From Histomonas meleagridis 2922-C6/04-290x (lineage: Eukaryota; Protista; Parabasalia), in the NCBI GenBank assembly GCA_020184695.1, contig JAANOX010000082.1, positions 1 to 64,000 of the forward strand: a stretch of 64,000 nucleotides of DNA. The letters are read 5' to 3'. A model generated the notes under the pieces. That model made no database searches and was not told the DNA's origin. It saw nothing but the letters and a program-made list of their open reading frames with translations. Position numbers and translations under genes: made by a program. Position 1 is the stretch's first letter, and each line of letters starts with the position of its first letter. Of the stretch, positions 1 through 64,000 are shown piece after piece.

Positions 1-548
1 AATTTGATCTCTTGTTTAAACAAAGAAAATATCATTTAAACATTATTTTGGATATTAATGCCAAAGAAAGCTAATTTTTGTCAAAAATTTGTTTCAACTA
101 TAATTGTTCACAGCATTTTATGATACCTTTTTCCTTATACATATGATCCATATTGTGATAGAAATGAATTGACATAATTTATTTTCAAACTAAATTTGTT
201 TTAATTTTTTGCATAAAAAGTCGGATGATTTTACAACACAATTTTTGGTGAGAGGAATGGAATTGAAATTTCTCTTTATTTCACTTTGAATAATTTCTTT
301 TGACTTCAATTTATGTAACTAAATAAATTTAAACCTCATTAAAATATGTTACGTGTTTAAAAAATTCGTTAACTTTTTATATATGTTTATTCAATAAGTT
401 TTTTAGAATGATATCAATTCTTTACCAAAATGGAAAGAATTCCATTTGATCATTTGCTTTATCTGTTATATCATATTGGATTCCTTCATTTTACAAATCA
501 TTTCAATTATTTGGTATAATCATTTTCTTTTGCATACATGTATGTTAT

Positions 549-2074
549 AAAAAATATTTTATATAATTTTCAAATATAATATTAAAATCTAAAAAAATTT
601 GGATAAACATTAAGCTTTATACATTAATATCTTTAGCATTTATATCAATTCATTCTTGTTCAAGTAATATATTTACGATTTCTATGTGACCATTTTCAGA
701 AGCAAAAATATGTGCTGTTTGAAATATATATAATAATTTCCAATTATTTTTTTGATATATGATATTGTTAAAACAAATATTAAAATAAATATATAATCAT
801 TTTTGGTATTTATATCAACACCTTTTTGTGTAAGAAGTAATTTAACTATTTCTGTATGTCCACTTTGTGATGCTAATATAAGAGGTGTATTAAATAACAA
901 AAATAATTTCCATAAAAAAAAGTTAATACATCAAATTATTTGTGGAAATGTTTTATAAAATTAATAAACATTTTGAGTATTAATATCAATTCCTTCTTGT
1001 TCAAGAAGTAATTTAACGATTTCTGTATAACCATTATCAGATGCTCTAATAAGTGCTGTATTAAATAATTTAAATAAATTTCAAATATTATTTTGAAATA
1101 TTAAATTATTAAAATAAATATTATCTTTAGCATTGATATCAATTCCTTCTTGTTCAAGAAGTAATTTAACTGTTTCTGTACGACCATTATTAGATGCTCT
1201 AATAAGTGCTGTTTTAAATATTTTAAATTATTTCCAAATATTATTTTGAAATATAAAATTATCAAAATAAATTTCAAATATAACAAATAAATATTTTTAG
1301 TATTAATATCAATTCCTTCTTGTTCAAGAAGTAATTTAACGATTTCTATGTTACCACTTTCAGCTGCTAATATAAGTGCTGTATTAAATATTTTAAATAA
1401 TGTTCAAATATTATTTTGAAATATAAAATTATCAACACAAATATTAAATAAAACAAATAAATATTTTTAGCATTAATATCAATTCCTTCTTGCTCAAGAA
1501 GTAATTTAACAATTTCTATTCTGTCATTTAAAGATGCATTCATAAGTGCTGTATAAAATATTTTAAATAATTTCCAAATATTATTTTAAAATATAAAATT
1601 ATTAAAATAAATTTCATTTTTAGCATTAATATCAATTCCTTCTTGTTCAAGAAGTAATTTTACTACTTCTGTATAACCATTATCAGATGCATTCATAAGT
1701 GCTGTATAAAATATTTTAAATAATTTCCAAATATTATTTTAAAATATAAAATTATCAAAATAAATATTATTTTTAGCATTAATATCAATTCCTTCTTGTT
1801 CAAGAAGTAATTTAACGATTTCTGTACGACCATTATTAGATGCTCTAATAAGTGCTGTATTAAATATTTAAAATAATTTCCAAATATTATTTTAAAATAT
1901 AAAATTATCAAAATAAATATTATTTTTAGCATTAATATCAATTCCTTCTTGTTCAAGAAGTAATTTAACGATTTCTATATGACTATCTCTAGATGCTTTA
2001 ATAAGTGCTGTATTAAATATTTAAAATAATTTCCAAATATTATTTTAAAATATAAAATTTTCAAAATAAATATT
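549..2074 (-). other. Array of 35 putative 17-nt intervening elements alternating with single-codon micro-exons (10 spacers)
   Basis: Spacers 2012-2074, 1859-1921, 1706-1768, 1553-1615 (63 nt), 1383-1462, 1213-1292 (80), 1060-1122 (63), 889-969 (81), 719-798, 549-628 (80). Retained codons read NYGN, NYGN, NYGY, EYGY, NYEN, EYGK, NNEN, NDGN, NHGQ; the last spacer lies past the stop. Confidence 0.75.
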
Positions 2075-3214
2075 ATTTTTAGCATTAATATCAATTCCTT
2101 CTTGTATTAAAATATATTTAACAAGTTCAATATTTCCTGACTTTGATGAAAATACTAAAATATTTTTCGGAATTTGATTACTTTCAAGAAAATGTTTAAT
2201 TAGAAATATGTTTCCAATTCTTGTTGATTCATTAATAATGTTTTCGCAAATTGGCATCCCTTCTTTTTGTAAAAATATAAAAATTTCATAATTATGAGAT
2301 GAAATACACTTCTTTCCAAATTCTTCTAAATTATTAATTTCAGTAATTTTATTTTCATAAAGATATTTAAAGATATTATTTCGATGAAATTCAATTGCTG
2401 CTTCATATCCATCTTTAAATGATGAATGATTTTGTTCACATAAATGAATGATTTCTTCATTTCCACCTGCAACTGCATATTTACCTGCATTTTTTATATT
2501 AGAACCATTCATAAGTAAATATTTAAAACATTTAATTGATCTGAAAAATGCTGCATAATCAATTAATGTAATATTATTTTGATTAATAAATGAATGTCTT
2601 TCATAAACTGATGGTTCAATTGTTTGATTAAAATCAAAATTTGTTTGTGATGATATTTCTTGAAGTTTTCCGATTTCATCATTTCGAATTATTCTTGCAA
2701 TTTCATTCGGATTAGCTCCTTCTTTAATTAATTTCTTATGAAGTTCCCAATCATTCTTTGAAAGTTCTTCAAAGTTTCCCATATTTCGTTTCAAATATTT
2801 ATTTTTTTCTAGAAATTTTTTGGACATGTAATGTATAAAATATGATTCTTCTCTTATCTGTTTAACTATGTTTGATTTACATAAATTTTCTTGAATCATT
2901 CTCTCAAGAAAATAATTTGATTCTTGAGAATGTATATTTAAAATCATTTGTAAAAAAACTTTATGTATTTTACTTTGAATTTGTTTCTTATCTTCAATTT
3001 TTTTTATTTCTTTAATGAAATTCATATAGATTTCGAAATCATTCATACCTGATACAAATGATGAATAAATTATTTGACTAATAAGTAAGTTAAATGAATA
3101 CTGATAATTATTATCAAAGATATCAAACACTGAAATAGCTACTTGAACAACATTTTCTTTATTTAAGGAAAATATTTTTTGTTGAATAAACTGAATTGTT
3201 TCCCAATTGTTCAT
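650..3214 (-). CDS. DUF3447-like N-terminus plus about 9 ankyrin repeats, interrupted by 17-nt elements (ankyrin gene 1)
   Basis: ORF 2045-3214 encodes the family N-terminus (IDYAAFFRSIKCFKYLL, KYAVAGGNEEIIHLCEQ) and runs into EGIDINAKN. Downstream are 90-nt cores such as TALIKASRDSHIEIVKLLLEQEGIDINAKN separated by AT-rich spacers. After removing the 17-mers the frame is open to TGA at 652-650 (one 18-nt element at a T8 run). Confidence 0.8.
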
Positions 3215-3504
3215 TTTTGTTTTACAGAGTACCAGACAAGTAAAAATCTAGTGAACAAAACCTTTTCACCATTATCGGCATATTCAAAAAAGTGGGAATT
3301 GAGATAAAAATTTTCTTGCTGAAAAAGTTATGTTTTAACGGTCACAAACCGTTTTTAATTGTGATGGAAGTGAATGTGAGGTTGAATATATTGTTAATGA
3401 AAGCAATAAAATTAAATAATAATTAAGTGTTGATTCATTAAGTTAAATGATTCATTCTTTGATTCTAATTCGTCTGATCTATCATCATCTTATCCTATTT
3501 TAAT

Positions 3505-4760
3505 AGATGACGAACCAAATTGTGCGGGAGCTCTTTCAATTGAAGGACAAAGTTCTAAACTTTCAAGAATTATTTTCACAAATTTAATTTCGGTCAACTC
3601 AATTACAATTCCTTCTGCTTCTGTTTCTATATCTAATACGTCACTAAATTCGCCTTCGATAACAGTAAATCAAAACTTCGAATTACATTTAATTATACAA
3701 TTCAATCTATCAAAATATCATGTTCAGGAGATCTTTATTTTGAAAAAGGATCAATTATTAACACTCCAGAAATCGAAATTACTGAAAAATGTTATTTTCC
3801 TCTTCAAATAATTCATCTATCAACAATTTTAAAGTTGAAGGCATCTTTTTATAATGGATACATTAAAATATTATCACTAACATTCATAAATCGACCACAT
3901 CTTATACTTAATTCAATTGTTGGCTTTCTTTCATCACATAGCATTATAGTTGGTTGTAATATTTATTGACCAATCAGACTTCATAATTTATTATAAGTCT
4001 ACAAAGTTGAAAATAAAATTAATACAGAAATACTGTGACATATTCTTTTGTGATACAGAAGGCTCTGAATCACTTCAAGGTTCTTTACTATATTTAGTGG
4101 ATATACTACTGATCTTAAAAACTTTCGTAATACTAACAAAAACAGAAAAGCATCTGGACAAACTATACGAATGATTTTTTATGACTTTTTACTGAAAACA
4201 ATATACCAAAAATATATTTTAATGATATTGATATTATTATCTGCGGAACATATCAATGTATTAACGATGTTCCTGAAGAAGATTTTTGTGTTAATGTTTA
4301 TTGGAAATCATTACAAGATATAATAACTTTTATAAATGATACAATTAAAAATATCCATTAAATTGATGGGCAAACATTATGTTCTTATATAGAAAAATAT
4401 TTCAAATTCTTTTCGAAGTTTAAAGAAATTCCTTCATTTAATTCAGATTTTAATTCAAGCTTATCGAATATATTTAAACAATTTTTTTGATGAAGAACAT
4501 CAAGTTTATAATCCAAATTGGGAAAAATTATTAAAACAAGATATTACATTATGTTTAAACATAATAAAAGATGTTATTGCAAATGATTTTTTATTCATTT
4601 TCAAAAGAAGCACTTGAGATGTATAATAATTTAATCAAAGATTATATTACTAAGAATATAAACTTAATACTAATGAACAATTAATAATACATATTAACAA
4701 GGATCATTATTAAAACACAAGGATCAAAATCCTCAAATGACAGTGATCACAAAAATCAAA
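3505..4760 (+). pseudogene. Degraded remnant of a probable surface/secreted protein gene
   Basis: Discontinuous coding-like stretches (DDEPNCAGALSIEGQSSKLSRIIFTNLISVNSITIPSASV; DIIICGTYQCINDVPEEDFCVNVYWKSL) broken by frameshifts and stops. No family recognised. Confidence 0.3.
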
Positions 4761-5303
4761 TTATTCAATATGTTACTTCAATTGTAAATGCAACAACAGT
4801 GATGTGCATAGGGAAATAGATAGTATCGAAAGAGAAAGAAAGCAATTCAAAGTTGGCTACCTCGATACGTTCAGAGTTGGGGTGCATCTGTATTCCGAAA
4901 GTAGAACATACGACATATGTGCGAATGATATACTTTACCCGTTTGAGGTCGGCGAAATTAATTGTGATAGAGCAGCTACTTATCACAATGGGTACTGCGT
5001 TGGTTTAATTTCCACAAACGATCTCTTTCATTGCGTATATTGCCATACAATACCGGTTCCTGGGGAAGAGCAAAAAAGGTAAATAGTTACTTCTTAAGAT
5101 TTCATTTATTCATATGGAAGAACAAAAACAATGAAAGAAAAATAAAATTCTTTTATATTTATTTGTATATCAATCTTTGTTTTCTTAAATTGGTATTTAT
5201 AAAATCATTTATTATTGTTATAGATAATGTTAAAATGTTTAAGAACAAATAAAATTTTTATTTTTATTTATTTTTATTTTTATTTATATAATAAATAAAT
5301 ACT

Positions 5304-6692
5304 TTATTCAAAACTTGACAAAACAGTGTTATTTGGTCGAGGCTTATATGTAAATCCGACGAATGCGAATTGTGCCAAATCTGACAGAGGGATGTGGCCG
5401 CATGTTTGGTGTGGCAATGGCTCTAATTGTTCGAAATGCGAAGTGTCTGTTGGTGATTTGATGATAGGTATAAACGGCGGCGTGTTCGAGAATGGCTCTT
5501 CGAAATCAAATCCATTGAAGAACGGGTGCGAAATGATCTCCTCGAAGCCGTACCGCTCTGTCTCGTCGCATATCAAATGCCGCATCAAGTCGACTGCTTC
5601 AATTGTCGCATTTTGTGTAACAGGAAATTGAAGCGTGTTCGTCCAATTGAGGATTTTGCGCGCAATGTGCTTCGCTTTCTTACTATAAAACGGAGGATAT
5701 CCATAGATCATTTCGTAAAGAATGACGCCAACTGCCCAAAAGTCGCTCGAAGGCGTCGCGTTTTGTCCGCAAAGTAATTCGGGCGATGCATAATCAATAG
5801 ATAACGCTTCAATATGATTGTCGCGCGTATGATGCGGACGGCCTGAATTTCGCGATGAATAAATTTCATTAATTTGATCAATAGTAAATCCAATCTCATC
5901 TAATATTAATGAAATATCAATCTCTGGTTTGGAATAATTAGTCGCTAGTCCAAAGTCTGTAAGTTTAATATGACCATTTAAATTAATTAATATGTTATCT
6001 GGTTTAAGATCTCGATGTAAATATCCTAACGAATGAACAGAATGAATCGCTAAACAGATTTCTGCTATATAAAATTTCGCCCACGATGGTTGAAACGTTT
6101 GATATTTCATTAAAAGCCCCATTAAATCACCGCCTGGAACATATTCTAATGAAAGATAAAGATATTCTTGATCTTGAAATGAACATTTTAACTCAACAAT
6201 CCATGGATTATTGGAAATACTTAATACATCACGTTCTGATCGAACATTATTAACTTGTTGATCAATAATAATTTTCGCTTTCTTTAAGACTTTTAACGCA
6301 CATAATTCTGAAGTAGTTCGATCACCTGCTAACCAAACTTCTCCATAACCTCCACGGCCAATCATTTTTAAACGTACATAACGTTCTGCTTTAAATCTAG
6401 TACGCATAACTCGCGTATATGTTGATTCTTCAGTCAAAAATTTTTGGTAATACTCTTCACGTTCTTCTTGTGTAAGATTTTCTTTGCTCAAAAAATTGTT
6501 GATCTTAGTATGACGTCGTTCTCGTTCAATAGCATCATTCGATATTTTGTTATAATGGTCGTCAAAAAATTGCCGAATACTAATAACTTTAATTTGTGTT
6601 TCGCGACTAACTCCAATGTCATTCGCTATTTCATTTAAAATATTAGGATCAAAATTATATGTAATCGCTGCTGGTCTAACAACTGATGTCAT
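5304..6692 (-). CDS. NDR/LATS-family AGC serine/threonine kinase
   Basis: GRGGYGEV, ALK, HRDLKPDN, DFG, DYASPE, N-terminal regulatory segment (FLTEESTYTRVMR) and C-terminal hydrophobic motif FVGFTY. Confidence 0.9.
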   Translation of the reverse strand: MTSVVRPAAITYNFDPNILNEIANDIGVSRETQIKVISIRQFFDDHYNKISNDAIERERRHTKINNFLSKENLTQEEREEYYQKFLTEESTYTRVMRTRFKAERYVRLKMIGRGGYGEVWLAGDRTTSELCALKVLKKAKIIIDQQVNNVRSERDVLSISNNPWIVELKCSFQDQEYLYLSLEYVPGGDLMGLLMKYQTFQPSWAKFYIAEICLAIHSVHSLGYLHRDLKPDNILINLNGHIKLTDFGLATNYSKPEIDISLILDEIGFTIDQINEIYSSRNSGRPHHTRDNHIEALSIDYASPELLCGQNATPSSDFWAVGVILYEMIYGYPPFYSKKAKHIARKILNWTNTLQFPVTQNATIEAVDLMRHLICDETERYGFEEIISHPFFNGFDFEEPFSNTPPFIPIIKSPTDTSHFEQLEPLPHQTCGHIPLSDLAQFAFVGFTYKPRPNNTVLSSFE

Positions 6693-6766
6693 AAAACTTT
6701 ACTTAAAAATATTCAGCGGAGACCGTTTGGCATTGAATAATTATTTTGTCAATTTCTTCTTTAATA

Positions 6767-7297
6767 ATGTTCAGATCAAGATCAAAACATCAAATCACAT
6801 TTAATCATCTTTATAATAAATATAAATGGACAGAAAAACAAATTGAAGAAGAAGTTAACAAAGGACATTTAACACCAATTTCACCTTTTTCATCAGAACA
6901 AACATCTATGAATAATATTACATGTTCTATTTGTTATAATTTTTATCCATTAATTAATGAAACGAATTGTTGTCACCAACATATTTGTACAGAGTGTTTT
7001 GCAGCATGTATTACTCCAGAAGAAAAGACATGTCCATTTTGTCGGAAATGTAATTTAAGTGTTAAAGCTAATCAACGGAAAGAAAATCTTAAAATTCAAG
7101 ATTTTGACGATCTTCAATTTTCTAAACATGAAAAAGAATTACGTGAAGGTATTCAATGGGATGAATTAACAGGGTTTAGTGATGAAATTATTGCAGCATC
7201 ACTTCAATATAATATTGATCCAAGTTTTCTTCATGAGTTATCATCTTCAGGTATTAGTGAAGAAGAAATTCTTCAAATTATTCAGATGCAACATTAA
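6767..7297 (+). CDS. RING-finger protein, DA2/GW2/Sip5-like
   Basis: CSICYNFYPLINETNCCHQHICTECF...CPFC. First ATG is at 6767; the ORF track start is a non-ATG extension. Confidence 0.7.
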   Translation: MFRSRSKHQITFNHLYNKYKWTEKQIEEEVNKGHLTPISPFSSEQTSMNNITCSICYNFYPLINETNCCHQHICTECFAACITPEEKTCPFCRKCNLSVKANQRKENLKIQDFDDLQFSKHEKELREGIQWDELTGFSDEIIAASLQYNIDPSFLHELSSSGISEEEILQIIQMQH

Positions 7298-7442
7298 TCA
7301 ATAAAATCACGTATAAAAATTAATTTTTATTTTGATGAAATGAAATTATTCGAATCCAATTTTTCATAAAGTATACAAAATTCAGTTAAGAAAATTTTTG
7401 CTTCGACCACAACAAAATTTCAAATCTTCAAAATCGAACGAA

Positions 7443-8888
7443 ATGACTGAATTTGGGAGTACAGTAGCTATGATTCCATGTTGTATTTGTGGAGTCCCAA
7501 TTGAACCTAATCCGAGTAATATGTGTTTAGCATGTTTACGAACGCAAAGTAATTTTTCTAATGAAATTCCGAATACATCATCTATTACATATTGTCGTAC
7601 ATGTGGTCGATATCAAACAAGTCCTACACAATGGCAAGCATTTCCTTTAGAATCTAACGAGTTACTTCAACTTTGTATTTCTAAAGTTTCAGGACTTCAA
7701 AATTTCACTAAAACAGAAGCACATTTTCTTTATACAGAACCACATTCCAAAAAATTAAAAATTTCATTAACGGTTCAAAAAGAGTCTATTAATGGAGCTA
7801 TTTTACGCCAAACATTAATTTTAACTATTAATGTTTGTAATATGCAATGTCCACAATGTTGTGAAGCCGCCACGCCACGTGATCATTGGATTGCTAATGT
7901 TCAGTTACGGATGGACAGCAAACATCGTCGTACATTATTTTGGCTTGAACAAGTTATCTTATCACATCATGCGCACTCGAAAGCAGTTAACATTCAGCGC
8001 CAAAAGTCAGGTGTTGATTTCCATTTTTCTGATAAGTCATCAGCGATGTCATTTGTTAATTTTATTCAAAATCATCTTCCAGTTCTTGTTGAAGATTCGC
8101 ATCGTCAAGTTGGTGAAGATATTCAAAACTCGACTATTGATTCACGTTATTCGATTAGTGTTCGAGCGCCACCATTAAATCGTCAAGACTTAGTTATACT
8201 TCCAGATTACTTAGTTAAAGGCACAGGCAATCAATGCTTCATTGCAGTTGTATTACGTATTACGCGTAATATTAAAATGATCGATCCGCACACAGCGAAA
8301 ATCATTGACATTGACGGTCCTAAATATTGGAAGCGTCCATTTAATGCGATTCTTTCTCTGAGTGATCTCAAGAAATTTGTTGTTATTTCTATTGAATGCA
8401 TTGGAGCAAAAATTGGACGATTCCAAGTTGCTGACATTGAACTTGTTGATGAAGAAACATATAGCGAACATATTTCAGTTCGAAGTCACTTAGGGAATAT
8501 CTTACACGAGAACGATGTTGTTCTTGGCTATGACATTCGAAGCAGTGTGCTAACAGACAAAGATGCGGAAGTCTTCCAGCGACATAATCTTTCAGAAGTT
8601 ATTATTGTTGGTAAAAGTGTTGAACATAAGAAACGTAACAAACGTCGTCAGTGGCACGTGAAGGAACTTGCGCCTGTGAACGAGTCTGATCAAGAGGAGT
8701 TCGAAGAGTTTCTTGACGACTTGGAGAATGACGCAGAAAATCGTCAGAACGTTGACATATATCGCAACACAGAAGTCGCCGCAGATGATCCTGACGTTGT
8801 GAGGACGACGATTGCATTGAGTGAGATGAAAATTGATCCAGACAATCAACAATACGCATTTGTACCCGATCCATATGGAACATATTGA
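7443..8888 (+). CDS. NMD3: 60S ribosomal export adaptor NMD3
   Basis: CCICGVPIEPNPSNMCLAC, CRTCGRY, TEPHSKK, CPQC, ANVQLR, acidic EEFLDDLE C-terminus. ATG at 7443. Confidence 0.95.
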   Translation: MTEFGSTVAMIPCCICGVPIEPNPSNMCLACLRTQSNFSNEIPNTSSITYCRTCGRYQTSPTQWQAFPLESNELLQLCISKVSGLQNFTKTEAHFLYTEPHSKKLKISLTVQKESINGAILRQTLILTINVCNMQCPQCCEAATPRDHWIANVQLRMDSKHRRTLFWLEQVILSHHAHSKAVNIQRQKSGVDFHFSDKSSAMSFVNFIQNHLPVLVEDSHRQVGEDIQNSTIDSRYSISVRAPPLNRQDLVILPDYLVKGTGNQCFIAVVLRITRNIKMIDPHTAKIIDIDGPKYWKRPFNAILSLSDLKKFVVISIECIGAKIGRFQVADIELVDEETYSEHISVRSHLGNILHENDVVLGYDIRSSVLTDKDAEVFQRHNLSEVIIVGKSVEHKKRNKRRQWHVKELAPVNESDQEEFEEFLDDLENDAENRQNVDIYRNTEVAADDPDVVRTTIALSEMKIDPDNQQYAFVPDPYGTY

Positions 8889-9410
8889 ATATATAAATAA
8901 ATAAATATCAAATTTTTATTGGAAATATAATTCTCTGAATGAACTCAATTGAGTTATTTCATTGTGGATTTTTAGCATAAATATCTGTGAACATTAATGA
9001 TTTCTCTTCCTTGTTATTAATATAAAGAAATGAATTTTATATTTCATACATTTTCATTAATAGAGTTCAATTACATTCCCAATTTGTTACAAAGAATTCT
9101 TATTTTACATTGCATTATTATGGGGGACTTTTGATTGGATTTCTCTTCCTTATTTTTAAAAAAGCAGATTCATAATTCAGAATGAAGTTACTTTGATCCT
9201 TTGAGATTGGGTTTTATTCTTGTATTTAAGATGCGAATTTTATGTTCCATATTCATTTTCCCTAATAAAGTTCGGTTACATTTCTAATTTGGATTATATT
9301 ACAAAGAATACTTATTTTGTAATGAAAATTTTCATTTATTTAAACAAACATTTCTAAAAATATATTTAAAAATTATTTATTTATTTATTTATTTAAACAT
9401 ATCATTCTAT

Positions 9411-10538
9411 TTAAGAATTCTGCAAAAATCCTTTTCTACTTTTTCGAAGTGGTTCATAATCCGTGTGTCCTTTCGGTGTACATTTTAATATTTCGACAAC
9501 ATTCCCATAATATTTAACAATTCGCTGATACACTTCCGCAAGAAGCATTGAACTTGATTTACTTTCGAAAACTGGTTGTGTTTCATATGATAAAAGAAGT
9601 GAACGTCGAACTTCATCTTTCGAGAATTCATAAAGTTTGTCAATGATCGTCGCATACATTCGAACGTATTGTTCATAAACTTCTTTTTCTTGTTCGAAAT
9701 TTAAAAAGATGTCACTTAAATTAGAAAAAAATGAATTTCGCGTCTTTTCGAATTTGTTAATTAAATTGTTACTCATAACTTCCATAGTTGAAATAATGAT
9801 TTCTAATTGCAGAAGCATTTCAGAATCCAAAATTTCATATTCTTCTAAAAATGGAATAACATATTCTTTCGTAATACGTAAATAATTGCCATATAAAAGT
9901 TCACTTAAATAAAGTTCATTTAAGATTTCACTTCGTCTTTCAACAATTTTTCGTTCGTTTTTCGCTGATGTCGGCAACAATAAAAATTTCGTTATATGAA
10001 AGTGTTAAAAACAAAATGTGTAAAATCTTGAAGACCTTGAAATAACTCAGCAACAAATATTCGTTCTTTAGTAATACCAAAATGTACGTAATATTGGATC
10101 TATAAGTTCAATTTGACTTGGAAAAGGTTAAAAAGAAAAACGATAATCAACAAAATTTCCATTAAAATCACAAACTGGTAAAGTAAATTCTGTAGTTTGT
10201 TCATTATTCATAAATTCGAGCCATGAATTATTAGCTGTAATCGTATATACAATCGTTGGTCCTTGTAAACTTGTGGTTAAAATTAAAATATCTTGAAGTG
10301 GAATGTTTTGAATATCTGAAATTATTGTTTCACCAAATCGTAAACAAAGTTTGTATTGACTTCCAACTTTAAAAAAAAGTCTTGATCTTTCTGAAAAATT
10401 CTTACTTTCATAAAGTTCATTAAATTCTTTCGATGATATATTCTTCGTTTCACCTTTTGGTAAAACTACTGATATTTGAAATAAATCTTTCCAATTGTTT
10501 TCTCCCAATTTAGTTTTGGTAAAAAAAAAGTTTAACAA
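9411..10538 (-). pseudogene. Disrupted RhoGEF (DH domain) gene
   Basis: EILNELYLSELLYGNYL...EVYQRIVKY...EILKCTPKGHTDY is a DH signature. The upstream part is separated by TAA at 10128-10130 and further stops/frameshifts between 10128 and 9980; no intact PH domain follows. Confidence 0.65.
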
Positions 10539-10709
10539 ACAAACATAGTCAAATTCAAAACATTTTTATTTTCGTTTCATCATTTTTTATTCAGAAACTT
10601 TTATGCTCTTCGCTTTTTTAAATAAAATCATATAAGATTTTGCATAACGCTAGCTTTATTTCTTTGTACTTTATGGATTTCCATATTTGTTTTGGAAAAA
10701 TCATTTATT

Positions 10710-10932
10710 TTAATCATTGTGATATTTATATAAAATATTTAGAAACAAAGAATGACCAATTCAAAGTAAAAAAGAAGAAATAAAAAGTAAATCTAATATC
10801 ATTCAAGTTTTTATTGACTATATCTTAAAATATAAATCACAAGAATCATATTTTCTAATTGAACAAGTTACTAATAAAAATTTAATTGAATCGAATATTA
10901 TTTTATTCATTTTTTTGTTTTTCATTAATTAA
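10710..10932 (+). pseudogene. N-terminal remnant of the DUF3447-like ankyrin family
   Basis: QSKKEEIKSKSNIIQVFIDYILKYKSQESYFLIEQVTNKNLIESNII resembles HSQESNYFLERMIQENLCKSNIV (gene 1) and NKQESYYFMGKMIDKNLV (gene 2). In-frame TGA at 10753. Confidence 0.6.
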
Positions 10933-13421
10933 TTGAACAATCTCTGTATTACCGTTTTCGTTTGCATGGTTAATTGCTGTTTTAAATAGATTGTTTAAAT
11001 ACTAAATATAGTTTTAAAATCCAAAATTTTCAACACAAGCAACGAAGAAAGCAAATTAACATCTTTAACATTGATATTAATTCCTTCTTGATTAAGAAGC
11101 AACTTAACTATTTCTGCATGACCATTTGAAGATGCTAATATCAATGCTGTTTCCTACATTTGAATTGAATTCCAAAAATAATATTGAAATTTTAAAATAA
11201 AGAATTAAAATTTGAAGAAAATATATAAATATTTTTAATATTTATATTAATTCCTTCTTGATTAAGAAGCAACTTAACGATTTCTACATGACCATTTTCA
11301 GATGATAACATTAATATTGTATTAAATAATATAAATAATTTCCAAATGTTGTATTGAAACATCAAATTAATAAAATAAATTTTAAATAAAATAAATAAAA
11401 ATCTTTAGCATTGATATTTATTCCTTTTTGTTCAAGAAGTAATTTAACTATTTTTATATGACCATTTGAAGATGCTTTCATAAGTGCTGTTCTAAACATT
11501 TTTTGCAATTTTTAAATAGTTTTTTTAAACATAAAAATATTAACATTAAAACAATAATATTAAAATGAATATCAAATAAAACAAATAAATATCCTTAGAA
11601 TTAATATTTATTCCTTTTTGTTCAAGAAGTAATTCCACTATTTCTGTGTGACCATTTTCAGATGCTTTCATAAGTGCTGTTTGAAATATTTTAAATAATT
11701 TCCAAACACTATTTTAAAATACCAAATTCTTAAAATAAATATTTTGATCATTAATTTTAATATCTTTTTTCGCAAGAAGTAATTTGACAATTTCTGTGTA
11801 ACCTTTCCAAGATGCTAACATAAGTGCTGTCCAAAATATTTCAAATAATTTCCAAATGTTAATATAATACTCCAAATTATTTACTTTAATATCAAATAAA
11901 GAACATAAATAGTTTTAGCATTAATATCAATTCCTTTTTGTTCAAGAAGTAATTTTGCTATTTCTGTGTATCCCTTTCTAGATGCATAAATAAGTGCTGA
12001 AAACAATATTTAAAATAATTTCCAAATCTTACTTTGATATATGAAAACATGAAAACAAAATTTAATTCAAATAAATAGATATTTATAGCATTAATATCAA
12101 TTCCTTCTTGTTCAAGAATATACTGAACAAGTTCTAAGTTTCCTGATTCCGATGAAAATACTAAAATATCCTTTGGAATTGGATTATTTTGGAGAAAATG
12201 TTTAATAATTATTAAATTTCCCATTTTTGCAGCTATAACAAAAAAATTTTTGTCAACTTTCCCATCACCTTCCAAAAACGAATAAACTTGATAATTACCA
12301 CAAATTATACAAAGGATTGATAAAGAATAATAAAACATTTCATCACATGGCAATGAGTAATTGATATTATAATCATCAATATCATCGTTAAACACTAAAC
12401 TTAAATTTGAATATCCTTCTGATTTATTTATTTGATCAATTTTATTCTCATAAAGATATTTAAAGATATCATTTCTATGAAATTTAATAGCTGCTTCGAA
12501 AGAACCATCAAAAGATAAATGCTTTTGTTCACATAAGTGAATAATTTCAAGATTTCCTCCTGCAATTGCAGCTTTACCTACATTGTCTAAATTAGAACCA
12601 TTCATAAGTAAATGTTTAAAACATTTAATTGATCCAAAAAATGCTGAATAATCAATTAATGTAACATTATAACGATTAATAAAGTCGCATCTTTCATAAA
12701 GTGAAGGCTCAATTGTTTGATTATAATCAAAATTTGTTTGTGATGAAATTTCTTGAAGTTTTTCAATTTCATCATTTCGAATGATTTGTGCAATTTCATT
12801 CGGATTATGTCCTTCTTTAATTAGTTGCTTATGAAGTTCCCAATCATTCTTTGAGAGTTCTTCATAATTATCATAAAAATATTTTTTTGCAGGATTCCTA
12901 AAGCCACCATTTTCAGAGGAAAAATCGATATTATTAAATGTTTGGTTTTGTTTTTCTTTAATTTTATTTTCCGCTTCTTCACTGTAAGGGAAAAAATATT
13001 TTGCTGGTACAAAAGATCTTGAATGAGTATATTTCTTTTTTATAAAATCTAAATCTACTAAATTTTTATCAATCATCTTTCCCATGAAATAATATGATTC
13101 TTGTTTATTGATATTGTATATACATTTTTTAAAAATATCAATGATCTTTGGATAATGTGTATTTATATCTTCTTCTTTAGTTTGTATCAATTCCAAAAGA
13201 TTAAAATGTATTTCATATGTATTCCTTTGTGATGAAAATACATAGTAAATTATATTACTAATAATAGAATTTAATGTATATGGCAAATCGAAATCAAATA
13301 AATTTATAATTTTTTCAACTGATAATTCAAGATTTTCTTTAGTTAAATCAATTATTATTTGTTCAAGTTCACAGAGTAATTCCATATATGTGTGATGATA
13401 AGTTGATTCCTCATTTTCCAT
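10903..13421 (-). CDS. DUF3447-like N-terminus plus 7 ankyrin repeats, interrupted by 17-nt elements (ankyrin gene 2)
   Basis: Paralog of gene 1; ATG at 13421 (MENEEST). Six exact 90-nt cores (11911-12000, 11741-11830, 11591-11680, 11401-11490, 11231-11320, 11061-11150) plus a terminal repeat TAINHANENGNTEIVQLINEKQKNE ending at TAA 10905-10903. Removing the 17-mers leaves no stop or frameshift. Confidence 0.85.
10981..12080 (-). other. Array of 28 putative 17-nt intervening elements alternating with single-codon micro-exons (7 spacers)
   Basis: Spacers 12001-12080 (KHGF), 11831-11910 (DGGW), 11681-11740 (60 nt, GGQ), 11491-11590 (100 nt, DCYKR), 11321-11400 (KDGN), 11151-11230 (KKGE), 10981-11060 (VWSK). 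All are exact multiples of 20 nt. Confidence 0.8.
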
Positions 13422-13489
13422 TAATGAAGATTTCACTTCACATATCTTAAATTTGATCGTCTCTTCATTCAATTTTTAAGGCTAATCAA

Positions 13490-15904
13490 ATGCCTGATAT
13501 CCCTATATCAAAACTTCTATTAGAATTTTGTAGAAAAGATACTCAAGCACGTAACGGATCTTCAGAGCCTCCTGATCCGTTAGATCACAATGCCTTATAT
13601 GAGTATTTATTGAATATTGCAGAAAATGATTTGGAACAATTATCAGAAAATTTCAACAGAATATCACATTATAAATATGTTGTCCCTGAGTTTTCTATTC
13701 TTCCAGATTTTGTTAAAGAAAAAATTAAAAAACTTACAGAAGAAAAATCATATTCCAAAAACTTTGAACAAAAAATGCAACCATTTATCAGAATTCTTTC
13801 ACTATTAGAAGGCACAAATGCGCTTGATATTCTAGAAGTTGCTGTTAATTATGTTTTTCATAATATCAAGAAAAATAATCAATTTCCAATGTCTTTTATT
13901 CACATGTTTAGTGACACTGTTGTTGAAGATTTTTCCAAAGAAACATTTATAAGTGTAAAAGATTTCTTTTTTGATGCATTTGATACGCAACAAAGATCAG
14001 CAGCAATTGCAGTTTTTGCCAATTTATCAGCTGACTTTGAAAGAATTGATTCTAGCCTTGACAAGCAAATCAACAATTTAATTATTGATTCACTTTCTTC
14101 TGAAGAATATGATCTTCAATTCTCAGGATTACTTCTTCTTCAAAAATATTCTCGCAGATTCCGTTACGAGCCAGAAATAGCACCACCCACTGAAGATCTT
14201 CTTCAATTAGTACTTCCATTTTTCAATTCATCCGACCAATCATTATCAGAACAATGCACCAAAACCATCAAGTCTCTTATTAAGTTCGGCATATTTATCA
14301 GTCCTGAATCCATCCAATCCATTCTTGAACTTTTTAATCAAATATCTCAAGATTATTATCAACAATATTTCCAAATCATTCATCAACTTTTTTATCCATC
14401 CAACTCCGACGAAGAGTTTGACTTTGTTCCTGACCTCAAATACCTTCTTCCAGTTCGAGAATTTCTCATTGGGCAAATCACCGATGAAGATTCAACAGTA
14501 TATTCAAAGAGTTATTGCATTGATTCCATCTCCGATCTATTTAGTATTCGCCCGACTTTTGTCCGTAAGTATTATCCCATGATTTTTGAGAAAGTTCAAA
14601 AGATCATCAAAACCAAAACTTATTCGGTATATTATCTCATAACACCATTTCTTATTGAAACGTATAAACATTTTCCGAAATACAAAACTGCAATTTCGAA
14701 ATTAATAATATCTATTTGCGACATCTTTTCTAACGCTAAAAAGAATTACTCGACAAGCATTGATGTTTGTGTTGACATTTGTACATTAATCGGAATGGAT
14801 GCGATTGAGTTTTTACCGACAGTTTCATCATTTGCTATTCATGCGATTGGTTCCAATAATGATAATGAATCAATCCGTGGTTGTTTTGCTTTTTTAGAGA
14901 TGATACCAAAACTTAATGATAAAGTCTCTAATTTAGTCTTTGAGAAATGTTTCACGAAAGCAATGACAACGAAAGAAACAGGTTCATTAGTTGTCTATGT
15001 GCAATTAATGCAGAAACTGATTAAACATCATAACATTACATCTAAAAATAAAGACAAATTCAGCGAAACGATTTTATCAATGAAACATCCATTGATTGGT
15101 AAAGTTCCGCCATTTTCATTTCCATTGTTTGCGAAATATATTAATGTGTACGTCGCTAAATGCGAAAAGAATCTTCCGAAAATATTGTTGAATTATACAA
15201 CTTGGTTAAATAAAACAAAACAATTTTCGGGATTGTTACTTAAGACAATTAACATCGCACTTAAACGAGATATTATCACTGATGAAGCTGTCGTTGACAT
15301 AGGAAAATGTTGTTTAAACATATTAAAGTCTTCGAATCTTGATAAACTTAACTTCGTTAATGCAAACGCTTGTTTCGAATGTTTGCGAATTATTAACGAA
15401 ACGAAAAATAAATTGTCACCGCCATTCGAACAAATCATTGAACAAGTCATTCGATTTGTGAATGAATTTAATGAGGAACAAATCGGAAGTGTTAAGATGC
15501 AAAGAATCGTCGAAACATTCCCCAAAATGTGCGACTTAATATTTGATGTATACGCAAAGAATGATGAAGCTGAAGTGGACGAAGAAGTTATGAACTTGTT
15601 AGTCGAGTTGTTGCCGTTCCCACCGGAAGTAAAATGTAATAAATATATTATCGACGAACTAATCGCAATCGTACAAAAGGAAAAATTCCAATTTGTAAAA
15701 GTGAAAATTTTAAGAGTTTTCGCAAATTTGATCGCAATAGAGAAGAAAGAATTGGAGGTCTTTATGCTCAAGGAAGAAATGATAAATAAAATGATCGACG
15801 TGTTGAGGAAAGAAGTGGAAAAGGATCAAAATATGTTCGCGAAAATAGTGAAACATATATTGAACCAAAAGGAAAAAGAAAAATTGGAAAAGTTATTAAA
15901 GTAA
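13490..15904 (+). CDS. Alpha-solenoid (HEAT/ARM-like) protein, 804 aa
   Basis: Long intact ORF with an amphipathic helical pattern reminiscent of importin-beta-like trichomonad proteins; no specific ortholog recognised. Confidence 0.6.
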   Translation: MPDIPISKLLLEFCRKDTQARNGSSEPPDPLDHNALYEYLLNIAENDLEQLSENFNRISHYKYVVPEFSILPDFVKEKIKKLTEEKSYSKNFEQKMQPFIRILSLLEGTNALDILEVAVNYVFHNIKKNNQFPMSFIHMFSDTVVEDFSKETFISVKDFFFDAFDTQQRSAAIAVFANLSADFERIDSSLDKQINNLIIDSLSSEEYDLQFSGLLLLQKYSRRFRYEPEIAPPTEDLLQLVLPFFNSSDQSLSEQCTKTIKSLIKFGIFISPESIQSILELFNQISQDYYQQYFQIIHQLFYPSNSDEEFDFVPDLKYLLPVREFLIGQITDEDSTVYSKSYCIDSISDLFSIRPTFVRKYYPMIFEKVQKIIKTKTYSVYYLITPFLIETYKHFPKYKTAISKLIISICDIFSNAKKNYSTSIDVCVDICTLIGMDAIEFLPTVSSFAIHAIGSNNDNESIRGCFAFLEMIPKLNDKVSNLVFEKCFTKAMTTKETGSLVVYVQLMQKLIKHHNITSKNKDKFSETILSMKHPLIGKVPPFSFPLFAKYINVYVAKCEKNLPKILLNYTTWLNKTKQFSGLLLKTINIALKRDIITDEAVVDIGKCCLNILKSSNLDKLNFVNANACFECLRIINETKNKLSPPFEQIIEQVIRFVNEFNEEQIGSVKMQRIVETFPKMCDLIFDVYAKNDEAEVDEEVMNLLVELLPFPPEVKCNKYIIDELIAIVQKEKFQFVKVKILRVFANLIAIEKKELEVFMLKEEMINKMIDVLRKEVEKDQNMFAKIVKHILNQKEKEKLEKLLK

Positions 15905-16262
15905 ACAATTTTTAATGATGTTAATACTAAATAATTTTTAAATTTATTGAAATGATGGCCTTATTATCAAGAATTTTCACAAATTCAATCTTTTGAATAT
16001 CCTCAAAACATAGTAAATAATATGAATGAAAAAAATTCTATTAATAAAATCACAGAATTTTTTATTGAAAAACGAAAACAAAAACGAAGATTAAATAAAC
16101 AAAGAAATAGAAAAGCACCAATAGTAAATAAAATTAAAACAAATCGAAGAAATAATGTTTGAACACCTAGTAAAAAAGTTAAAATAATTGTTAATAAAAA
16201 AAAATTTTTTTAATATTTTTTTTTAAATATAATTTCATATTAATATAAAAAATAAATTAAAA

Positions 16263-16380
16263 AGGAAGCAGCACTATACGTTCCCAGGAAGTCTCCCAGC
16301 CTAGTACTAATATAGCCCGCGATTGCTTAATTTCCAGGTTCGAAATGGAGCTGGATGTATCCAATCGGGTATGGCCGCTT
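16263..16380 (-). rRNA. 5S rRNA
   Basis: Reverse complement AAGCGGCCATACC...CTCCATTTCGAACCTGGAAATTAAGC...TTAGTACTAGGCTGGGAGAC...GTGCTGCTTCC, about 118 nt, with 5S hallmarks and a T-run Pol III terminator. Confidence 0.95.
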
Positions 16381-16899
16381 CAATAATAAAATTTATTATA
16401 TATTCTTAAACATTTATTAATTTTATTATTTAATTATAAAGGTTTTGCAAAATTAAAAATTTCGTTCTTCTTTGACACTTTTGAATAAACCATACAAAAT
16501 GTCGGACGACGGTTAAAAGTGACAGCATCAGAATTTTTCATATCTGACCATATAGCTATTCAAAATGTTTGAATGATTATTTAGAACCTCATTAATAATC
16601 ACAATATATTATTTCTCATAAAATTTGTCCTAATTAATAATATTATAAATTTATAATATCTTTCATATCTTAATAAATTCTGACATACAATACAAATATC
16701 TTTTATTTGAAAACTCATTGAAAATCATTTTAACTTTATTTTTGACTTCAAAATTTTAACTCAAATATTAATACTCGAATTGTTATCATCGCTCAACAAA
16801 CACATATGTTTTTCTAATGATTTTGTGTTTCTATTGCGGAATGAATCTCTTTTTTTTCTGACGAGCTTTTGTGGGGTACCCCATCCACCGTTAACCAAA

Positions 16900-19722
16900 A
16901 TGAAGCCAAGCTTCAGAGCTTCAAAATTCATAAATTATTTTTCTGATATTGATGCACAACAAATACCACTTATCCCTGGAAATTGTAGACCATATGTTGG
17001 TATGTTTGTTAGTAGAAATTGTTTTGTTCATCATCAATCAGGAGATTGTATTTTTCATATAACAACAAACCAATTAACTATTATTAATGCTTATTCAGCT
17101 GAACAGATTTCATTCGCTTTTGATCAAAATTTACTTCCATTAATAACTCCAGATCCAGGTTCGTTATATCCTTCATGTTTTTTATGTACCACATCCGGCG
17201 TCATTTTCAGGGCCTCTGTTAATGGTGTATCTGATTTTCTTCCTTTAAAATTTATTCCTACATTTTTAACATATTCTAATTCTTGTTTATTTATCTCTGA
17301 CTCAAAAGGATGTATTTATTGTTTTGAAGGACCAAACTTACGATGGATTGCAAACAAACCAGAAAATGCTTTGTCACGGCTATTTAACTTTTCATTTCTT
17401 ACAAATAAGATCTTTTCCATTGCTGCTAATTCAAGCACTGTCTTTGCTATTGACAATCAAGCACAGCTATTTGAATTTGATGTCCAAACAGGCGAAAAGC
17501 TTCTTAGGAGCTCATTACTTGAAACTTCGATTGAATCATCAATATTAGTTTGTGATGAATCTCTTCTTTTCATAGTTTTAACTACAAAAGGCAAGTCAGT
17601 TCTTCAAGTTATTTCTTTAGAATCATCTTTTGATATAATTTATTCTTTTGCCAAACCAAATATCAAAGACATTGCCATCAATAATGAACTATTAGTTATC
17701 ATTAATCAAACCGAAGTTACAATTCATAACAAATTTAATGGTGAGTTAATTAATTCTATTTGGACTTCATTTGATGATTATTTATATTACGGAGGTTCAA
17801 ACACATCAACTCTTCCGACTTTTTTAATGTCATCTGACGGTTACAAGCGGTTAAACAATAACGTATCCCAGAGTCACTTTTTGCCTACGTATGTTACAAT
17901 TGATTCACAAGATCATATATGGTTATCGACTCAATTATCCATATATTTAATTCGTCCAATGTTACCATATGAATCTGAAATCCTTACATGTAAATTTGAT
18001 CATACCATTGAGTCTGATTTATTAATGGCGTCATTATCATTTGGTAAATTTGTATCACGTGAAGATTGGAAACATTTTGATGAAGAACTTAAACATGATA
18101 AAGAGCCATATCTTGTATCACATTCTATTTCATCTAAATATAAAGGCACAGACTTTCCATCGCATTTTCAACTTGATGAATCATTAATGCAAATCAACGA
18201 ATTAATTAAATCGATTGAACTTAATAATGAAACCAAAGAAATCGAAACATATTCACAAAGTTTATTTTGGTATAGTTCATTATCACAAATTACATATTTA
18301 TATTCATATTTAAGTCGATGTTTACAATTAGTTTTAAGCTTTTATACAATTGTTAATCGATCATCTATTTTTGCTACTAAAATCCGCAAACTTTCATCGA
18401 TAATAAAGACGTATACACAATTAATAATATTAATAGAAAGTGACGCGATAACAAATTTACATATATTCGAAGATATAGAATTTAAATATTCGACATTTGT
18501 CACATATATTAAGTCACAAATTTCGATATTATTAAACTTTGAAGAAATATCGAACATATTATTATCGAATAATAAGCCTGAAGTATCATATAATTATTTG
18601 TTATTGTCACCACTGAAAACAATTCACTTTGGAATTTCATTAATATATTTACGAAGATATGAAGAAGCAATAAATTATTTCCTTCAGAACAATTTGATAT
18701 TAAATTTAAATGATGTTCCAATACAAATCATTAAGACATTACGTATGAATCATCGTGATGATATCTTAATCAGGTTATCACAAATCGATTCCAATTCTAA
18801 TCCAGCATTATTGTTTAAGTCATATTTAAATGTTCATGATTATGATTCAGCTTTTATGTGCATTCAAAAGACAAAAGATCGGAAACTTAAAATCGATTTT
18901 TTACGTTTATTCATTCAAATATTAATCAAAAACAAACAAAACAAAAAATTAATTTCTTATCCTTATGGAAAAATGACGAAATTATTTACAAATGAATTAT
19001 CGAATTATTCGAAAGATTCATTATTGATATCAGCATTGTTTTATAATGAAATCGGAGATAAAAGTCAAAGCGCTCAAATGTTTTATTTATACGCAAGAAC
19101 TTTATTACGTGATCCGACAATCGAAAACTTAAAGAAAGCAAATTCTTCATTAATATTCTGTTTGTCGATATATAAAAACTCCGAATTTGTTATTCACGAT
19201 GTGAATACGAATCAAATTGTACCAATAAAAAAAATCAAAAAAATCCTTTTGAGAATTGAATGTTGTTTACTTACAAATGATCCAAAGAATGCAATACAAT
19301 TGTCGAATTTGGAATTACTTAAGAAAATTATAAATTCCAAAAATTTGATTTTGAATTTTGTTTCTATATGTAAACAAAACGAATTAATCGAATTCGTATA
19401 TTATCTCGTCGAAACTAAAAATGATTCGATCCTTGCGAAGATATTAAGTTACGATAAAAGAAAATGGAATTATTCGTTGCATTCGGCAGCTGTAATGCAC
19501 ATGCTGAAGTTGAGGATGACGCCGCCTTTGTGGATCATCGAAGAAATGAAGGAGAAATCGTTGAGGAAATTGGTGGTGTTGTGCAATACGTATATGAGAG
19601 GGGACATTTTGCATGAACTGTTCGTGGAAATGTGTCAAAATAATGAAAAAATTCCAAAATATTTGGTGCCATTGCTGAAACAAATTCAGTTACCAATGGA
19701 AGTAATAAGTCAACTGACTTAA
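16900..19722 (+). CDS. Beta-propeller plus alpha-solenoid protein, Nup160/Nup120-like
   Basis: Beta-rich N-terminus and helical C-terminus. KKLISYPY...SAQMFYLYARTLL...NSSLIFCLS and PPLW resemble the Nup160 C-terminal pattern (inference). ATG at 16900. Confidence 0.5.
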   Translation: MKPSFRASKFINYFSDIDAQQIPLIPGNCRPYVGMFVSRNCFVHHQSGDCIFHITTNQLTIINAYSAEQISFAFDQNLLPLITPDPGSLYPSCFLCTTSGVIFRASVNGVSDFLPLKFIPTFLTYSNSCLFISDSKGCIYCFEGPNLRWIANKPENALSRLFNFSFLTNKIFSIAANSSTVFAIDNQAQLFEFDVQTGEKLLRSSLLETSIESSILVCDESLLFIVLTTKGKSVLQVISLESSFDIIYSFAKPNIKDIAINNELLVIINQTEVTIHNKFNGELINSIWTSFDDYLYYGGSNTSTLPTFLMSSDGYKRLNNNVSQSHFLPTYVTIDSQDHIWLSTQLSIYLIRPMLPYESEILTCKFDHTIESDLLMASLSFGKFVSREDWKHFDEELKHDKEPYLVSHSISSKYKGTDFPSHFQLDESLMQINELIKSIELNNETKEIETYSQSLFWYSSLSQITYLYSYLSRCLQLVLSFYTIVNRSSIFATKIRKLSSIIKTYTQLIILIESDAITNLHIFEDIEFKYSTFVTYIKSQISILLNFEEISNILLSNNKPEVSYNYLLLSPLKTIHFGISLIYLRRYEEAINYFLQNNLILNLNDVPIQIIKTLRMNHRDDILIRLSQIDSNSNPALLFKSYLNVHDYDSAFMCIQKTKDRKLKIDFLRLFIQILIKNKQNKKLISYPYGKMTKLFTNELSNYSKDSLLISALFYNEIGDKSQSAQMFYLYARTLLRDPTIENLKKANSSLIFCLSIYKNSEFVIHDVNTNQIVPIKKIKKILLRIECCLLTNDPKNAIQLSNLELLKKIINSKNLILNFVSICKQNELIEFVYYLVETKNDSILAKILSYDKRKWNYSLHSAAVMHMLKLRMTPPLWIIEEMKEKSLRKLVVLCNTYMRGDILHELFVEMCQNNEKIPKYLVPLLKQIQLPMEVISQLT

Positions 19723-19982
19723 AAATAAATATATTTAACTATGAATAAATAAATAAACAATAAAATGATTAAATTTTTTTCTGCGCATTAAATCAAATTA
19801 AGGAATGATCATTGTAATGCAAAGAAAGATATCCAACGATAGAACCAAATGAATGGAAAATCATCGGATTTATATTCAAAAACAGAAGTTTCACAATTGA
19901 AATAAAGCAGTCAATTGAAGCTAAAAAAAGTTTACAAGCAGAGAAAAACAGAAATAATAAATACTTTATATTTTATAAAATT

Positions 19983-22900
19983 CTAATAAGAATTTTGGTT
20001 AAATTCATTTTCTTTAAAATCTTTAGCAAATGGATCTTCTTCGATATTCGAAAGGTTCACAAAGTTCTCTAAGTTAATGTTATTGCCTGTATTTTCTTCA
20101 TTTAAACTTTCGATTGTACTTTGATTCTTATTTCTAATACGAACGAGGACAATAACAAGAATCAAAACAACAACAACTACGACTACGCAAACGCATACAA
20201 TGATAATAATCATTTTATTATTAACATTTTGATTATTATCGTTTTCAATTTGATTTAATATTGTATAAAAAGCGGAATAATAAGAAATATATGATGAATA
20301 TTCAACAATTATATATTGATAATAAATATATAAAGTTTCAATATATTGATATGTAGAATTAATCATAGAAAGTGTAATTGTATTCGTAAAAGTTGTTTGA
20401 TGTAAAATAGTTTGTGTAACTGATGGAGTTATAATTAATGTATGTGTAAATGAAGCACCAAATGGCATCGAAGGCGTAAAAATATTTGATTCAGTAAATG
20501 TATATGTTGTCCAATATTGATAACATTCATTAATTGATTTATGTTTTGATATATTTAATTCACCAAATGTTTCATTTTGATATAAATCAGATGTCATAAC
20601 AATGTTTGTTGATATGTTATAAAATGCATTTGGATCGATATAATTCGGTGCACAATTTCCCAAAAAATAAATACATTTTAAATTGTTACATTGATAAAAT
20701 GCATGTTGATTGATTGAAGTTACATTTTCTCCAATGATAACTGTGTCTAATGATAAACATAATGTAAATGCATAAGTTTCAATTGAAGTAACAGAATTAG
20801 GAATTGTAATATTTGGTAATGATGAACATAGAACAAATTGACCATAAAAAATTTTATTGATTCCTTCTTCAAGTATAACATTTCGTAAAGTGGAACAATT
20901 AATGAATACAAAATATCCAATTGAAGTAATTGATTTAGGAATCGTAATGCTCTCCAAAGATTGGCAATTTGAAAATACCATATCTTTCATCGTTTCTAAA
21001 TTTTTACTAAGAGTAATTATTTTTAGTCCAGAAGATCGGAATGCACATTCACCTAATTCTTTGACTGTATCAGGAATTATAATATTTGTTAATGATGAAC
21101 ATTCATAAAAAACATAACTGTTAATTTTGTCAATGCCATTTCCAATTGTGGCTGAATTTAATCCATAGCATGAATAAAATGAATATATTCCAAGTGATGT
21201 AACTGAATCAGGTATCTCTATATTTTTCAAATTCGTTGAGTGGGAAAATGCATAATCGTCAATTGTTTTAACATTTTCTCCAATAGTAATTGTTTCTAAT
21301 TTAGTACAATTATAAAATGCATAACTTTGAATTTTTGTAACAAAATTAGAAATTTTTATATTTATTAATGTTAAACATGAGTAAAATGAATAATCATCAA
21401 TTATTGTAACTGTATTTGGTACCTCGAATATTTCATTAGAAATTGCACCTGGACAACATATGAGTGTTGATAAATTTTTATTATAAAGAACACCATTATT
21501 TTCAGAATATTTATCATTTTCATCGGGTACTTCTATAAATTGAAGACTTAGACAATTTGCAAATACTGATGTACCAATTGTTGTCACTGATTTAGGAATA
21601 ACGATATTTTGTAATGATGAACAACTATGAAATGCTTTATCTCCTATAGTTGCAACATTTTCGCCAATTATAAAAGTTTTTAATTTCGAACATGCAAAAA
21701 ATGTATTACCTTCAATTGATGTTATTAAATTTGGAACTACAAAATTTGTTAATGATGAACAATTATAAAATGCGGAATTTCCAATTGCTGTGAGAGAATC
21801 ATGAATAGGAATGTTTTTTAATGACGTACATTCATAAAATGCATAACTTTCTATAGTTATTACATTTTCTCCAAAAATAACTGTTTCTAAATTCCTACAA
21901 TATCTAAAACAGCCATCTTTAATAATTGTGACCAAATTTGGTATTTCAATCGTTGTGAAATAACATGAATAAAAAGCTTCAGTTCCAATCGATTTAACTG
22001 TATTCGGTAACGTAATAGATGTTAATGATATACATGATGAAAATGCGTAATCACTAATTGTAACTAAATTTTCACTAAATACAAATGATTTCAGATTTCC
22101 GCATGCACTGAATGCACGATCGAGAATTGTTTTTACATTATTTCCCATAGTTACTGATTCTAATTCAAAACAATATTGAAAAACTTCACTTTCAATTGAA
22201 GAAACTAAATTTGGAATTGTAATATTTTTTAAAGATTCACAACTATAAAATGCGCACGTTTCAATACTTGTAACTGAATCTGGGATTTTAATATAAACCA
22301 ATGAATCATAATAATTAAATGAATATCTCCCAATTGTTTTAACTGTATCAGGTACTTCGAATGTTTGATTAGAAATTCCAACTGGAAAATAAATAATTTT
22401 GGTAATATTCTTATCATAAAGAATTCCTTTATTCCCATTAGAATAATAATTACTTTCATCTGATACATTAAAAAATTTCATGCTTTCACATCCATTAAAT
22501 GCATTCGAATCAATAGAAGTAACTGATTTTGGAATTGTGATATTTTGTAATAACCTACATTGATAAAATGCAGAATATCCAATAGAATTTACATTTTCTC
22601 CAAGTGTAACTGTTTCTAACCTTGTGCATTGCGAAAATACTGAACTCCCAATTGAAGTAACAGTATCTCCAATTATAACTGTGGTCAATGGATTCCATTG
22701 GTAGAAAGCTTGCGATGGAATATCTTCAATGCCACTTATAATTATAAGATGAAAAGTTTCACTTTTGTATGCATTTCTTCCTAAATATTCTGTAGAATTA
22801 TAAAGTGTAAGTGTTTTAGTTGAGGAATCAAATAATTCTAATGAAGGCATGAAAAATACAACAAATATAAGAAGAAGATATTCTTGTTTAATTTTTTCTT

Positions 22901-23105
22901 TTTTGTGAATATTCATAACTGCTTTTGCCACATTGAAGAAACACAAAACAATCATAGCATAAAAAAGTATTGATAAATTGTTTGCATTATGAAAATTATT
23001 TAAAATGTATTTGGAATTTTGATCTGAAAGCCATGTACAAAACATAGAGTCCTGATGGATTCGTGAAAAAATGTAGGCAGACAATAATGTTAAAAGAGTG
23101 TCCAT
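19983..23105 (-). CDS. BspA-like (LRR_5) surface protein with C-terminal TM and cytoplasmic tail
   Basis: Many TxIxxxAFxxCxxLxxIxIP repeats, T/S/P-rich stalk, TM (IIIIVCVCVVVVVVVLILVIVLV), tail ending EEDPFAKDFKE. Confidence 0.92.
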   Translation of the reverse strand: MDTLLTLLSAYIFSRIHQDSMFCTWLSDQNSKYILNNFHNANNLSILFYAMIVLCFFNVAKAVMNIHKKEKIKQEYLLLIFVVFFMPSLELFDSSTKTLTLYNSTEYLGRNAYKSETFHLIIISGIEDIPSQAFYQWNPLTTVIIGDTVTSIGSSVFSQCTRLETVTLGENVNSIGYSAFYQCRLLQNITIPKSVTSIDSNAFNGCESMKFFNVSDESNYYSNGNKGILYDKNITKIIYFPVGISNQTFEVPDTVKTIGRYSFNYYDSLVYIKIPDSVTSIETCAFYSCESLKNITIPNLVSSIESEVFQYCFELESVTMGNNVKTILDRAFSACGNLKSFVFSENLVTISDYAFSSCISLTSITLPNTVKSIGTEAFYSCYFTTIEIPNLVTIIKDGCFRYCRNLETVIFGENVITIESYAFYECTSLKNIPIHDSLTAIGNSAFYNCSSLTNFVVPNLITSIEGNTFFACSKLKTFIIGENVATIGDKAFHSCSSLQNIVIPKSVTTIGTSVFANCLSLQFIEVPDENDKYSENNGVLYNKNLSTLICCPGAISNEIFEVPNTVTIIDDYSFYSCLTLINIKISNFVTKIQSYAFYNCTKLETITIGENVKTIDDYAFSHSTNLKNIEIPDSVTSLGIYSFYSCYGLNSATIGNGIDKINSYVFYECSSLTNIIIPDTVKELGECAFRSSGLKIITLSKNLETMKDMVFSNCQSLESITIPKSITSIGYFVFINCSTLRNVILEEGINKIFYGQFVLCSSLPNITIPNSVTSIETYAFTLCLSLDTVIIGENVTSINQHAFYQCNNLKCIYFLGNCAPNYIDPNAFYNISTNIVMTSDLYQNETFGELNISKHKSINECYQYWTTYTFTESNIFTPSMPFGASFTHTLIITPSVTQTILHQTTFTNTITLSMINSTYQYIETLYIYYQYIIVEYSSYISYYSAFYTILNQIENDNNQNVNNKMIIIIVCVCVVVVVVVLILVIVLVRIRNKNQSTIESLNEENTGNNINLENFVNLSNIEEDPFAKDFKENEFNQNSY

Positions 23106-23700
23106 GTAATAACTGTGTGAGTCGACCAGACGATTTTATTTCGAGCGAAGATTTTGAACGAGTAGATGACAACAACCGCAAAACGCATTCAAAACCTGAT
23201 TTTTAATTGAAAATTTTCAGAGCACACTACCAAATAACCGTCTTGTTTTAAAAAACCGCCATAAAACGCTGTGAGCAATGAGAGCTCAGTTTGAGCTTAC
23301 AGTGTTAAATGGTTTCCACATGGTGAGATACAGGATATTTGCAGAAGCTCTTTGTTCCATTTATTTTTTTCTTAAAAATTTATAATCTAAGATATCTTTC
23401 TTCCATTTTATAATTATACAAGTTCGTTTTTTAAGCAATTGATCAAAAACATAAATAAAACTAGCACACAAAAGAAATTCAGAGTTTTAAATCCAAAATC
23501 TTACTAAAAATCCAGATTTTGATCAATCTAAATTAAAAACAATTTTGCAAAATTTCTTAAGAATTCTATTGAGAACGATTCAAACCGATTTGCTGTTATT
23601 TCTAACGTTCACCCAACAAAGCGCTTTGTTGTGTGGCAAAAAAATCTATCGTATATGTCAAATTTTTCTATCGTGCTTAAATAGCCGGCCACTTAACAAA

Positions 23701-24360
23701 ATGGAAGCTACAATTGGCGATCTCAAAGAACTTAAGAGAATTCTTGCCAATGGATCAACTCCTTATGTTGAATCCCTTATAAAAGATGAAATTTCAAAGC
23801 TTGAAAAAAAGTTTGTTGATGCTCCAAAAGAAGAATCAAGCCCAAAGCCAATTCCAACAACAACTACACACGCACCAAAGAAATCGTATGAAACTATTTC
23901 TTCTTATGCTTTCAGCGATTCAAATGATAAGGCAACAATCATTATCCGTCACATTCGTGGACTTGAACAAGCTGAAGTTGTTTTTGAACCAGCCGAACGT
24001 CAGTGTGTTATTTATGTACTTCGTGAAAAAATGAACATGTCAGATCTTAAGTTAACATTATCACCACTTTATAAAAAGATCATTCCAAGCGAATCCAAAT
24101 ATACAAAGCGTAATGAAACTCTTACAATTTCCCTTGCTAAAAAGAAGAAGACATCATGGATGAAACTTAAGAAATCTGCTATAGATATGAAGAAGCCAAA
24201 ATCACCACAAAATGATCCTAAGGTCAAAGAAGATCCAAATGCAGCTTTAATGGATATGATGAAGAAGATGTACGATGAAGGTGATGATGAAATGAAGAGA
24301 ACAATTTCTAAGGCAATGTGGGAAGCACAACATAAGAAACCAGAAGAAGAAAAGAAATAA
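23701..24360 (+). CDS. CACYBP: Calcyclin-binding protein / Siah-interacting protein (CS + SGS domains)
   Basis: YETISSYAFSD (CS start), LAKKKKTSW, DPNAALMDMMKKMYDEGDDEMKRTISKAMWE (SGS). Confidence 0.88.
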   Translation: MEATIGDLKELKRILANGSTPYVESLIKDEISKLEKKFVDAPKEESSPKPIPTTTTHAPKKSYETISSYAFSDSNDKATIIIRHIRGLEQAEVVFEPAERQCVIYVLREKMNMSDLKLTLSPLYKKIIPSESKYTKRNETLTISLAKKKKTSWMKLKKSAIDMKKPKSPQNDPKVKEDPNAALMDMMKKMYDEGDDEMKRTISKAMWEAQHKKPEEEKK

Positions 24361-24667
24361 ACGAACATCTGCTTTTCATATGGAAATTTCCATACTCTTT
24401 GAATTTGGTCTATAATGAAGATATCTTTTTGCATTAAAATTCTGATACGTTAAAAGTATATTTTTGGTGTAGGATTTCCAATTGCTGTTTTTTGTGATTT
24501 TGAAATTTTTGAAATTGTATTTAATTTTTGAAGAGCAATTTAGTCGCACATTCTAGGTTATGTCACCAACAGAAGGTTACTTTATGATAGAATACACTCT
24601 ATAAGATTATTGGCCTTTAGAAGCTGAAAAATTATAATTCACCACTTTTTAAAAAGTGTCATGACCA

Positions 24668-25045
24668 ATGGAGAAAAAACCCGAAAAAAGCACTAGTGCT
24701 GTTCTTGAACAAAAATTAAAAGATCTACAAAATGATCTCGGTGATGAAGACGCCAGCTTTGTAGCAAATTTCGCAATGAATCTTCCATTTTCTGCAAATG
24801 TACCAAATGTGAATAATGACCCTATACGAGAAAGAGCTTTCCAAGAAGCAACGAAAGCAGGCGTTTTAGCTGCAAGAGAATATATGATAAAAAATAAAAT
24901 AGAATTTGTCCAGCCAACAACAACTTATTTTCCTAAAGAAAGAATAAAGCAAACTCCAATTCCTAAAAAGTATGAAGGGAAAAAGCTTAGTCAGAAAAAG
25001 AATCAAAAAGTCCCTAATCAGATGGCAACAAAAAATCGTCAATAG
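24668..25045 (+). CDS. Short Ebp2-like protein (125 aa)
   Basis: NNDPIRERAFQEATKAGVLAAREYMIKNKIEFVQPTTTYF resembles the Ebp2 core DxxRExAF...A...F.RP.DYF, but the C-terminal half of Ebp2 is absent. Confidence 0.5.
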   Translation: MEKKPEKSTSAVLEQKLKDLQNDLGDEDASFVANFAMNLPFSANVPNVNNDPIRERAFQEATKAGVLAAREYMIKNKIEFVQPTTTYFPKERIKQTPIPKKYEGKKLSQKKNQKVPNQMATKNRQ

Positions 25046-25502
25046 ATGTTTATGTAAATATATTAGTAAAACATGCTTCTTAATAGCTACTCATGAAGAC
25101 CTTAGAAATGTATTTATTTTTTAAAATGAAAAAACGACAAATGTCTATATAAAAAATTATTCTCCAAATATACACAAATATTTACTATATATTCCAAATG
25201 CTTGAGATTTAGTAATCTACATATTAAATTTTATTTGATATTTTACTTAAATTCATCGATAACATTAAAAACGGTAACTTACATACATTATCATATTATT
25301 GTTCTACAGTGACTAGTGAGATGAATATAGAAAAAAATTAATGAATCCTTTGTTATGGAGCAAATTTTGAAAAACGAAAGATTAGTCATATTGGGGTTGT
25401 CCAAAATTGAATACATAAAAACGTTAACGAAAGAAATAAAACTGCCGCCATCTGCGGTTGTCCGCTTTACACCATTGAAAGTCACATCACCTGATTTCCA
25501 CT

Positions 25503-25509
25503 TCATTTT
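25503..25509 (+). promoter_or_regulatory. Initiator (Inr) element of actin
   Basis: TCATTTT just upstream of ATG 25517 matches the trichomonad Inr consensus TCA(T/C)T(T/A). Confidence 0.6.
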
Positions 25510-25516
25510 AGTTTTC

Positions 25517-26651
25517 ATGGCTGAAGACGAAGTTCAAACATTAGTTATCGATAATGGTTCCGGTATGTGCAAGGCCGGTTTCGCTGGTGATGAAGCACCA
25601 CGCTCAGTTTTCCCATCAATTGTTGGTCGTCCAAAGTATGTCCAAACAATCGCTGGTGGTCAAAACAAGGATACATATGTTGGTGATGAAGCATGCGCTA
25701 AGGCAGGTATCCTCATCCTCAAGTACCCAATTGAACACGGTATCGTTACCAACTGGGACGATATGGAAAAGATCTGGCACCACACATTCTACAACGAATT
25801 ACGTGTTGATCCAGCTGAACATCCAGTTCTTCTTACAGAAGCCCCAATGAACCCAAAGGCCAACCGTGAAAAGATGATCCAACTTCAATTCGAAACATTC
25901 AACGTTCCAGCATTCTATGTTGGTATCCAAGCTGTTCTTTCCCTTTACTCATCAGGTCGTACAACCGGTATCGTTTTCGATGCAGGTGATGGTGTTTCCC
26001 ACACAGTTCCAATCTACGAAGGCTACTCCCTTCCACACGCCATCATGCGTATCAACCTCGCCGGTCGTGATCTCACAGCCTACCTCCAAAAGATCCTTAA
26101 CGAACGTGGTTACACCTTCACAACATCCGCCGAAAAGGAAATTGTTCGTGATATCAAGGGAGAAGCACGCATATGTTGCTCTTGGATTTCGATGAAGAAA
26201 TGAACAAGGCCGCCACAACATCCGAATGCGACATCTCATACACACTTCCAGATGGTAACGTCATCACCATCGCCAACGAGCGCTTCAGGTGCCCAGAACT
26301 TCTTTTTCAAGCCACACTTCAACGGCTTCGAATTCGAAGGTATTGACCAAAACCCTCTTCAACTCCATCATGGCATGCGATATCGATGTCCGTAAGGATC
26401 TCTACGCTAACATTGTTCTCTCTGGTGGTACCACAATGTTCGAAGGTCTCCCAGAACGTATGGAGAAGGAAATGGTCCGCCTCGCACCACCAACAATGAA
26501 GATCAAAGTCGTCGCCCCACCAGAACGTAAGTACGCAGTTTGGATCGGTGGCTCCATCCTCGCCTCCCTTGCCACATTCCCACAAATGGTTATCACACGT
26601 GACGAATACAACGAAGCTGGTCCAGGAATTGTCCACCGCAAGTGCTTCTAA
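25517..26651 (+). CDS. ACT: Actin (four apparent +1 indels, probably sequencing errors)
   Basis: [22 protein letters not shown]...HRKCF with highly-expressed codon bias. Single extra bases at about 26160 (GGG), 26184 (GG), 26306 (T run) and 26351 (A run). Confidence 0.95.
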
Positions 26652-26660
26652 ACAATTTTA
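26649..26660 (+). terminator. TAAA polyadenylation signal overlapping the stop codon
   Basis: Stop plus A then CAATTTT. The identical TAAACAATTTT follows the stop at 15902. Matches the trichomonad UAAA / AAUU 3'-processing pattern. Confidence 0.55.
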
Positions 26661-27013
26661 TTTCATTAACTTATCTTTTTACTTGAATTCACTCATAATA
26701 TTTATCTCTTAATATTTCATTCTAATGAAGTTGAATCAGTTAATTGATCCAATCAGTTTTTCTTTTCCAGTTCGTTCTGATTAAGTTTGTTGACTGCACT
26801 TTGGAAACCCTCGAGCGCAATAATGTTAAGCCATAATTAAAATATCTTTTTTATGTCAAGTGGTTGTAAGAATTGTCGCCAAACAATTAAATTTAGTTAA
26901 ACATTTGGAAAGACCTTTATCTTCTGGGTAATATGGATTAAACCAAATATTTTTTGACTTTTTCTGTGAATGTAATATTTTTTGTATGTAATATGATCGT
27001 TCTGATAGGACAT

Positions 27014-29662
27014 ATGAATTTTTTCCGTAGGGGCCCTACATCCCATGCGAACACCCTGCAAGAAACGCTTATGGGATTAGTGAAAGAGGCAACAGATGGT
27101 CAGTCTCCCCAACTAAATATTGAACCAACTATAAAAATTTTAGAATACACTGTATCCATAGAATCAAGTGCTGAAGTAATATATGCTATTACTGAATCAA
27201 TTGACCAAGGTTCAGGACAATCTTTAACTGTTTTGAAATGTCTTAAAATAATTTACCTTTGTATGAAAACCTCGGAATCATTTTGCAAAGCATTAAAATC
27301 ATTCACACCAGAGATCCAAACAATCACATTGATTACATTTGGCAACCCAAGGGATCCAAACAGAACGCTTGTTCACACAACAGCAACACAAATTTATCGA
27401 TATCTTTTAAATCGTGGAAATTTACCTGATCCGAAAACTCTTTCCTTAGAAAACTTTAGAATACCAGACATAAGGCCAAAGCCTCAAGCATCCAAGCAGC
27501 CAAGTCAACAAGATGTTCATCCTCAAAATCGTCCTAATTTTGTTACAGCACAACAAAAACGAAAAGAAAACAATAACGATAATGAGTTTTCACCCAGACT
27601 TCCAGCAGCATTCGGTGGTGCGCCACGAGTTTCAGGCGGTCGAAAAATGGAAAGTCTTTTATCATTTGATGATGACGAAGATGAAGATGAAAATTCAGAG
27701 CAAAACGATGCATTTGATGCCGGATATGAGCGACCACACTTTCCAGCTGCATTTGGCGGAACTTCTACTCAAGATAAACAAAGTGATGAATTATTATTAT
27801 CATTTGATGATGAAGAAGCAGACGTAATAAATGACAAAGATGACATGTCGAAACAACGTAATAAGCCATTTAGTGCCCAGACAGAACAAGAAAAGCGAAG
27901 AAAAGAATTTATGTTTTCATTTGAAGATGATACAAAAAGTGACGAAGATCATGCGCAATTTAAGAATGAAGATGATGATCAAAATGACCTCTCTCTTTTA
28001 GATGATTTTGAGCCAAATAATGAAAACACAGCAGGTTTTGAAAAAATTGATGATGGTGATACATTTGATCCATTCTCAAATATCCAAAATATCAAGAAAC
28101 CTGATGAAAAACAAGTTGATACTAACAAAGAAAGCACTACCAAAAGCGCATCTAACGATGATGACTTAATTTTTGATCCTTTCGAAAATCTTTCGAAACA
28201 AAGTAATCCAACTCAAAACAAAGGCAAATTCTCTATTTCCTCACAGCCGAACGCAAGCGTAAGCTCAAAAGATGATATTTTCGATCCATTTGGCAGTTCA
28301 CAAATGAAGAACGATGAAAAACCGTCGCATCAAAATTCGACAAAAATAAATTCGCGTTCATCACAAAGCGATGTTTTACTTGATATATTTGAAAACACAG
28401 ATAATAAATCAGAGCCACAAAAGGTAGTTTCTACTTCATCTAAAAATGATGACTTTTTCAATCCTTTCGAAAACTTATCCAAACAAAAAACAGCAACGCC
28501 AACTAAAACAAGTCCTTTATCATCACATAATGATGACTTATTGGATTCGTTAGGAAGCAAACCTGTTTCAAGTTCTCACGCATCACAAAATAATGATACA
28601 TTTGATCCATTCGGAAATATGTCAAAGCCAAATAATTCACCGAAAGCCAATTCTCGTTCATCGCAAAACGATTTACTTAATTCTATTGGTTCACAAGACA
28701 ATAATACATTTGATCCATTCGGAAATATGTCAAAATTAAATAATACACAAAAAATAAATTCTCGTTCATCGCAAAATGACTTGTTTGGTTCATTCGATTC
28801 ACAAAACAAAACAACAAATTCACAAAACAATGATACATTTGACCCATTCGCAAACATTTCAAAGCCAAATAATGCACCAAAAATAAATTCTTGTTCATCG
28901 CAAAACGATTTACTTAATTCTATTGGTTCACAAGGCAATGACACATTTGATCCGTTCGCAAATGTTTCAAAGCCAAGCAACGCAGCAAATTCACAAAACA
29001 ATTTATTCGATCCATTCTCAAACACATCGACTAGTTCCCCAAGTAAACTTGCGCCAAAGGCCACTTCTCACTCATCGCAGTACAATGACACATTTGACCC
29101 ATTCGCAAACGCTTCGAAGCCAAATAATGCACCGAAAATAAATTCGCGCTCATCGCATAACGATTTACTTGACTCATTTGATTCACTTAGCAAGGCCGCG
29201 CCCGCGAGTTCGCAGAGCAATGACACATTTGACCCATTCGCAAACATCGCAAAGCCAAATAATTCACCTAAAGTCAGTGCACAAGACAACGACACATTTG
29301 ACCCATTCGCAAACATATCAAAGCCAAATAATGCACAAAACAAGTCAACAAGTTCAACTTCACAGCAGAACAATGACACATTTGACCCATTTGCAAACAT
29401 CGCAAAGCCAAATAATACGCAAAGAATAAGTTCTCGTTCATCACAAAATGACTTTTTTGGTTCAATCGATTCGCAAAGCAAAACAAATGCGCATGACAAC
29501 GATACATTTGACCCATTTGCAAACATATCAAAGCCAAATAATTCACCTAAAGTCAGTGCACAAGACAACGACACGTTTGACCCATTCGCTAATGTTTCAC
29601 AGGGCAACAACAGCACTCAGAAAAGTAACTCCAATTTGGACGATTTAATAAATCTCTTTTAA
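27014..29662 (+). CDS. ENTH/VHS-like adaptor with a long DPF-rich disordered tail
   Basis: N-terminal helical domain (LVKEATD); about 14 FDPF motifs, one NPF, LLSFD/DLL-type clathrin-box-like motifs. ATG at 27014. Confidence 0.7.
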   Translation: MNFFRRGPTSHANTLQETLMGLVKEATDGQSPQLNIEPTIKILEYTVSIESSAEVIYAITESIDQGSGQSLTVLKCLKIIYLCMKTSESFCKALKSFTPEIQTITLITFGNPRDPNRTLVHTTATQIYRYLLNRGNLPDPKTLSLENFRIPDIRPKPQASKQPSQQDVHPQNRPNFVTAQQKRKENNNDNEFSPRLPAAFGGAPRVSGGRKMESLLSFDDDEDEDENSEQNDAFDAGYERPHFPAAFGGTSTQDKQSDELLLSFDDEEADVINDKDDMSKQRNKPFSAQTEQEKRRKEFMFSFEDDTKSDEDHAQFKNEDDDQNDLSLLDDFEPNNENTAGFEKIDDGDTFDPFSNIQNIKKPDEKQVDTNKESTTKSASNDDDLIFDPFENLSKQSNPTQNKGKFSISSQPNASVSSKDDIFDPFGSSQMKNDEKPSHQNSTKINSRSSQSDVLLDIFENTDNKSEPQKVVSTSSKNDDFFNPFENLSKQKTATPTKTSPLSSHNDDLLDSLGSKPVSSSHASQNNDTFDPFGNMSKPNNSPKANSRSSQNDLLNSIGSQDNNTFDPFGNMSKLNNTQKINSRSSQNDLFGSFDSQNKTTNSQNNDTFDPFANISKPNNAPKINSCSSQNDLLNSIGSQGNDTFDPFANVSKPSNAANSQNNLFDPFSNTSTSSPSKLAPKATSHSSQYNDTFDPFANASKPNNAPKINSRSSHNDLLDSFDSLSKAAPASSQSNDTFDPFANIAKPNNSPKVSAQDNDTFDPFANISKPNNAQNKSTSSTSQQNNDTFDPFANIAKPNNTQRISSRSSQNDFFGSIDSQSKTNAHDNDTFDPFANISKPNNSPKVSAQDNDTFDPFANVSQGNNSTQKSNSNLDDLINLF
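28560..29610 (+). repeat. Tandem coding repeats NDTFDPFAN(I/M)SKPNN
   Basis: Recurrent (g)acacatttgacccattcgcaaac units with near-identical blocks, e.g. PKVSAQDNDTFDPFAN twice. Confidence 0.9.
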
Positions 29663-30458
29663 CTCAGTAAATGATTTTGAATTAAACTTTTTGTCACAGC
29701 AACAGTTTGCGCCAAATCACTGTAGCAGCGAAGTGAATCGTTGTGCTGCTGTTTGCTGTGGATGCGCCGCTCAGTCTGCAATTGAAATTGCATTTGATCT
29801 TTTCAAATTAACAACTTTTGTTTGTTCCGTCTTTACGAAAGAAGCTTCCCAAATGATAAAAGATATATTTTTGCGTCTTAATGTTTTTATGTCTAATATT
29901 TTCCTTTGCAAAACGATTTTGTTTTGGTTTAATTTTAATTTCAAAAGATTACATCAATAACCGCAATAACGATTGTGCAATTGCACAAATTTTGAGAAGC
30001 CGAAGAGTACGTTAATACACGTTTATTGTTTTCTGACGGTTTTGTTTGCTTCTATTTTGACAGTGTCTGTTTGAAGTTGGGCCATTTTCATCGAAGTAGA
30101 AGTGACTGAGTACGTTCGACAGAGTGATGAGAATTGTGTGAGAACCTCTCTGAAGTTTGATGCATAATTAAACACTCTGACTAACAGAGAACATCGCTAA
30201 CACCAGATTTTAGAATTTGAAATTTGTTTGATGAATCAGTAAACATTTATTTGTTCACTATGTTTTTTTTTTCTTTTGAACGTATTAACTAATTTAGAAA
30301 AACAATTGTTTCATTCTTAAAATTTAAATTTTGGCAAATTTCACCAGATGATAGATACAAAAAAAAAAAAAAAAAAATAAAGACAATGAAATTGATAGTT
30401 CGTGATGGGCATAAGATTTATTAAGATATTGGTGGTTTCAACAAAAAAGCTTTACCAT

Positions 30459-31790
30459 TTATTCAATACCGAAATTTTTTCTTTGTGTTTTCCAAAACAT
30501 TCTCTTTTCATGTGATCTGAAAGAAGCATCTACTCCATAAATCCAGTTAAACCAGAATATGAAAGCAGCAATCGCTAAAAGCCCAACCACCATCACAACC
30601 GCCACGTAAATCTTTTTCGGAACTCTACCCAAAAAGTGGCAGAACGCTAAAATTCCGAAAATTACAGAGATTTCGTAATGGTAGTTGAAGGTGCACCTTG
30701 TTACTGCTATGAATGGCAAATAAGATATTAGGTAACCGATTGCAAACAAGTAATCCTTTCTATTAATTGCTAAAATGAAGCCTATTAAAGATATAAATGC
30801 AACAACTGGATTGTTAAAGAAGAAAAGCAATGTTTTAAGCATATGTGCAGAGTATACCAAAATTGGTTGTGAAAGTGAAAGTGGCCATTCATACCATTTT
30901 GATTGATATGGATGTGTAAATTTCAGATTACTGTTATACCTGTACATAGCGGCTATTAAAAGAGTTATTCTTGTCAGCATTGGCTTTTGCCTGAAATCTG
31001 ATCTCATATACTTATCTCCAAAACCCCTTTTTGGCAATAATTTTAAATGTATTGCAATTGTTCCATACAAAATTAAAACACAAACAATGAAAATAACAAT
31101 ACCACGAACAACAAGACGAATGAACCATTGCGGAGATTTGTATAAAAGTCTCAAATGAGAAAATGCAATGTAAACAAGAACTGAAGCACCAGTGAACTTG
31201 ATTGAAATGCAACAACCTGCGCTAATAGCTTGTAGGATTAAGAGGGACCAACATTGGTTGCGCTCATAAAGAGATGTGAGAAATATTGTGAGTGATACAA
31301 AAAAGTAAAGAATACCATCTGTAAGAATGAGACGACTTTGAGTAATTGACATGAAATCAATGGCAAAAAGAAAGCCTCCGAAAAACGAAATTAAACAATT
31401 AACACCTTTGAGTAATAATGTTGCTGTAATGAGAGGTGAAACTAATGTACAGGAAATGGCAGGTAGAGCTCGTAAAGGAACGTAGAAGTTGCTAGTGTAC
31501 TTGACATCGGCTTTTGAAAAGTTAAATGATCCATCATATCCAGTTATTTTCCCAACGCCTGCAAGCATTAGTTTGGCAAGAGGAGGGTGTATATCAAAAA
31601 AGCAGATTCCGCGAATATAGTCACTAATAAAACCACCAAAATGTGTTTCATCAAAAACAACATATGGAATATGGGAAAGTTTCGGTAAATGAGTCAATGC
31701 AGCAACAGCGAAAGATAATAAAATTGTGATCCATTGTTTGGTGTTAAATAATAAACTTTTCTTACTCCGTTTTCTTTCTTTTTTTCCCAT
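30459..31790 (-). CDS. Protein O-mannosyltransferase-like (GT39/PMT) without MIR domains
   Basis: VVFDETHFGGF, FFDIHPPLAKL, QSRLILTD, KFTG, HPYQSKWYEWP, FNYHY and multiple TM segments; only 443 aa. Confidence 0.85.
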   Translation of the reverse strand: MGKKERKRSKKSLLFNTKQWITILLSFAVAALTHLPKLSHIPYVVFDETHFGGFISDYIRGICFFDIHPPLAKLMLAGVGKITGYDGSFNFSKADVKYTSNFYVPLRALPAISCTLVSPLITATLLLKGVNCLISFFGGFLFAIDFMSITQSRLILTDGILYFFVSLTIFLTSLYERNQCWSLLILQAISAGCCISIKFTGASVLVYIAFSHLRLLYKSPQWFIRLVVRGIVIFIVCVLILYGTIAIHLKLLPKRGFGDKYMRSDFRQKPMLTRITLLIAAMYRYNSNLKFTHPYQSKWYEWPLSLSQPILVYSAHMLKTLLFFFNNPVVAFISLIGFILAINRKDYLFAIGYLISYLPFIAVTRCTFNYHYEISVIFGILAFCHFLGRVPKKIYVAVVMVVGLLAIAAFIFWFNWIYGVDASFRSHEKRMFWKTQRKNFGIE

Positions 31791-31996
31791 TAAATCGAAA
31801 AAGTGTCAATTCAAATGGTTTTATGAAAAGGTGACAACCATTTTGGAAAAGTGCCAAATTGAACGATTGATCATCCAAACAACTGTTGTGGGGCGCCCCA
31901 AACGTCACTTTCCTATAATTTTAAATCATAACTTGAACAAAACCCAAAAAATATTGCACATTACAATTTGGTGTATTCATCGTCAATAAAAGAGAA

Positions 31997-32115
31997 ATAT
32001 TATTTCAAGTTATCAAGAGAATAAAAATGCAATTAATAAAGAAAATGGCATTAAATTATCTCATATTGAATAAGATCCATTTGCAAAATATTTTGAAGAA
32101 AACAGTTTTGTGTGA
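31997..32115 (+). pseudogene. Orphan cytoplasmic-tail remnant of a surface protein
   Basis: NIISSYQENKNAINKENGIKLSHIE*DPFAKYFEENSFV* resembles the tail of the 19983-23105 BspA. Confidence 0.5.
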
Positions 32116-32254
32116 AAATTTAATGTTATTATTGTATTTGCTATAAAAATAATATAATATATTATAGAAGGAAAAATAAGATTTCCCAAATAACAAAAAT
32201 GTTTGTGATTATTAAATTAATAAAATAATTATTTTGTGCTTAATATATGTTTAC

Positions 32255-32410
32255 TTATATCTGATTTCTAAATTTTTCTTCTTTGAAATCATCTGCAAAT
32301 GGATCTTCTTCTATATTTGAATTATTAATCCCAACTGAAAATGTATTATTATTATATTCATCTGAAATATTCATTTTTTCTTCATTTTGTTTTCGAAAAT
32401 AAGATTGAAC
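32255..32410 (-). pseudogene. Second orphan surface-protein tail remnant
   Basis: SYFRKQNEEKMNISDEYNNNTFSVGINNSNIEEDPFADDFKEEKFRNQI* has the same EEDPFAxDFKE motif and no upstream ORF. Confidence 0.65.
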
Positions 32411-32434
32411 ATAATTTACTGATCTAAAAATCAT

Positions 32435-32820
32435 AAAAAATTTAAGAAGACCATATTTCGTTCACCGTATGTCTAATGAAGAAATTCAACTAATGATACG
32501 TGATTAAGAACTATCGATTAAAGAAATCCAGAGAAATTATGCAGAACTTTCAAATAACAATTGGGAACTTCATAAGAAATTAATCGAAGAAGGACATAAT
32601 CCGATTGAAATTTCAACAATAATTCGTAATGATGAAATAGAAAAACTTCAAAAAATGTCATCACAATCAAAGTTAAATATGCGATTGCAGGTAGAAATTT
32701 AAAGATAATTCATTGGTGTGAACAAAACCATTCACCATTTAAAGGTGCATATGAAATTGCAATTTTCATCGAAATGCTATTTTTCATTATATTTATGAAA
32801 ATAAAATTTTCCAGAATTAG
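32435..32820 (+). pseudogene. Internally deleted remnant of the DUF3447-like ankyrin family
   Basis: NYAELSNNNWELHKKLIEEGHNPIEISTIIRNDEIEKLQ is joined out of frame to KYAIAGRNLKIIHWCEQNHSPF; about 54 codons present in gene 1 are missing. Confidence 0.75.
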
Positions 32821-32987
32821 GAAAAATATGTAATTTATCACATACAAATTTCACAAAGAAAATTTTACAGTAAATTTCGAAGTTGTACAACTTTAATTCA
32901 TTAAATACATATTCATTAACATACTTTGCATTTAATATGTTTTTTAGAAGAAATAAATTTAATAGATCAAAACTATTTTTTATTCAT

Positions 32988-35900
32988 TTATTCCACAAAT
33001 GAAAACGATGCAAGTAGTGGTGTTAATTCGACAACATCTTTATCATTTTCATCTTTATCTCTAAACATTTCATATATTAATGGATTTACCCAATTCTTGA
33101 CATATTGACTTGTTGCAATTTCCGAATCCCAATCCACCATTTTCCTTACTACGTTAGCATTCATTTGATATTTATTCTTATTAAACAATTTTTGTAGAAT
33201 TTGTTGTACGTTGCACTTTATGAATGTTGTCTTAACGTTCTCCTTAACGAACTCCAAGTATTCAATTAACGAATCCTCTGACGGTTCCAAGTAAATTGCT
33301 TTCATTAAATGATCGTTACATAAAATCTTAACGTGATCGCATAACGTGTCATAAGAATTTAAATTAATTGACGGCTTGTAATTATTGAGAAGTTTATCCA
33401 AAATTTTGACACCTAATTCTTGAGCGAACAAACAATCTTCTTTTGACTTTAAGTTCATAATCACTGTATCGATGTTATTTGAAAATGCATCACAAGTTTT
33501 AACTAAAGGTTTGTATACTTCGTAATCGAACTTATTATTCTTAATGTTTGAAGATTTCTTTAACCATAAATATTTGACTTGATTATTGTTTGTTTCTTCA
33601 ATAGCATTTCTAAGTTTGGAAAATATCGATATGAACGCTTCGTACATTTTATCATATGACTTATGGCAACTATTAAAACAGAAGTCGAATCCGAAGTTAA
33701 TTAAATATACAGAAGAAGCCCTAACGTTCAATCCGTTAAAAGCGTTTTCAATGAATTTCGATGTTTGATTAGCTAATGTACCTCCTTCGATACCAATTTT
33801 AGTTAATATCTTTATAGCTAATTGACATATTCGGTCATCTTGTGATAATAATGAAGGGCCAATAAACAATGTTAAGTATTGTTGGTGATAAATTTCCCAT
33901 TCATCTTTATGTGGCATTGATAAAGTAGTAAACTTCGGTGGCGTAATGAAATGAATAGGGAATGAAGCATTTGGCATTAACTCCTTAAAAATCGAAACTT
34001 GTCTTGTTAATGTATCACAATATTTAGGCTTAACTAATTGGCAAAAGACTGTTCCCATTAAATTAGGAATTGTTTCATAGATACGCTTTAATATATTAAA
34101 TAATTCTGTTGTTTGTGTTGGCTTTTGTTTAATGATTGATTGAGTCTTGAAATAAGCTATGATTGAAGCAGCAATTGTACGTCTTAAATCAATATGTAAT
34201 TTAGGATCTTGAATTATATAATTAATATAATCAAGACAATATTGAGGTATTGGATTACCACAATATTGTGGATCTAAACACCATGAAGAGACACGTGTAC
34301 GTGTATGTAATGTAAATGAATAATCTTTTAATGATACTAATGCTGAGATAAATGACTTTAATATTGTATCTTTTTTACTTTGTTGTGTTAATGATTGTAA
34401 TAATTTATTAATGATTTCTAAACATTCATAATTAAAGACATCGCAAGTAAATAACTTAAAGAATATTTTATAGACAATGTTCTTCTCATTTAATATCCAA
34501 TCATTTGATGTAATTTCTAAATCATTAAATGGTATTAATAAACATATAACTTGACAGAAATAACTACCAAAATGATCAATGTTATCATCACCTATTTTAA
34601 CTTTTAATGTATCTGGTGATAAAGATAAGAATTTCATTAAAGATTCTTCAAAGATATTAATGTTCATATTATTTAATATAACCGGATTATTAGTTAATAT
34701 TCGACTTAAATAACCTAATAATATTTTAGTAGATACATAATAATTAAGTCCTGTATTACTTGATGCTTTATAACTCTTTTTCTTATTCATTGTTTGAATA
34801 ACTCCTACTGTTTGTCCATTAGCTTTATAAAATAATGTTGGAGTAGGTTTAGGATTAGGGTTTTCTTTAGTAGGTTTAGGATCTTCTATTAAGAAATCTT
34901 TAATTAATAAATTATAGAAATGACTAAATAAATCAGAAGAATAATTAAATTCTTTCCAATTCTTTATATATTTAGATAATAATAATATAATATATTTTAA
35001 TCCTTCGCCATCTTCTTTAATTAATTCACATGCTTTTTCAAAATTAACTTTAAATAATGGTTCAAGGATTCGCTGTGTAACTGAAGAAATCCATTTCTCA
35101 TGGAATGGTCGACGTTTCAAATTTGATTTTCTCTTTCTAATAGTATTATAACCTGGTTTAACTTTACGTGGTTCAAGATATCGTTCATCATTATTCTTAA
35201 GTCGACAATATATTGATAAAGGAATATAATAACTTGCTTTAAGAACAAATGAGAAATATTCTTTAACTGGATAATTCTTAAGTTCTTTAGCTTCATTTAC
35301 ATTATAAGGTCTAAACTTTAATACTTTATCTAACATTTCAAATGTTTTAATACATTCGTCATCTTCTCCATCAAAGAATCGTCTAATAAATGAATCTTCT
35401 CCCATTAATGTTCGAGTGAATAATATTGTAGATTTAGATATTTTTAATTCATATGAAAGTTGTGCAAGATTCTTCTTATATGTAGCTAAACTATTAGTTG
35501 TTTCATAAGGGAAATCATTTTCAAGAGGTAACCTTAAAGTTTGTTCAACTGTTGGATAAAAGTTAATTTTCTTGATTAAATCAATCATTGAAGTTAATAA
35601 TTTAGTAGAAATATGATTTAATAATAAAGGATCATAATCATTAACTTTTTGATTTAATATACTTAAAATTTCTTTAATGACTGTTGTTGAAGTAGAAATT
35701 TGTGGTACTTCTGTAGTTTTGATTAATTCTCTTGTATAAACGTTTGTATTAATACATTGACCTTTACATTCAATATTTAATTTAGATGAAAATGGATCAG
35801 ATAATGCAATACGTGAAAACTTTTCAGGTATTAATAACTTCGATTGTTCATCTGATAATTTAATTAAAGACTTAAATCGATCTTCTGATATCATCTCATA

Positions 35901-38099
35901 TAAATTATAATTTGGTGTTATCGAACTATTAGTCTTATAAGTAAATGATTTAGATAAATCCATATTTAATTGTTTAAATAATATTGGTATTAGTTCTTTA
36001 TATACTTTATCAATGCCTGGGAAATGTATTGAATATGAACATTTTAGTAAATATTCAAAGAGAGTCATAGGTAATACACTAAATTTACTATGTGAATAAG
36101 GCATTTTAGATAATATATTCTCTTGTAATACATTAATGAATTTATCATTAGATTTAAATCCGACATAAATATATGCTGGATATAATATTGTAGTAACAAA
36201 TGTATCAATATTTGCATCTTGAACTTGTGATACATATTTACTTAATAAAAATCGACATAATCTAAAATATGCTTCAGATGATTTCTTATATATTTCTGCT
36301 TTATCTAATTTAATTGCAGTGAATGCTAATTTTCGTACGAATAATGAATATAAAGAAAATGCTTTAATAGCAATTCGTTCATCTTTATTTCTGAAATAAG
36401 GAATTAATAACTTTTCTATTACATGAATTGAAGCTTGAATTGCTTCTGAATTACGTGTTTCCTGATTAATTAATGGTGGAAAGTTTACTGTCGAATCCAA
36501 AAATCCATATTCATCACATTTATTATTATCACCTTTAATAGCATTTGCAAGTTTCTTTAAATCGGTGAATAATAATGATAATCCAATTGGTACTGTTGTA
36601 ATACATTTAGCTAATTCATGATTATATTGCTTTTTACCAGTTGGATCAGACATATATTCCGTTAATAATTCATCACGTAATTCAGGAGTTAACATATAAA
36701 ATGGATCTTTATATGTATCAATCGAAAATGTTTCTTTGGTGCCCCAATGTCTTTCGTTAAGTAATCCTTTCATTATATTATGTAACATTGTAGAATAGAA
36801 TTCAGGTGATCCTTGAACAATTTCTTGTTTATGATCGATAATATTACGGATTGTATTAATGACGATGTTTAAGATTAATTTATATGAAACTGAGACACAA
36901 TCCATTGGAATTGATGAATATGATGATAATGTATCATTTCCTTTGGTCATATATTTAATTAATGTCTTTAATAATTGGAATTTTCCGATGCGGTAGTTTT
37001 GGATCGTAACATATTCAAGTCGATTCATTAATGATGTCCATATGTTTGATAATGGATGTTCTTTTTCGTTGATGGATAAATATTTTAATGTATTAAGAAA
37101 ATTAATCGCACGTTTTGGTAATGATGAAAACATTTTAATATAATTATTAGTCAATGCGTCAAATCGAAATGAATGTGGTTCCGATTCAATTAATACTTTA
37201 AAACATCGTGGAAATATTACATCAAGAATTTGTTTGGTTGTAATAACTTTAAATCGAACAAAACGATGAAGTTTGAATTCTTTGTCATCAAGTTTATTTG
37301 ATAATAAAATATCAAACAACTTAAATTGTTCAACTTTCTCATATGGAAAGTTTAAAAGTGCTTTAGAAACTTCATCGCGAATAGATTTCTCACTAGCCCA
37401 AAGACTATTAAAATCTAAAAATATTTGGATGGAAGGGCGGAGAACGTTAACGTAATACTTTTGATCGTTAACATCATAACCGTTAAGTGCTGCAACAAGA
37501 ACTTCAGAAATAAGCTTCGCAAATGATTTCCGATAGAATAGTATACGTTGTGAAACAAAATAATTGATATTAAGATATGTATATATCTTACCGGGCTTAG
37601 TTTTAGAATAATGATACTTGGGATTAATTAAATAAGACCAGAGTTCTGGGATTTCTTTGTTCTTCTTTTTATCTGAGATCCTAGCACTAAAAGCTATTTT
37701 AAGATCATCATTAGATTGTAATGATAAAATCTCTTTTGAATATTGATAGGCCCAGCTATGTTGGTCAATGTGAACAAGCAAGGTCTTACCAATAGATTGT
37801 GATAAAGGAAGTTGATCATAGTTCTTGATCAATAAAACTAAAAGTTCCCTTTGAATTTCCTGAGTTCCTTTATCCATTAATTCTAAGGCTTTTTCCTCTG
37901 TGAGGGTTTTAAGAAATTCCCTTTGAGATTTAGCCTTTTTAAGGGCAATTAAAGCAAAGTGCGATAAATCGCTCATGAGCAATTCTGCTATCTTGTTCCA
38001 TTCGGAAAACATAACAAGAGCATGGGCATATGCTTCTGGTTTATCAATAAGTTGGTTAAAGTTGTCTTTAGTTATGGATTTCCAGTTGATAGTATCCAT
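32988..38099 (-). CDS. Hypothetical 1703-aa protein
   Basis: Long intact ORF in an AT-rich context, likely mostly helical; no recognised domain. Confidence 0.75.
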   Translation of the reverse strand: MDTINWKSITKDNFNQLIDKPEAYAHALVMFSEWNKIAELLMSDLSHFALIALKKAKSQREFLKTLTEEKALELMDKGTQEIQRELLVLLIKNYDQLPLSQSIGKTLLVHIDQHSWAYQYSKEILSLQSNDDLKIAFSARISDKKKNKEIPELWSYLINPKYHYSKTKPGKIYTYLNINYFVSQRILFYRKSFAKLISEVLVAALNGYDVNDQKYYVNVLRPSIQIFLDFNSLWASEKSIRDEVSKALLNFPYEKVEQFKLFDILLSNKLDDKEFKLHRFVRFKVITTKQILDVIFPRCFKVLIESEPHSFRFDALTNNYIKMFSSLPKRAINFLNTLKYLSINEKEHPLSNIWTSLMNRLEYVTIQNYRIGKFQLLKTLIKYMTKGNDTLSSYSSIPMDCVSVSYKLILNIVINTIRNIIDHKQEIVQGSPEFYSTMLHNIMKGLLNERHWGTKETFSIDTYKDPFYMLTPELRDELLTEYMSDPTGKKQYNHELAKCITTVPIGLSLLFTDLKKLANAIKGDNNKCDEYGFLDSTVNFPPLINQETRNSEAIQASIHVIEKLLIPYFRNKDERIAIKAFSLYSLFVRKLAFTAIKLDKAEIYKKSSEAYFRLCRFLLSKYVSQVQDANIDTFVTTILYPAYIYVGFKSNDKFINVLQENILSKMPYSHSKFSVLPMTLFEYLLKCSYSIHFPGIDKVYKELIPILFKQLNMDLSKSFTYKTNSSITPNYNLYEMISEDRFKSLIKLSDEQSKLLIPEKFSRIALSDPFSSKLNIECKGQCINTNVYTRELIKTTEVPQISTSTTVIKEILSILNQKVNDYDPLLLNHISTKLLTSMIDLIKKINFYPTVEQTLRLPLENDFPYETTNSLATYKKNLAQLSYELKISKSTILFTRTLMGEDSFIRRFFDGEDDECIKTFEMLDKVLKFRPYNVNEAKELKNYPVKEYFSFVLKASYYIPLSIYCRLKNNDERYLEPRKVKPGYNTIRKRKSNLKRRPFHEKWISSVTQRILEPLFKVNFEKACELIKEDGEGLKYIILLLSKYIKNWKEFNYSSDLFSHFYNLLIKDFLIEDPKPTKENPNPKPTPTLFYKANGQTVGVIQTMNKKKSYKASSNTGLNYYVSTKILLGYLSRILTNNPVILNNMNINIFEESLMKFLSLSPDTLKVKIGDDNIDHFGSYFCQVICLLIPFNDLEITSNDWILNEKNIVYKIFFKLFTCDVFNYECLEIINKLLQSLTQQSKKDTILKSFISALVSLKDYSFTLHTRTRVSSWCLDPQYCGNPIPQYCLDYINYIIQDPKLHIDLRRTIAASIIAYFKTQSIIKQKPTQTTELFNILKRIYETIPNLMGTVFCQLVKPKYCDTLTRQVSIFKELMPNASFPIHFITPPKFTTLSMPHKDEWEIYHQQYLTLFIGPSLLSQDDRICQLAIKILTKIGIEGGTLANQTSKFIENAFNGLNVRASSVYLINFGFDFCFNSCHKSYDKMYEAFISIFSKLRNAIEETNNNQVKYLWLKKSSNIKNNKFDYEVYKPLVKTCDAFSNNIDTVIMNLKSKEDCLFAQELGVKILDKLLNNYKPSINLNSYDTLCDHVKILCNDHLMKAIYLEPSEDSLIEYLEFVKENVKTTFIKCNVQQILQKLFNKNKYQMNANVVRKMVDWDSEIATSQYVKNWVNPLIYEMFRDKDENDKDVVELTPLLASFSFVE

Positions 38100-38308
38100 A
38101 TAAAAGTGAAGTGTTCACAATGGAAATTTTCATTGAAATAATGACAAGTTTTTCATTCAAAAAAATATTTGGTCAAAACGATACTGATTTTCAACACGTT
38201 CATTCTAAGCTTTGACACTTTTTTTGAATCGACTGTCGATTGCTGTTGTTTTGCGAAACAATCAGCAAATTATATATTAAATTATGTGTAATTTAGGGAA
38301 AATCGAAT

Positions 38309-38380
38309 GCTTTACTAGTCTAACGGTTAGAACAGTAGCTTTACACGCTATTGATCCAGGTTCGACTCCTGGGTAAAGCA
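38309..38380 (+). tRNA. tRNA-Val(TAC)
   Basis: Acceptor GCTTTAC/GTAAAGC, anticodon stem GTAGC/GCTAT with loop TTTACAC, T-arm CCAGG-TTCGACT-CCTGG, followed by a T-run. Confidence 0.92.
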
Positions 38381-38730
38381 AATTTTTTTTGAAATTTGTT
38401 CTCAATGAAATAAATTATCAAATTAAATGAAGCAAAAACATATATCGAAATGAATGTTGTATGAACAGTATTAAATACAATCACTATCCTTATTTTGAAA
38501 AATATAATTTAATGTTTTAAAATATTATTTTTTAAAATTTTTGATTTGAATCTTAATGTAGAGGCACATACATATTTAATAATGTTCAGACAATAAACAT
38601 GATAAAAAAAAGTTAGTAATCTAAAAAATGCAAAATACTGATATTTTTCTGACAATTGGAATGTTTGGTATAAAATCTTTACAAATTAAAATGTTTTATT
38701 TTTAAGGAAACATTTCAAATAAAATCGAAA

Positions 38731-38810
38731 GTTCATCTGGCCGAGTGGTCCAAGGCGCTAGTTTAAGGCACTAGTCCGAGAGGGCGTGGGTTCGAACCCC
38801 ACGGTGAACA
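38731..38810 (+). tRNA. tRNA-Leu(AAG)
   Basis: Acceptor GTTCATC/GGTGAAC, D-arm GGCCGAGTGGTCCAAGGC, loop TTAAGGC, long variable arm, GTGGG-TTCGAAC-CCCAC, followed by a T-run. Confidence 0.95.
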
Positions 38811-38859
38811 CTTTTTGTTTTTGAATACAATAACAAAAATTTTTTTATTTCTCATACTG

Positions 38860-39400
38860 TTTTATATCACTGCAATTATAGAATAAATAATTTCCAATTT
38901 TTGTAACTGTATATGGAATTTCAATGTTTGTATAAGAAATAGGATATAAGGCTGAATGAAATGTATACATTTAAAGCAATTGCTTCGCTTATTCATGATA
39001 CACATAAAAAATAATAATAACAAATTCTAATTATTGGAACTGAATTTGGAATTTTAAGTGTGTGAGCGCTGGGTAATACAATATTATTGAATGATCTTTG
39101 TTTACAAGAATTGCATTTATATTATCATAGAATAAGATACATTTTCACTCGATACTTTAATAAAAACACAAAACTTTCTTCAAATAGATCAGTTTAGAGT
39201 GAATTTAGCATTTTCATAATTAAAATATTTTTATAATACTAGAACTATAATTTACTATATATCAGATTAAAGAAATAGGTTCTCCTAATTTTTCTGGGAT
39301 CAAAATCCAACCATTAAAGGCATAATCGGCAAAAATATCAATACCATTAATAACAATGTGTTCTGCTCTTTCATATGTATTTCTTTAATTATATTCACAT
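38860..39400 (-). pseudogene. Degraded BspA-like LRR remnant
   Basis: Fragments TNIEIPYTVTKIGNYLFYNCSDI, LKIPNSV and GIDIFADYAFNG among stops and frameshifts. Confidence 0.55.
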
Positions 39401-40233
39401 AGAGAAGAAATATAAAGAGTTTCGGTAGAAGAATTAAACAAGATAATTTAAACAACATATGATTGGACATATTTCTCGTAATTTCAAAGGAACATTTTCA
39501 CCTTCATCTGGAAATTTATTCAGGTAAATATAATCATCTAAAGCTAACATTGTGTGATATGGATCTGGTGAATATGCTTAATGATTTTGAAATCGCCTTT
39601 TCTATTTTGTGCTGGTTTAATATATAATATCATTCCAAAAATAGAAATATTTAATTATGGAAATTTTGGTGTTCGTTTTGATTTAGTGAAAATTCGAATT
39701 ATTTGAAACAATACTTATGGATGCATGCAGCTATTTGAAGCGAACAGAAGCATCTAAGCTTTTACCTTTTTCTTTCTGTGTTCGAAGCAGCACGTTTTTC
39801 GACATCTCATCACTTTATCAAATCACAATACAATCTTCTCATTCAGACATATTTTGTTAGGAATACTGATGGCAAACCTTACACTCATTCTTCAGCCTCA
39901 GGAAGTGGTACAGTTGAAGACATTACCATTGATGCCAAAGGATCATATACCATACTTAAGCATCAATGATCTTGATGATAAAGTGAACATTGAAGAAAGT
40001 GTATTAATGAATTCATTATTCTATTTTACAACATTTGTATCTTATTCATAAAATGGCTACATCGTTAAATTACTTTTTGGAATCTTTCTTTCCTATAAAC
40101 ACATCATTAGAGGATGTAAAATGGTTGTTGAGGTAATTTCGAGTTTTTATGTTAAAAAATAAAATTAATATCTTTTTATTACAATTATTTTAACAACATT
40201 CAATTCTTAACGAAATAAAGAGAAACAATACAA

Positions 40234-41337
40234 TCAAATTGCTTCAATAATTTTTCCACCAGTTTTTAGCATCAAATCTTTTAAATGAGGATAAGCCTGA
40301 CTGAAAGCATATTCATCGAAACAATTAATGTACACATTTAATCCACTATCCATAATAACTTTTTCGTTATCTGTTATTGCTTTACAAATTAATTCGATTG
40401 GGTTTCCAAAGGCAAGTCCACCAACGAATGTCAACACGCATTTATTTGAACCTTTTCTTCCTGGGTACCTTATTGAATGATCTAAGGCAGCAAGAATTGT
40501 TGACTTATATTCAGAACGAAGTAAATTTCGAACAATACCAAATGTGAAGTCAGATTTGACAACCAGAGTCCTGAAATTGAACGATGATGCGTACACTTGG
40601 TGAGAAATGCGGCCAGGCTCTGATTCTTGGAAGTAATCATGGTTAGGGCCAGTACCATTTGGAGGATCTGCACGATTTGTAGTTACTTGACAGTTTTCAT
40701 GCACACCAACAAGATAATTATCTTCATTTGTCCAATCAAAATTACTTTTTTTGAGTAATTTCTCTTGAGATTTGGATATGGTGGCTTTCCCATGAGTAAT
40801 AGGAATTGGTGTTCGTTTTAATAATTCAATTTCAGAATCGATCTGTCCAATTTTTCCATCGTGAGGATAAAAATAATTTCGATATAAAATACTGGCTGGA
40901 GCAACAATGGCTGTGAGTGGGCCTTGGGTAAGGTCACATGCATAATTTGAAATACCATGAGACGCTGTGGATTTAGTTGAAGGAAATTCTAAACAATTAA
41001 AATTGGATGCTGCTTGAAATGTTGCGCCGTCAAAGGCTTCATTATTCTGATTTGTAACAATGTCATTAATTGAGAATTTTCCTGGTTTTACTCCATATCC
41101 ATGAATTATATGAAATTTTCCATTTCCTTTTTTTGGCAAATTAACATAGTCTGATGGTGAGCGTAAGTTGAAAAGCCCAGCATTAAAGCTCCTTTTATTT
41201 AAATTAGAAATAATTTCAACATTGGTATTCGAATTATGCTTTACCACGATGTTTTTATAAACGCTATCCACAGTTTCGTCAAAACCAAAATGATGGAAAA
41301 ACCATTTATCATTCGAATAAACTTTTCTTGTTATCAT
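40234..41337 (-). CDS. Conserved hypothetical protein with QAASNFNCLE / DxTQGP motifs
   Basis: Intact 367-aa ORF with motifs FQAASNFNCLEF, YACDLTQGP, VGVH and LTFVGGLAFGN, typical of an uncharacterised family (recalled, not searched). Confidence 0.65.
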   Translation of the reverse strand: MITRKVYSNDKWFFHHFGFDETVDSVYKNIVVKHNSNTNVEIISNLNKRSFNAGLFNLRSPSDYVNLPKKGNGKFHIIHGYGVKPGKFSINDIVTNQNNEAFDGATFQAASNFNCLEFPSTKSTASHGISNYACDLTQGPLTAIVAPASILYRNYFYPHDGKIGQIDSEIELLKRTPIPITHGKATISKSQEKLLKKSNFDWTNEDNYLVGVHENCQVTTNRADPPNGTGPNHDYFQESEPGRISHQVYASSFNFRTLVVKSDFTFGIVRNLLRSEYKSTILAALDHSIRYPGRKGSNKCVLTFVGGLAFGNPIELICKAITDNEKVIMDSGLNVYINCFDEYAFSQAYPHLKDLMLKTGGKIIEAI

Positions 41338-41634
41338 GATTTCAAATAGCTCCTGAGGAATAAACGGCTTAAAATGAATTTTATTTGCTTTAAAATCAAC
41401 AAAGAAATATTATAAAGTAATCAGGCAAATGTAAATAACATCCACTAAATTCAACAAAGAACAAATAAAGCAAAGGATTAGTGATTATTATTGCACACGA
41501 TATAAAGTTTCACATCTGTGAATAACTATTAAAAAGCAAACAAATATATCAACAAATAACAAAATCCCTTTTATTTAAAAAGCTTATTTAATGAATGTAC
41601 AAAAAAATATCAAATTTAGTTTTACAAATAATAG

Positions 41635-42081
41635 TTATATTTGCGTTGCATAGGAATCCTGCTCTTCCTTAGTTAGAGCTGCCCAATCCCGTCCAATAAA
41701 AACAAAGCGCTTTGTTTTATCAATCTCTGTATTCGCATGTTCTTTGCTCCAAGCACGCACATAATTGGAGTAAGCAGTTGGCTTTTTTGTTGAACCAGAT
41801 TTAATTTTTTGAGATTTAATTCCCTGGTAACGTTTTCTTGGAATAGCTGTTAAATCTGGCCCATAACTATTTGGAAAAGAATTATAATCTTCAGGGGTTA
41901 CTTGAATTGGTGATTTTTTGTTGACTTTTAGCTCCCATTTTCTTAAAATAAAATTTTGATACGCCTGAATATAACATGTTGAAACAGGGGTAGTAGATGG
42001 CATTTCATCAATTGTTGGAATCAATATTTGATCCCAAAGATTTTTTTCCTTTTTATCAAAGTAAGATACAGCCCGTTCCAT
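41635..42081 (-). CDS. Small protein with a C-terminal HMG-box-like domain
   Basis: KKPTAYSNYV...FVFIGRDWAALTKEEQDSY matches the HMG-box pattern. Confidence 0.6.
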   Translation of the reverse strand: MERAVSYFDKKEKNLWDQILIPTIDEMPSTTPVSTCYIQAYQNFILRKWELKVNKKSPIQVTPEDYNSFPNSYGPDLTAIPRKRYQGIKSQKIKSGSTKKPTAYSNYVRAWSKEHANTEIDKTKRFVFIGRDWAALTKEEQDSYATQI

Positions 42082-42118
42082 AAATCAAAATGCTGTCAAA
42101 ATTAATTTATTTATAAGA

Positions 42119-42156
42119 AAAGTGACAATGCATTACCACATTTTTTGAAAAGTGAC
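42119..42156. promoter_or_regulatory. Paired AAAGTGAC upstream motifs
   Basis: Exact AAAGTGAC at 42119-42126 and 42149-42156, about 40-75 nt upstream of ATG 42081. Also present at 16516 and 60690. Confidence 0.45.
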
Positions 42157-42693
42157 TACAAAAAAAACTCTATCGGAAAGGTTATTATCGTAATCACAAA
42201 AAGTAGCACTTTTGTATTTCCATGCGAATTGTGATGTGAAAAATGATCGTTGCCATATGGCACGGTTGAAGAAGTTTAAATAGAGGCACCAATAGCATAA
42301 CATTACGAATTCATATTTTGAGTTTTAAGTATAAAAATTTAACCAAATAATTAAATCAGTTTTATCATTTCTAATATCATCAGATTGTAATACAATTTGG
42401 GAAAGCGTAAATTTACATATTGTATAAGTTTCGTGTTGGTATGCGAAGCGAAGACATTTCCGTTCCAGATTTAAGTAAACTCATCCAAACGCTTTCTGGC
42501 TGAAATACTCGAATGCCCCAAGATTAACCAGCTTCACTCGACTATCGTTCCCACCAAACCGAAAAAATTCACATGAACGATTTGGGGAGTTTGAATCAAT
42601 TTCACGTTTTTTGAATGAGTTAACCGTACAAACAACATAAATTGAATGTTAACTGTATAAATTCAAAAGAACCTTGCAAAAACATCATATCGC

Positions 42694-45600
42694 ATGATGC
42701 TGGCTTTTCTTTCCCTCTTCTTACCGATAGCATTTGCTGATGAGTCATTGATTATCAACACTGGGGAAACAATTAATGCCGGTGACTATGATGACTATAA
42801 AGAAACAACTTTTCATTCAATCACCTGTCACTACAATAGGAGTTTCGGCCTTCCGAAATTGGCCTATTTTAGAATCAGTTGAAATTGGAAATACAGTTGA
42901 AGTAATTTCAACCTTCGCTTTTTATCAATGCTATCAACTAAAAAAAGTTATATTAGGAGAACAAGTCAATAAATTAGAAGATTTTTGCTTTAATGATTGT
43001 CCTGTTACAGATCTTACAATATATACTAATAAGAATATGTTATCAACTTTTGTTTCCCGTCTTCATGATCATTTAGAAACATGTACTCTTGGACCAAAAA
43101 TTACTAAGGTTGATGATGCTTCCTTCCAATATTGTCATTATCTTAAATCTGTTATTTATCAAGGTTCAATCACAAGCTATGGTAAATATTCATTTGCTGA
43201 ATGTCATGAACTAATTAATATTGCTTTTCCAGACACACTTGAATTAATTGATGAATATTGTTTTTCAGAATGTTATAAATTAACTAATGTAGTCATTCCA
43301 AAGAAAGTCGAAACAATTGGACAATCAGCATTTTATCAGTGCTCTAAAATTGAGACAATTGAAATTCCTGGTACAATCAAACAAGTACTACAACAAACAT
43401 TTGCTTTTTGCACCAACTTGAAAGAAGTAAAACTTCGATCAACAATTACTTTAATTGGAGAATATGCATTTTCAAACTGTTCTTCATTAACAAGCATTGT
43501 AATACCAGATGCTGTTACTTCAATTGGTGCATATGCATTTTCAAATTGTGGAAATATGGCAACTGTCCAATTAGGAAAAGAATTAACTACACTTGGTGAA
43601 ACAGCATTTATGTATTGTACTTCATTAAAATCAATTACATTTTTAGATGAATTAACAACAATTGGACCCAAAGCATTTCAACATTGCGAAAGTCTTCAAA
43701 CAGTTAAATTTGGCGAGAAAGTTCAAACAATTCATGAATCAGCATTTTCACATTGTTATCAACTTACAACAGTTACACTTGATAAAACACTTGAAACAAT
43801 TAGCAACTTAGCATTTGAATATTGCGTTAGTTTAACCATAATCACAATTCCTTCATCAGTAACTAATATTCAATCATATAATGTCTTTTGGCAATGTCAT
43901 CAACTTGAAACAGTTAAAGTTGAAGAAGGAAACACAGTTTATTCCAACAATGAAAATGATGGAGTACTTTATTTAAAGAATAATGATGAATTAACGAAAA
44001 TCATATATTATCCAATGGGCAGTAAAAGAATTACATTTAAAGTAATCGATTCAGTTACTGAAATTGAATTATATTCATTTTATAATACAACTTATTTACA
44101 AACTGTAAATGGATTACTTAAAGTTAAAACGATTAAAAATAATGCATTCGAATATAGTAAAGCATTAAAGAGTTTTGAATTCTCTGATGAAATTACAAAT
44201 ATCAATGATTATGCATTCCATTTATCTGGTTTACAAACAGTTAAATTTGGTAAGAACCTTCAAGCAATTGGTAATTTTGCATTTTATCAATGCGGAGAAA
44301 TTTCTTCTATAGAATTTTCTGAATCTATTAAATCAATTGGAAATTATGGATTTGCAGAATGTACTAAAATTACAAGTATTAATATTCTTAATTCAACTAC
44401 AATACTTGGAACACATGTATTTGAATCATGTACATCACTTAAATCAGTTACAATTGGTTCTGGATTACAAACAATTCCCGATTATTCATTTGCTAAATGC
44501 ACAAGTTTAACTGATTTAGTTAATGTTGGAAATAGTTTAACATCAATAAGTACTCATGTATTTGAAGGTTGTACATCAATTCAAACATTTAATGTACCAA
44601 TTAATGTTCAAACAATTGGAAGTTATGCGTTTGCTAATTGCACAGGTTTGACTAAATTAACATATGGTGAAGCAATTACAAAATTTGCTGATTATGTATT
44701 TTATAATTGTTTAGGATTTATCGAAACTTCACTTCCAGAAAATACACAATCAATTGGTGGACATATATTTGAACATTGTGAAAAGATGACTAAAATTACA
44801 TTACCAACATCACTCAAAACAATTAGTGATTATGCATTTGCTCATTGTTATAGTCTTCAAACTATAGTAACTGAAGAAAATATCGCAATTTCTGATTATG
44901 CATTTTATTATTGTTTAGGATTAATAGAAGCTACACTTCCAAAGAATACACAATCAATTGGTGGACATATATTTGAACATTGTGAAAAGATGACAAAATG
45001 TACATTACCAGAAGCAATTACAGCTATTAGTGATCATACATTTGCTCATTGTTATGCTCTTCAATCAGTTGGATCTGAAGGAAATATCGAAAAAATTGGT
45101 AATTATGCATTTTTAAGCTGTGAATTTTCTACATTTAATATCATTAATACTGTTAAAGATATTGGAAGTTATGCATTTTATTTATGCACTAATTTAGAGA
45201 CTATTACAATTCCAAACCTTGTAACAACAATGGAATCTTATACATTTTCAGGTTGTTCTAAATTAAGTGAAGTTAAATTAGGTGAAAACTTAAATAAAAT
45301 TGGATATAATGTATTTGAAGATTGTGTTTTACTTTCGAAGATTACATTCCCTTCAAACCTTAAAACAATTGGTGGATATGCATTCAAAAATTGCCGTAGT
45401 CTTCAAACAATAGATATACCAAATAGTGTCGATGCAATCAGCACATATATCTTTTTGAATTGTACTGGTTTAACAACTGTTAAAATTGGTGATACAATTA
45501 AAACTATTCCGAAATATGCATTTTACTTATGTACTTCATTAAGTCAAATAACACTTGGTGCTAGTGTCGCTAAATTAGATGAAAGTTCATTTGAAGAATG

Positions 45601-48600
45601 TAAAAATATTGTTAGCATTAAATTACCAGAAACAATTACTACTATTGAAGCTAGAGCATTTTATAATTGTAATAAATTAAAATCTATTTCAATACCAACA
45701 AAAATTACAGTCATTAATTCATATTCATTTGCTAATTGTGTTGAATTAGCAAATGTTACTTTTGTTGATGAAAATTTATTAACAATTTCTGAATTTGCAT
45801 TTTACTTTTGCCGTAAACTTTCCAATCTTCAATTACCTTCATCTGTAACAACAATTGGTGAATCTGCATTTTGTGGATGTGAATCAATTACAACAATTAC
45901 ACTCCCAACAAATTTAGAAACTATTGGCACGAACGCATTTTATTATTGCGTAAATTTAATGACAGTTACATTTAAAGAGAATGTTGAAACAATTGGAGAA
46001 TATGCATTTTATTATTGTGTGAAATTAACATCTATTACAATACCAACAAATGTAAAAATAATTTCAGGATGTTCATTTTATCAATGTGAAAACTTAGAGA
46101 CAGTTAATGCAGAAGGAGAATCATTAACAAAGATTGATGCACATGCATTTTATTTATGTCGTAAACTTACTAATGTTAAATTAGCTTCATCAGTTACTAC
46201 TATTGGGACATATGCCTTTGGTGAATGTATTTCACTTCAAACATTTACAATGCCCGCCAATTTAGTTACTCTAGAAAATTATTCATTTTATGATTGTAGG
46301 AAATTGCAAGAAGTCGTAATGAATGATAAACTTGAAAGTATTAGTCTATTAACATTTTTTAATTGTTCATTTAAGTCGATAACATTACCAAATAGTTTAA
46401 CAACAATTGGTGAATATGCATTTTTCCAATGTACTAATTTATTAGATATTACAATTCCAGCATCAGTACAAAGCATTGGAGATGGTGTAGCTGGATTCTG
46501 TTTATCACTTACTTCAATTAATGTTGATCCAGAAAATAAAAATTATACAAATTATCAAAACGACGGAGTATTATATAACAAAAATTTAACAAAATTAATT
46601 TGTTTCCCATCAAAGAAATCAGGTACTTATAAAGCACCACCACAACTTCTTTATATCTCTGATGAAACATTTTCTTCTGCAATAATTACAACAGTTGATT
46701 TATCGGCAACCCAAATGATATTGCTTGATCATCATGCATTTGAGAATTGTGAATCATTACAAAGTATTATCTTTTCTAATACAACTAAATCTATTGGTAA
46801 TTATACATTTTATAATTGTAAATCTTTAACGACTATCACTTTAACTGAAAATATTGAAGTAATTGGATCATATGCATTTCATATTTGTGATAAATTATCA
46901 TCAATTTCATTTCCTTCTAAACTTCATACAATTAGGAATAACGCATTTTCTGGTTGTTCAAGCTTAGAAAAGGTTACAATACCTGATGGATCATTATTGA
47001 CATCTATTGATGAACGGGCATTTTCTGGAACAACTACTCTTAAAACAATTGTATTACCAACAAGTCTAAAATATATTGGTCAATACGCATTTTATGTATG
47101 TTATAATATGGAAACATCTATTCCTGAAAATGTTGAATTTGTTGGTGATTTTGCATTCGCTGAATGTAAATCACTTAAAATGATTTCAAACCCAACAAAT
47201 TTGAAATACATTGGTACGTATGCATTTTATAATTGTAGTAATATGGATGGAACAATTAAAGGAAGTGTTGAAACAATTGGTGAAAAGGCATTTTATAATT
47301 GTATATCATTTAAGTCAATTACATTTTCATCAAACTTAAATACAATTCCTAATGAAGTATTTTTGGAATGTCATAATTTAACATCAGTTACATTTAGTAA
47401 TAATATTGAAACAATTGGTGAAAAGGCATTTTATAATTGTCGTTCACTTGGATCAATTCAACTTCCAACCAAATTACAAACAATTAAAGATTATGCATTT
47501 TTCGGCTGTGAAAATTTGAAAGTTACATTCAACACAAACCTTGTTACTCTTCTTGGTTATTGCTTCTCAGGTTGTACATTACTTGAAACTGTTAAACTTC
47601 CATCAAGACTTAAGACTATTGAAACATTTGTCTTTTATGGCTGCTCCAATTTAACAACAGTTGAAATTCCAGCATCAGTTGAATATATTGGTCAAGCTAT
47701 GGTTTATGGATGTCAAAAACTTACTTCAGTTACAGTTGATCCTTCAAATCAACACTATTCAAACTATCAAAATGATGGTGCATTATATAATAAAGAATTA
47801 ACAATATTATACGTATTACCGCCAGCTAAAACAGGTAATTATCAATCACCACCACAACTTACTTCTATTGATGAAGCCGCAATTTTGGATATTGAAATTA
47901 ATTCAATTGATTTTTCATTATCTAAACTTGAATCAATCCCTGATAGTGCATTTGATGGATGTACTTCATTACAAAGTGTTAAACTTTGTGATACAGTTAA
48001 AACGATTGGTGAAGAGGCATTTTATAATTGTTATTCTTTATCAACATTTACTCTTTCAAAGAATATTGAAACAATTGGTGTAAAGGCTTTCTATGAATGT
48101 CTCTCACTTAAAATCAATTTAGAAGGAACTAATTTAAAGCATATCGGTGATAGTGCATTCTATCATTGTATTGCCATAGATGGATCAATTAGTGGAAATA
48201 TTGAAACGATTGGAGAATTTGCATTTTATCAGTGTTCGAACTTAAACTCAGTAACATTTTCATCAAGCATAAATGTCATTAATATAGTTGTATTTGGTGA
48301 ATGTTATAAGTTATCAACTGTTACATTTGGTGATAATATTGAAACAATTGGTGCGAATGCGTTTTATAATTGTCGTTCACTTGGATCAATTCAACTTCCA
48401 ACCAAATTACATACAATTCAAGAAGGTGCATTTTTAGGCTGTGAAAATTTGAAAGTTACATTCAACACAAACCTTGTCAATATTAATTACACTAGTTTTG
48501 CGTGCTGTATATCAATTGATATTGTTAAACTTCCATCAGGACTTAAGAGTATTTCTCCATATGCATTTTATAACTGCACAGGTTTAACAACATTTGAAAT

Positions 48601-49426
48601 TCCAGCATCAGTTGAATTTATTGGTTATGGTATTCTTTATGAAACACCAAAACTTAAAGAAATAATAGTTGATCCACAAAATCAACACTATACAAATTAT
48701 CAAAATGATAGTGTGTTATATTCTAAAGACTTAACTAAATTATATGCATTACCAGCAAATAAGACAGGTGATTATCAAGCACCATCACAACTTACTACTA
48801 TTGAAATTAAATCAATATATGGAACACAACTTACTTCAATCAATTTATCATTATCTAAACTTACAACAATTCAAGATAATTTATTTGCTTCTAGTGATAC
48901 ATTACAAAGTGTTAAACTTTGCGAGACAATCAAATCAATTGGTGAAAAAGCATTTACTGAGTGTCATGCATTAAATGCTATTAACATACCAAATGCGACC
49001 GAAATAATTGGTGCACGTGCATTCCAACATTGCAATTCATTAGTTTCTGTAACTTTAGGTTCAGGGTTAAAGAACATTGGTGCAAATGCATTCTTTAACT
49101 GTTCTTCACTTCAATGCATTTATTATTATGGTAATGAAGAGCCTTCATATAATACAAATTCATTCGCAAATATTTCGACAACTAATGTATACGTTGACAC
49201 AACTTATAATGGTACAACATTTTGCGGTCTAAATGCTGTCGTTGGACTTAGCACTGTTTGTCCAGTAGCTGATAGCTCGAAATCAAAGACTCTGACTATA
49301 ATACTCGCAGTAGTAATTCCAGTTGTAGTTATAGCCATTGTTGTCGTTGTAGTAATTGTGGTACTGAAGAAGAAGAAGGGAAACGGTAAAGGATTCAGCG
49401 AATTTTCTGCACCAGTTGCGATGTAA
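42694..49426 (+). CDS. Giant BspA-like LRR_5 surface protein (about 2240 aa) with a +1 indel near 42810
   Basis: Signal-peptide-like MMLAFLSLFLPIAFA in one frame; the LRR body, TM (IILAVVIPVVVIAIVVVVVIVVL) and short basic tail are in the next. Deleting one T of 42810-42813 joins them (KETTFIQSPVTTIG). Confidence 0.85.
47270..48950 (+). repeat. About 933-nt (311-aa) internal duplication in the giant BspA
   Basis: CRSLGSIQLPTKL...GCENLKVTFNTNLV recurs at 47441 and 48374. The NYQNDGxLY module also occurs near 46555. Confidence 0.85.
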
Positions 49427-50064
49427 GCGAAACCTCATTAATAAATGGTTTGACCATTAGAATTTTTTTTATAACTGTGTGGATATACTCAATGAAGTGG
49501 TGAAAAGCAATTTCGATGGTATTTTACTCATCTTCAACTGAAGCATTTTCCAGGAGGTTATGAGAAAACGTTAAACGGTTTTTTTGAGGATCGATTTAAA
49601 CGGTTTCTTAGAACATCGATTTTGCTATAAAAAATAAAAATAAATGTGATGTTCATTTATCTGTTTTTTGATGCTAAGAATATTATATGCATAGCTTAAC
49701 ATATGATGCCAAAATTGCAACACAATTGGCTGATCAATTTTTGAAAATGCATTTCGAAATGTAGTGTTCAATTAGACAACAACGAATATAATAGCAAATA
49801 AGGACATCAACAATTTGTATATATACAGACAGTTTAGTTTTGCATATAAATTCATTAATTCATGAAAATTCCGCTTCGATAATTGTTGATGCAACCGTTT
49901 GTCGTATTTTCCTTAACCTCCTGAAACTCACAAACATATAATTGACTAACTCTGTTTACTTCTTTCCTGCTAAAATCCTGAAATGCCTTGTTAGAACGAT
50001 GGTTTTTTCTATACTTTATTTGAATAGCAGTAGACCGTTTATTATAAGGGCGGGAAAATTGGCG

Positions 50065-53000
50065 ATGGATGATACCCCTCCAGACAAATTCCAGGTCATA
50101 TTTAATACGCCATCACTTATTAGCAAATCGATTACATGCTTTGATATTTCAAAGAGAGCCGTCCATTTGATGCAATTGTATAATCGAATTTCTTTTAAGA
50201 TCAAATGGAGAAATTTTTCCAAAAAAATTCTCTTAAAAAGGAAACTTTATGAATACAGAAAAATCAATATACTTGATACAAAATTTTATCAAGTTCATAC
50301 CAATATAATGCGAACTTCATTCTTTAAATGGCGCTTAAAATTTAAATTCATTAAATTTGTTAATTCATATAAAATAAATATTCTAAAAAATAAAAAGGAT
50401 CTTTTGCAGCGACAAGCTTTAAAGGAACATCAACAAGAAATAAGAAATAAATGGGAAAAAATCACCAAAAAATTATTACAACAGAGAAAAACAAAAAAAT
50501 ATTATAAAATAATACAGAAACATTTTTATGATAAATGGAAATTTAGGAAAAACGAAAGAATACAAATCAGAGAAACATGGAAATCATTCAATAAAAAGTT
50601 AAACATTAATAATATAAAACATATCAAAGCAAAATATGAAAATTCTATTCAACAAATTGAACGATATCAAAGACTTTATTTATTAGTTATAAATGATGAA
50701 TATAAAAATGAATTAATTGATTCGTTTCAAGCAATTTATATTTATAGGAAATGGATTAAATTTAAATCATTTGTATTACAAAATTATTATAGAAAGAAGT
50801 TATTACAAAATAAATTTATTGTTATAACAAAGAAATTATTGTTTAATGACATTGTTTTAAGATTAAAAAGAAATTTTTATCAATTTAAACTTGAACAATT
50901 TTCTAAAAATTTATTGTTAAATCAAAGAAAGCAAATTTTAATTCATTTTAAAATATGTTTAACTTATTATAACAAATGGAAATTTATGCAAAAATTAAAT
51001 CGTTTAGCAAAAAAAGTTTTATTGGATTCATATTCGAAAATAAAACTTCCTTTACGTAAAATTATAAATGTAAATACGAAATTTTATGAATATTATTTGT
51101 TATTTAATTTCTTTACGAAATGGAAAACAAAATTATTAATACAAAACATTCCAATTGATTTTTTAATTGAAGTAAATGTTAAATATGAAAATCCAAATTT
51201 CGATTTTGTTAATCAACAAAATATTTCACATTTATTGCATTATAATAAAATTGATAATACAAAAATAGAATTAAAAGCTAAAAAAGCTTCGCAAAATATA
51301 AAATATAATTTGAAATATATTAATATTCCAATAAAAGTTTTTAATTTCCAAAGAAATATTCCATTAAAAGAAAATGTTCCAAAAATTTATATTGATTTCA
51401 AATTTAATGATTTGGTATCAAATCAAACTAAAACATTATCATATTTCAAAACGAATAAAAATATGTTTAATAATATTGATATTCATTATGAATATAATTT
51501 TGATTTAAATTCGATTGTTTTGGATAATTATAATGTGCATTTTAACCAAATATGTAAACATCAAATTTCATATCTTAAACAATTACAAAACATAAAATTA
51601 AGAAAATATTCACAAAAATTAATTTTCAATTTTGTATCAAAAAGATATAATTCTCATAATATGAATTTAACTAAACACAAAATATTTCAATTTAATGATT
51701 TGTTCAAATTAAATTTCTCATTAAAATATCAAATTCCAAAAACAAAACAATTTAATTTTGCATTTTTCGATAAAGATTATTATATTAATATATACATTGA
51801 TAAATTACCAAAAGAAAAATCCTTAAAATTTAATTTTATAAACATTAATTCATTGGTATCAATTTTAAATTATCAAAGAATTCATTTTAAGAAAGAAAAA
51901 CTTAAAGATATCAAATTAAATATTATGTTAAATGTTAACAAATCTTTTGATACACTTCAACATAATTCTTCGATTAAATATTTCTCTAAAATCAAGCCGA
52001 ATGTTGATAAGTATTTCGATTCAGCACAAAATGTGATCAATTTGTCGATTTGTTTACCGCATATTTTCCTGATAAGTTATCTCCTTAATTATCAATGTGA
52101 CTTTAAACATGAAAAATATTTACATCAAAGCAAATTAGTTAAACATAAAAATATTTTAAAGTTAGCATTTTTACCATTTCAAATAACAAAATATTTAAAT
52201 ATTATTAAACGCCAAAACATTCCAAATCCATTAATTGATAATGTTTCGTATCAACAAAAGTTTTCATATTTAAATTTATCAATTTCACCAATATATTTAT
52301 ATAATACCAAAGTACAGATTCCAATGTTATCTAATCCAATACAGCATAAGCATTTTAATGATAAATTAACTTTTGATATTCCAATTATAACACAAAACGA
52401 AACAATTTCTTCATTTGTTATGTATCCAAAGCAAAATGTATATAAAAACATTTGTTTTGATAAATTTATCATGAAACCAAAATTATTAATTCCAAGAAAT
52501 AGTATTTCTTCAATGTTAAATTATAATAAAGTTATTAAAGTGACAGAAAAGTTACCAAAAATTTCATATAAATTAAATTTCATTTTAGATTTAGATAGTT
52601 ATTTAACAAAAATAACAAAATTTTTATATGAAATTAAGTTAAATGATCATAATTTTGCAAATAAAATGATAATTCCAAATTATAAACTGAATATTAATTA
52701 TAAATTTACTATAATTGGAAATGTATTTAACTTTATCACATTTCATAATTTAACTAAAGAATATTATGATAAAAATATGAAAACATTAAGTAAAACATCA
52801 AATTATATATCATTAACTTTTGATAAATTGATAATAAAAAGGTTTTTCACTATTATTAAACCAATATTTTATTATACAAATACTTATAATAAGTTTTTGC
52901 TAAATGATTATATTTCTGAAATTAATATTAAAGGAAAACAGAACAATTATCAAATAACTTTAGGAAAATATTATGAAATTTCTCCAATTTTTAATTTTTA

Positions 53001-56000
53001 TAAGGAATTTAATAAAAACATTTTAGACAAATATTCTTATATCAATTTTAACACTGAAATAAACATCGATAATTCCATCATTAATAAGAACTTAAATAAA
53101 TCTTTGATATTTAATTTTGCAAAAGATTTTAATAAGGATTTGCTAAGTGAATATGTCTCAAGAGTTACCTTTAAAGATAAAACGATTGAAACTTCACTAA
53201 TTGTTAGAAATATTTTCATTTATCCAATTTATTATTTTGTAAAAGATATATATAAAAATATATTTGATGTATCTGAAGTTAATATTAAATATAAAGATTT
53301 TGATTATTCATTTGTTGATCATTTTGATATTTCTCATTTGTTTAATTTTGAAAATCATTTTAATGAAAATATTATGGAAAGAAACATTGAAGATATTGCA
53401 ATTAAAGAGTATAAAATTGATTATTTAAATATATCAAACTACAAATGCATTGTATCTTTTTTGCATAATATTACAAATGAATTTCATATCAAAGATGTAT
53501 TCAATGAATATTTAACTAATATATCAAATATAAAACTACAAATAGATTACGCAGATATTATAAATAGTGTTTTTGATATTTCTTCTTTGTTGATGAGTGA
53601 ATTTAACAATGATATTACTGATAAATATATTTCAAATATCACTATTAAAGAACCAATAATTAATTACTTGAGCATTATAAAAAATAATTTGATTTCTTTC
53701 ATATATAATTATGAAAAACTATCTAGACCAATTGTTATAAATGAAATCAATTTAAATAGTGTTATCAATGAATACATAAAGTTTGATAAATTCATTGATG
53801 TTTCAGCGTTATTAAATCATTTTTATATATTTCAACAAAACTACCTCAACAAATATTGCAATAATATAAACATCAAAGATATGAACATTGATTTTAATTT
53901 TATATACAAATATTATTCCATTTCAGCACTACTCCGTTACGAAAACGAATTTAATAATAAGCTTTTAAATGAATATACTGCAAATGTTACGATTCACACA
54001 CCAAAAATTAAATATTTAAATGTAATTAATAATAATTATAATATTTCTCTCTTAATTAACTTCAAAAATAGTTTTAATGAAAACCTTCTGAATGAATATA
54101 CAGCAAATGTTACTATTTGCACACCGAAAATTAAATTTTTGAAAGTTATTGATGGATATTATGATGTTTCTTCTTTGTATAATTTTGTATTTGATTTTAA
54201 TGATGATCTTTTAAGCGAATATATTAAAAACATTAAAGTTAATGAACTAAATACTAATTACTTAGTTTTTGCTAATGAAAGCATTAATGTTTATTATCTT
54301 CTTTGTTTTGCAAAATTGTTTATTAAAGATTTTATTAATGCATTTTCTTTAAACACAAAAATTACGAATGTAAACATTGATTATTTAAATAATATTATAA
54401 ATAAAAGTTTTAATGTTTCTCCAATATTCAATTTTATCAGTGAATTCAACAATGATATTATTGATAAAAATTCAAATATCATTATTAAAGAACCAAGAAT
54501 TAATTATTTAAACATTATAAATAATAATTCGATTTCTTTTTTGTATAATTATGAAAAACTATCTAAACCAAATGTTGTATATGAAATTAATTTAAATAAT
54601 ATTATCAATGATTACATCAAACTTGATAAATTTATTTATGATATCAATATTTCTTCGTTATATCAATATGAAAATGACATTTGTAAAAATCTCCTGAATG
54701 AATATCCATCAAATATATCCATTCAACTACCGAAAATCAATTTTTCTGATTTTATAAATTATAAATATATTTCTTTTATATTTAATTTTGAATTTGAATT
54801 CAACAAAGATTTACTGAGTGAATATATATCATATATTAATATTAAAGAACTAATGATTTATAATTCGTATCCAATACAAAAATTTTATTCACTTTCTTTA
54901 TATAATATTACAAATAAATTCATAATTAGTAATATATTGCAGAATAATTTAACGAATATAACTACTCAAAAATATGTTTTCACTTATTCAAATCTTCTAA
55001 ATAAAATATTTAGTATTTCATCAATTAATAATTTTGTTGTAGGATTTCATAAAGATATTCTTAATAAATATTCGTCAAAAACAAATAAAACAAATTTAAC
55101 ATTTAATTCTATTGAACTTATCAATAATATTTCATTTATATCTAATTATAAAATTCATGTGTTTAACAAAAATATTCTCTGTGAATATAAGTACAAAGAA
55201 CTAAAACTTAATTATTTAAACAATATTCTTAATATTTCATATCTCTATAATTTTGTAAATGGATTTGATAACGATATTTTAAGTAAATATTTTTCTGATT
55301 TAATAATTAGAGCTCCGAAATTTGATTATTCACATCTGACAATTAAAAACAGCTTATCATTTATTTCCTATTATTATTGTATTAAAGAATTTAATAATAT
55401 AAATAATTATGTAACAAATGTTAAATACCAAAATGCAATGCTCAATTTAGATCTTATTCATAATTATAATATTTCATTTATGTTTAATTTTAAAAAAGAT
55501 TTTAATATAAATTTTGTTCTCAATGAATATAGCAAAAATATTAAAATTAAAAACTTAAAATTTGATTTTTTAGATTTTGTAAAAGAAAACATTACAATTT
55601 CTTCAATTATTAATATCAAAAAGGAATTTAATACAGATATAATCAGTAAATACACATCCGACATAAATATGAATAAATTTGAATTACAAATCTTTAATAT
55701 CCCAATTCCCAATTTTATAAATATATTCAAAAAAGAATTACAAAACAGCAAATTATTTAAATACGAAGAATTTCATTATATTAACGCACAAAGTAATTTC
55801 GGTTTGCCTTTTAATGGATTTCCTTCTCTAATAATAATGAGAAACTTCACAATTCCAAAGCACCAATTTCATATGTTAAATAATTTTGATGAATTTCATG
55901 TTTCGAAAATGTTTAATGTTAAATATTTTCACAATTTCGTTATAAATAATATGTTTAATGCGCACAAATATTTATTTAATTATATTTATATCAAGAAAAT

Positions 56001-56934
56001 GTTAACAAAATTTGATATCGAAAGTTTTCGTTATTCATTTTTACCTACAAATTTGAAATTAGATGTTTACAAATCAGTTGAATTCTTAAATATATTTTCA
56101 ATTTCTATTAAAAAGAATTTTGAAGAAAGATTTATAAATGTAAAATATCAAAAATCATTTGAAATAAAATCGTTAGGAAGAAATAATGTAAATTCGTTGC
56201 GTAATTTTATTAAAGCACCAAAAATAAGTTCAACTTTTGTTAAATATAATAAAATGTTATTCTCACTGGATGCCAACATAATAGAAGTTTATAATCACCA
56301 GAAATTTTTATATAATTTTTCACGTAAACAAATTCCAACACAAAACATTTATGGTAAACTTTCATTACAAAACATTGTTCATTTAGATTGTAAGCAATTA
56401 ATTAAATGTAAATCATTTGGTTATTATTCAAAACAACAAATTCCAATACAAAATATTAATGATCAATTTCGTTATCACATTTCATTCAATACATTTCCAA
56501 CAAATTTCAAGTATTTAACTTCTTTTTTATATTTGTTTTCTCATAAACAAACACAAAAGCAAAACATTGATGATGAACTTTCATTACAAAACATTGTTCA
56601 TTTAGATTGTAAGCAATTAGTTAAATGTAAATCATTTGATTATTATTCAAAACAACAAATTCCAACACAAAACATTAATGATCAATTTCGTTATCACATT
56701 TCATTTAATACATTTCCAACAAATTTCAAGTATTTAACTTCTTTTTTATATTCATTTTCTCATAAACAAATTCCAAAAAGAGAAATAATTCTCTCTCCAA
56801 ATATAACACATATAAACCTCAACAAATTAGTACAACATAAAATGTTAATAAAATATTTCCAATTATCACATAAAACGCAATCGTTACCAAATATTTCACT
56901 GAAAACTGAATTTAATTTACATAATTTGCTATAA
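50065..56934 (+). CDS. Very large N/I/K/F/Y-rich repetitive protein, possibly extending to 57348 across one TAA
   Basis: About 2290 codons open in extremely AT-rich DNA. Periodic F/Y-x-KW motifs at the N-terminus and roughly 38-aa FNxDLLxEY-type repeats centrally. ATG at 50065. Confidence 0.7.
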   Translation: MDDTPPDKFQVIFNTPSLISKSITCFDISKRAVHLMQLYNRISFKIKWRNFSKKILLKRKLYEYRKINILDTKFYQVHTNIMRTSFFKWRLKFKFIKFVNSYKINILKNKKDLLQRQALKEHQQEIRNKWEKITKKLLQQRKTKKYYKIIQKHFYDKWKFRKNERIQIRETWKSFNKKLNINNIKHIKAKYENSIQQIERYQRLYLLVINDEYKNELIDSFQAIYIYRKWIKFKSFVLQNYYRKKLLQNKFIVITKKLLFNDIVLRLKRNFYQFKLEQFSKNLLLNQRKQILIHFKICLTYYNKWKFMQKLNRLAKKVLLDSYSKIKLPLRKIINVNTKFYEYYLLFNFFTKWKTKLLIQNIPIDFLIEVNVKYENPNFDFVNQQNISHLLHYNKIDNTKIELKAKKASQNIKYNLKYINIPIKVFNFQRNIPLKENVPKIYIDFKFNDLVSNQTKTLSYFKTNKNMFNNIDIHYEYNFDLNSIVLDNYNVHFNQICKHQISYLKQLQNIKLRKYSQKLIFNFVSKRYNSHNMNLTKHKIFQFNDLFKLNFSLKYQIPKTKQFNFAFFDKDYYINIYIDKLPKEKSLKFNFININSLVSILNYQRIHFKKEKLKDIKLNIMLNVNKSFDTLQHNSSIKYFSKIKPNVDKYFDSAQNVINLSICLPHIFLISYLLNYQCDFKHEKYLHQSKLVKHKNILKLAFLPFQITKYLNIIKRQNIPNPLIDNVSYQQKFSYLNLSISPIYLYNTKVQIPMLSNPIQHKHFNDKLTFDIPIITQNETISSFVMYPKQNVYKNICFDKFIMKPKLLIPRNSISSMLNYNKVIKVTEKLPKISYKLNFILDLDSYLTKITKFLYEIKLNDHNFANKMIIPNYKLNINYKFTIIGNVFNFITFHNLTKEYYDKNMKTLSKTSNYISLTFDKLIIKRFFTIIKPIFYYTNTYNKFLLNDYISEINIKGKQNNYQITLGKYYEISPIFNFYKEFNKNILDKYSYINFNTEINIDNSIINKNLNKSLIFNFAKDFNKDLLSEYVSRVTFKDKTIETSLIVRNIFIYPIYYFVKDIYKNIFDVSEVNIKYKDFDYSFVDHFDISHLFNFENHFNENIMERNIEDIAIKEYKIDYLNISNYKCIVSFLHNITNEFHIKDVFNEYLTNISNIKLQIDYADIINSVFDISSLLMSEFNNDITDKYISNITIKEPIINYLSIIKNNLISFIYNYEKLSRPIVINEINLNSVINEYIKFDKFIDVSALLNHFYIFQQNYLNKYCNNINIKDMNIDFNFIYKYYSISALLRYENEFNNKLLNEYTANVTIHTPKIKYLNVINNNYNISLLINFKNSFNENLLNEYTANVTICTPKIKFLKVIDGYYDVSSLYNFVFDFNDDLLSEYIKNIKVNELNTNYLVFANESINVYYLLCFAKLFIKDFINAFSLNTKITNVNIDYLNNIINKSFNVSPIFNFISEFNNDIIDKNSNIIIKEPRINYLNIINNNSISFLYNYEKLSKPNVVYEINLNNIINDYIKLDKFIYDINISSLYQYENDICKNLLNEYPSNISIQLPKINFSDFINYKYISFIFNFEFEFNKDLLSEYISYINIKELMIYNSYPIQKFYSLSLYNITNKFIISNILQNNLTNITTQKYVFTYSNLLNKIFSISSINNFVVGFHKDILNKYSSKTNKTNLTFNSIELINNISFISNYKIHVFNKNILCEYKYKELKLNYLNNILNISYLYNFVNGFDNDILSKYFSDLIIRAPKFDYSHLTIKNSLSFISYYYCIKEFNNINNYVTNVKYQNAMLNLDLIHNYNISFMFNFKKDFNINFVLNEYSKNIKIKNLKFDFLDFVKENITISSIINIKKEFNTDIISKYTSDINMNKFELQIFNIPIPNFINIFKKELQNSKLFKYEEFHYINAQSNFGLPFNGFPSLIIMRNFTIPKHQFHMLNNFDEFHVSKMFNVKYFHNFVINNMFNAHKYLFNYIYIKKMLTKFDIESFRYSFLPTNLKLDVYKSVEFLNIFSISIKKNFEERFINVKYQKSFEIKSLGRNNVNSLRNFIKAPKISSTFVKYNKMLFSLDANIIEVYNHQKFLYNFSRKQIPTQNIYGKLSLQNIVHLDCKQLIKCKSFGYYSKQQIPIQNINDQFRYHISFNTFPTNFKYLTSFLYLFSHKQTQKQNIDDELSLQNIVHLDCKQLVKCKSFDYYSKQQIPTQNINDQFRYHISFNTFPTNFKYLTSFLYSFSHKQIPKREIILSPNITHINLNKLVQHKMLIKYFQLSHKTQSLPNISLKTEFNLHNLL
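56325..56770 (+). repeat. Near-perfect 219-nt tandem duplication
   Basis: LSLQNIVHLDCKQL.KCKSF.YYSKQQIP.QNINDQFRYHISFNTFPTNFKYLTSFLY occurs twice (anchors at 56359 and 56578). Confidence 0.9.
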
Positions 56935-58239
56935 AACGTTATATCAAAACAATTTTTAACGAATCAAATTATAATTCGCAAAAACATAGAACCAAAACAT
57001 GTTACATATAATTATATATTTTCATTTGATTCATTTGTTTCGAGTATTTTTTCATTACAAAACTTAAAATCATTTGAACCATTCACAATAAATTATGGAA
57101 AATTGTTGAAAAATGAATTTTCGGATTTGTTTGATAATTCATTAAAAATGTGTGTGAAAAAATCAATAAAAGACTCTAATTTAATAGAAGCAATTGATTT
57201 TACTTCAGAGTTTGAAAATGAATTGGATAAAAGAACTGATGAAACAGTAAATAATGCAATTAGAAGTGAATTAAATTTCGATGAAGAAATCGAAGAAATC
57301 GGTCAAATATTGGACGAGTCTTTGTATAAGACATTGAGGAACACTTAACAAAAAAGGATTAATTAATGTTTAATAATAAAAATTGTTTGTATTTTTTAAT
57401 TTATTTAGAAATGCATTTTGTAAAATCTATTTAGCTAAATGGAAATTATCTCGGAAATATTTTGTGAAACCATTAATCATGTTGGATTTTCCAGAGTGGT
57501 TCTATATCTTGGAAAGTTATATTCAGCATATTTAAGTTTATTTGAGATAAAATATTTTTCAGGAATAACTAAATCAGATATACTCACTAAAATGCAAATG
57601 GTTTGGCCTGTTTGTATAATTGTTTCTAAGTTGTTTTATTCACTCCATTTATTTAGTTAACTAAATATTGCATTATTAAATAAGTGAATAACTTATACAG
57701 ATGAGTGTTTTGATATACTTAAATTTTTGAATTGTTATCAAATTTCTTATATATGCAATTTTTTTCAGATCAAGCACATCTATTTAATAGATTATCCAAA
57801 AAGAAACTTATCTATATCAAAAAAAAACTTATCAATACAACTCAGATGTCATGTTATGGTTGATTTTATGAAGATTTACGACCTCTAAAAAAAATGTTAA
57901 AAAAATAAATTAAAAAAGATAAAAATATACATTAAAAACATTCGGTTCGCAGTGGGTCGTTATTCGATAATTTTCAAAATGGGCATCGTCAAGCCGGCTA
58001 CAAAAGCAACATCTGGATCCAATAACATCTTTGATTTGAGGGTTTTACTTTGGCATTAATTGAGGCATTATAAACTATTGAAAATCAAAAATAAACCAAA
58101 CAAAAAACAGTTATATTACAGTTTTTTGGGGATGTGGCTTTGATCGTTTTCTTCTCAATTCTTTCCATTGAAAGAGAGTTCAAGACCAAAAAATGACAAA
58201 CGATCGGACTGAAATCCATTCAAAAAGCTACCACAACAA

Positions 58240-58839
58240 ATGGAAGACAACGGTGGGATTAGACCTTTAAAACTCATTTTAGTTGGATCTGCTGGTGTTG
58301 GAAAGACATCGTTGATGAACGCGCTATTTGAGCAGTCTTTTGAACAAGATATGCAAACAACAGTTGCACCTGCTTTCTGCGAAAAATCAATTCAAATTTC
58401 TGATGGTTCCAAAGTAACATTACACATCTGGGATACTGCAGGCCAAGAAAAGTTTCAATCAATTTGTGAAACATATTATAGAGACGCAGATGTTGCTTTT
58501 GTATGTTTCGATTATGAAAATATGAATCATGAAACCATAGCAAAATGGGTTTCTCGCGTCAGGGCTCAATCTCCAGACTGTTTGATTTTCTTGGTTCTTA
58601 CAAAAGAGGATCTTACTCCATCTGATCAATATCCAAACATCCTAGAAGATTCAGAAGGCTACGTAAATGAATTCAAAGCAGAAGCATTTCACATGACATC
58701 ATCATCAACTCAAAATGGTGTTAAAGCTTTATTCTGCTCTGCTGCAGAATGTGTTCATAAAATCTGCGAAAAACAAATACCAACAAGCGTCGTAATCAAA
58801 GAAACCAAAACTACTGAGAAGAAGCCTTGTAAATGCTAG
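58240..58839 (+). CDS. Rab-family small GTPase (divergent)
   Basis: GSAGVGKT, WDTAGQE, G4 variant TKED and C-terminal CKC prenylation motif. Confidence 0.9.
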   Translation: MEDNGGIRPLKLILVGSAGVGKTSLMNALFEQSFEQDMQTTVAPAFCEKSIQISDGSKVTLHIWDTAGQEKFQSICETYYRDADVAFVCFDYENMNHETIAKWVSRVRAQSPDCLIFLVLTKEDLTPSDQYPNILEDSEGYVNEFKAEAFHMTSSSTQNGVKALFCSAAECVHKICEKQIPTSVVIKETKTTEKKPCKC

Positions 58840-59212
58840 GTTTGGTTTGTCAACACGCAAATCAACAAATAAGATTTTTCTTTCTGGGTAAGTGCATACT
58901 CACGCTATGATAAATCACTTTCATTATTACGTTTTGTTTTGTTTTAAATCTTTTTTCTGGAATTTTTTTTTTGATTGAATCATTGTTCTACAATTAATAT
59001 TTTAATACCCCTTTATCTTTGTTGACCAACACTTATATACAAGAATCAGTTCAAAATGAATCAATCGTTAGCAAATGTTTTTTTTTGGTAATCAATCATA
59101 CAAAAATAACATTACCAAACTTTAAAAAGTTTTATTTATACAATAAAAATGAATTCTAATTAGAAGAAAATTCATGATCATATGTATGTACTAATTTAAA
59201 TGTATATATTAT

Positions 59213-59491
59213 TTAAATATCATTACAAATTTCGTGTACACGTAAAACTAAGCTATCAATTTCTTTCAAAATATTTTCTGGGGATTGGTCAGGTTCATTG
59301 TGATTGAGTTCAACTCCTTCATGTGATTTTTCTTCATTAATAATTGGGTAATTATAATTGATATTTTCCCATTTTTTTGAAAACTTTGATGCAAAAGAAT
59401 CCATGTTCATCATGTTTCCATTCATTGAAATATTTTCATTGTGGTAAATTTTGGATTCATTTTTTCTTCTGTTTCTTTTTCCAGAACTCAT
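59213..59491 (-). CDS. Hypothetical 92-aa protein
   Basis: ATG-initiated ORF with a basic N-terminus and a helical C-terminus, divergent from eL36. Confidence 0.45.
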   Translation of the reverse strand: MSSGKRNRRKNESKIYHNENISMNGNMMNMDSFASKFSKKWENINYNYPIINEEKSHEGVELNHNEPDQSPENILKEIDSLVLRVHEICNDI

Positions 59492-59540
59492 AAAAATAAA
59501 CGTACGTTAACATAACCGTTTTGATTTTGTTGCCGATAAC

Positions 59541-59560
59541 AACGGTTTGGTCGATCCTTT
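59541..59560 (+). promoter_or_regulatory. M3-like (AACGGTT) and M5-like (CCTTT) core promoter of eL36
   Basis: AACGGTT at 59541-59547 and CCTTT at 59556-59560, just before ATG 59566; the arrangement described for trichomonad ribosomal protein genes. Confidence 0.6.
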
Positions 59561-59565
59561 CATCC

Positions 59566-59829
59566 ATGTCAGGTACAGAGAAGGCTGTTGCCCAAAAGAC
59601 AAAGAAGGGTTCAAGCGGTAAACGCGCTAAGTTTGTTCGCGAAGTTATCCACGAACTTGCAGGATGGTCACCATACGAACGTCGTGCTATGGATCTCATC
59701 AAACTTGAAAAGAGGAAATCAGCTCGCACATTCCTCAAGAAGCGTCTTGGCACTCACAAGCGTGCAATGCATAAGTTGGTTTATCTTGAAAACATTATCC
59801 AAGAAGAGAACATGCAACACCATCATTAA
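59566..59829 (+). CDS. RPL36: 60S ribosomal protein eL36
   Basis: KFVREVIHELAGWSPYERRAMDLIK...RTFLKKRLGTHKRA. Confidence 0.95.
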   Translation: MSGTEKAVAQKTKKGSSGKRAKFVREVIHELAGWSPYERRAMDLIKLEKRKSARTFLKKRLGTHKRAMHKLVYLENIIQEENMQHHH

Positions 59830-60094
59830 ATATCTTTAAAATATTATAATGTTTCAATTATGTCTTGTTTTACTTGTGTGCTTTGCTTAAAAAAATACTT
59901 ATATTTTTTCATTGAAGACCAATTGATCTGATTTTCATATAAAAATGTTGTGTTTGATCTCAATAGTGAACACATACAGCAAGCGATATACAGTTACTTA
60001 TCCAAATATATATTTTTAAGATAATTTTCATCTAAATTTCAAAATATTAAAAACAAAAGTAAGAACAAATATTAGTTCGACAATTATCAGATGT

Positions 60095-60613
60095 TTAGTT
60101 TATTTTCTTTGAGAATGTGGTTTGAACTTGAATATCTTGGTATTGAATAATTGCCCAAATCATGATAAGGATCAAGAATATGATTAAGATTAAGCAGTTC
60201 CAAACTGGCTTAGTGAAAGGATTTGTGACTCCAATGCTACCAAGCTGTGGATAATTTTCGGTAATAAAAATATAATCAGTGGAAGGAGTTGCTTGTACCT
60301 TTGCCTGAACATCAGTAATTGTTAGGTTTGTTGTGTAATTTGTTGCTGACCTCGAGAGAAGAGTTATTATAGATTGATTTTTATAAACATAAAAATCAGT
60401 AGCTGTTCCAAGTACTGTTGTAATTTGTTCATGAGTTCTGATAGGTGTTTGAGTTGTCATCACAACAACATTTACAGACTTAGGAATTGAAGAAATTAAT
60501 GTGTCTAAAGGTTGACTTGTATTAACAGCGACACCTGTTGGCAACTTAACTAAAAGCACAGGAGGTTGGTTTGGGTAAATAACATAGGAAATGAAGGAGA
60601 GAAGCCAAAGCAT
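60095..60613 (-). CDS. Small type-I membrane protein with a C-terminal KKxx motif
   Basis: Hydrophobic N-terminus, single TM (VWNCLILIIFLILIMIWAII) and tail ending KKIN. Confidence 0.6.
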   Translation of the reverse strand: MLWLLSFISYVIYPNQPPVLLVKLPTGVAVNTSQPLDTLISSIPKSVNVVVMTTQTPIRTHEQITTVLGTATDFYVYKNQSIITLLSRSATNYTTNLTITDVQAKVQATPSTDYIFITENYPQLGSIGVTNPFTKPVWNCLILIIFLILIMIWAIIQYQDIQVQTTFSKKIN

Positions 60614-60854
60614 TGCTAAGAAAGTACTGAATTATTGTCAGTTTTCAAAAGTTGACCAAATGATGATAGAAAACGGTTCCCATAATTCAAAAGTGACAAT
60701 AATCTATTGTTTCCAATTAACGTTTCCCGAACCTCCAATAAATTTTTGAGTTAGTTTTGTGTTAAGTTTTTCTGATCTAACCAAAAAAAAGTGAACTTTC
60801 AAGCAGTTTTCTCTAAACATTTATAAATTATATATTTTTACTTAACAATATAAT

Positions 60855-62393
60855 TCATTGTTCACTTGATCTTCGATGATGTCTTCTTCTTTTTGGAAGC
60901 AATTCAAATGCCGCAACGAAATATTTCACGAACACGTCATTCACAGGTTCGAATCCATTCGTCAAAAAGAAACCACCCAAAAAAATCTTGAAGACTTTTC
61001 CATTCGGAAAACCAAATTTTTTCACAGTTTCATTCAACGCCACATTTTTACAATGCCTTTCGACCTCTAACATATCTGTAACTTTTCTCATTCTTTGATA
61101 TATATAATACGAAACAGCAAACTTCAAGAAGTTCGCTCCAATCATTTTACTTTTCTGCGAAAGTGGCGATTTTTCGACGAACACATTTTTATATGTCGGC
61201 TTTAAAGATTCGCAATATTTTAATGCATATGAAGGTACATTATCACCAATTTCTTCAACAATTAATTTGTTTTGAACACCAACTTTAAGCGTTTCAATTG
61301 CTTTTGATATTTGTGGATTTGTTTCGAAATATTTTTGATCAATCGCAAATAAACATTGATGCCAAAACTCATTAACTTTATCATATCCGCCAGCTTTAAA
61401 GTTTAGAAATGCAAGCGCTTCGAAACAATCGGATGGAACTTTTCGTTCATCAATTGGTCCGATAATTGAATTATTAAAATTAAAATGTTCGGCAATTGCC
61501 AAAAATAAATCATTAGAAACGGCCCAATTATAACGTTGATTAATGTATTGCAAATCATGTTGATACAATGCTTTGATAATATCAGTACATATGCATAAGC
61601 CAAGAACTGTATCGCCGCATTTTTCCATACTATCATGATAATGTGTAAAAGAAGGGATATAAGAAACAGTAAAACATTCTATGAAATCCGGGAAATAAAC
61701 ATCTTCAAAGTTAAAGCTTTTAAATAATAAAGTAAGTGAACTTATGCTGGATAAAAAATATCTGAAATATGATATGAATCGAATCATCGAAATTGAACAG
61801 TATTGAATTTGTGGGAATATTGAATTTTCTGAGAATAAACCGTCGAAATCACTATGAAATTTTTGAATGGTTTCGCCCAGAAATTGGAATCCTTCTTGTG
61901 GAAGGTTATGCTGTACTTCTTTCAACTGATAAAGGAGATGAAGGTTTTCAAAAAAAAGAGTTGATTCAGGAGTAACTTTGTTGGCAAGAATTGAGTTGGG
62001 ATTTTTTGGCATGTCATATATTTCTAACGGATTTATGGATAAAGATTTAACTGCTGAAACATAAGATTCTAAAAATTCTGTTTCTTTAAGTGAATCATCA
62101 GAATTTAAATTTCCACTTGATGGAACAATAAAAATTTCTTTAGATTCAAATGATACACCCATTGCTTCCATGATTTGAGTTGTTATTTTTCCAAGTTTTC
62201 GCTTTTGCATCCAAGTTAGTGTAATTTCTTCAGCTTGCCCAATATTAAATCTACCCCATGATAAGTTATCATAAGATCTTTGTGGATTGCGAAGCAAAGG
62301 AAGTGGACTTAAAATGAATCCAAATTTTTCATCATCAAGAAAAAGTTCATATTGGAAGCTTTTCTTCATATGGTTGACCAATGTCAAAAGCAT
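60855..62393 (-). CDS. Dicer-like RNase III family protein
   Basis: RNase III signature MEKCGDTVL and KVPSDCFEAL; a second degenerate RNase III-like segment (KMIGANFLKFAVS); basic C-terminus PKRRRHHRR. Confidence 0.7.
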   Translation of the reverse strand: MLLTLVNHMKKSFQYELFLDDEKFGFILSPLPLLRNPQRSYDNLSWGRFNIGQAEEITLTWMQKRKLGKITTQIMEAMGVSFESKEIFIVPSSGNLNSDDSLKETEFLESYVSAVKSLSINPLEIYDMPKNPNSILANKVTPESTLFFENLHLLYQLKEVQHNLPQEGFQFLGETIQKFHSDFDGLFSENSIFPQIQYCSISMIRFISYFRYFLSSISSLTLLFKSFNFEDVYFPDFIECFTVSYIPSFTHYHDSMEKCGDTVLGLCICTDIIKALYQHDLQYINQRYNWAVSNDLFLAIAEHFNFNNSIIGPIDERKVPSDCFEALAFLNFKAGGYDKVNEFWHQCLFAIDQKYFETNPQISKAIETLKVGVQNKLIVEEIGDNVPSYALKYCESLKPTYKNVFVEKSPLSQKSKMIGANFLKFAVSYYIYQRMRKVTDMLEVERHCKNVALNETVKKFGFPNGKVFKIFLGGFFLTNGFEPVNDVFVKYFVAAFELLPKRRRHHRRSSEQ

Positions 62394-62755
62394 TCAATAT
62401 TATTGGCATAAAAAAATTATCACAATTCTCACATAAATCAAACAATTTTTGAGAGAAAATATGTGAAAAACAAACATGAAGAAATATCAAGCAATATCAA
62501 CGTGTCAATGCCTTTATGGTTGTATTTTACATATTTTTAATCTTGCAATATGTTTTCTTGATTTAAATCTGATCAAAAAATTAAACTCTTTTTTGATTTG
62601 TTTAATTCTTTAAGCCACAAAACCATTTAAACGTTTGGTTTCATTTGAAGTTTTCTGCGTTCAATTTTTGTGATGTTTACGTTTGATGTGAACTGACGTT
62701 TCGTAGCGGCACATTCACACAGCAAAAAAACAGATGTTTGATGAACTTTATTCAA

Positions 62756-64000
62756 CTAAATCTTTGGCTCAGAGAGAACTCTGATGCGGTCAGAAGTAAG
62801 TGGGAAGTTAACTGGAATCCATTCATTTAATCCACGATCACGTCTTGCAGCTCTTATTGCCTCATAGATAGCAAATCCTACGGACTGCGCCAGGATGAGA
62901 GGAGGCTCTCCTATAGCCTTTGACGAGTACACTCCAGTCGGGTTCCTTGATCCAGGTAATAAGTGAGCGTTAAACTCACCTGGCAAGTCATTGAATCCAG
63001 GTATCTTATAGTATCCAGGGCCATTTGTATGTAACACGCCAGGCTTCAACCATTTGTTATCTTTTCCATCACCACGAGTAATCTCTTCCATAGTCAACAA
63101 TCCATAACCCTGAATGAAAGCACCTTCTATTTGACCTATATCAATCGCCTTATTAATACTTTCACCTACATCAAATACCAAATCAGATCTTAATACCACA
63201 TGATCACCAGTCAAAGTATCAATTTCCACAACAGAAGCAGCAGCTCCATAAACGAAGTAAGCAAATGGGTTACCAGTACCCTTATCCCAATCGAAGTAAA
63301 CTCCAGGAGTTGAATAGAATCCATGAGCGCAAATGTCAACTCTATCCAAGTAAGCAGCTTGGCATGCTTGAGCGAATGTTCTATCCGGGGTTCTATACTT
63401 ATTTAATTTCGAGTTAATAATTTGACACGCGTTGTAAACCGCCCAACCGTTTATATCGGTTCCTGTTGATGCGGCGGTTGGTGATGTGTTTGCCACTTTT
63501 GCAGTTGATGTCTCATCAATCCTCACGTACTGTATTGGGATGTTTAACGCCTTCGCAGCAACGGCGGCAACTTTAGTGTGTAAGCCTTGACCCATTTCAA
63601 CGCCGGCATGAGAGATCAGAACGGTACCATCTTTATAAACTTGTACTAACGCACCTCCTTGATTCAAAGTACCGAAAGTGAATGAAATACCATACTTAAG
63701 CGGGTTAATTGATATTCCTCTCTTCTTATACTTATTGTTTCGATTGAATTCTTCGACTTCTTTCTTTAACTTCCAGTAATCAGTTGCCTTGATAATATAA
63801 TCCCAAGCTTTCCTATTATTACATCCGATTAACTTAGTGCCATATGGACATTGATCACCTTCTTTATACAAGTTCAATTGTCGGATTTCTTCTGGTTGCT
63901 TATGTAAGTAATCTGCAATATGTTGAATGATGGCTTCCATAGCAAACACGCCTTGAGGTGCACCGAATCCTCTAAATGCGGTATTCGACATTTGATTTAA
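62756..64000 (-). CDS. XDH: Xanthine dehydrogenase-family molybdoenzyme, C-terminal part (5' end outside window)
   Basis: AFRGFG, GISFT, GVEMGQG, TAASTG, GQIEGAFIQG and SSKAIGEPP (catalytic Glu). The frame stays open to the window end. Confidence 0.9.
   Translation of the reverse strand, partial: LNQMSNTAFRGFGAPQGVFAMEAIIQHIADYLHKQPEEIRQLNLYKEGDQCPYGTKLIGCNNRKAWDYIIKATDYWKLKKEVEEFNRNNKYKKRGISINPLKYGISFTFGTLNQGGALVQVYKDGTVLISHAGVEMGQGLHTKVAAVAAKALNIPIQYVRIDETSTAKVANTSPTAASTGTDINGWAVYNACQIINSKLNKYRTPDRTFAQACQAAYLDRVDICAHGFYSTPGVYFDWDKGTGNPFAYFVYGAAASVVEIDTLTGDHVVLRSDLVFDVGESINKAIDIGQIEGAFIQGYGLLTMEEITRGDGKDNKWLKPGVLHTNGPGYYKIPGFNDLPGEFNAHLLPGSRNPTGVYSSKAIGEPPLILAQSVGFAIYEAIRAARRDRGLNEWIPVNFPLTSDRIRVLSEPKI

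Follow-up and report, generated by a model that had tools for sequence, protein, structure and literature searches.

A Histomonas meleagridis ankyrin gene with spacers in place of hairpins

The stretch of DNA analysed here (the window) comprises positions 1–64000 of contig JAANOX010000082.1 from Histomonas meleagridis, a parasite and pathogen of poultry. Its minus strand carries an ankyrin-repeat gene, hereafter gene 2, which is identical in both strain assemblies and, like a second gene of the window (gene 1, see below), is uncalled in the annotations of two H. meleagridis assemblies. Reading the minus strand and parsing it by script showed that the ankyrin hairpins are replaced by seven spacers of 80, 80, 60, 100, 80, 80 and 80 nt within the stretch 12080–10981. 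The spacers are made up of 20-nt modules with no letter left over, each module being a 17-nt element (17-mer) followed by a triplet (17+3 layout), and the inner exons between the spacers are 90 nt each, corresponding to 30 residues of one ankyrin repeat. All features are on the minus strand:

12081–13421, minus: exon 1, an open reading frame; likely start is the first in-frame ATG (13421–13419); DUF3447 and first ankyrin repeats; ends ...GIDINAIN at 12081
12001–12080, minus: spacer 1, 4 modules; AAA 12063–12061, CAT 12043–12041, GGA 12023–12021, TTT 12003–12001 (KHGF)
11911–12000, minus: exon 2, SALIYAS...DINAKT, 30 codons
11831–11910, minus: spacer 2, 4 modules; GAT 11893–11891, GGA 11873–11871, GGA 11853–11851, TGG 11833–11831 (DGGW)
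11741–11830, minus: exon 3, TALMLAS...KINDQN
11681–11740, minus: spacer 3, 3 modules; GGT 11723–11721, GGA 11703–11701, CAA 11683–11681 (GGQ)
11591–11680, minus: exon 4, TALMKASENGH...NINSKD
11491–11590, minus: spacer 4, 5 modules; GAT 11573–11571, TGT 11553–11551, TAT 11533–11531, AAA 11513–11511, AGA 11493–11491 (DCYKR)
11401–11490, minus: exon 5, TALMKASSNGH...NINAKD
11321–11400, minus: spacer 5, 4 modules; AAA 11383–11381, GAT 11363–11361, GGA 11343–11341, AAT 11323–11321 (KDGN)
11231–11320, minus: exon 6, TILMLSSENGH...NINIKN
11151–11230, minus: spacer 6, 4 modules; AAA 11213–11211, AAA 11193–11191, GGA 11173–11171, GAA 11153–11151 (KKGE)
11061–11150, minus: exon 7, TALILASSNGH...NINVKD
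10981–11060, minus: spacer 7, 4 modules; GTT 11043–11041, TGG 11023–11021, AGT 11003–11001, AAA 10983–10981 (VWSK)
10903–10980, minus: last exon, TAINHANENGNTEIVQLINEKQKNE; stop TAA 10905–10903

Read at bases 18–20 of each module, the triplets give KHGF, DGGW, GGQ, DCYKR, KDGN, KKGE and VWSK, i.e. 28 triplets without a stop, with glycine penultimate in five of the seven spacers. The frame closes: from the ATG at 13421 to the TAA at 10903 there are 2519 nt, and subtraction of 28 × 17 = 476 nt leaves 2043 nt, or 681 codons. Translated in frame, spacers 2–7 run into a stop after 9–22 codons, and reading through spacer 1 results in a frameshift and a stop at 11958. An earlier note on this DNA had proposed the seven hairpin readings, their 28 sense triplets, the penultimate glycines and the TAA end, all of which were reproduced, and its statement that simple read-through yields no intact product likewise holds for every spacer. 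The same is true of the exact 20-nt register that it had described despite diverged spacers, identity among the elements within gene 2 being 62–66% as compared to a 57% baseline among different module positions, with no change in element length despite the diverged interiors. The 17+3 layout of gene 2 in the DNA is real.

Protein likeness and paralogues

Upstream of the repeats, exon 1 matches DUF3447 (PF11929; E = 2.1e-08; 34.4 bits with a cut-off of 26.9; residues 300–361), and the uninterrupted part of the gene matches Pfam Ank, Ank_2, Ank_3 and Ank_4. Ankyrin repeats are tandem units of about 33 residues, made of a helix-turn-helix and a β-hairpin with the motif G-x-T-(A/P)-L. Once the triplets are included, the repeats of gene 2 measure 33–35 residues and five of the seven contain G-x-(T/S)-(A/I)-L. 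Judged by its sequence, gene 2 qualifies both as an ankyrin repeat protein gene and as a member of the DUF3447 trichomonad ankyrin family. When compared with three natural ankyrin proteins, the product read as 17+3 scored 149.6, 125.4 and 121.4 bits, as compared to 61–109 bits for whole-spacer deletion or shifted registers; for P0049, the values were 149.6 bits for the 17+3 reading, 91.1 for whole-spacer deletion and 79.5–109.2 for shifted registers. Of seven natural ankyrin proteins compared, six gave the 17+3 reading the top score, and for the seventh it lay at most 2 bits below the best. These scores bear out the earlier claim that the triplets rebuild an ankyrin protein.

A search with the N-terminal exon of gene 2 returned only paralogues, at no more than 52% identity, and no transcript. 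Gene 2 shares 45–52% identity with two H. meleagridis paralogues annotated as 'caskin', and 51% identity, over part of the protein, with TRFO_31612 of Tritrichomonas foetus. A 52-aa profile built from an exon and its read-through retrieved four protein candidates, none of them from H. meleagridis, from a collection apparently lacking peptides of its RNA contigs. This is a very large family, in which cross-mapped depths reach millions. One member lies in the window itself:

650–3213, minus: gene 1, a paralogue of gene 2 and alike in design; spacers measure 60 or 80 nt in eight cases and 81 nt in one; in-frame TGA 652–650

One element of gene 1 is 18 nt long, and beyond its terminal TGA a TAG lies within the triplet register of the next repeat, as expected once selection ends. 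Same-position modules of genes 1 and 2 are 69–77% identical. Gene 2 had been said to confirm the layout independently; the layout stands, but with gene 2 a paralogue of gene 1, the claim of independence is too strong. The 17+3 design recurs in a further H. meleagridis gene, on another contig (NLGQ, KSDQ, KIDS, NNGK), and in a metagenome relative. Two H. meleagridis paralogue models on another contig end at the first spacer.

The 17-mers and their triplets

Element statistics were compiled over the 55 modules of genes 1 and 2 which, the repeats being duplicated, do not represent 55 independent trials. All elements sit between codons (phase 0). Their AT-rich consensus is ATTTA-N8-ATTT, conserved at positions 1–5 and 14–17. 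Position 1 is A in 44 of the 55 elements, G in six, T in four and C in one; positions 16–17 are TT in almost all, a single element ends in AG, and C is nearly absent throughout. An A occupies position 14 in 44/55 and position 11 in 40/55 elements, and the conserved A that lies three bases ahead of the 3′ end could be a branch point.

Over the 55 modules, the triplet register itself (register 0) is free of stops and has 45 G/C letters and 13 codons of the form GGN; the 17 registers lying wholly within the 17-mers hold no GGN codon and 4–20 G/C letters each. Only two modules have T in the middle of the triplet, though T is the commonest letter at many 17-mer positions. The middle base is A or G in 53/55, which is the expectation for hydrophilic loop residues, and 53/55 triplets end in A or T.

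These numbers bear on a rival model, in which every spacer is removed whole as a single non-canonical intron, 60–100 nt long or 57–97 nt where its last triplet stays in, the repeats have 30–31 residues and no hairpin tip, and the 20-nt period is a relic of tandem duplication. Removing whole spacers and keeping the last triplet are both in frame and free of stops and, the modules being mutually homologous, GGA could be inherited rather than selected. However, such introns leave unexplained why the middle base is confined to A or G, why stops are missing and glycine is enriched in one register, and why spacer lengths are held to exact multiples of 20, and the corresponding ankyrin scores are clearly lower.

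Within the 64-kb window, 17+3 strings are restricted to ankyrin hairpins. Eight candidates for lone 17-nt elements bridging long open reading frames elsewhere in the window look like chance overlaps of alternative frames, none being convincing. Folding of six spacers as a possible recognition signal gave z values of −1.74 to +0.97 relative to shuffled sequences and no common structure. The parabasalid ACTAAC...AG motif is absent from the elements, with matches in the window not above chance, and inspection by eye found no element borders that could be shifted to GT-AG or AT-AC ends with the product unchanged. With GT-AG ends, the ACTAAC...AG motif and a significant fold all absent, no known machinery is predicted to remove the 17-mers.

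DNA contigs include the spacers, and RNA contigs break at predicted element borders

DNA contigs include spacers 2, 4, 6 and 7 at a depth of ~500–560, equal to that of flanking single-copy DNA (507):

11828–11933: DNA contig over spacer 2, single-copy depth
11467–11593: DNA contig over spacer 4, depth 557
11079–11273: DNA contig over spacer 6, 195 nt, depth 504; reproduced by a de Bruijn graph built from nothing but the window
10837–11103: DNA contig over spacer 7, depth 501

The spacer-bearing layout is the main DNA form of gene 2. The elements are short, AT-rich and precisely bounded, as are some eliminated sequences, and might in principle be lost from the DNA of those cells that express the gene, in the manner of ciliate internal eliminated sequences. 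Of the readings weighed here we give this one the least credence: spacer DNA occurs at flanking single-copy depth, joined forms were not seen in the DNA run and both strain assemblies are the same at the locus. Parabasalids are not known to separate germline from soma.

Gene 2 is transcribed, as RNA contigs without mismatches cover 12093–12468 and 12840–13385 of exon 1. Further RNA contigs part from the genome at three predicted element borders. Two (X3 record 12 and X4 record 19) match exon 3 without mismatches until the genome match ends exactly at 11741, and continue for 32 letters. Two others (X3 record 10 and X5 record 26) match 11249–11323, again without mismatches, diverge at 11323/11324, i.e. 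the 3′ border of the last 17-mer of spacer 5, and have 24 more letters. Finally, a 132-nt RNA contig (X3 record 9, X5 record 25) matches 11079–11153 without mismatches, followed by 57 other letters. Its composition of 35+13+9+75 requires nine letters between exon 6 and the GAA triplet, which only the 17+3 model fits. That model predicts 127 nt for a pure unitig, and 132 nt with a preceding 35-nt shared node if one graph branch is pruned; single-intron models predict 115–123 nt.

In RNA contigs of paralogues, the hairpin codons are contiguous, e.g. GAT AAA TAT GGA AAA ACA GCA CTT directly after ...AAT GCT AAA. Of the 15 best-supported contiguous-hairpin joints, 14 had a depth of 0 in the DNA run, with some joints uncounted in a very deep DNA run. 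Transcripts of the family bear contiguous hairpins that DNA contigs are without. A word search for spacer 4 was too weak to count as evidence: six of six sampled words were found in DNA run X1 and no RNA run was listed, and DNA run X2 also gave 0.00 despite identical assemblies.

Contiguous hairpin codons in paralogue RNA, and not in DNA contigs, are a further observation that one intron per spacer does not explain. Although the RNA contigs of gene 2 prove three borders only and no inner ones, that model is disfavoured relative to 17+3 excision, and we regard it as improbable. No greater probability attaches to the idea that the genes with spacers are silent or in decay, and that contiguous-hairpin RNA stems from ordinary paralogues at other genomic sites that have no interruptions. 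The size of the family and its cross-mapped depths would suit this idea, as would the in-frame TGA and decayed last repeat of gene 1, and the letter-by-letter contiguous-hairpin contigs do belong to paralogues rather than to gene 2. Yet the breaks in RNA contigs identical to gene 2 over 75–93 nt coincide exactly with element borders, there is transcription of the unique N-terminal exon, and joined forms are missing from the DNA run at nearly all top joints. Nor would decay preserve a length of exactly 17 nt in 28 elements and keep stops out of 28 triplets while the interiors diverge.

The phrase '17+3 code' in the earlier note implies decoding by the ribosome; the RNA evidence points instead to removal from the transcript. 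Retention of the 17-mers in the mRNA, with the ribosome passing over each one, whether through translational bypassing or under a literal 'read 3, skip 17' code, would go along with the absence of splice signals, and the phase 0 placement of all elements and the isolation of exact codons hint at a link to the reading frame. We nonetheless consider it very improbable, as the RNA contigs do not track the genome through the elements, and the matching take-off and landing codons and structured gap of known bypass elements were not seen here. To judge by T4 gene 60, it would be extremely inefficient to make a protein through 28 bypasses in series.

Proposed excision of 17-nt elements from RNA

In our favoured interpretation, gene 2 is probably a live, expressed ankyrin gene with DUF3447 whose 28 17-mers are excised from RNA, joining single-codon micro-exons. 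Each hairpin codon (three to five per ankyrin β-hairpin) would be preceded in the DNA by one 17-nt AT-rich element; upon departure of all 28 elements from the transcript, the micro-exons would fuse with the 90-nt exons, generating a 2043-nt reading frame for a product of about 680 residues with full 33–35-residue repeats. We infer exact excision of all 28 elements, by a machine of the splicing type. In the way that minimal-length introns are handled, such a machine would read the conserved ends and measure off a fixed length, perhaps with the help of variant snRNAs.

More broadly, and with somewhat less assurance, we favour the view that H. meleagridis and close relatives possess an undescribed class of intervening sequences of fixed 17-nt length and non-GT-AG type, excised in tandem from pre-mRNA, confined to the hairpin loops of a large ankyrin gene family that present annotations overlook, and handled by either a re-tuned spliceosome or a new measuring endonuclease-ligase. 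We found no description of the 17+3 layout in the literature on very short introns, single-codon exons, or Histomonas introns and ankyrins.

Were excision to hold true, 3-nt exons between 17-nt elements would set a new joint lower bound on exon and intron size, accurate RNA splicing would be possible without the border signals of known systems, and the minimal needs of splice-site recognition would become directly testable in a culturable protist. Because both window genes are uncalled and two paralogue models end at the first spacer, much of this ankyrin family is probably missing when H. meleagridis genes are counted, from proteome databases and where virulent strains are compared with attenuated ones. 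Gain or loss of a 20-nt module would alter loop length by one residue per step and, since the micro-exons encode loop tips, the usual ligand contacts, gain, loss or skipping of modules could be a route to rapid variation.

Comparison with known systems

The 17-mers differ from each intervening sequence considered. U2-type introns have GT (or GC)/AG ends, whereas G is first in 6/55 and AG last in 1/55 17-mers. Parabasalid introns of Trichomonas type A/B are defined by ACTAACACACAG or (T)CTAA...AG and a length of at least 23 nt (PMC12316389); the motif occurs in none of the elements, and both the 17-nt elements and the 3-nt exons are smaller than any so far shown in parabasalids, the shortest reported intron being 23 nt (PMC12316389). 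According to the H. meleagridis genome paper, the species has only 573–638 introns, at most one per gene. For U12-type AT-AC introns one expects ATATCCTT at the 5′ end, AC at the 3′ end and a TCCTTAAC branch site; the consensus here is ATTTA...ATTT with C nearly absent. Translational bypass requires the element in mature mRNA, and gene-specific RNA contigs do not run into the 17-mers. An element akin to an internal eliminated sequence should be missing from bulk or somatic DNA, whereas spacer contigs have depths of 501–557 as compared to 507 in the flanks. Structure-defined introns (bulge-helix-bulge, euglenid non-conventional) have a conserved end-joining fold, of which the six folded spacers gave no sign.

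Among known systems, minimal-length spliceosomal introns (15–16 nt in Stentor coeruleus, 18 nt in Bigelowiella natans, about 17 bp in mikrocytids, 23–25 nt for Trichomonas type B) resemble the 17-mers in being very short and of fixed length, with a U-rich interior, signals at both ends and, under the reading proposed here, removal at the RNA level. They nevertheless keep GT-AG and, in Trichomonas, also the CTAA(C) branch motif (PMC12316389), whereas the 17-mers have A(T/A)TT...ATTT ends; and they are single and scattered over many genes, whereas the 17-mers form strings of three to five, one codon apart. Animal and plant micro-exons (3–27 nt) illustrate that single-codon exons exist and can be spliced, as proposed here, but they lie between long canonical introns and have special enhancers, in contrast to serial 3-nt exons with 17-nt flanks in a spacer smaller than one ordinary intron.

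Euglenid non-conventional introns likewise lack GT-AG borders and interrupt protein-coding genes of the nucleus, and their removal takes place at the RNA level, as is proposed for the 17-mers. However, they vary in length and adopt a stable end-joining fold, whereas the 17-mers are fixed in length and fold no better than shuffled sequences. Bypass elements (T4 gene 60; byps of Magnusiomyces mitochondria) are, like the 17-mers, short non-coding in-frame inserts without splice signals that can be numerous and missed by annotation, but they remain in the mRNA, whereas the RNA contigs here leave the genome at 17-mer borders. The trichomonad DUF3447-ankyrin proteins (TRFO_31612; H. meleagridis 'caskin') share the N-terminal architecture of gene 2, DUF3447 followed by ankyrin repeats, and in the Tritrichomonas protein sequences, unlike in H. 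meleagridis DNA, the repeats are visible with contiguous hairpins.

Layout of gene 2

Parsing of the minus strand bore out the layout that the earlier note had described for gene 2, with its spacers, its exact 20-nt register and the peptides coded by the retained triplets.

Features of gene 2, in 5′ to 3′ order
13421-13419, minus: likely start ATG, the first in-frame ATG
1341 nt, minus: first exon, with the DUF3447 domain and the first ankyrin repeats (Pfam)
seven of 90 nt, 30 codons each, minus: middle exons
12080-12001, minus: spacer 1, 80 nt, giving KHGF
11910-11831, minus: spacer 2, 80 nt, giving DGGW
11740-11681, minus: spacer 3, 60 nt, giving GGQ
11590-11491, minus: spacer 4, 100 nt, giving DCYKR
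11400-11321, minus: spacer 5, 80 nt, giving KDGN
11230-11151, minus: spacer 6, 80 nt, giving KKGE
11060-10981, minus: spacer 7, 80 nt, giving VWSK
78 nt, minus: final exon, with stop TAA at 10905-10903

All seven spacers are whole multiples of a 20-nt module whose final three bases supply one residue, and all seven sit at the β-hairpin position of their ankyrin repeat. Once the triplets are included, repeat length is 33-35 residues, five of seven repeats bearing the usual G-x-(T/S) turn. From ATG to TAA the gene spans 2519 nt; subtraction of 28 × 17 = 476 nt leaves 2043 nt, or 681 codons, and the whole gene thus closes in frame. Straight read-through meets a stop 9-22 codons into spacers 2-7 and a frameshift in spacer 1; as the earlier note had held, it cannot work. 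Upstream, only 68 nt (13422-13489) separate the likely ATG from that of a divergent 804-codon gene, and the promoters of the two genes must share this region.

We compared the 17+3 reading (17-nt element omitted, triplet kept) with whole-spacer deletion, with retention of the last triplet only and, as controls, with five shifted kept-triplet registers, using phmmer against seven natural ankyrin proteins drawn from the searches. The 17+3 reading scored highest for six of the seven queries and came within 2 bits of the top for the seventh. Against one of these proteins, P0049, it reached 149.6 bits, while retention of the last triplet gave 105.3, whole deletion 91.1 and the shifted registers 79.5-109.2.

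Spacers in DNA and RNA contigs

For the comparison of DNA with RNA we used Logan contigs from H. meleagridis, covering one DNA run and three RNA runs. Spacers 7, 6, 4 and 2 are covered by DNA contigs without mismatch at a depth of 501-557, the flanking unique DNA standing at 507; since the two depths agree, the spacer-bearing form is the main DNA form. An assembly artefact is thereby ruled out, as is a germline-only element, and elimination of the elements from DNA is not supported, given that they are present there at full depth. A second DNA run, X2, lacked all six sampled words of spacer 4 (11491-11590), though both assemblies are identical there; this is a weak, uninformative test, and the missing words probably reflect a contig gap over AT-rich sequence.

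Exon 1 is transcribed, as RNA contigs match 12093-12468 and 12840-13385 without mismatch. In the repeat region, no RNA contig that matches gene 2 without mismatch continues along the genome into a spacer. One matches 11079-11153 and then runs into 57 other letters (132 nt in all, with the same length and span in two runs), another matches 11249-11323 followed by 24 other letters, and two match exon 3 up to 11741 and then continue with 32 letters of other sequence. The break at 11153 falls on the first base of the last kept triplet in spacer 6, that at 11323 on the equivalent base in spacer 5, and that at 11741 on the final base ahead of spacer 3.

The length of the 132-nt contig was compared with predictions from 31-mer graphs of model transcripts. 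Built on the window alone, such a graph reproduces the 195-nt DNA contig 11273-11079, whose limits are defined by a 35-nt stretch common to exons 6 and 7.

Predicted length of the RNA contig, and length with the 35-nt shared node
17+3: 127 nt; 132 nt
last triplet kept: 118 nt; 123 nt
whole-spacer deletion: 115 nt; 120 nt

The 132-nt contig can be accommodated only with nine letters separating exon 6 from GAA, provided that one graph branch was pruned. Elsewhere in the family, RNA contigs carry contiguous hairpin codons, e.g. ...AAT GCT AAA + GAT AAA TAT GGA AAA + ACA GCA CTT, coding DKYGK; others code DKGGR, DEWGK and DQGD+F, the letters being those of paralogues and not of gene 2. At the family's hairpin points, DNA contigs run on into 17-mers, and 14 of the 15 best-supported joints had depth 0 in the DNA run, some joints going uncounted because that run is very deep. 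We consider it likely that the 17-mers are excised at the RNA level, the letter-by-letter evidence coming from paralogues: each 17-mer would be cut out of the transcript, leaving single-codon exons. A ribosomal code that skips the 17-mers is not supported, since the elements are not kept in RNA. The interpretation in the earlier note was largely right, with "code" and "independently" as overstatements.

Conservation of the modules

Module statistics pool 55 modules from gene 2 and its paralogue gene 1, whose repeats are duplicates of one another, so that the counts are not independent trials. The 17-mers follow the consensus ATTTA-N8-ATTT; their ends are conserved and their A/T interiors vary freely. 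The triplet register is free of stops and contains 13 GGN codons and 45 G/C letters; the 17 registers wholly inside the 17-mers hold no GGN and 4-20 G/C letters each. A or G occupies the central position of the triplet in 53 of 55 modules, the mark of hydrophilic loop residues, and T, the most frequent base at many positions of the 17-mers, occupies it in two; at the third position A or T stands in 53 of 55.

In gene 2, 17-mers at the same position are 62-66% identical, against a baseline of 57% between different positions (exon third positions, 70%), indicating interiors near saturation. None of the 28 elements changes length, despite many runs of A or T; the constraint lies on length. Gene 2 hairpins hold three, four or five modules, and in five repeats of gene 1 the difference from the 80-nt form is exactly one 17-mer, the freed codon being fused to the exon; this arithmetic indicates that the elements are discrete units. 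One gene 1 element (929-912, minus, in the 81-nt spacer 969-889) measures 18 nt, from a run of eight T, and is either a homopolymer assembly error or a real exception to fixed length.

Decay of the gene copies is not supported, as both the lengths of the elements and their triplets have been conserved. In gene 1 an in-frame TGA (652-650, minus) stands where sister repeats have GGA, and downstream, to about 540, lies one more repeat, which gives an internal control for triplet selection. It carries a TAG in the triplet register, which looks like decay or relaxed selection once translation ends.

Relatives and annotation

Gene 2 has diverged from gene 1, to which it is paralogous, and is not the independent confirmation that had been proposed. 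It is identical in the two NCBI assemblies of H. meleagridis, which also encode the neighbouring 804-residue protein identically; the coordinates of that protein place the window at JAANOX010000082.1:1-64000 of GCA_020184695.1. Neither has a called gene at about 8900-13490, leaving gene 2 unannotated; gene 1 (about 650-3213, minus), like gene 2 (10903-13421, minus), is absent from the called genes of both. The best database relatives of gene 2 exon 1 are two H. meleagridis "caskin" models (45-52% identity) and metagenome proteins. One "caskin" model stops exactly at the first spacer, and the DNA downstream holds four 80-nt spacers whose 17+3 register gives NLGQ, KSDQ, KIDS and NNGK. With both genes uncalled and paralogue models ending at the first spacer, the family is probably largely missing from annotation and proteome databases.

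A gut-metagenome relative shares the 17+3 design (RAGY), and Tritrichomonas homologues have contiguous hairpins in the repeats visible in their sequences. A distant DUF3447-ankyrin relative (L003:1780-2619, a Logan contig of SRR31428992) has AT-rich spacers of 88, 52 and 49 nt (hand count) at the hairpin position; these are not 17+3, one fits 4 × (19+3), and unit length may differ between lineages.

Elsewhere, a single 2330-codon ORF (49942-56934, plus) lies in the region of the window richest in A and T (GC 18-23%), and tandem repeats of 108/219 nt occur towards the end of this ORF. The 64,000 nt contain no snRNA and carry three RNA genes:
16263-16382, minus: 5S rRNA gene
38309-38380, plus: tRNA gene
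38731-38810, plus: tRNA gene

Comparison with known introns

Among the 55 elements, G stands first in six and AG last in one, departing from GT-AG ends; the parabasalid ACTAAC...AG motif is not found in them, and no fold of the spacers is better than that of shuffled sequence. Full-text searches on 17-nt introns, single-codon exons, Histomonas introns or ankyrin, and non-canonical parabasalid introns did not return the 17+3 layout. If excision is real, this would be an intervening sequence fitting no described class. The H. meleagridis genome is reported to have 573-638 introns, with no gene bearing more than one (PMC8529796). In the latest survey of Trichomonas introns, the parabasalid minimum is 23 nt, and the smallest introns known to its authors are those of Stentor (15 nt) and Bigelowiella (18 nt) (PMC12316389). 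The elements resemble minimal-length spliceosomal introns in their conserved ends, rigid length and a conserved A located three bases from the 3′ end, features for which we would place a re-tuned spliceosome ahead of a dedicated cut-and-join enzyme as the candidate agent of removal.
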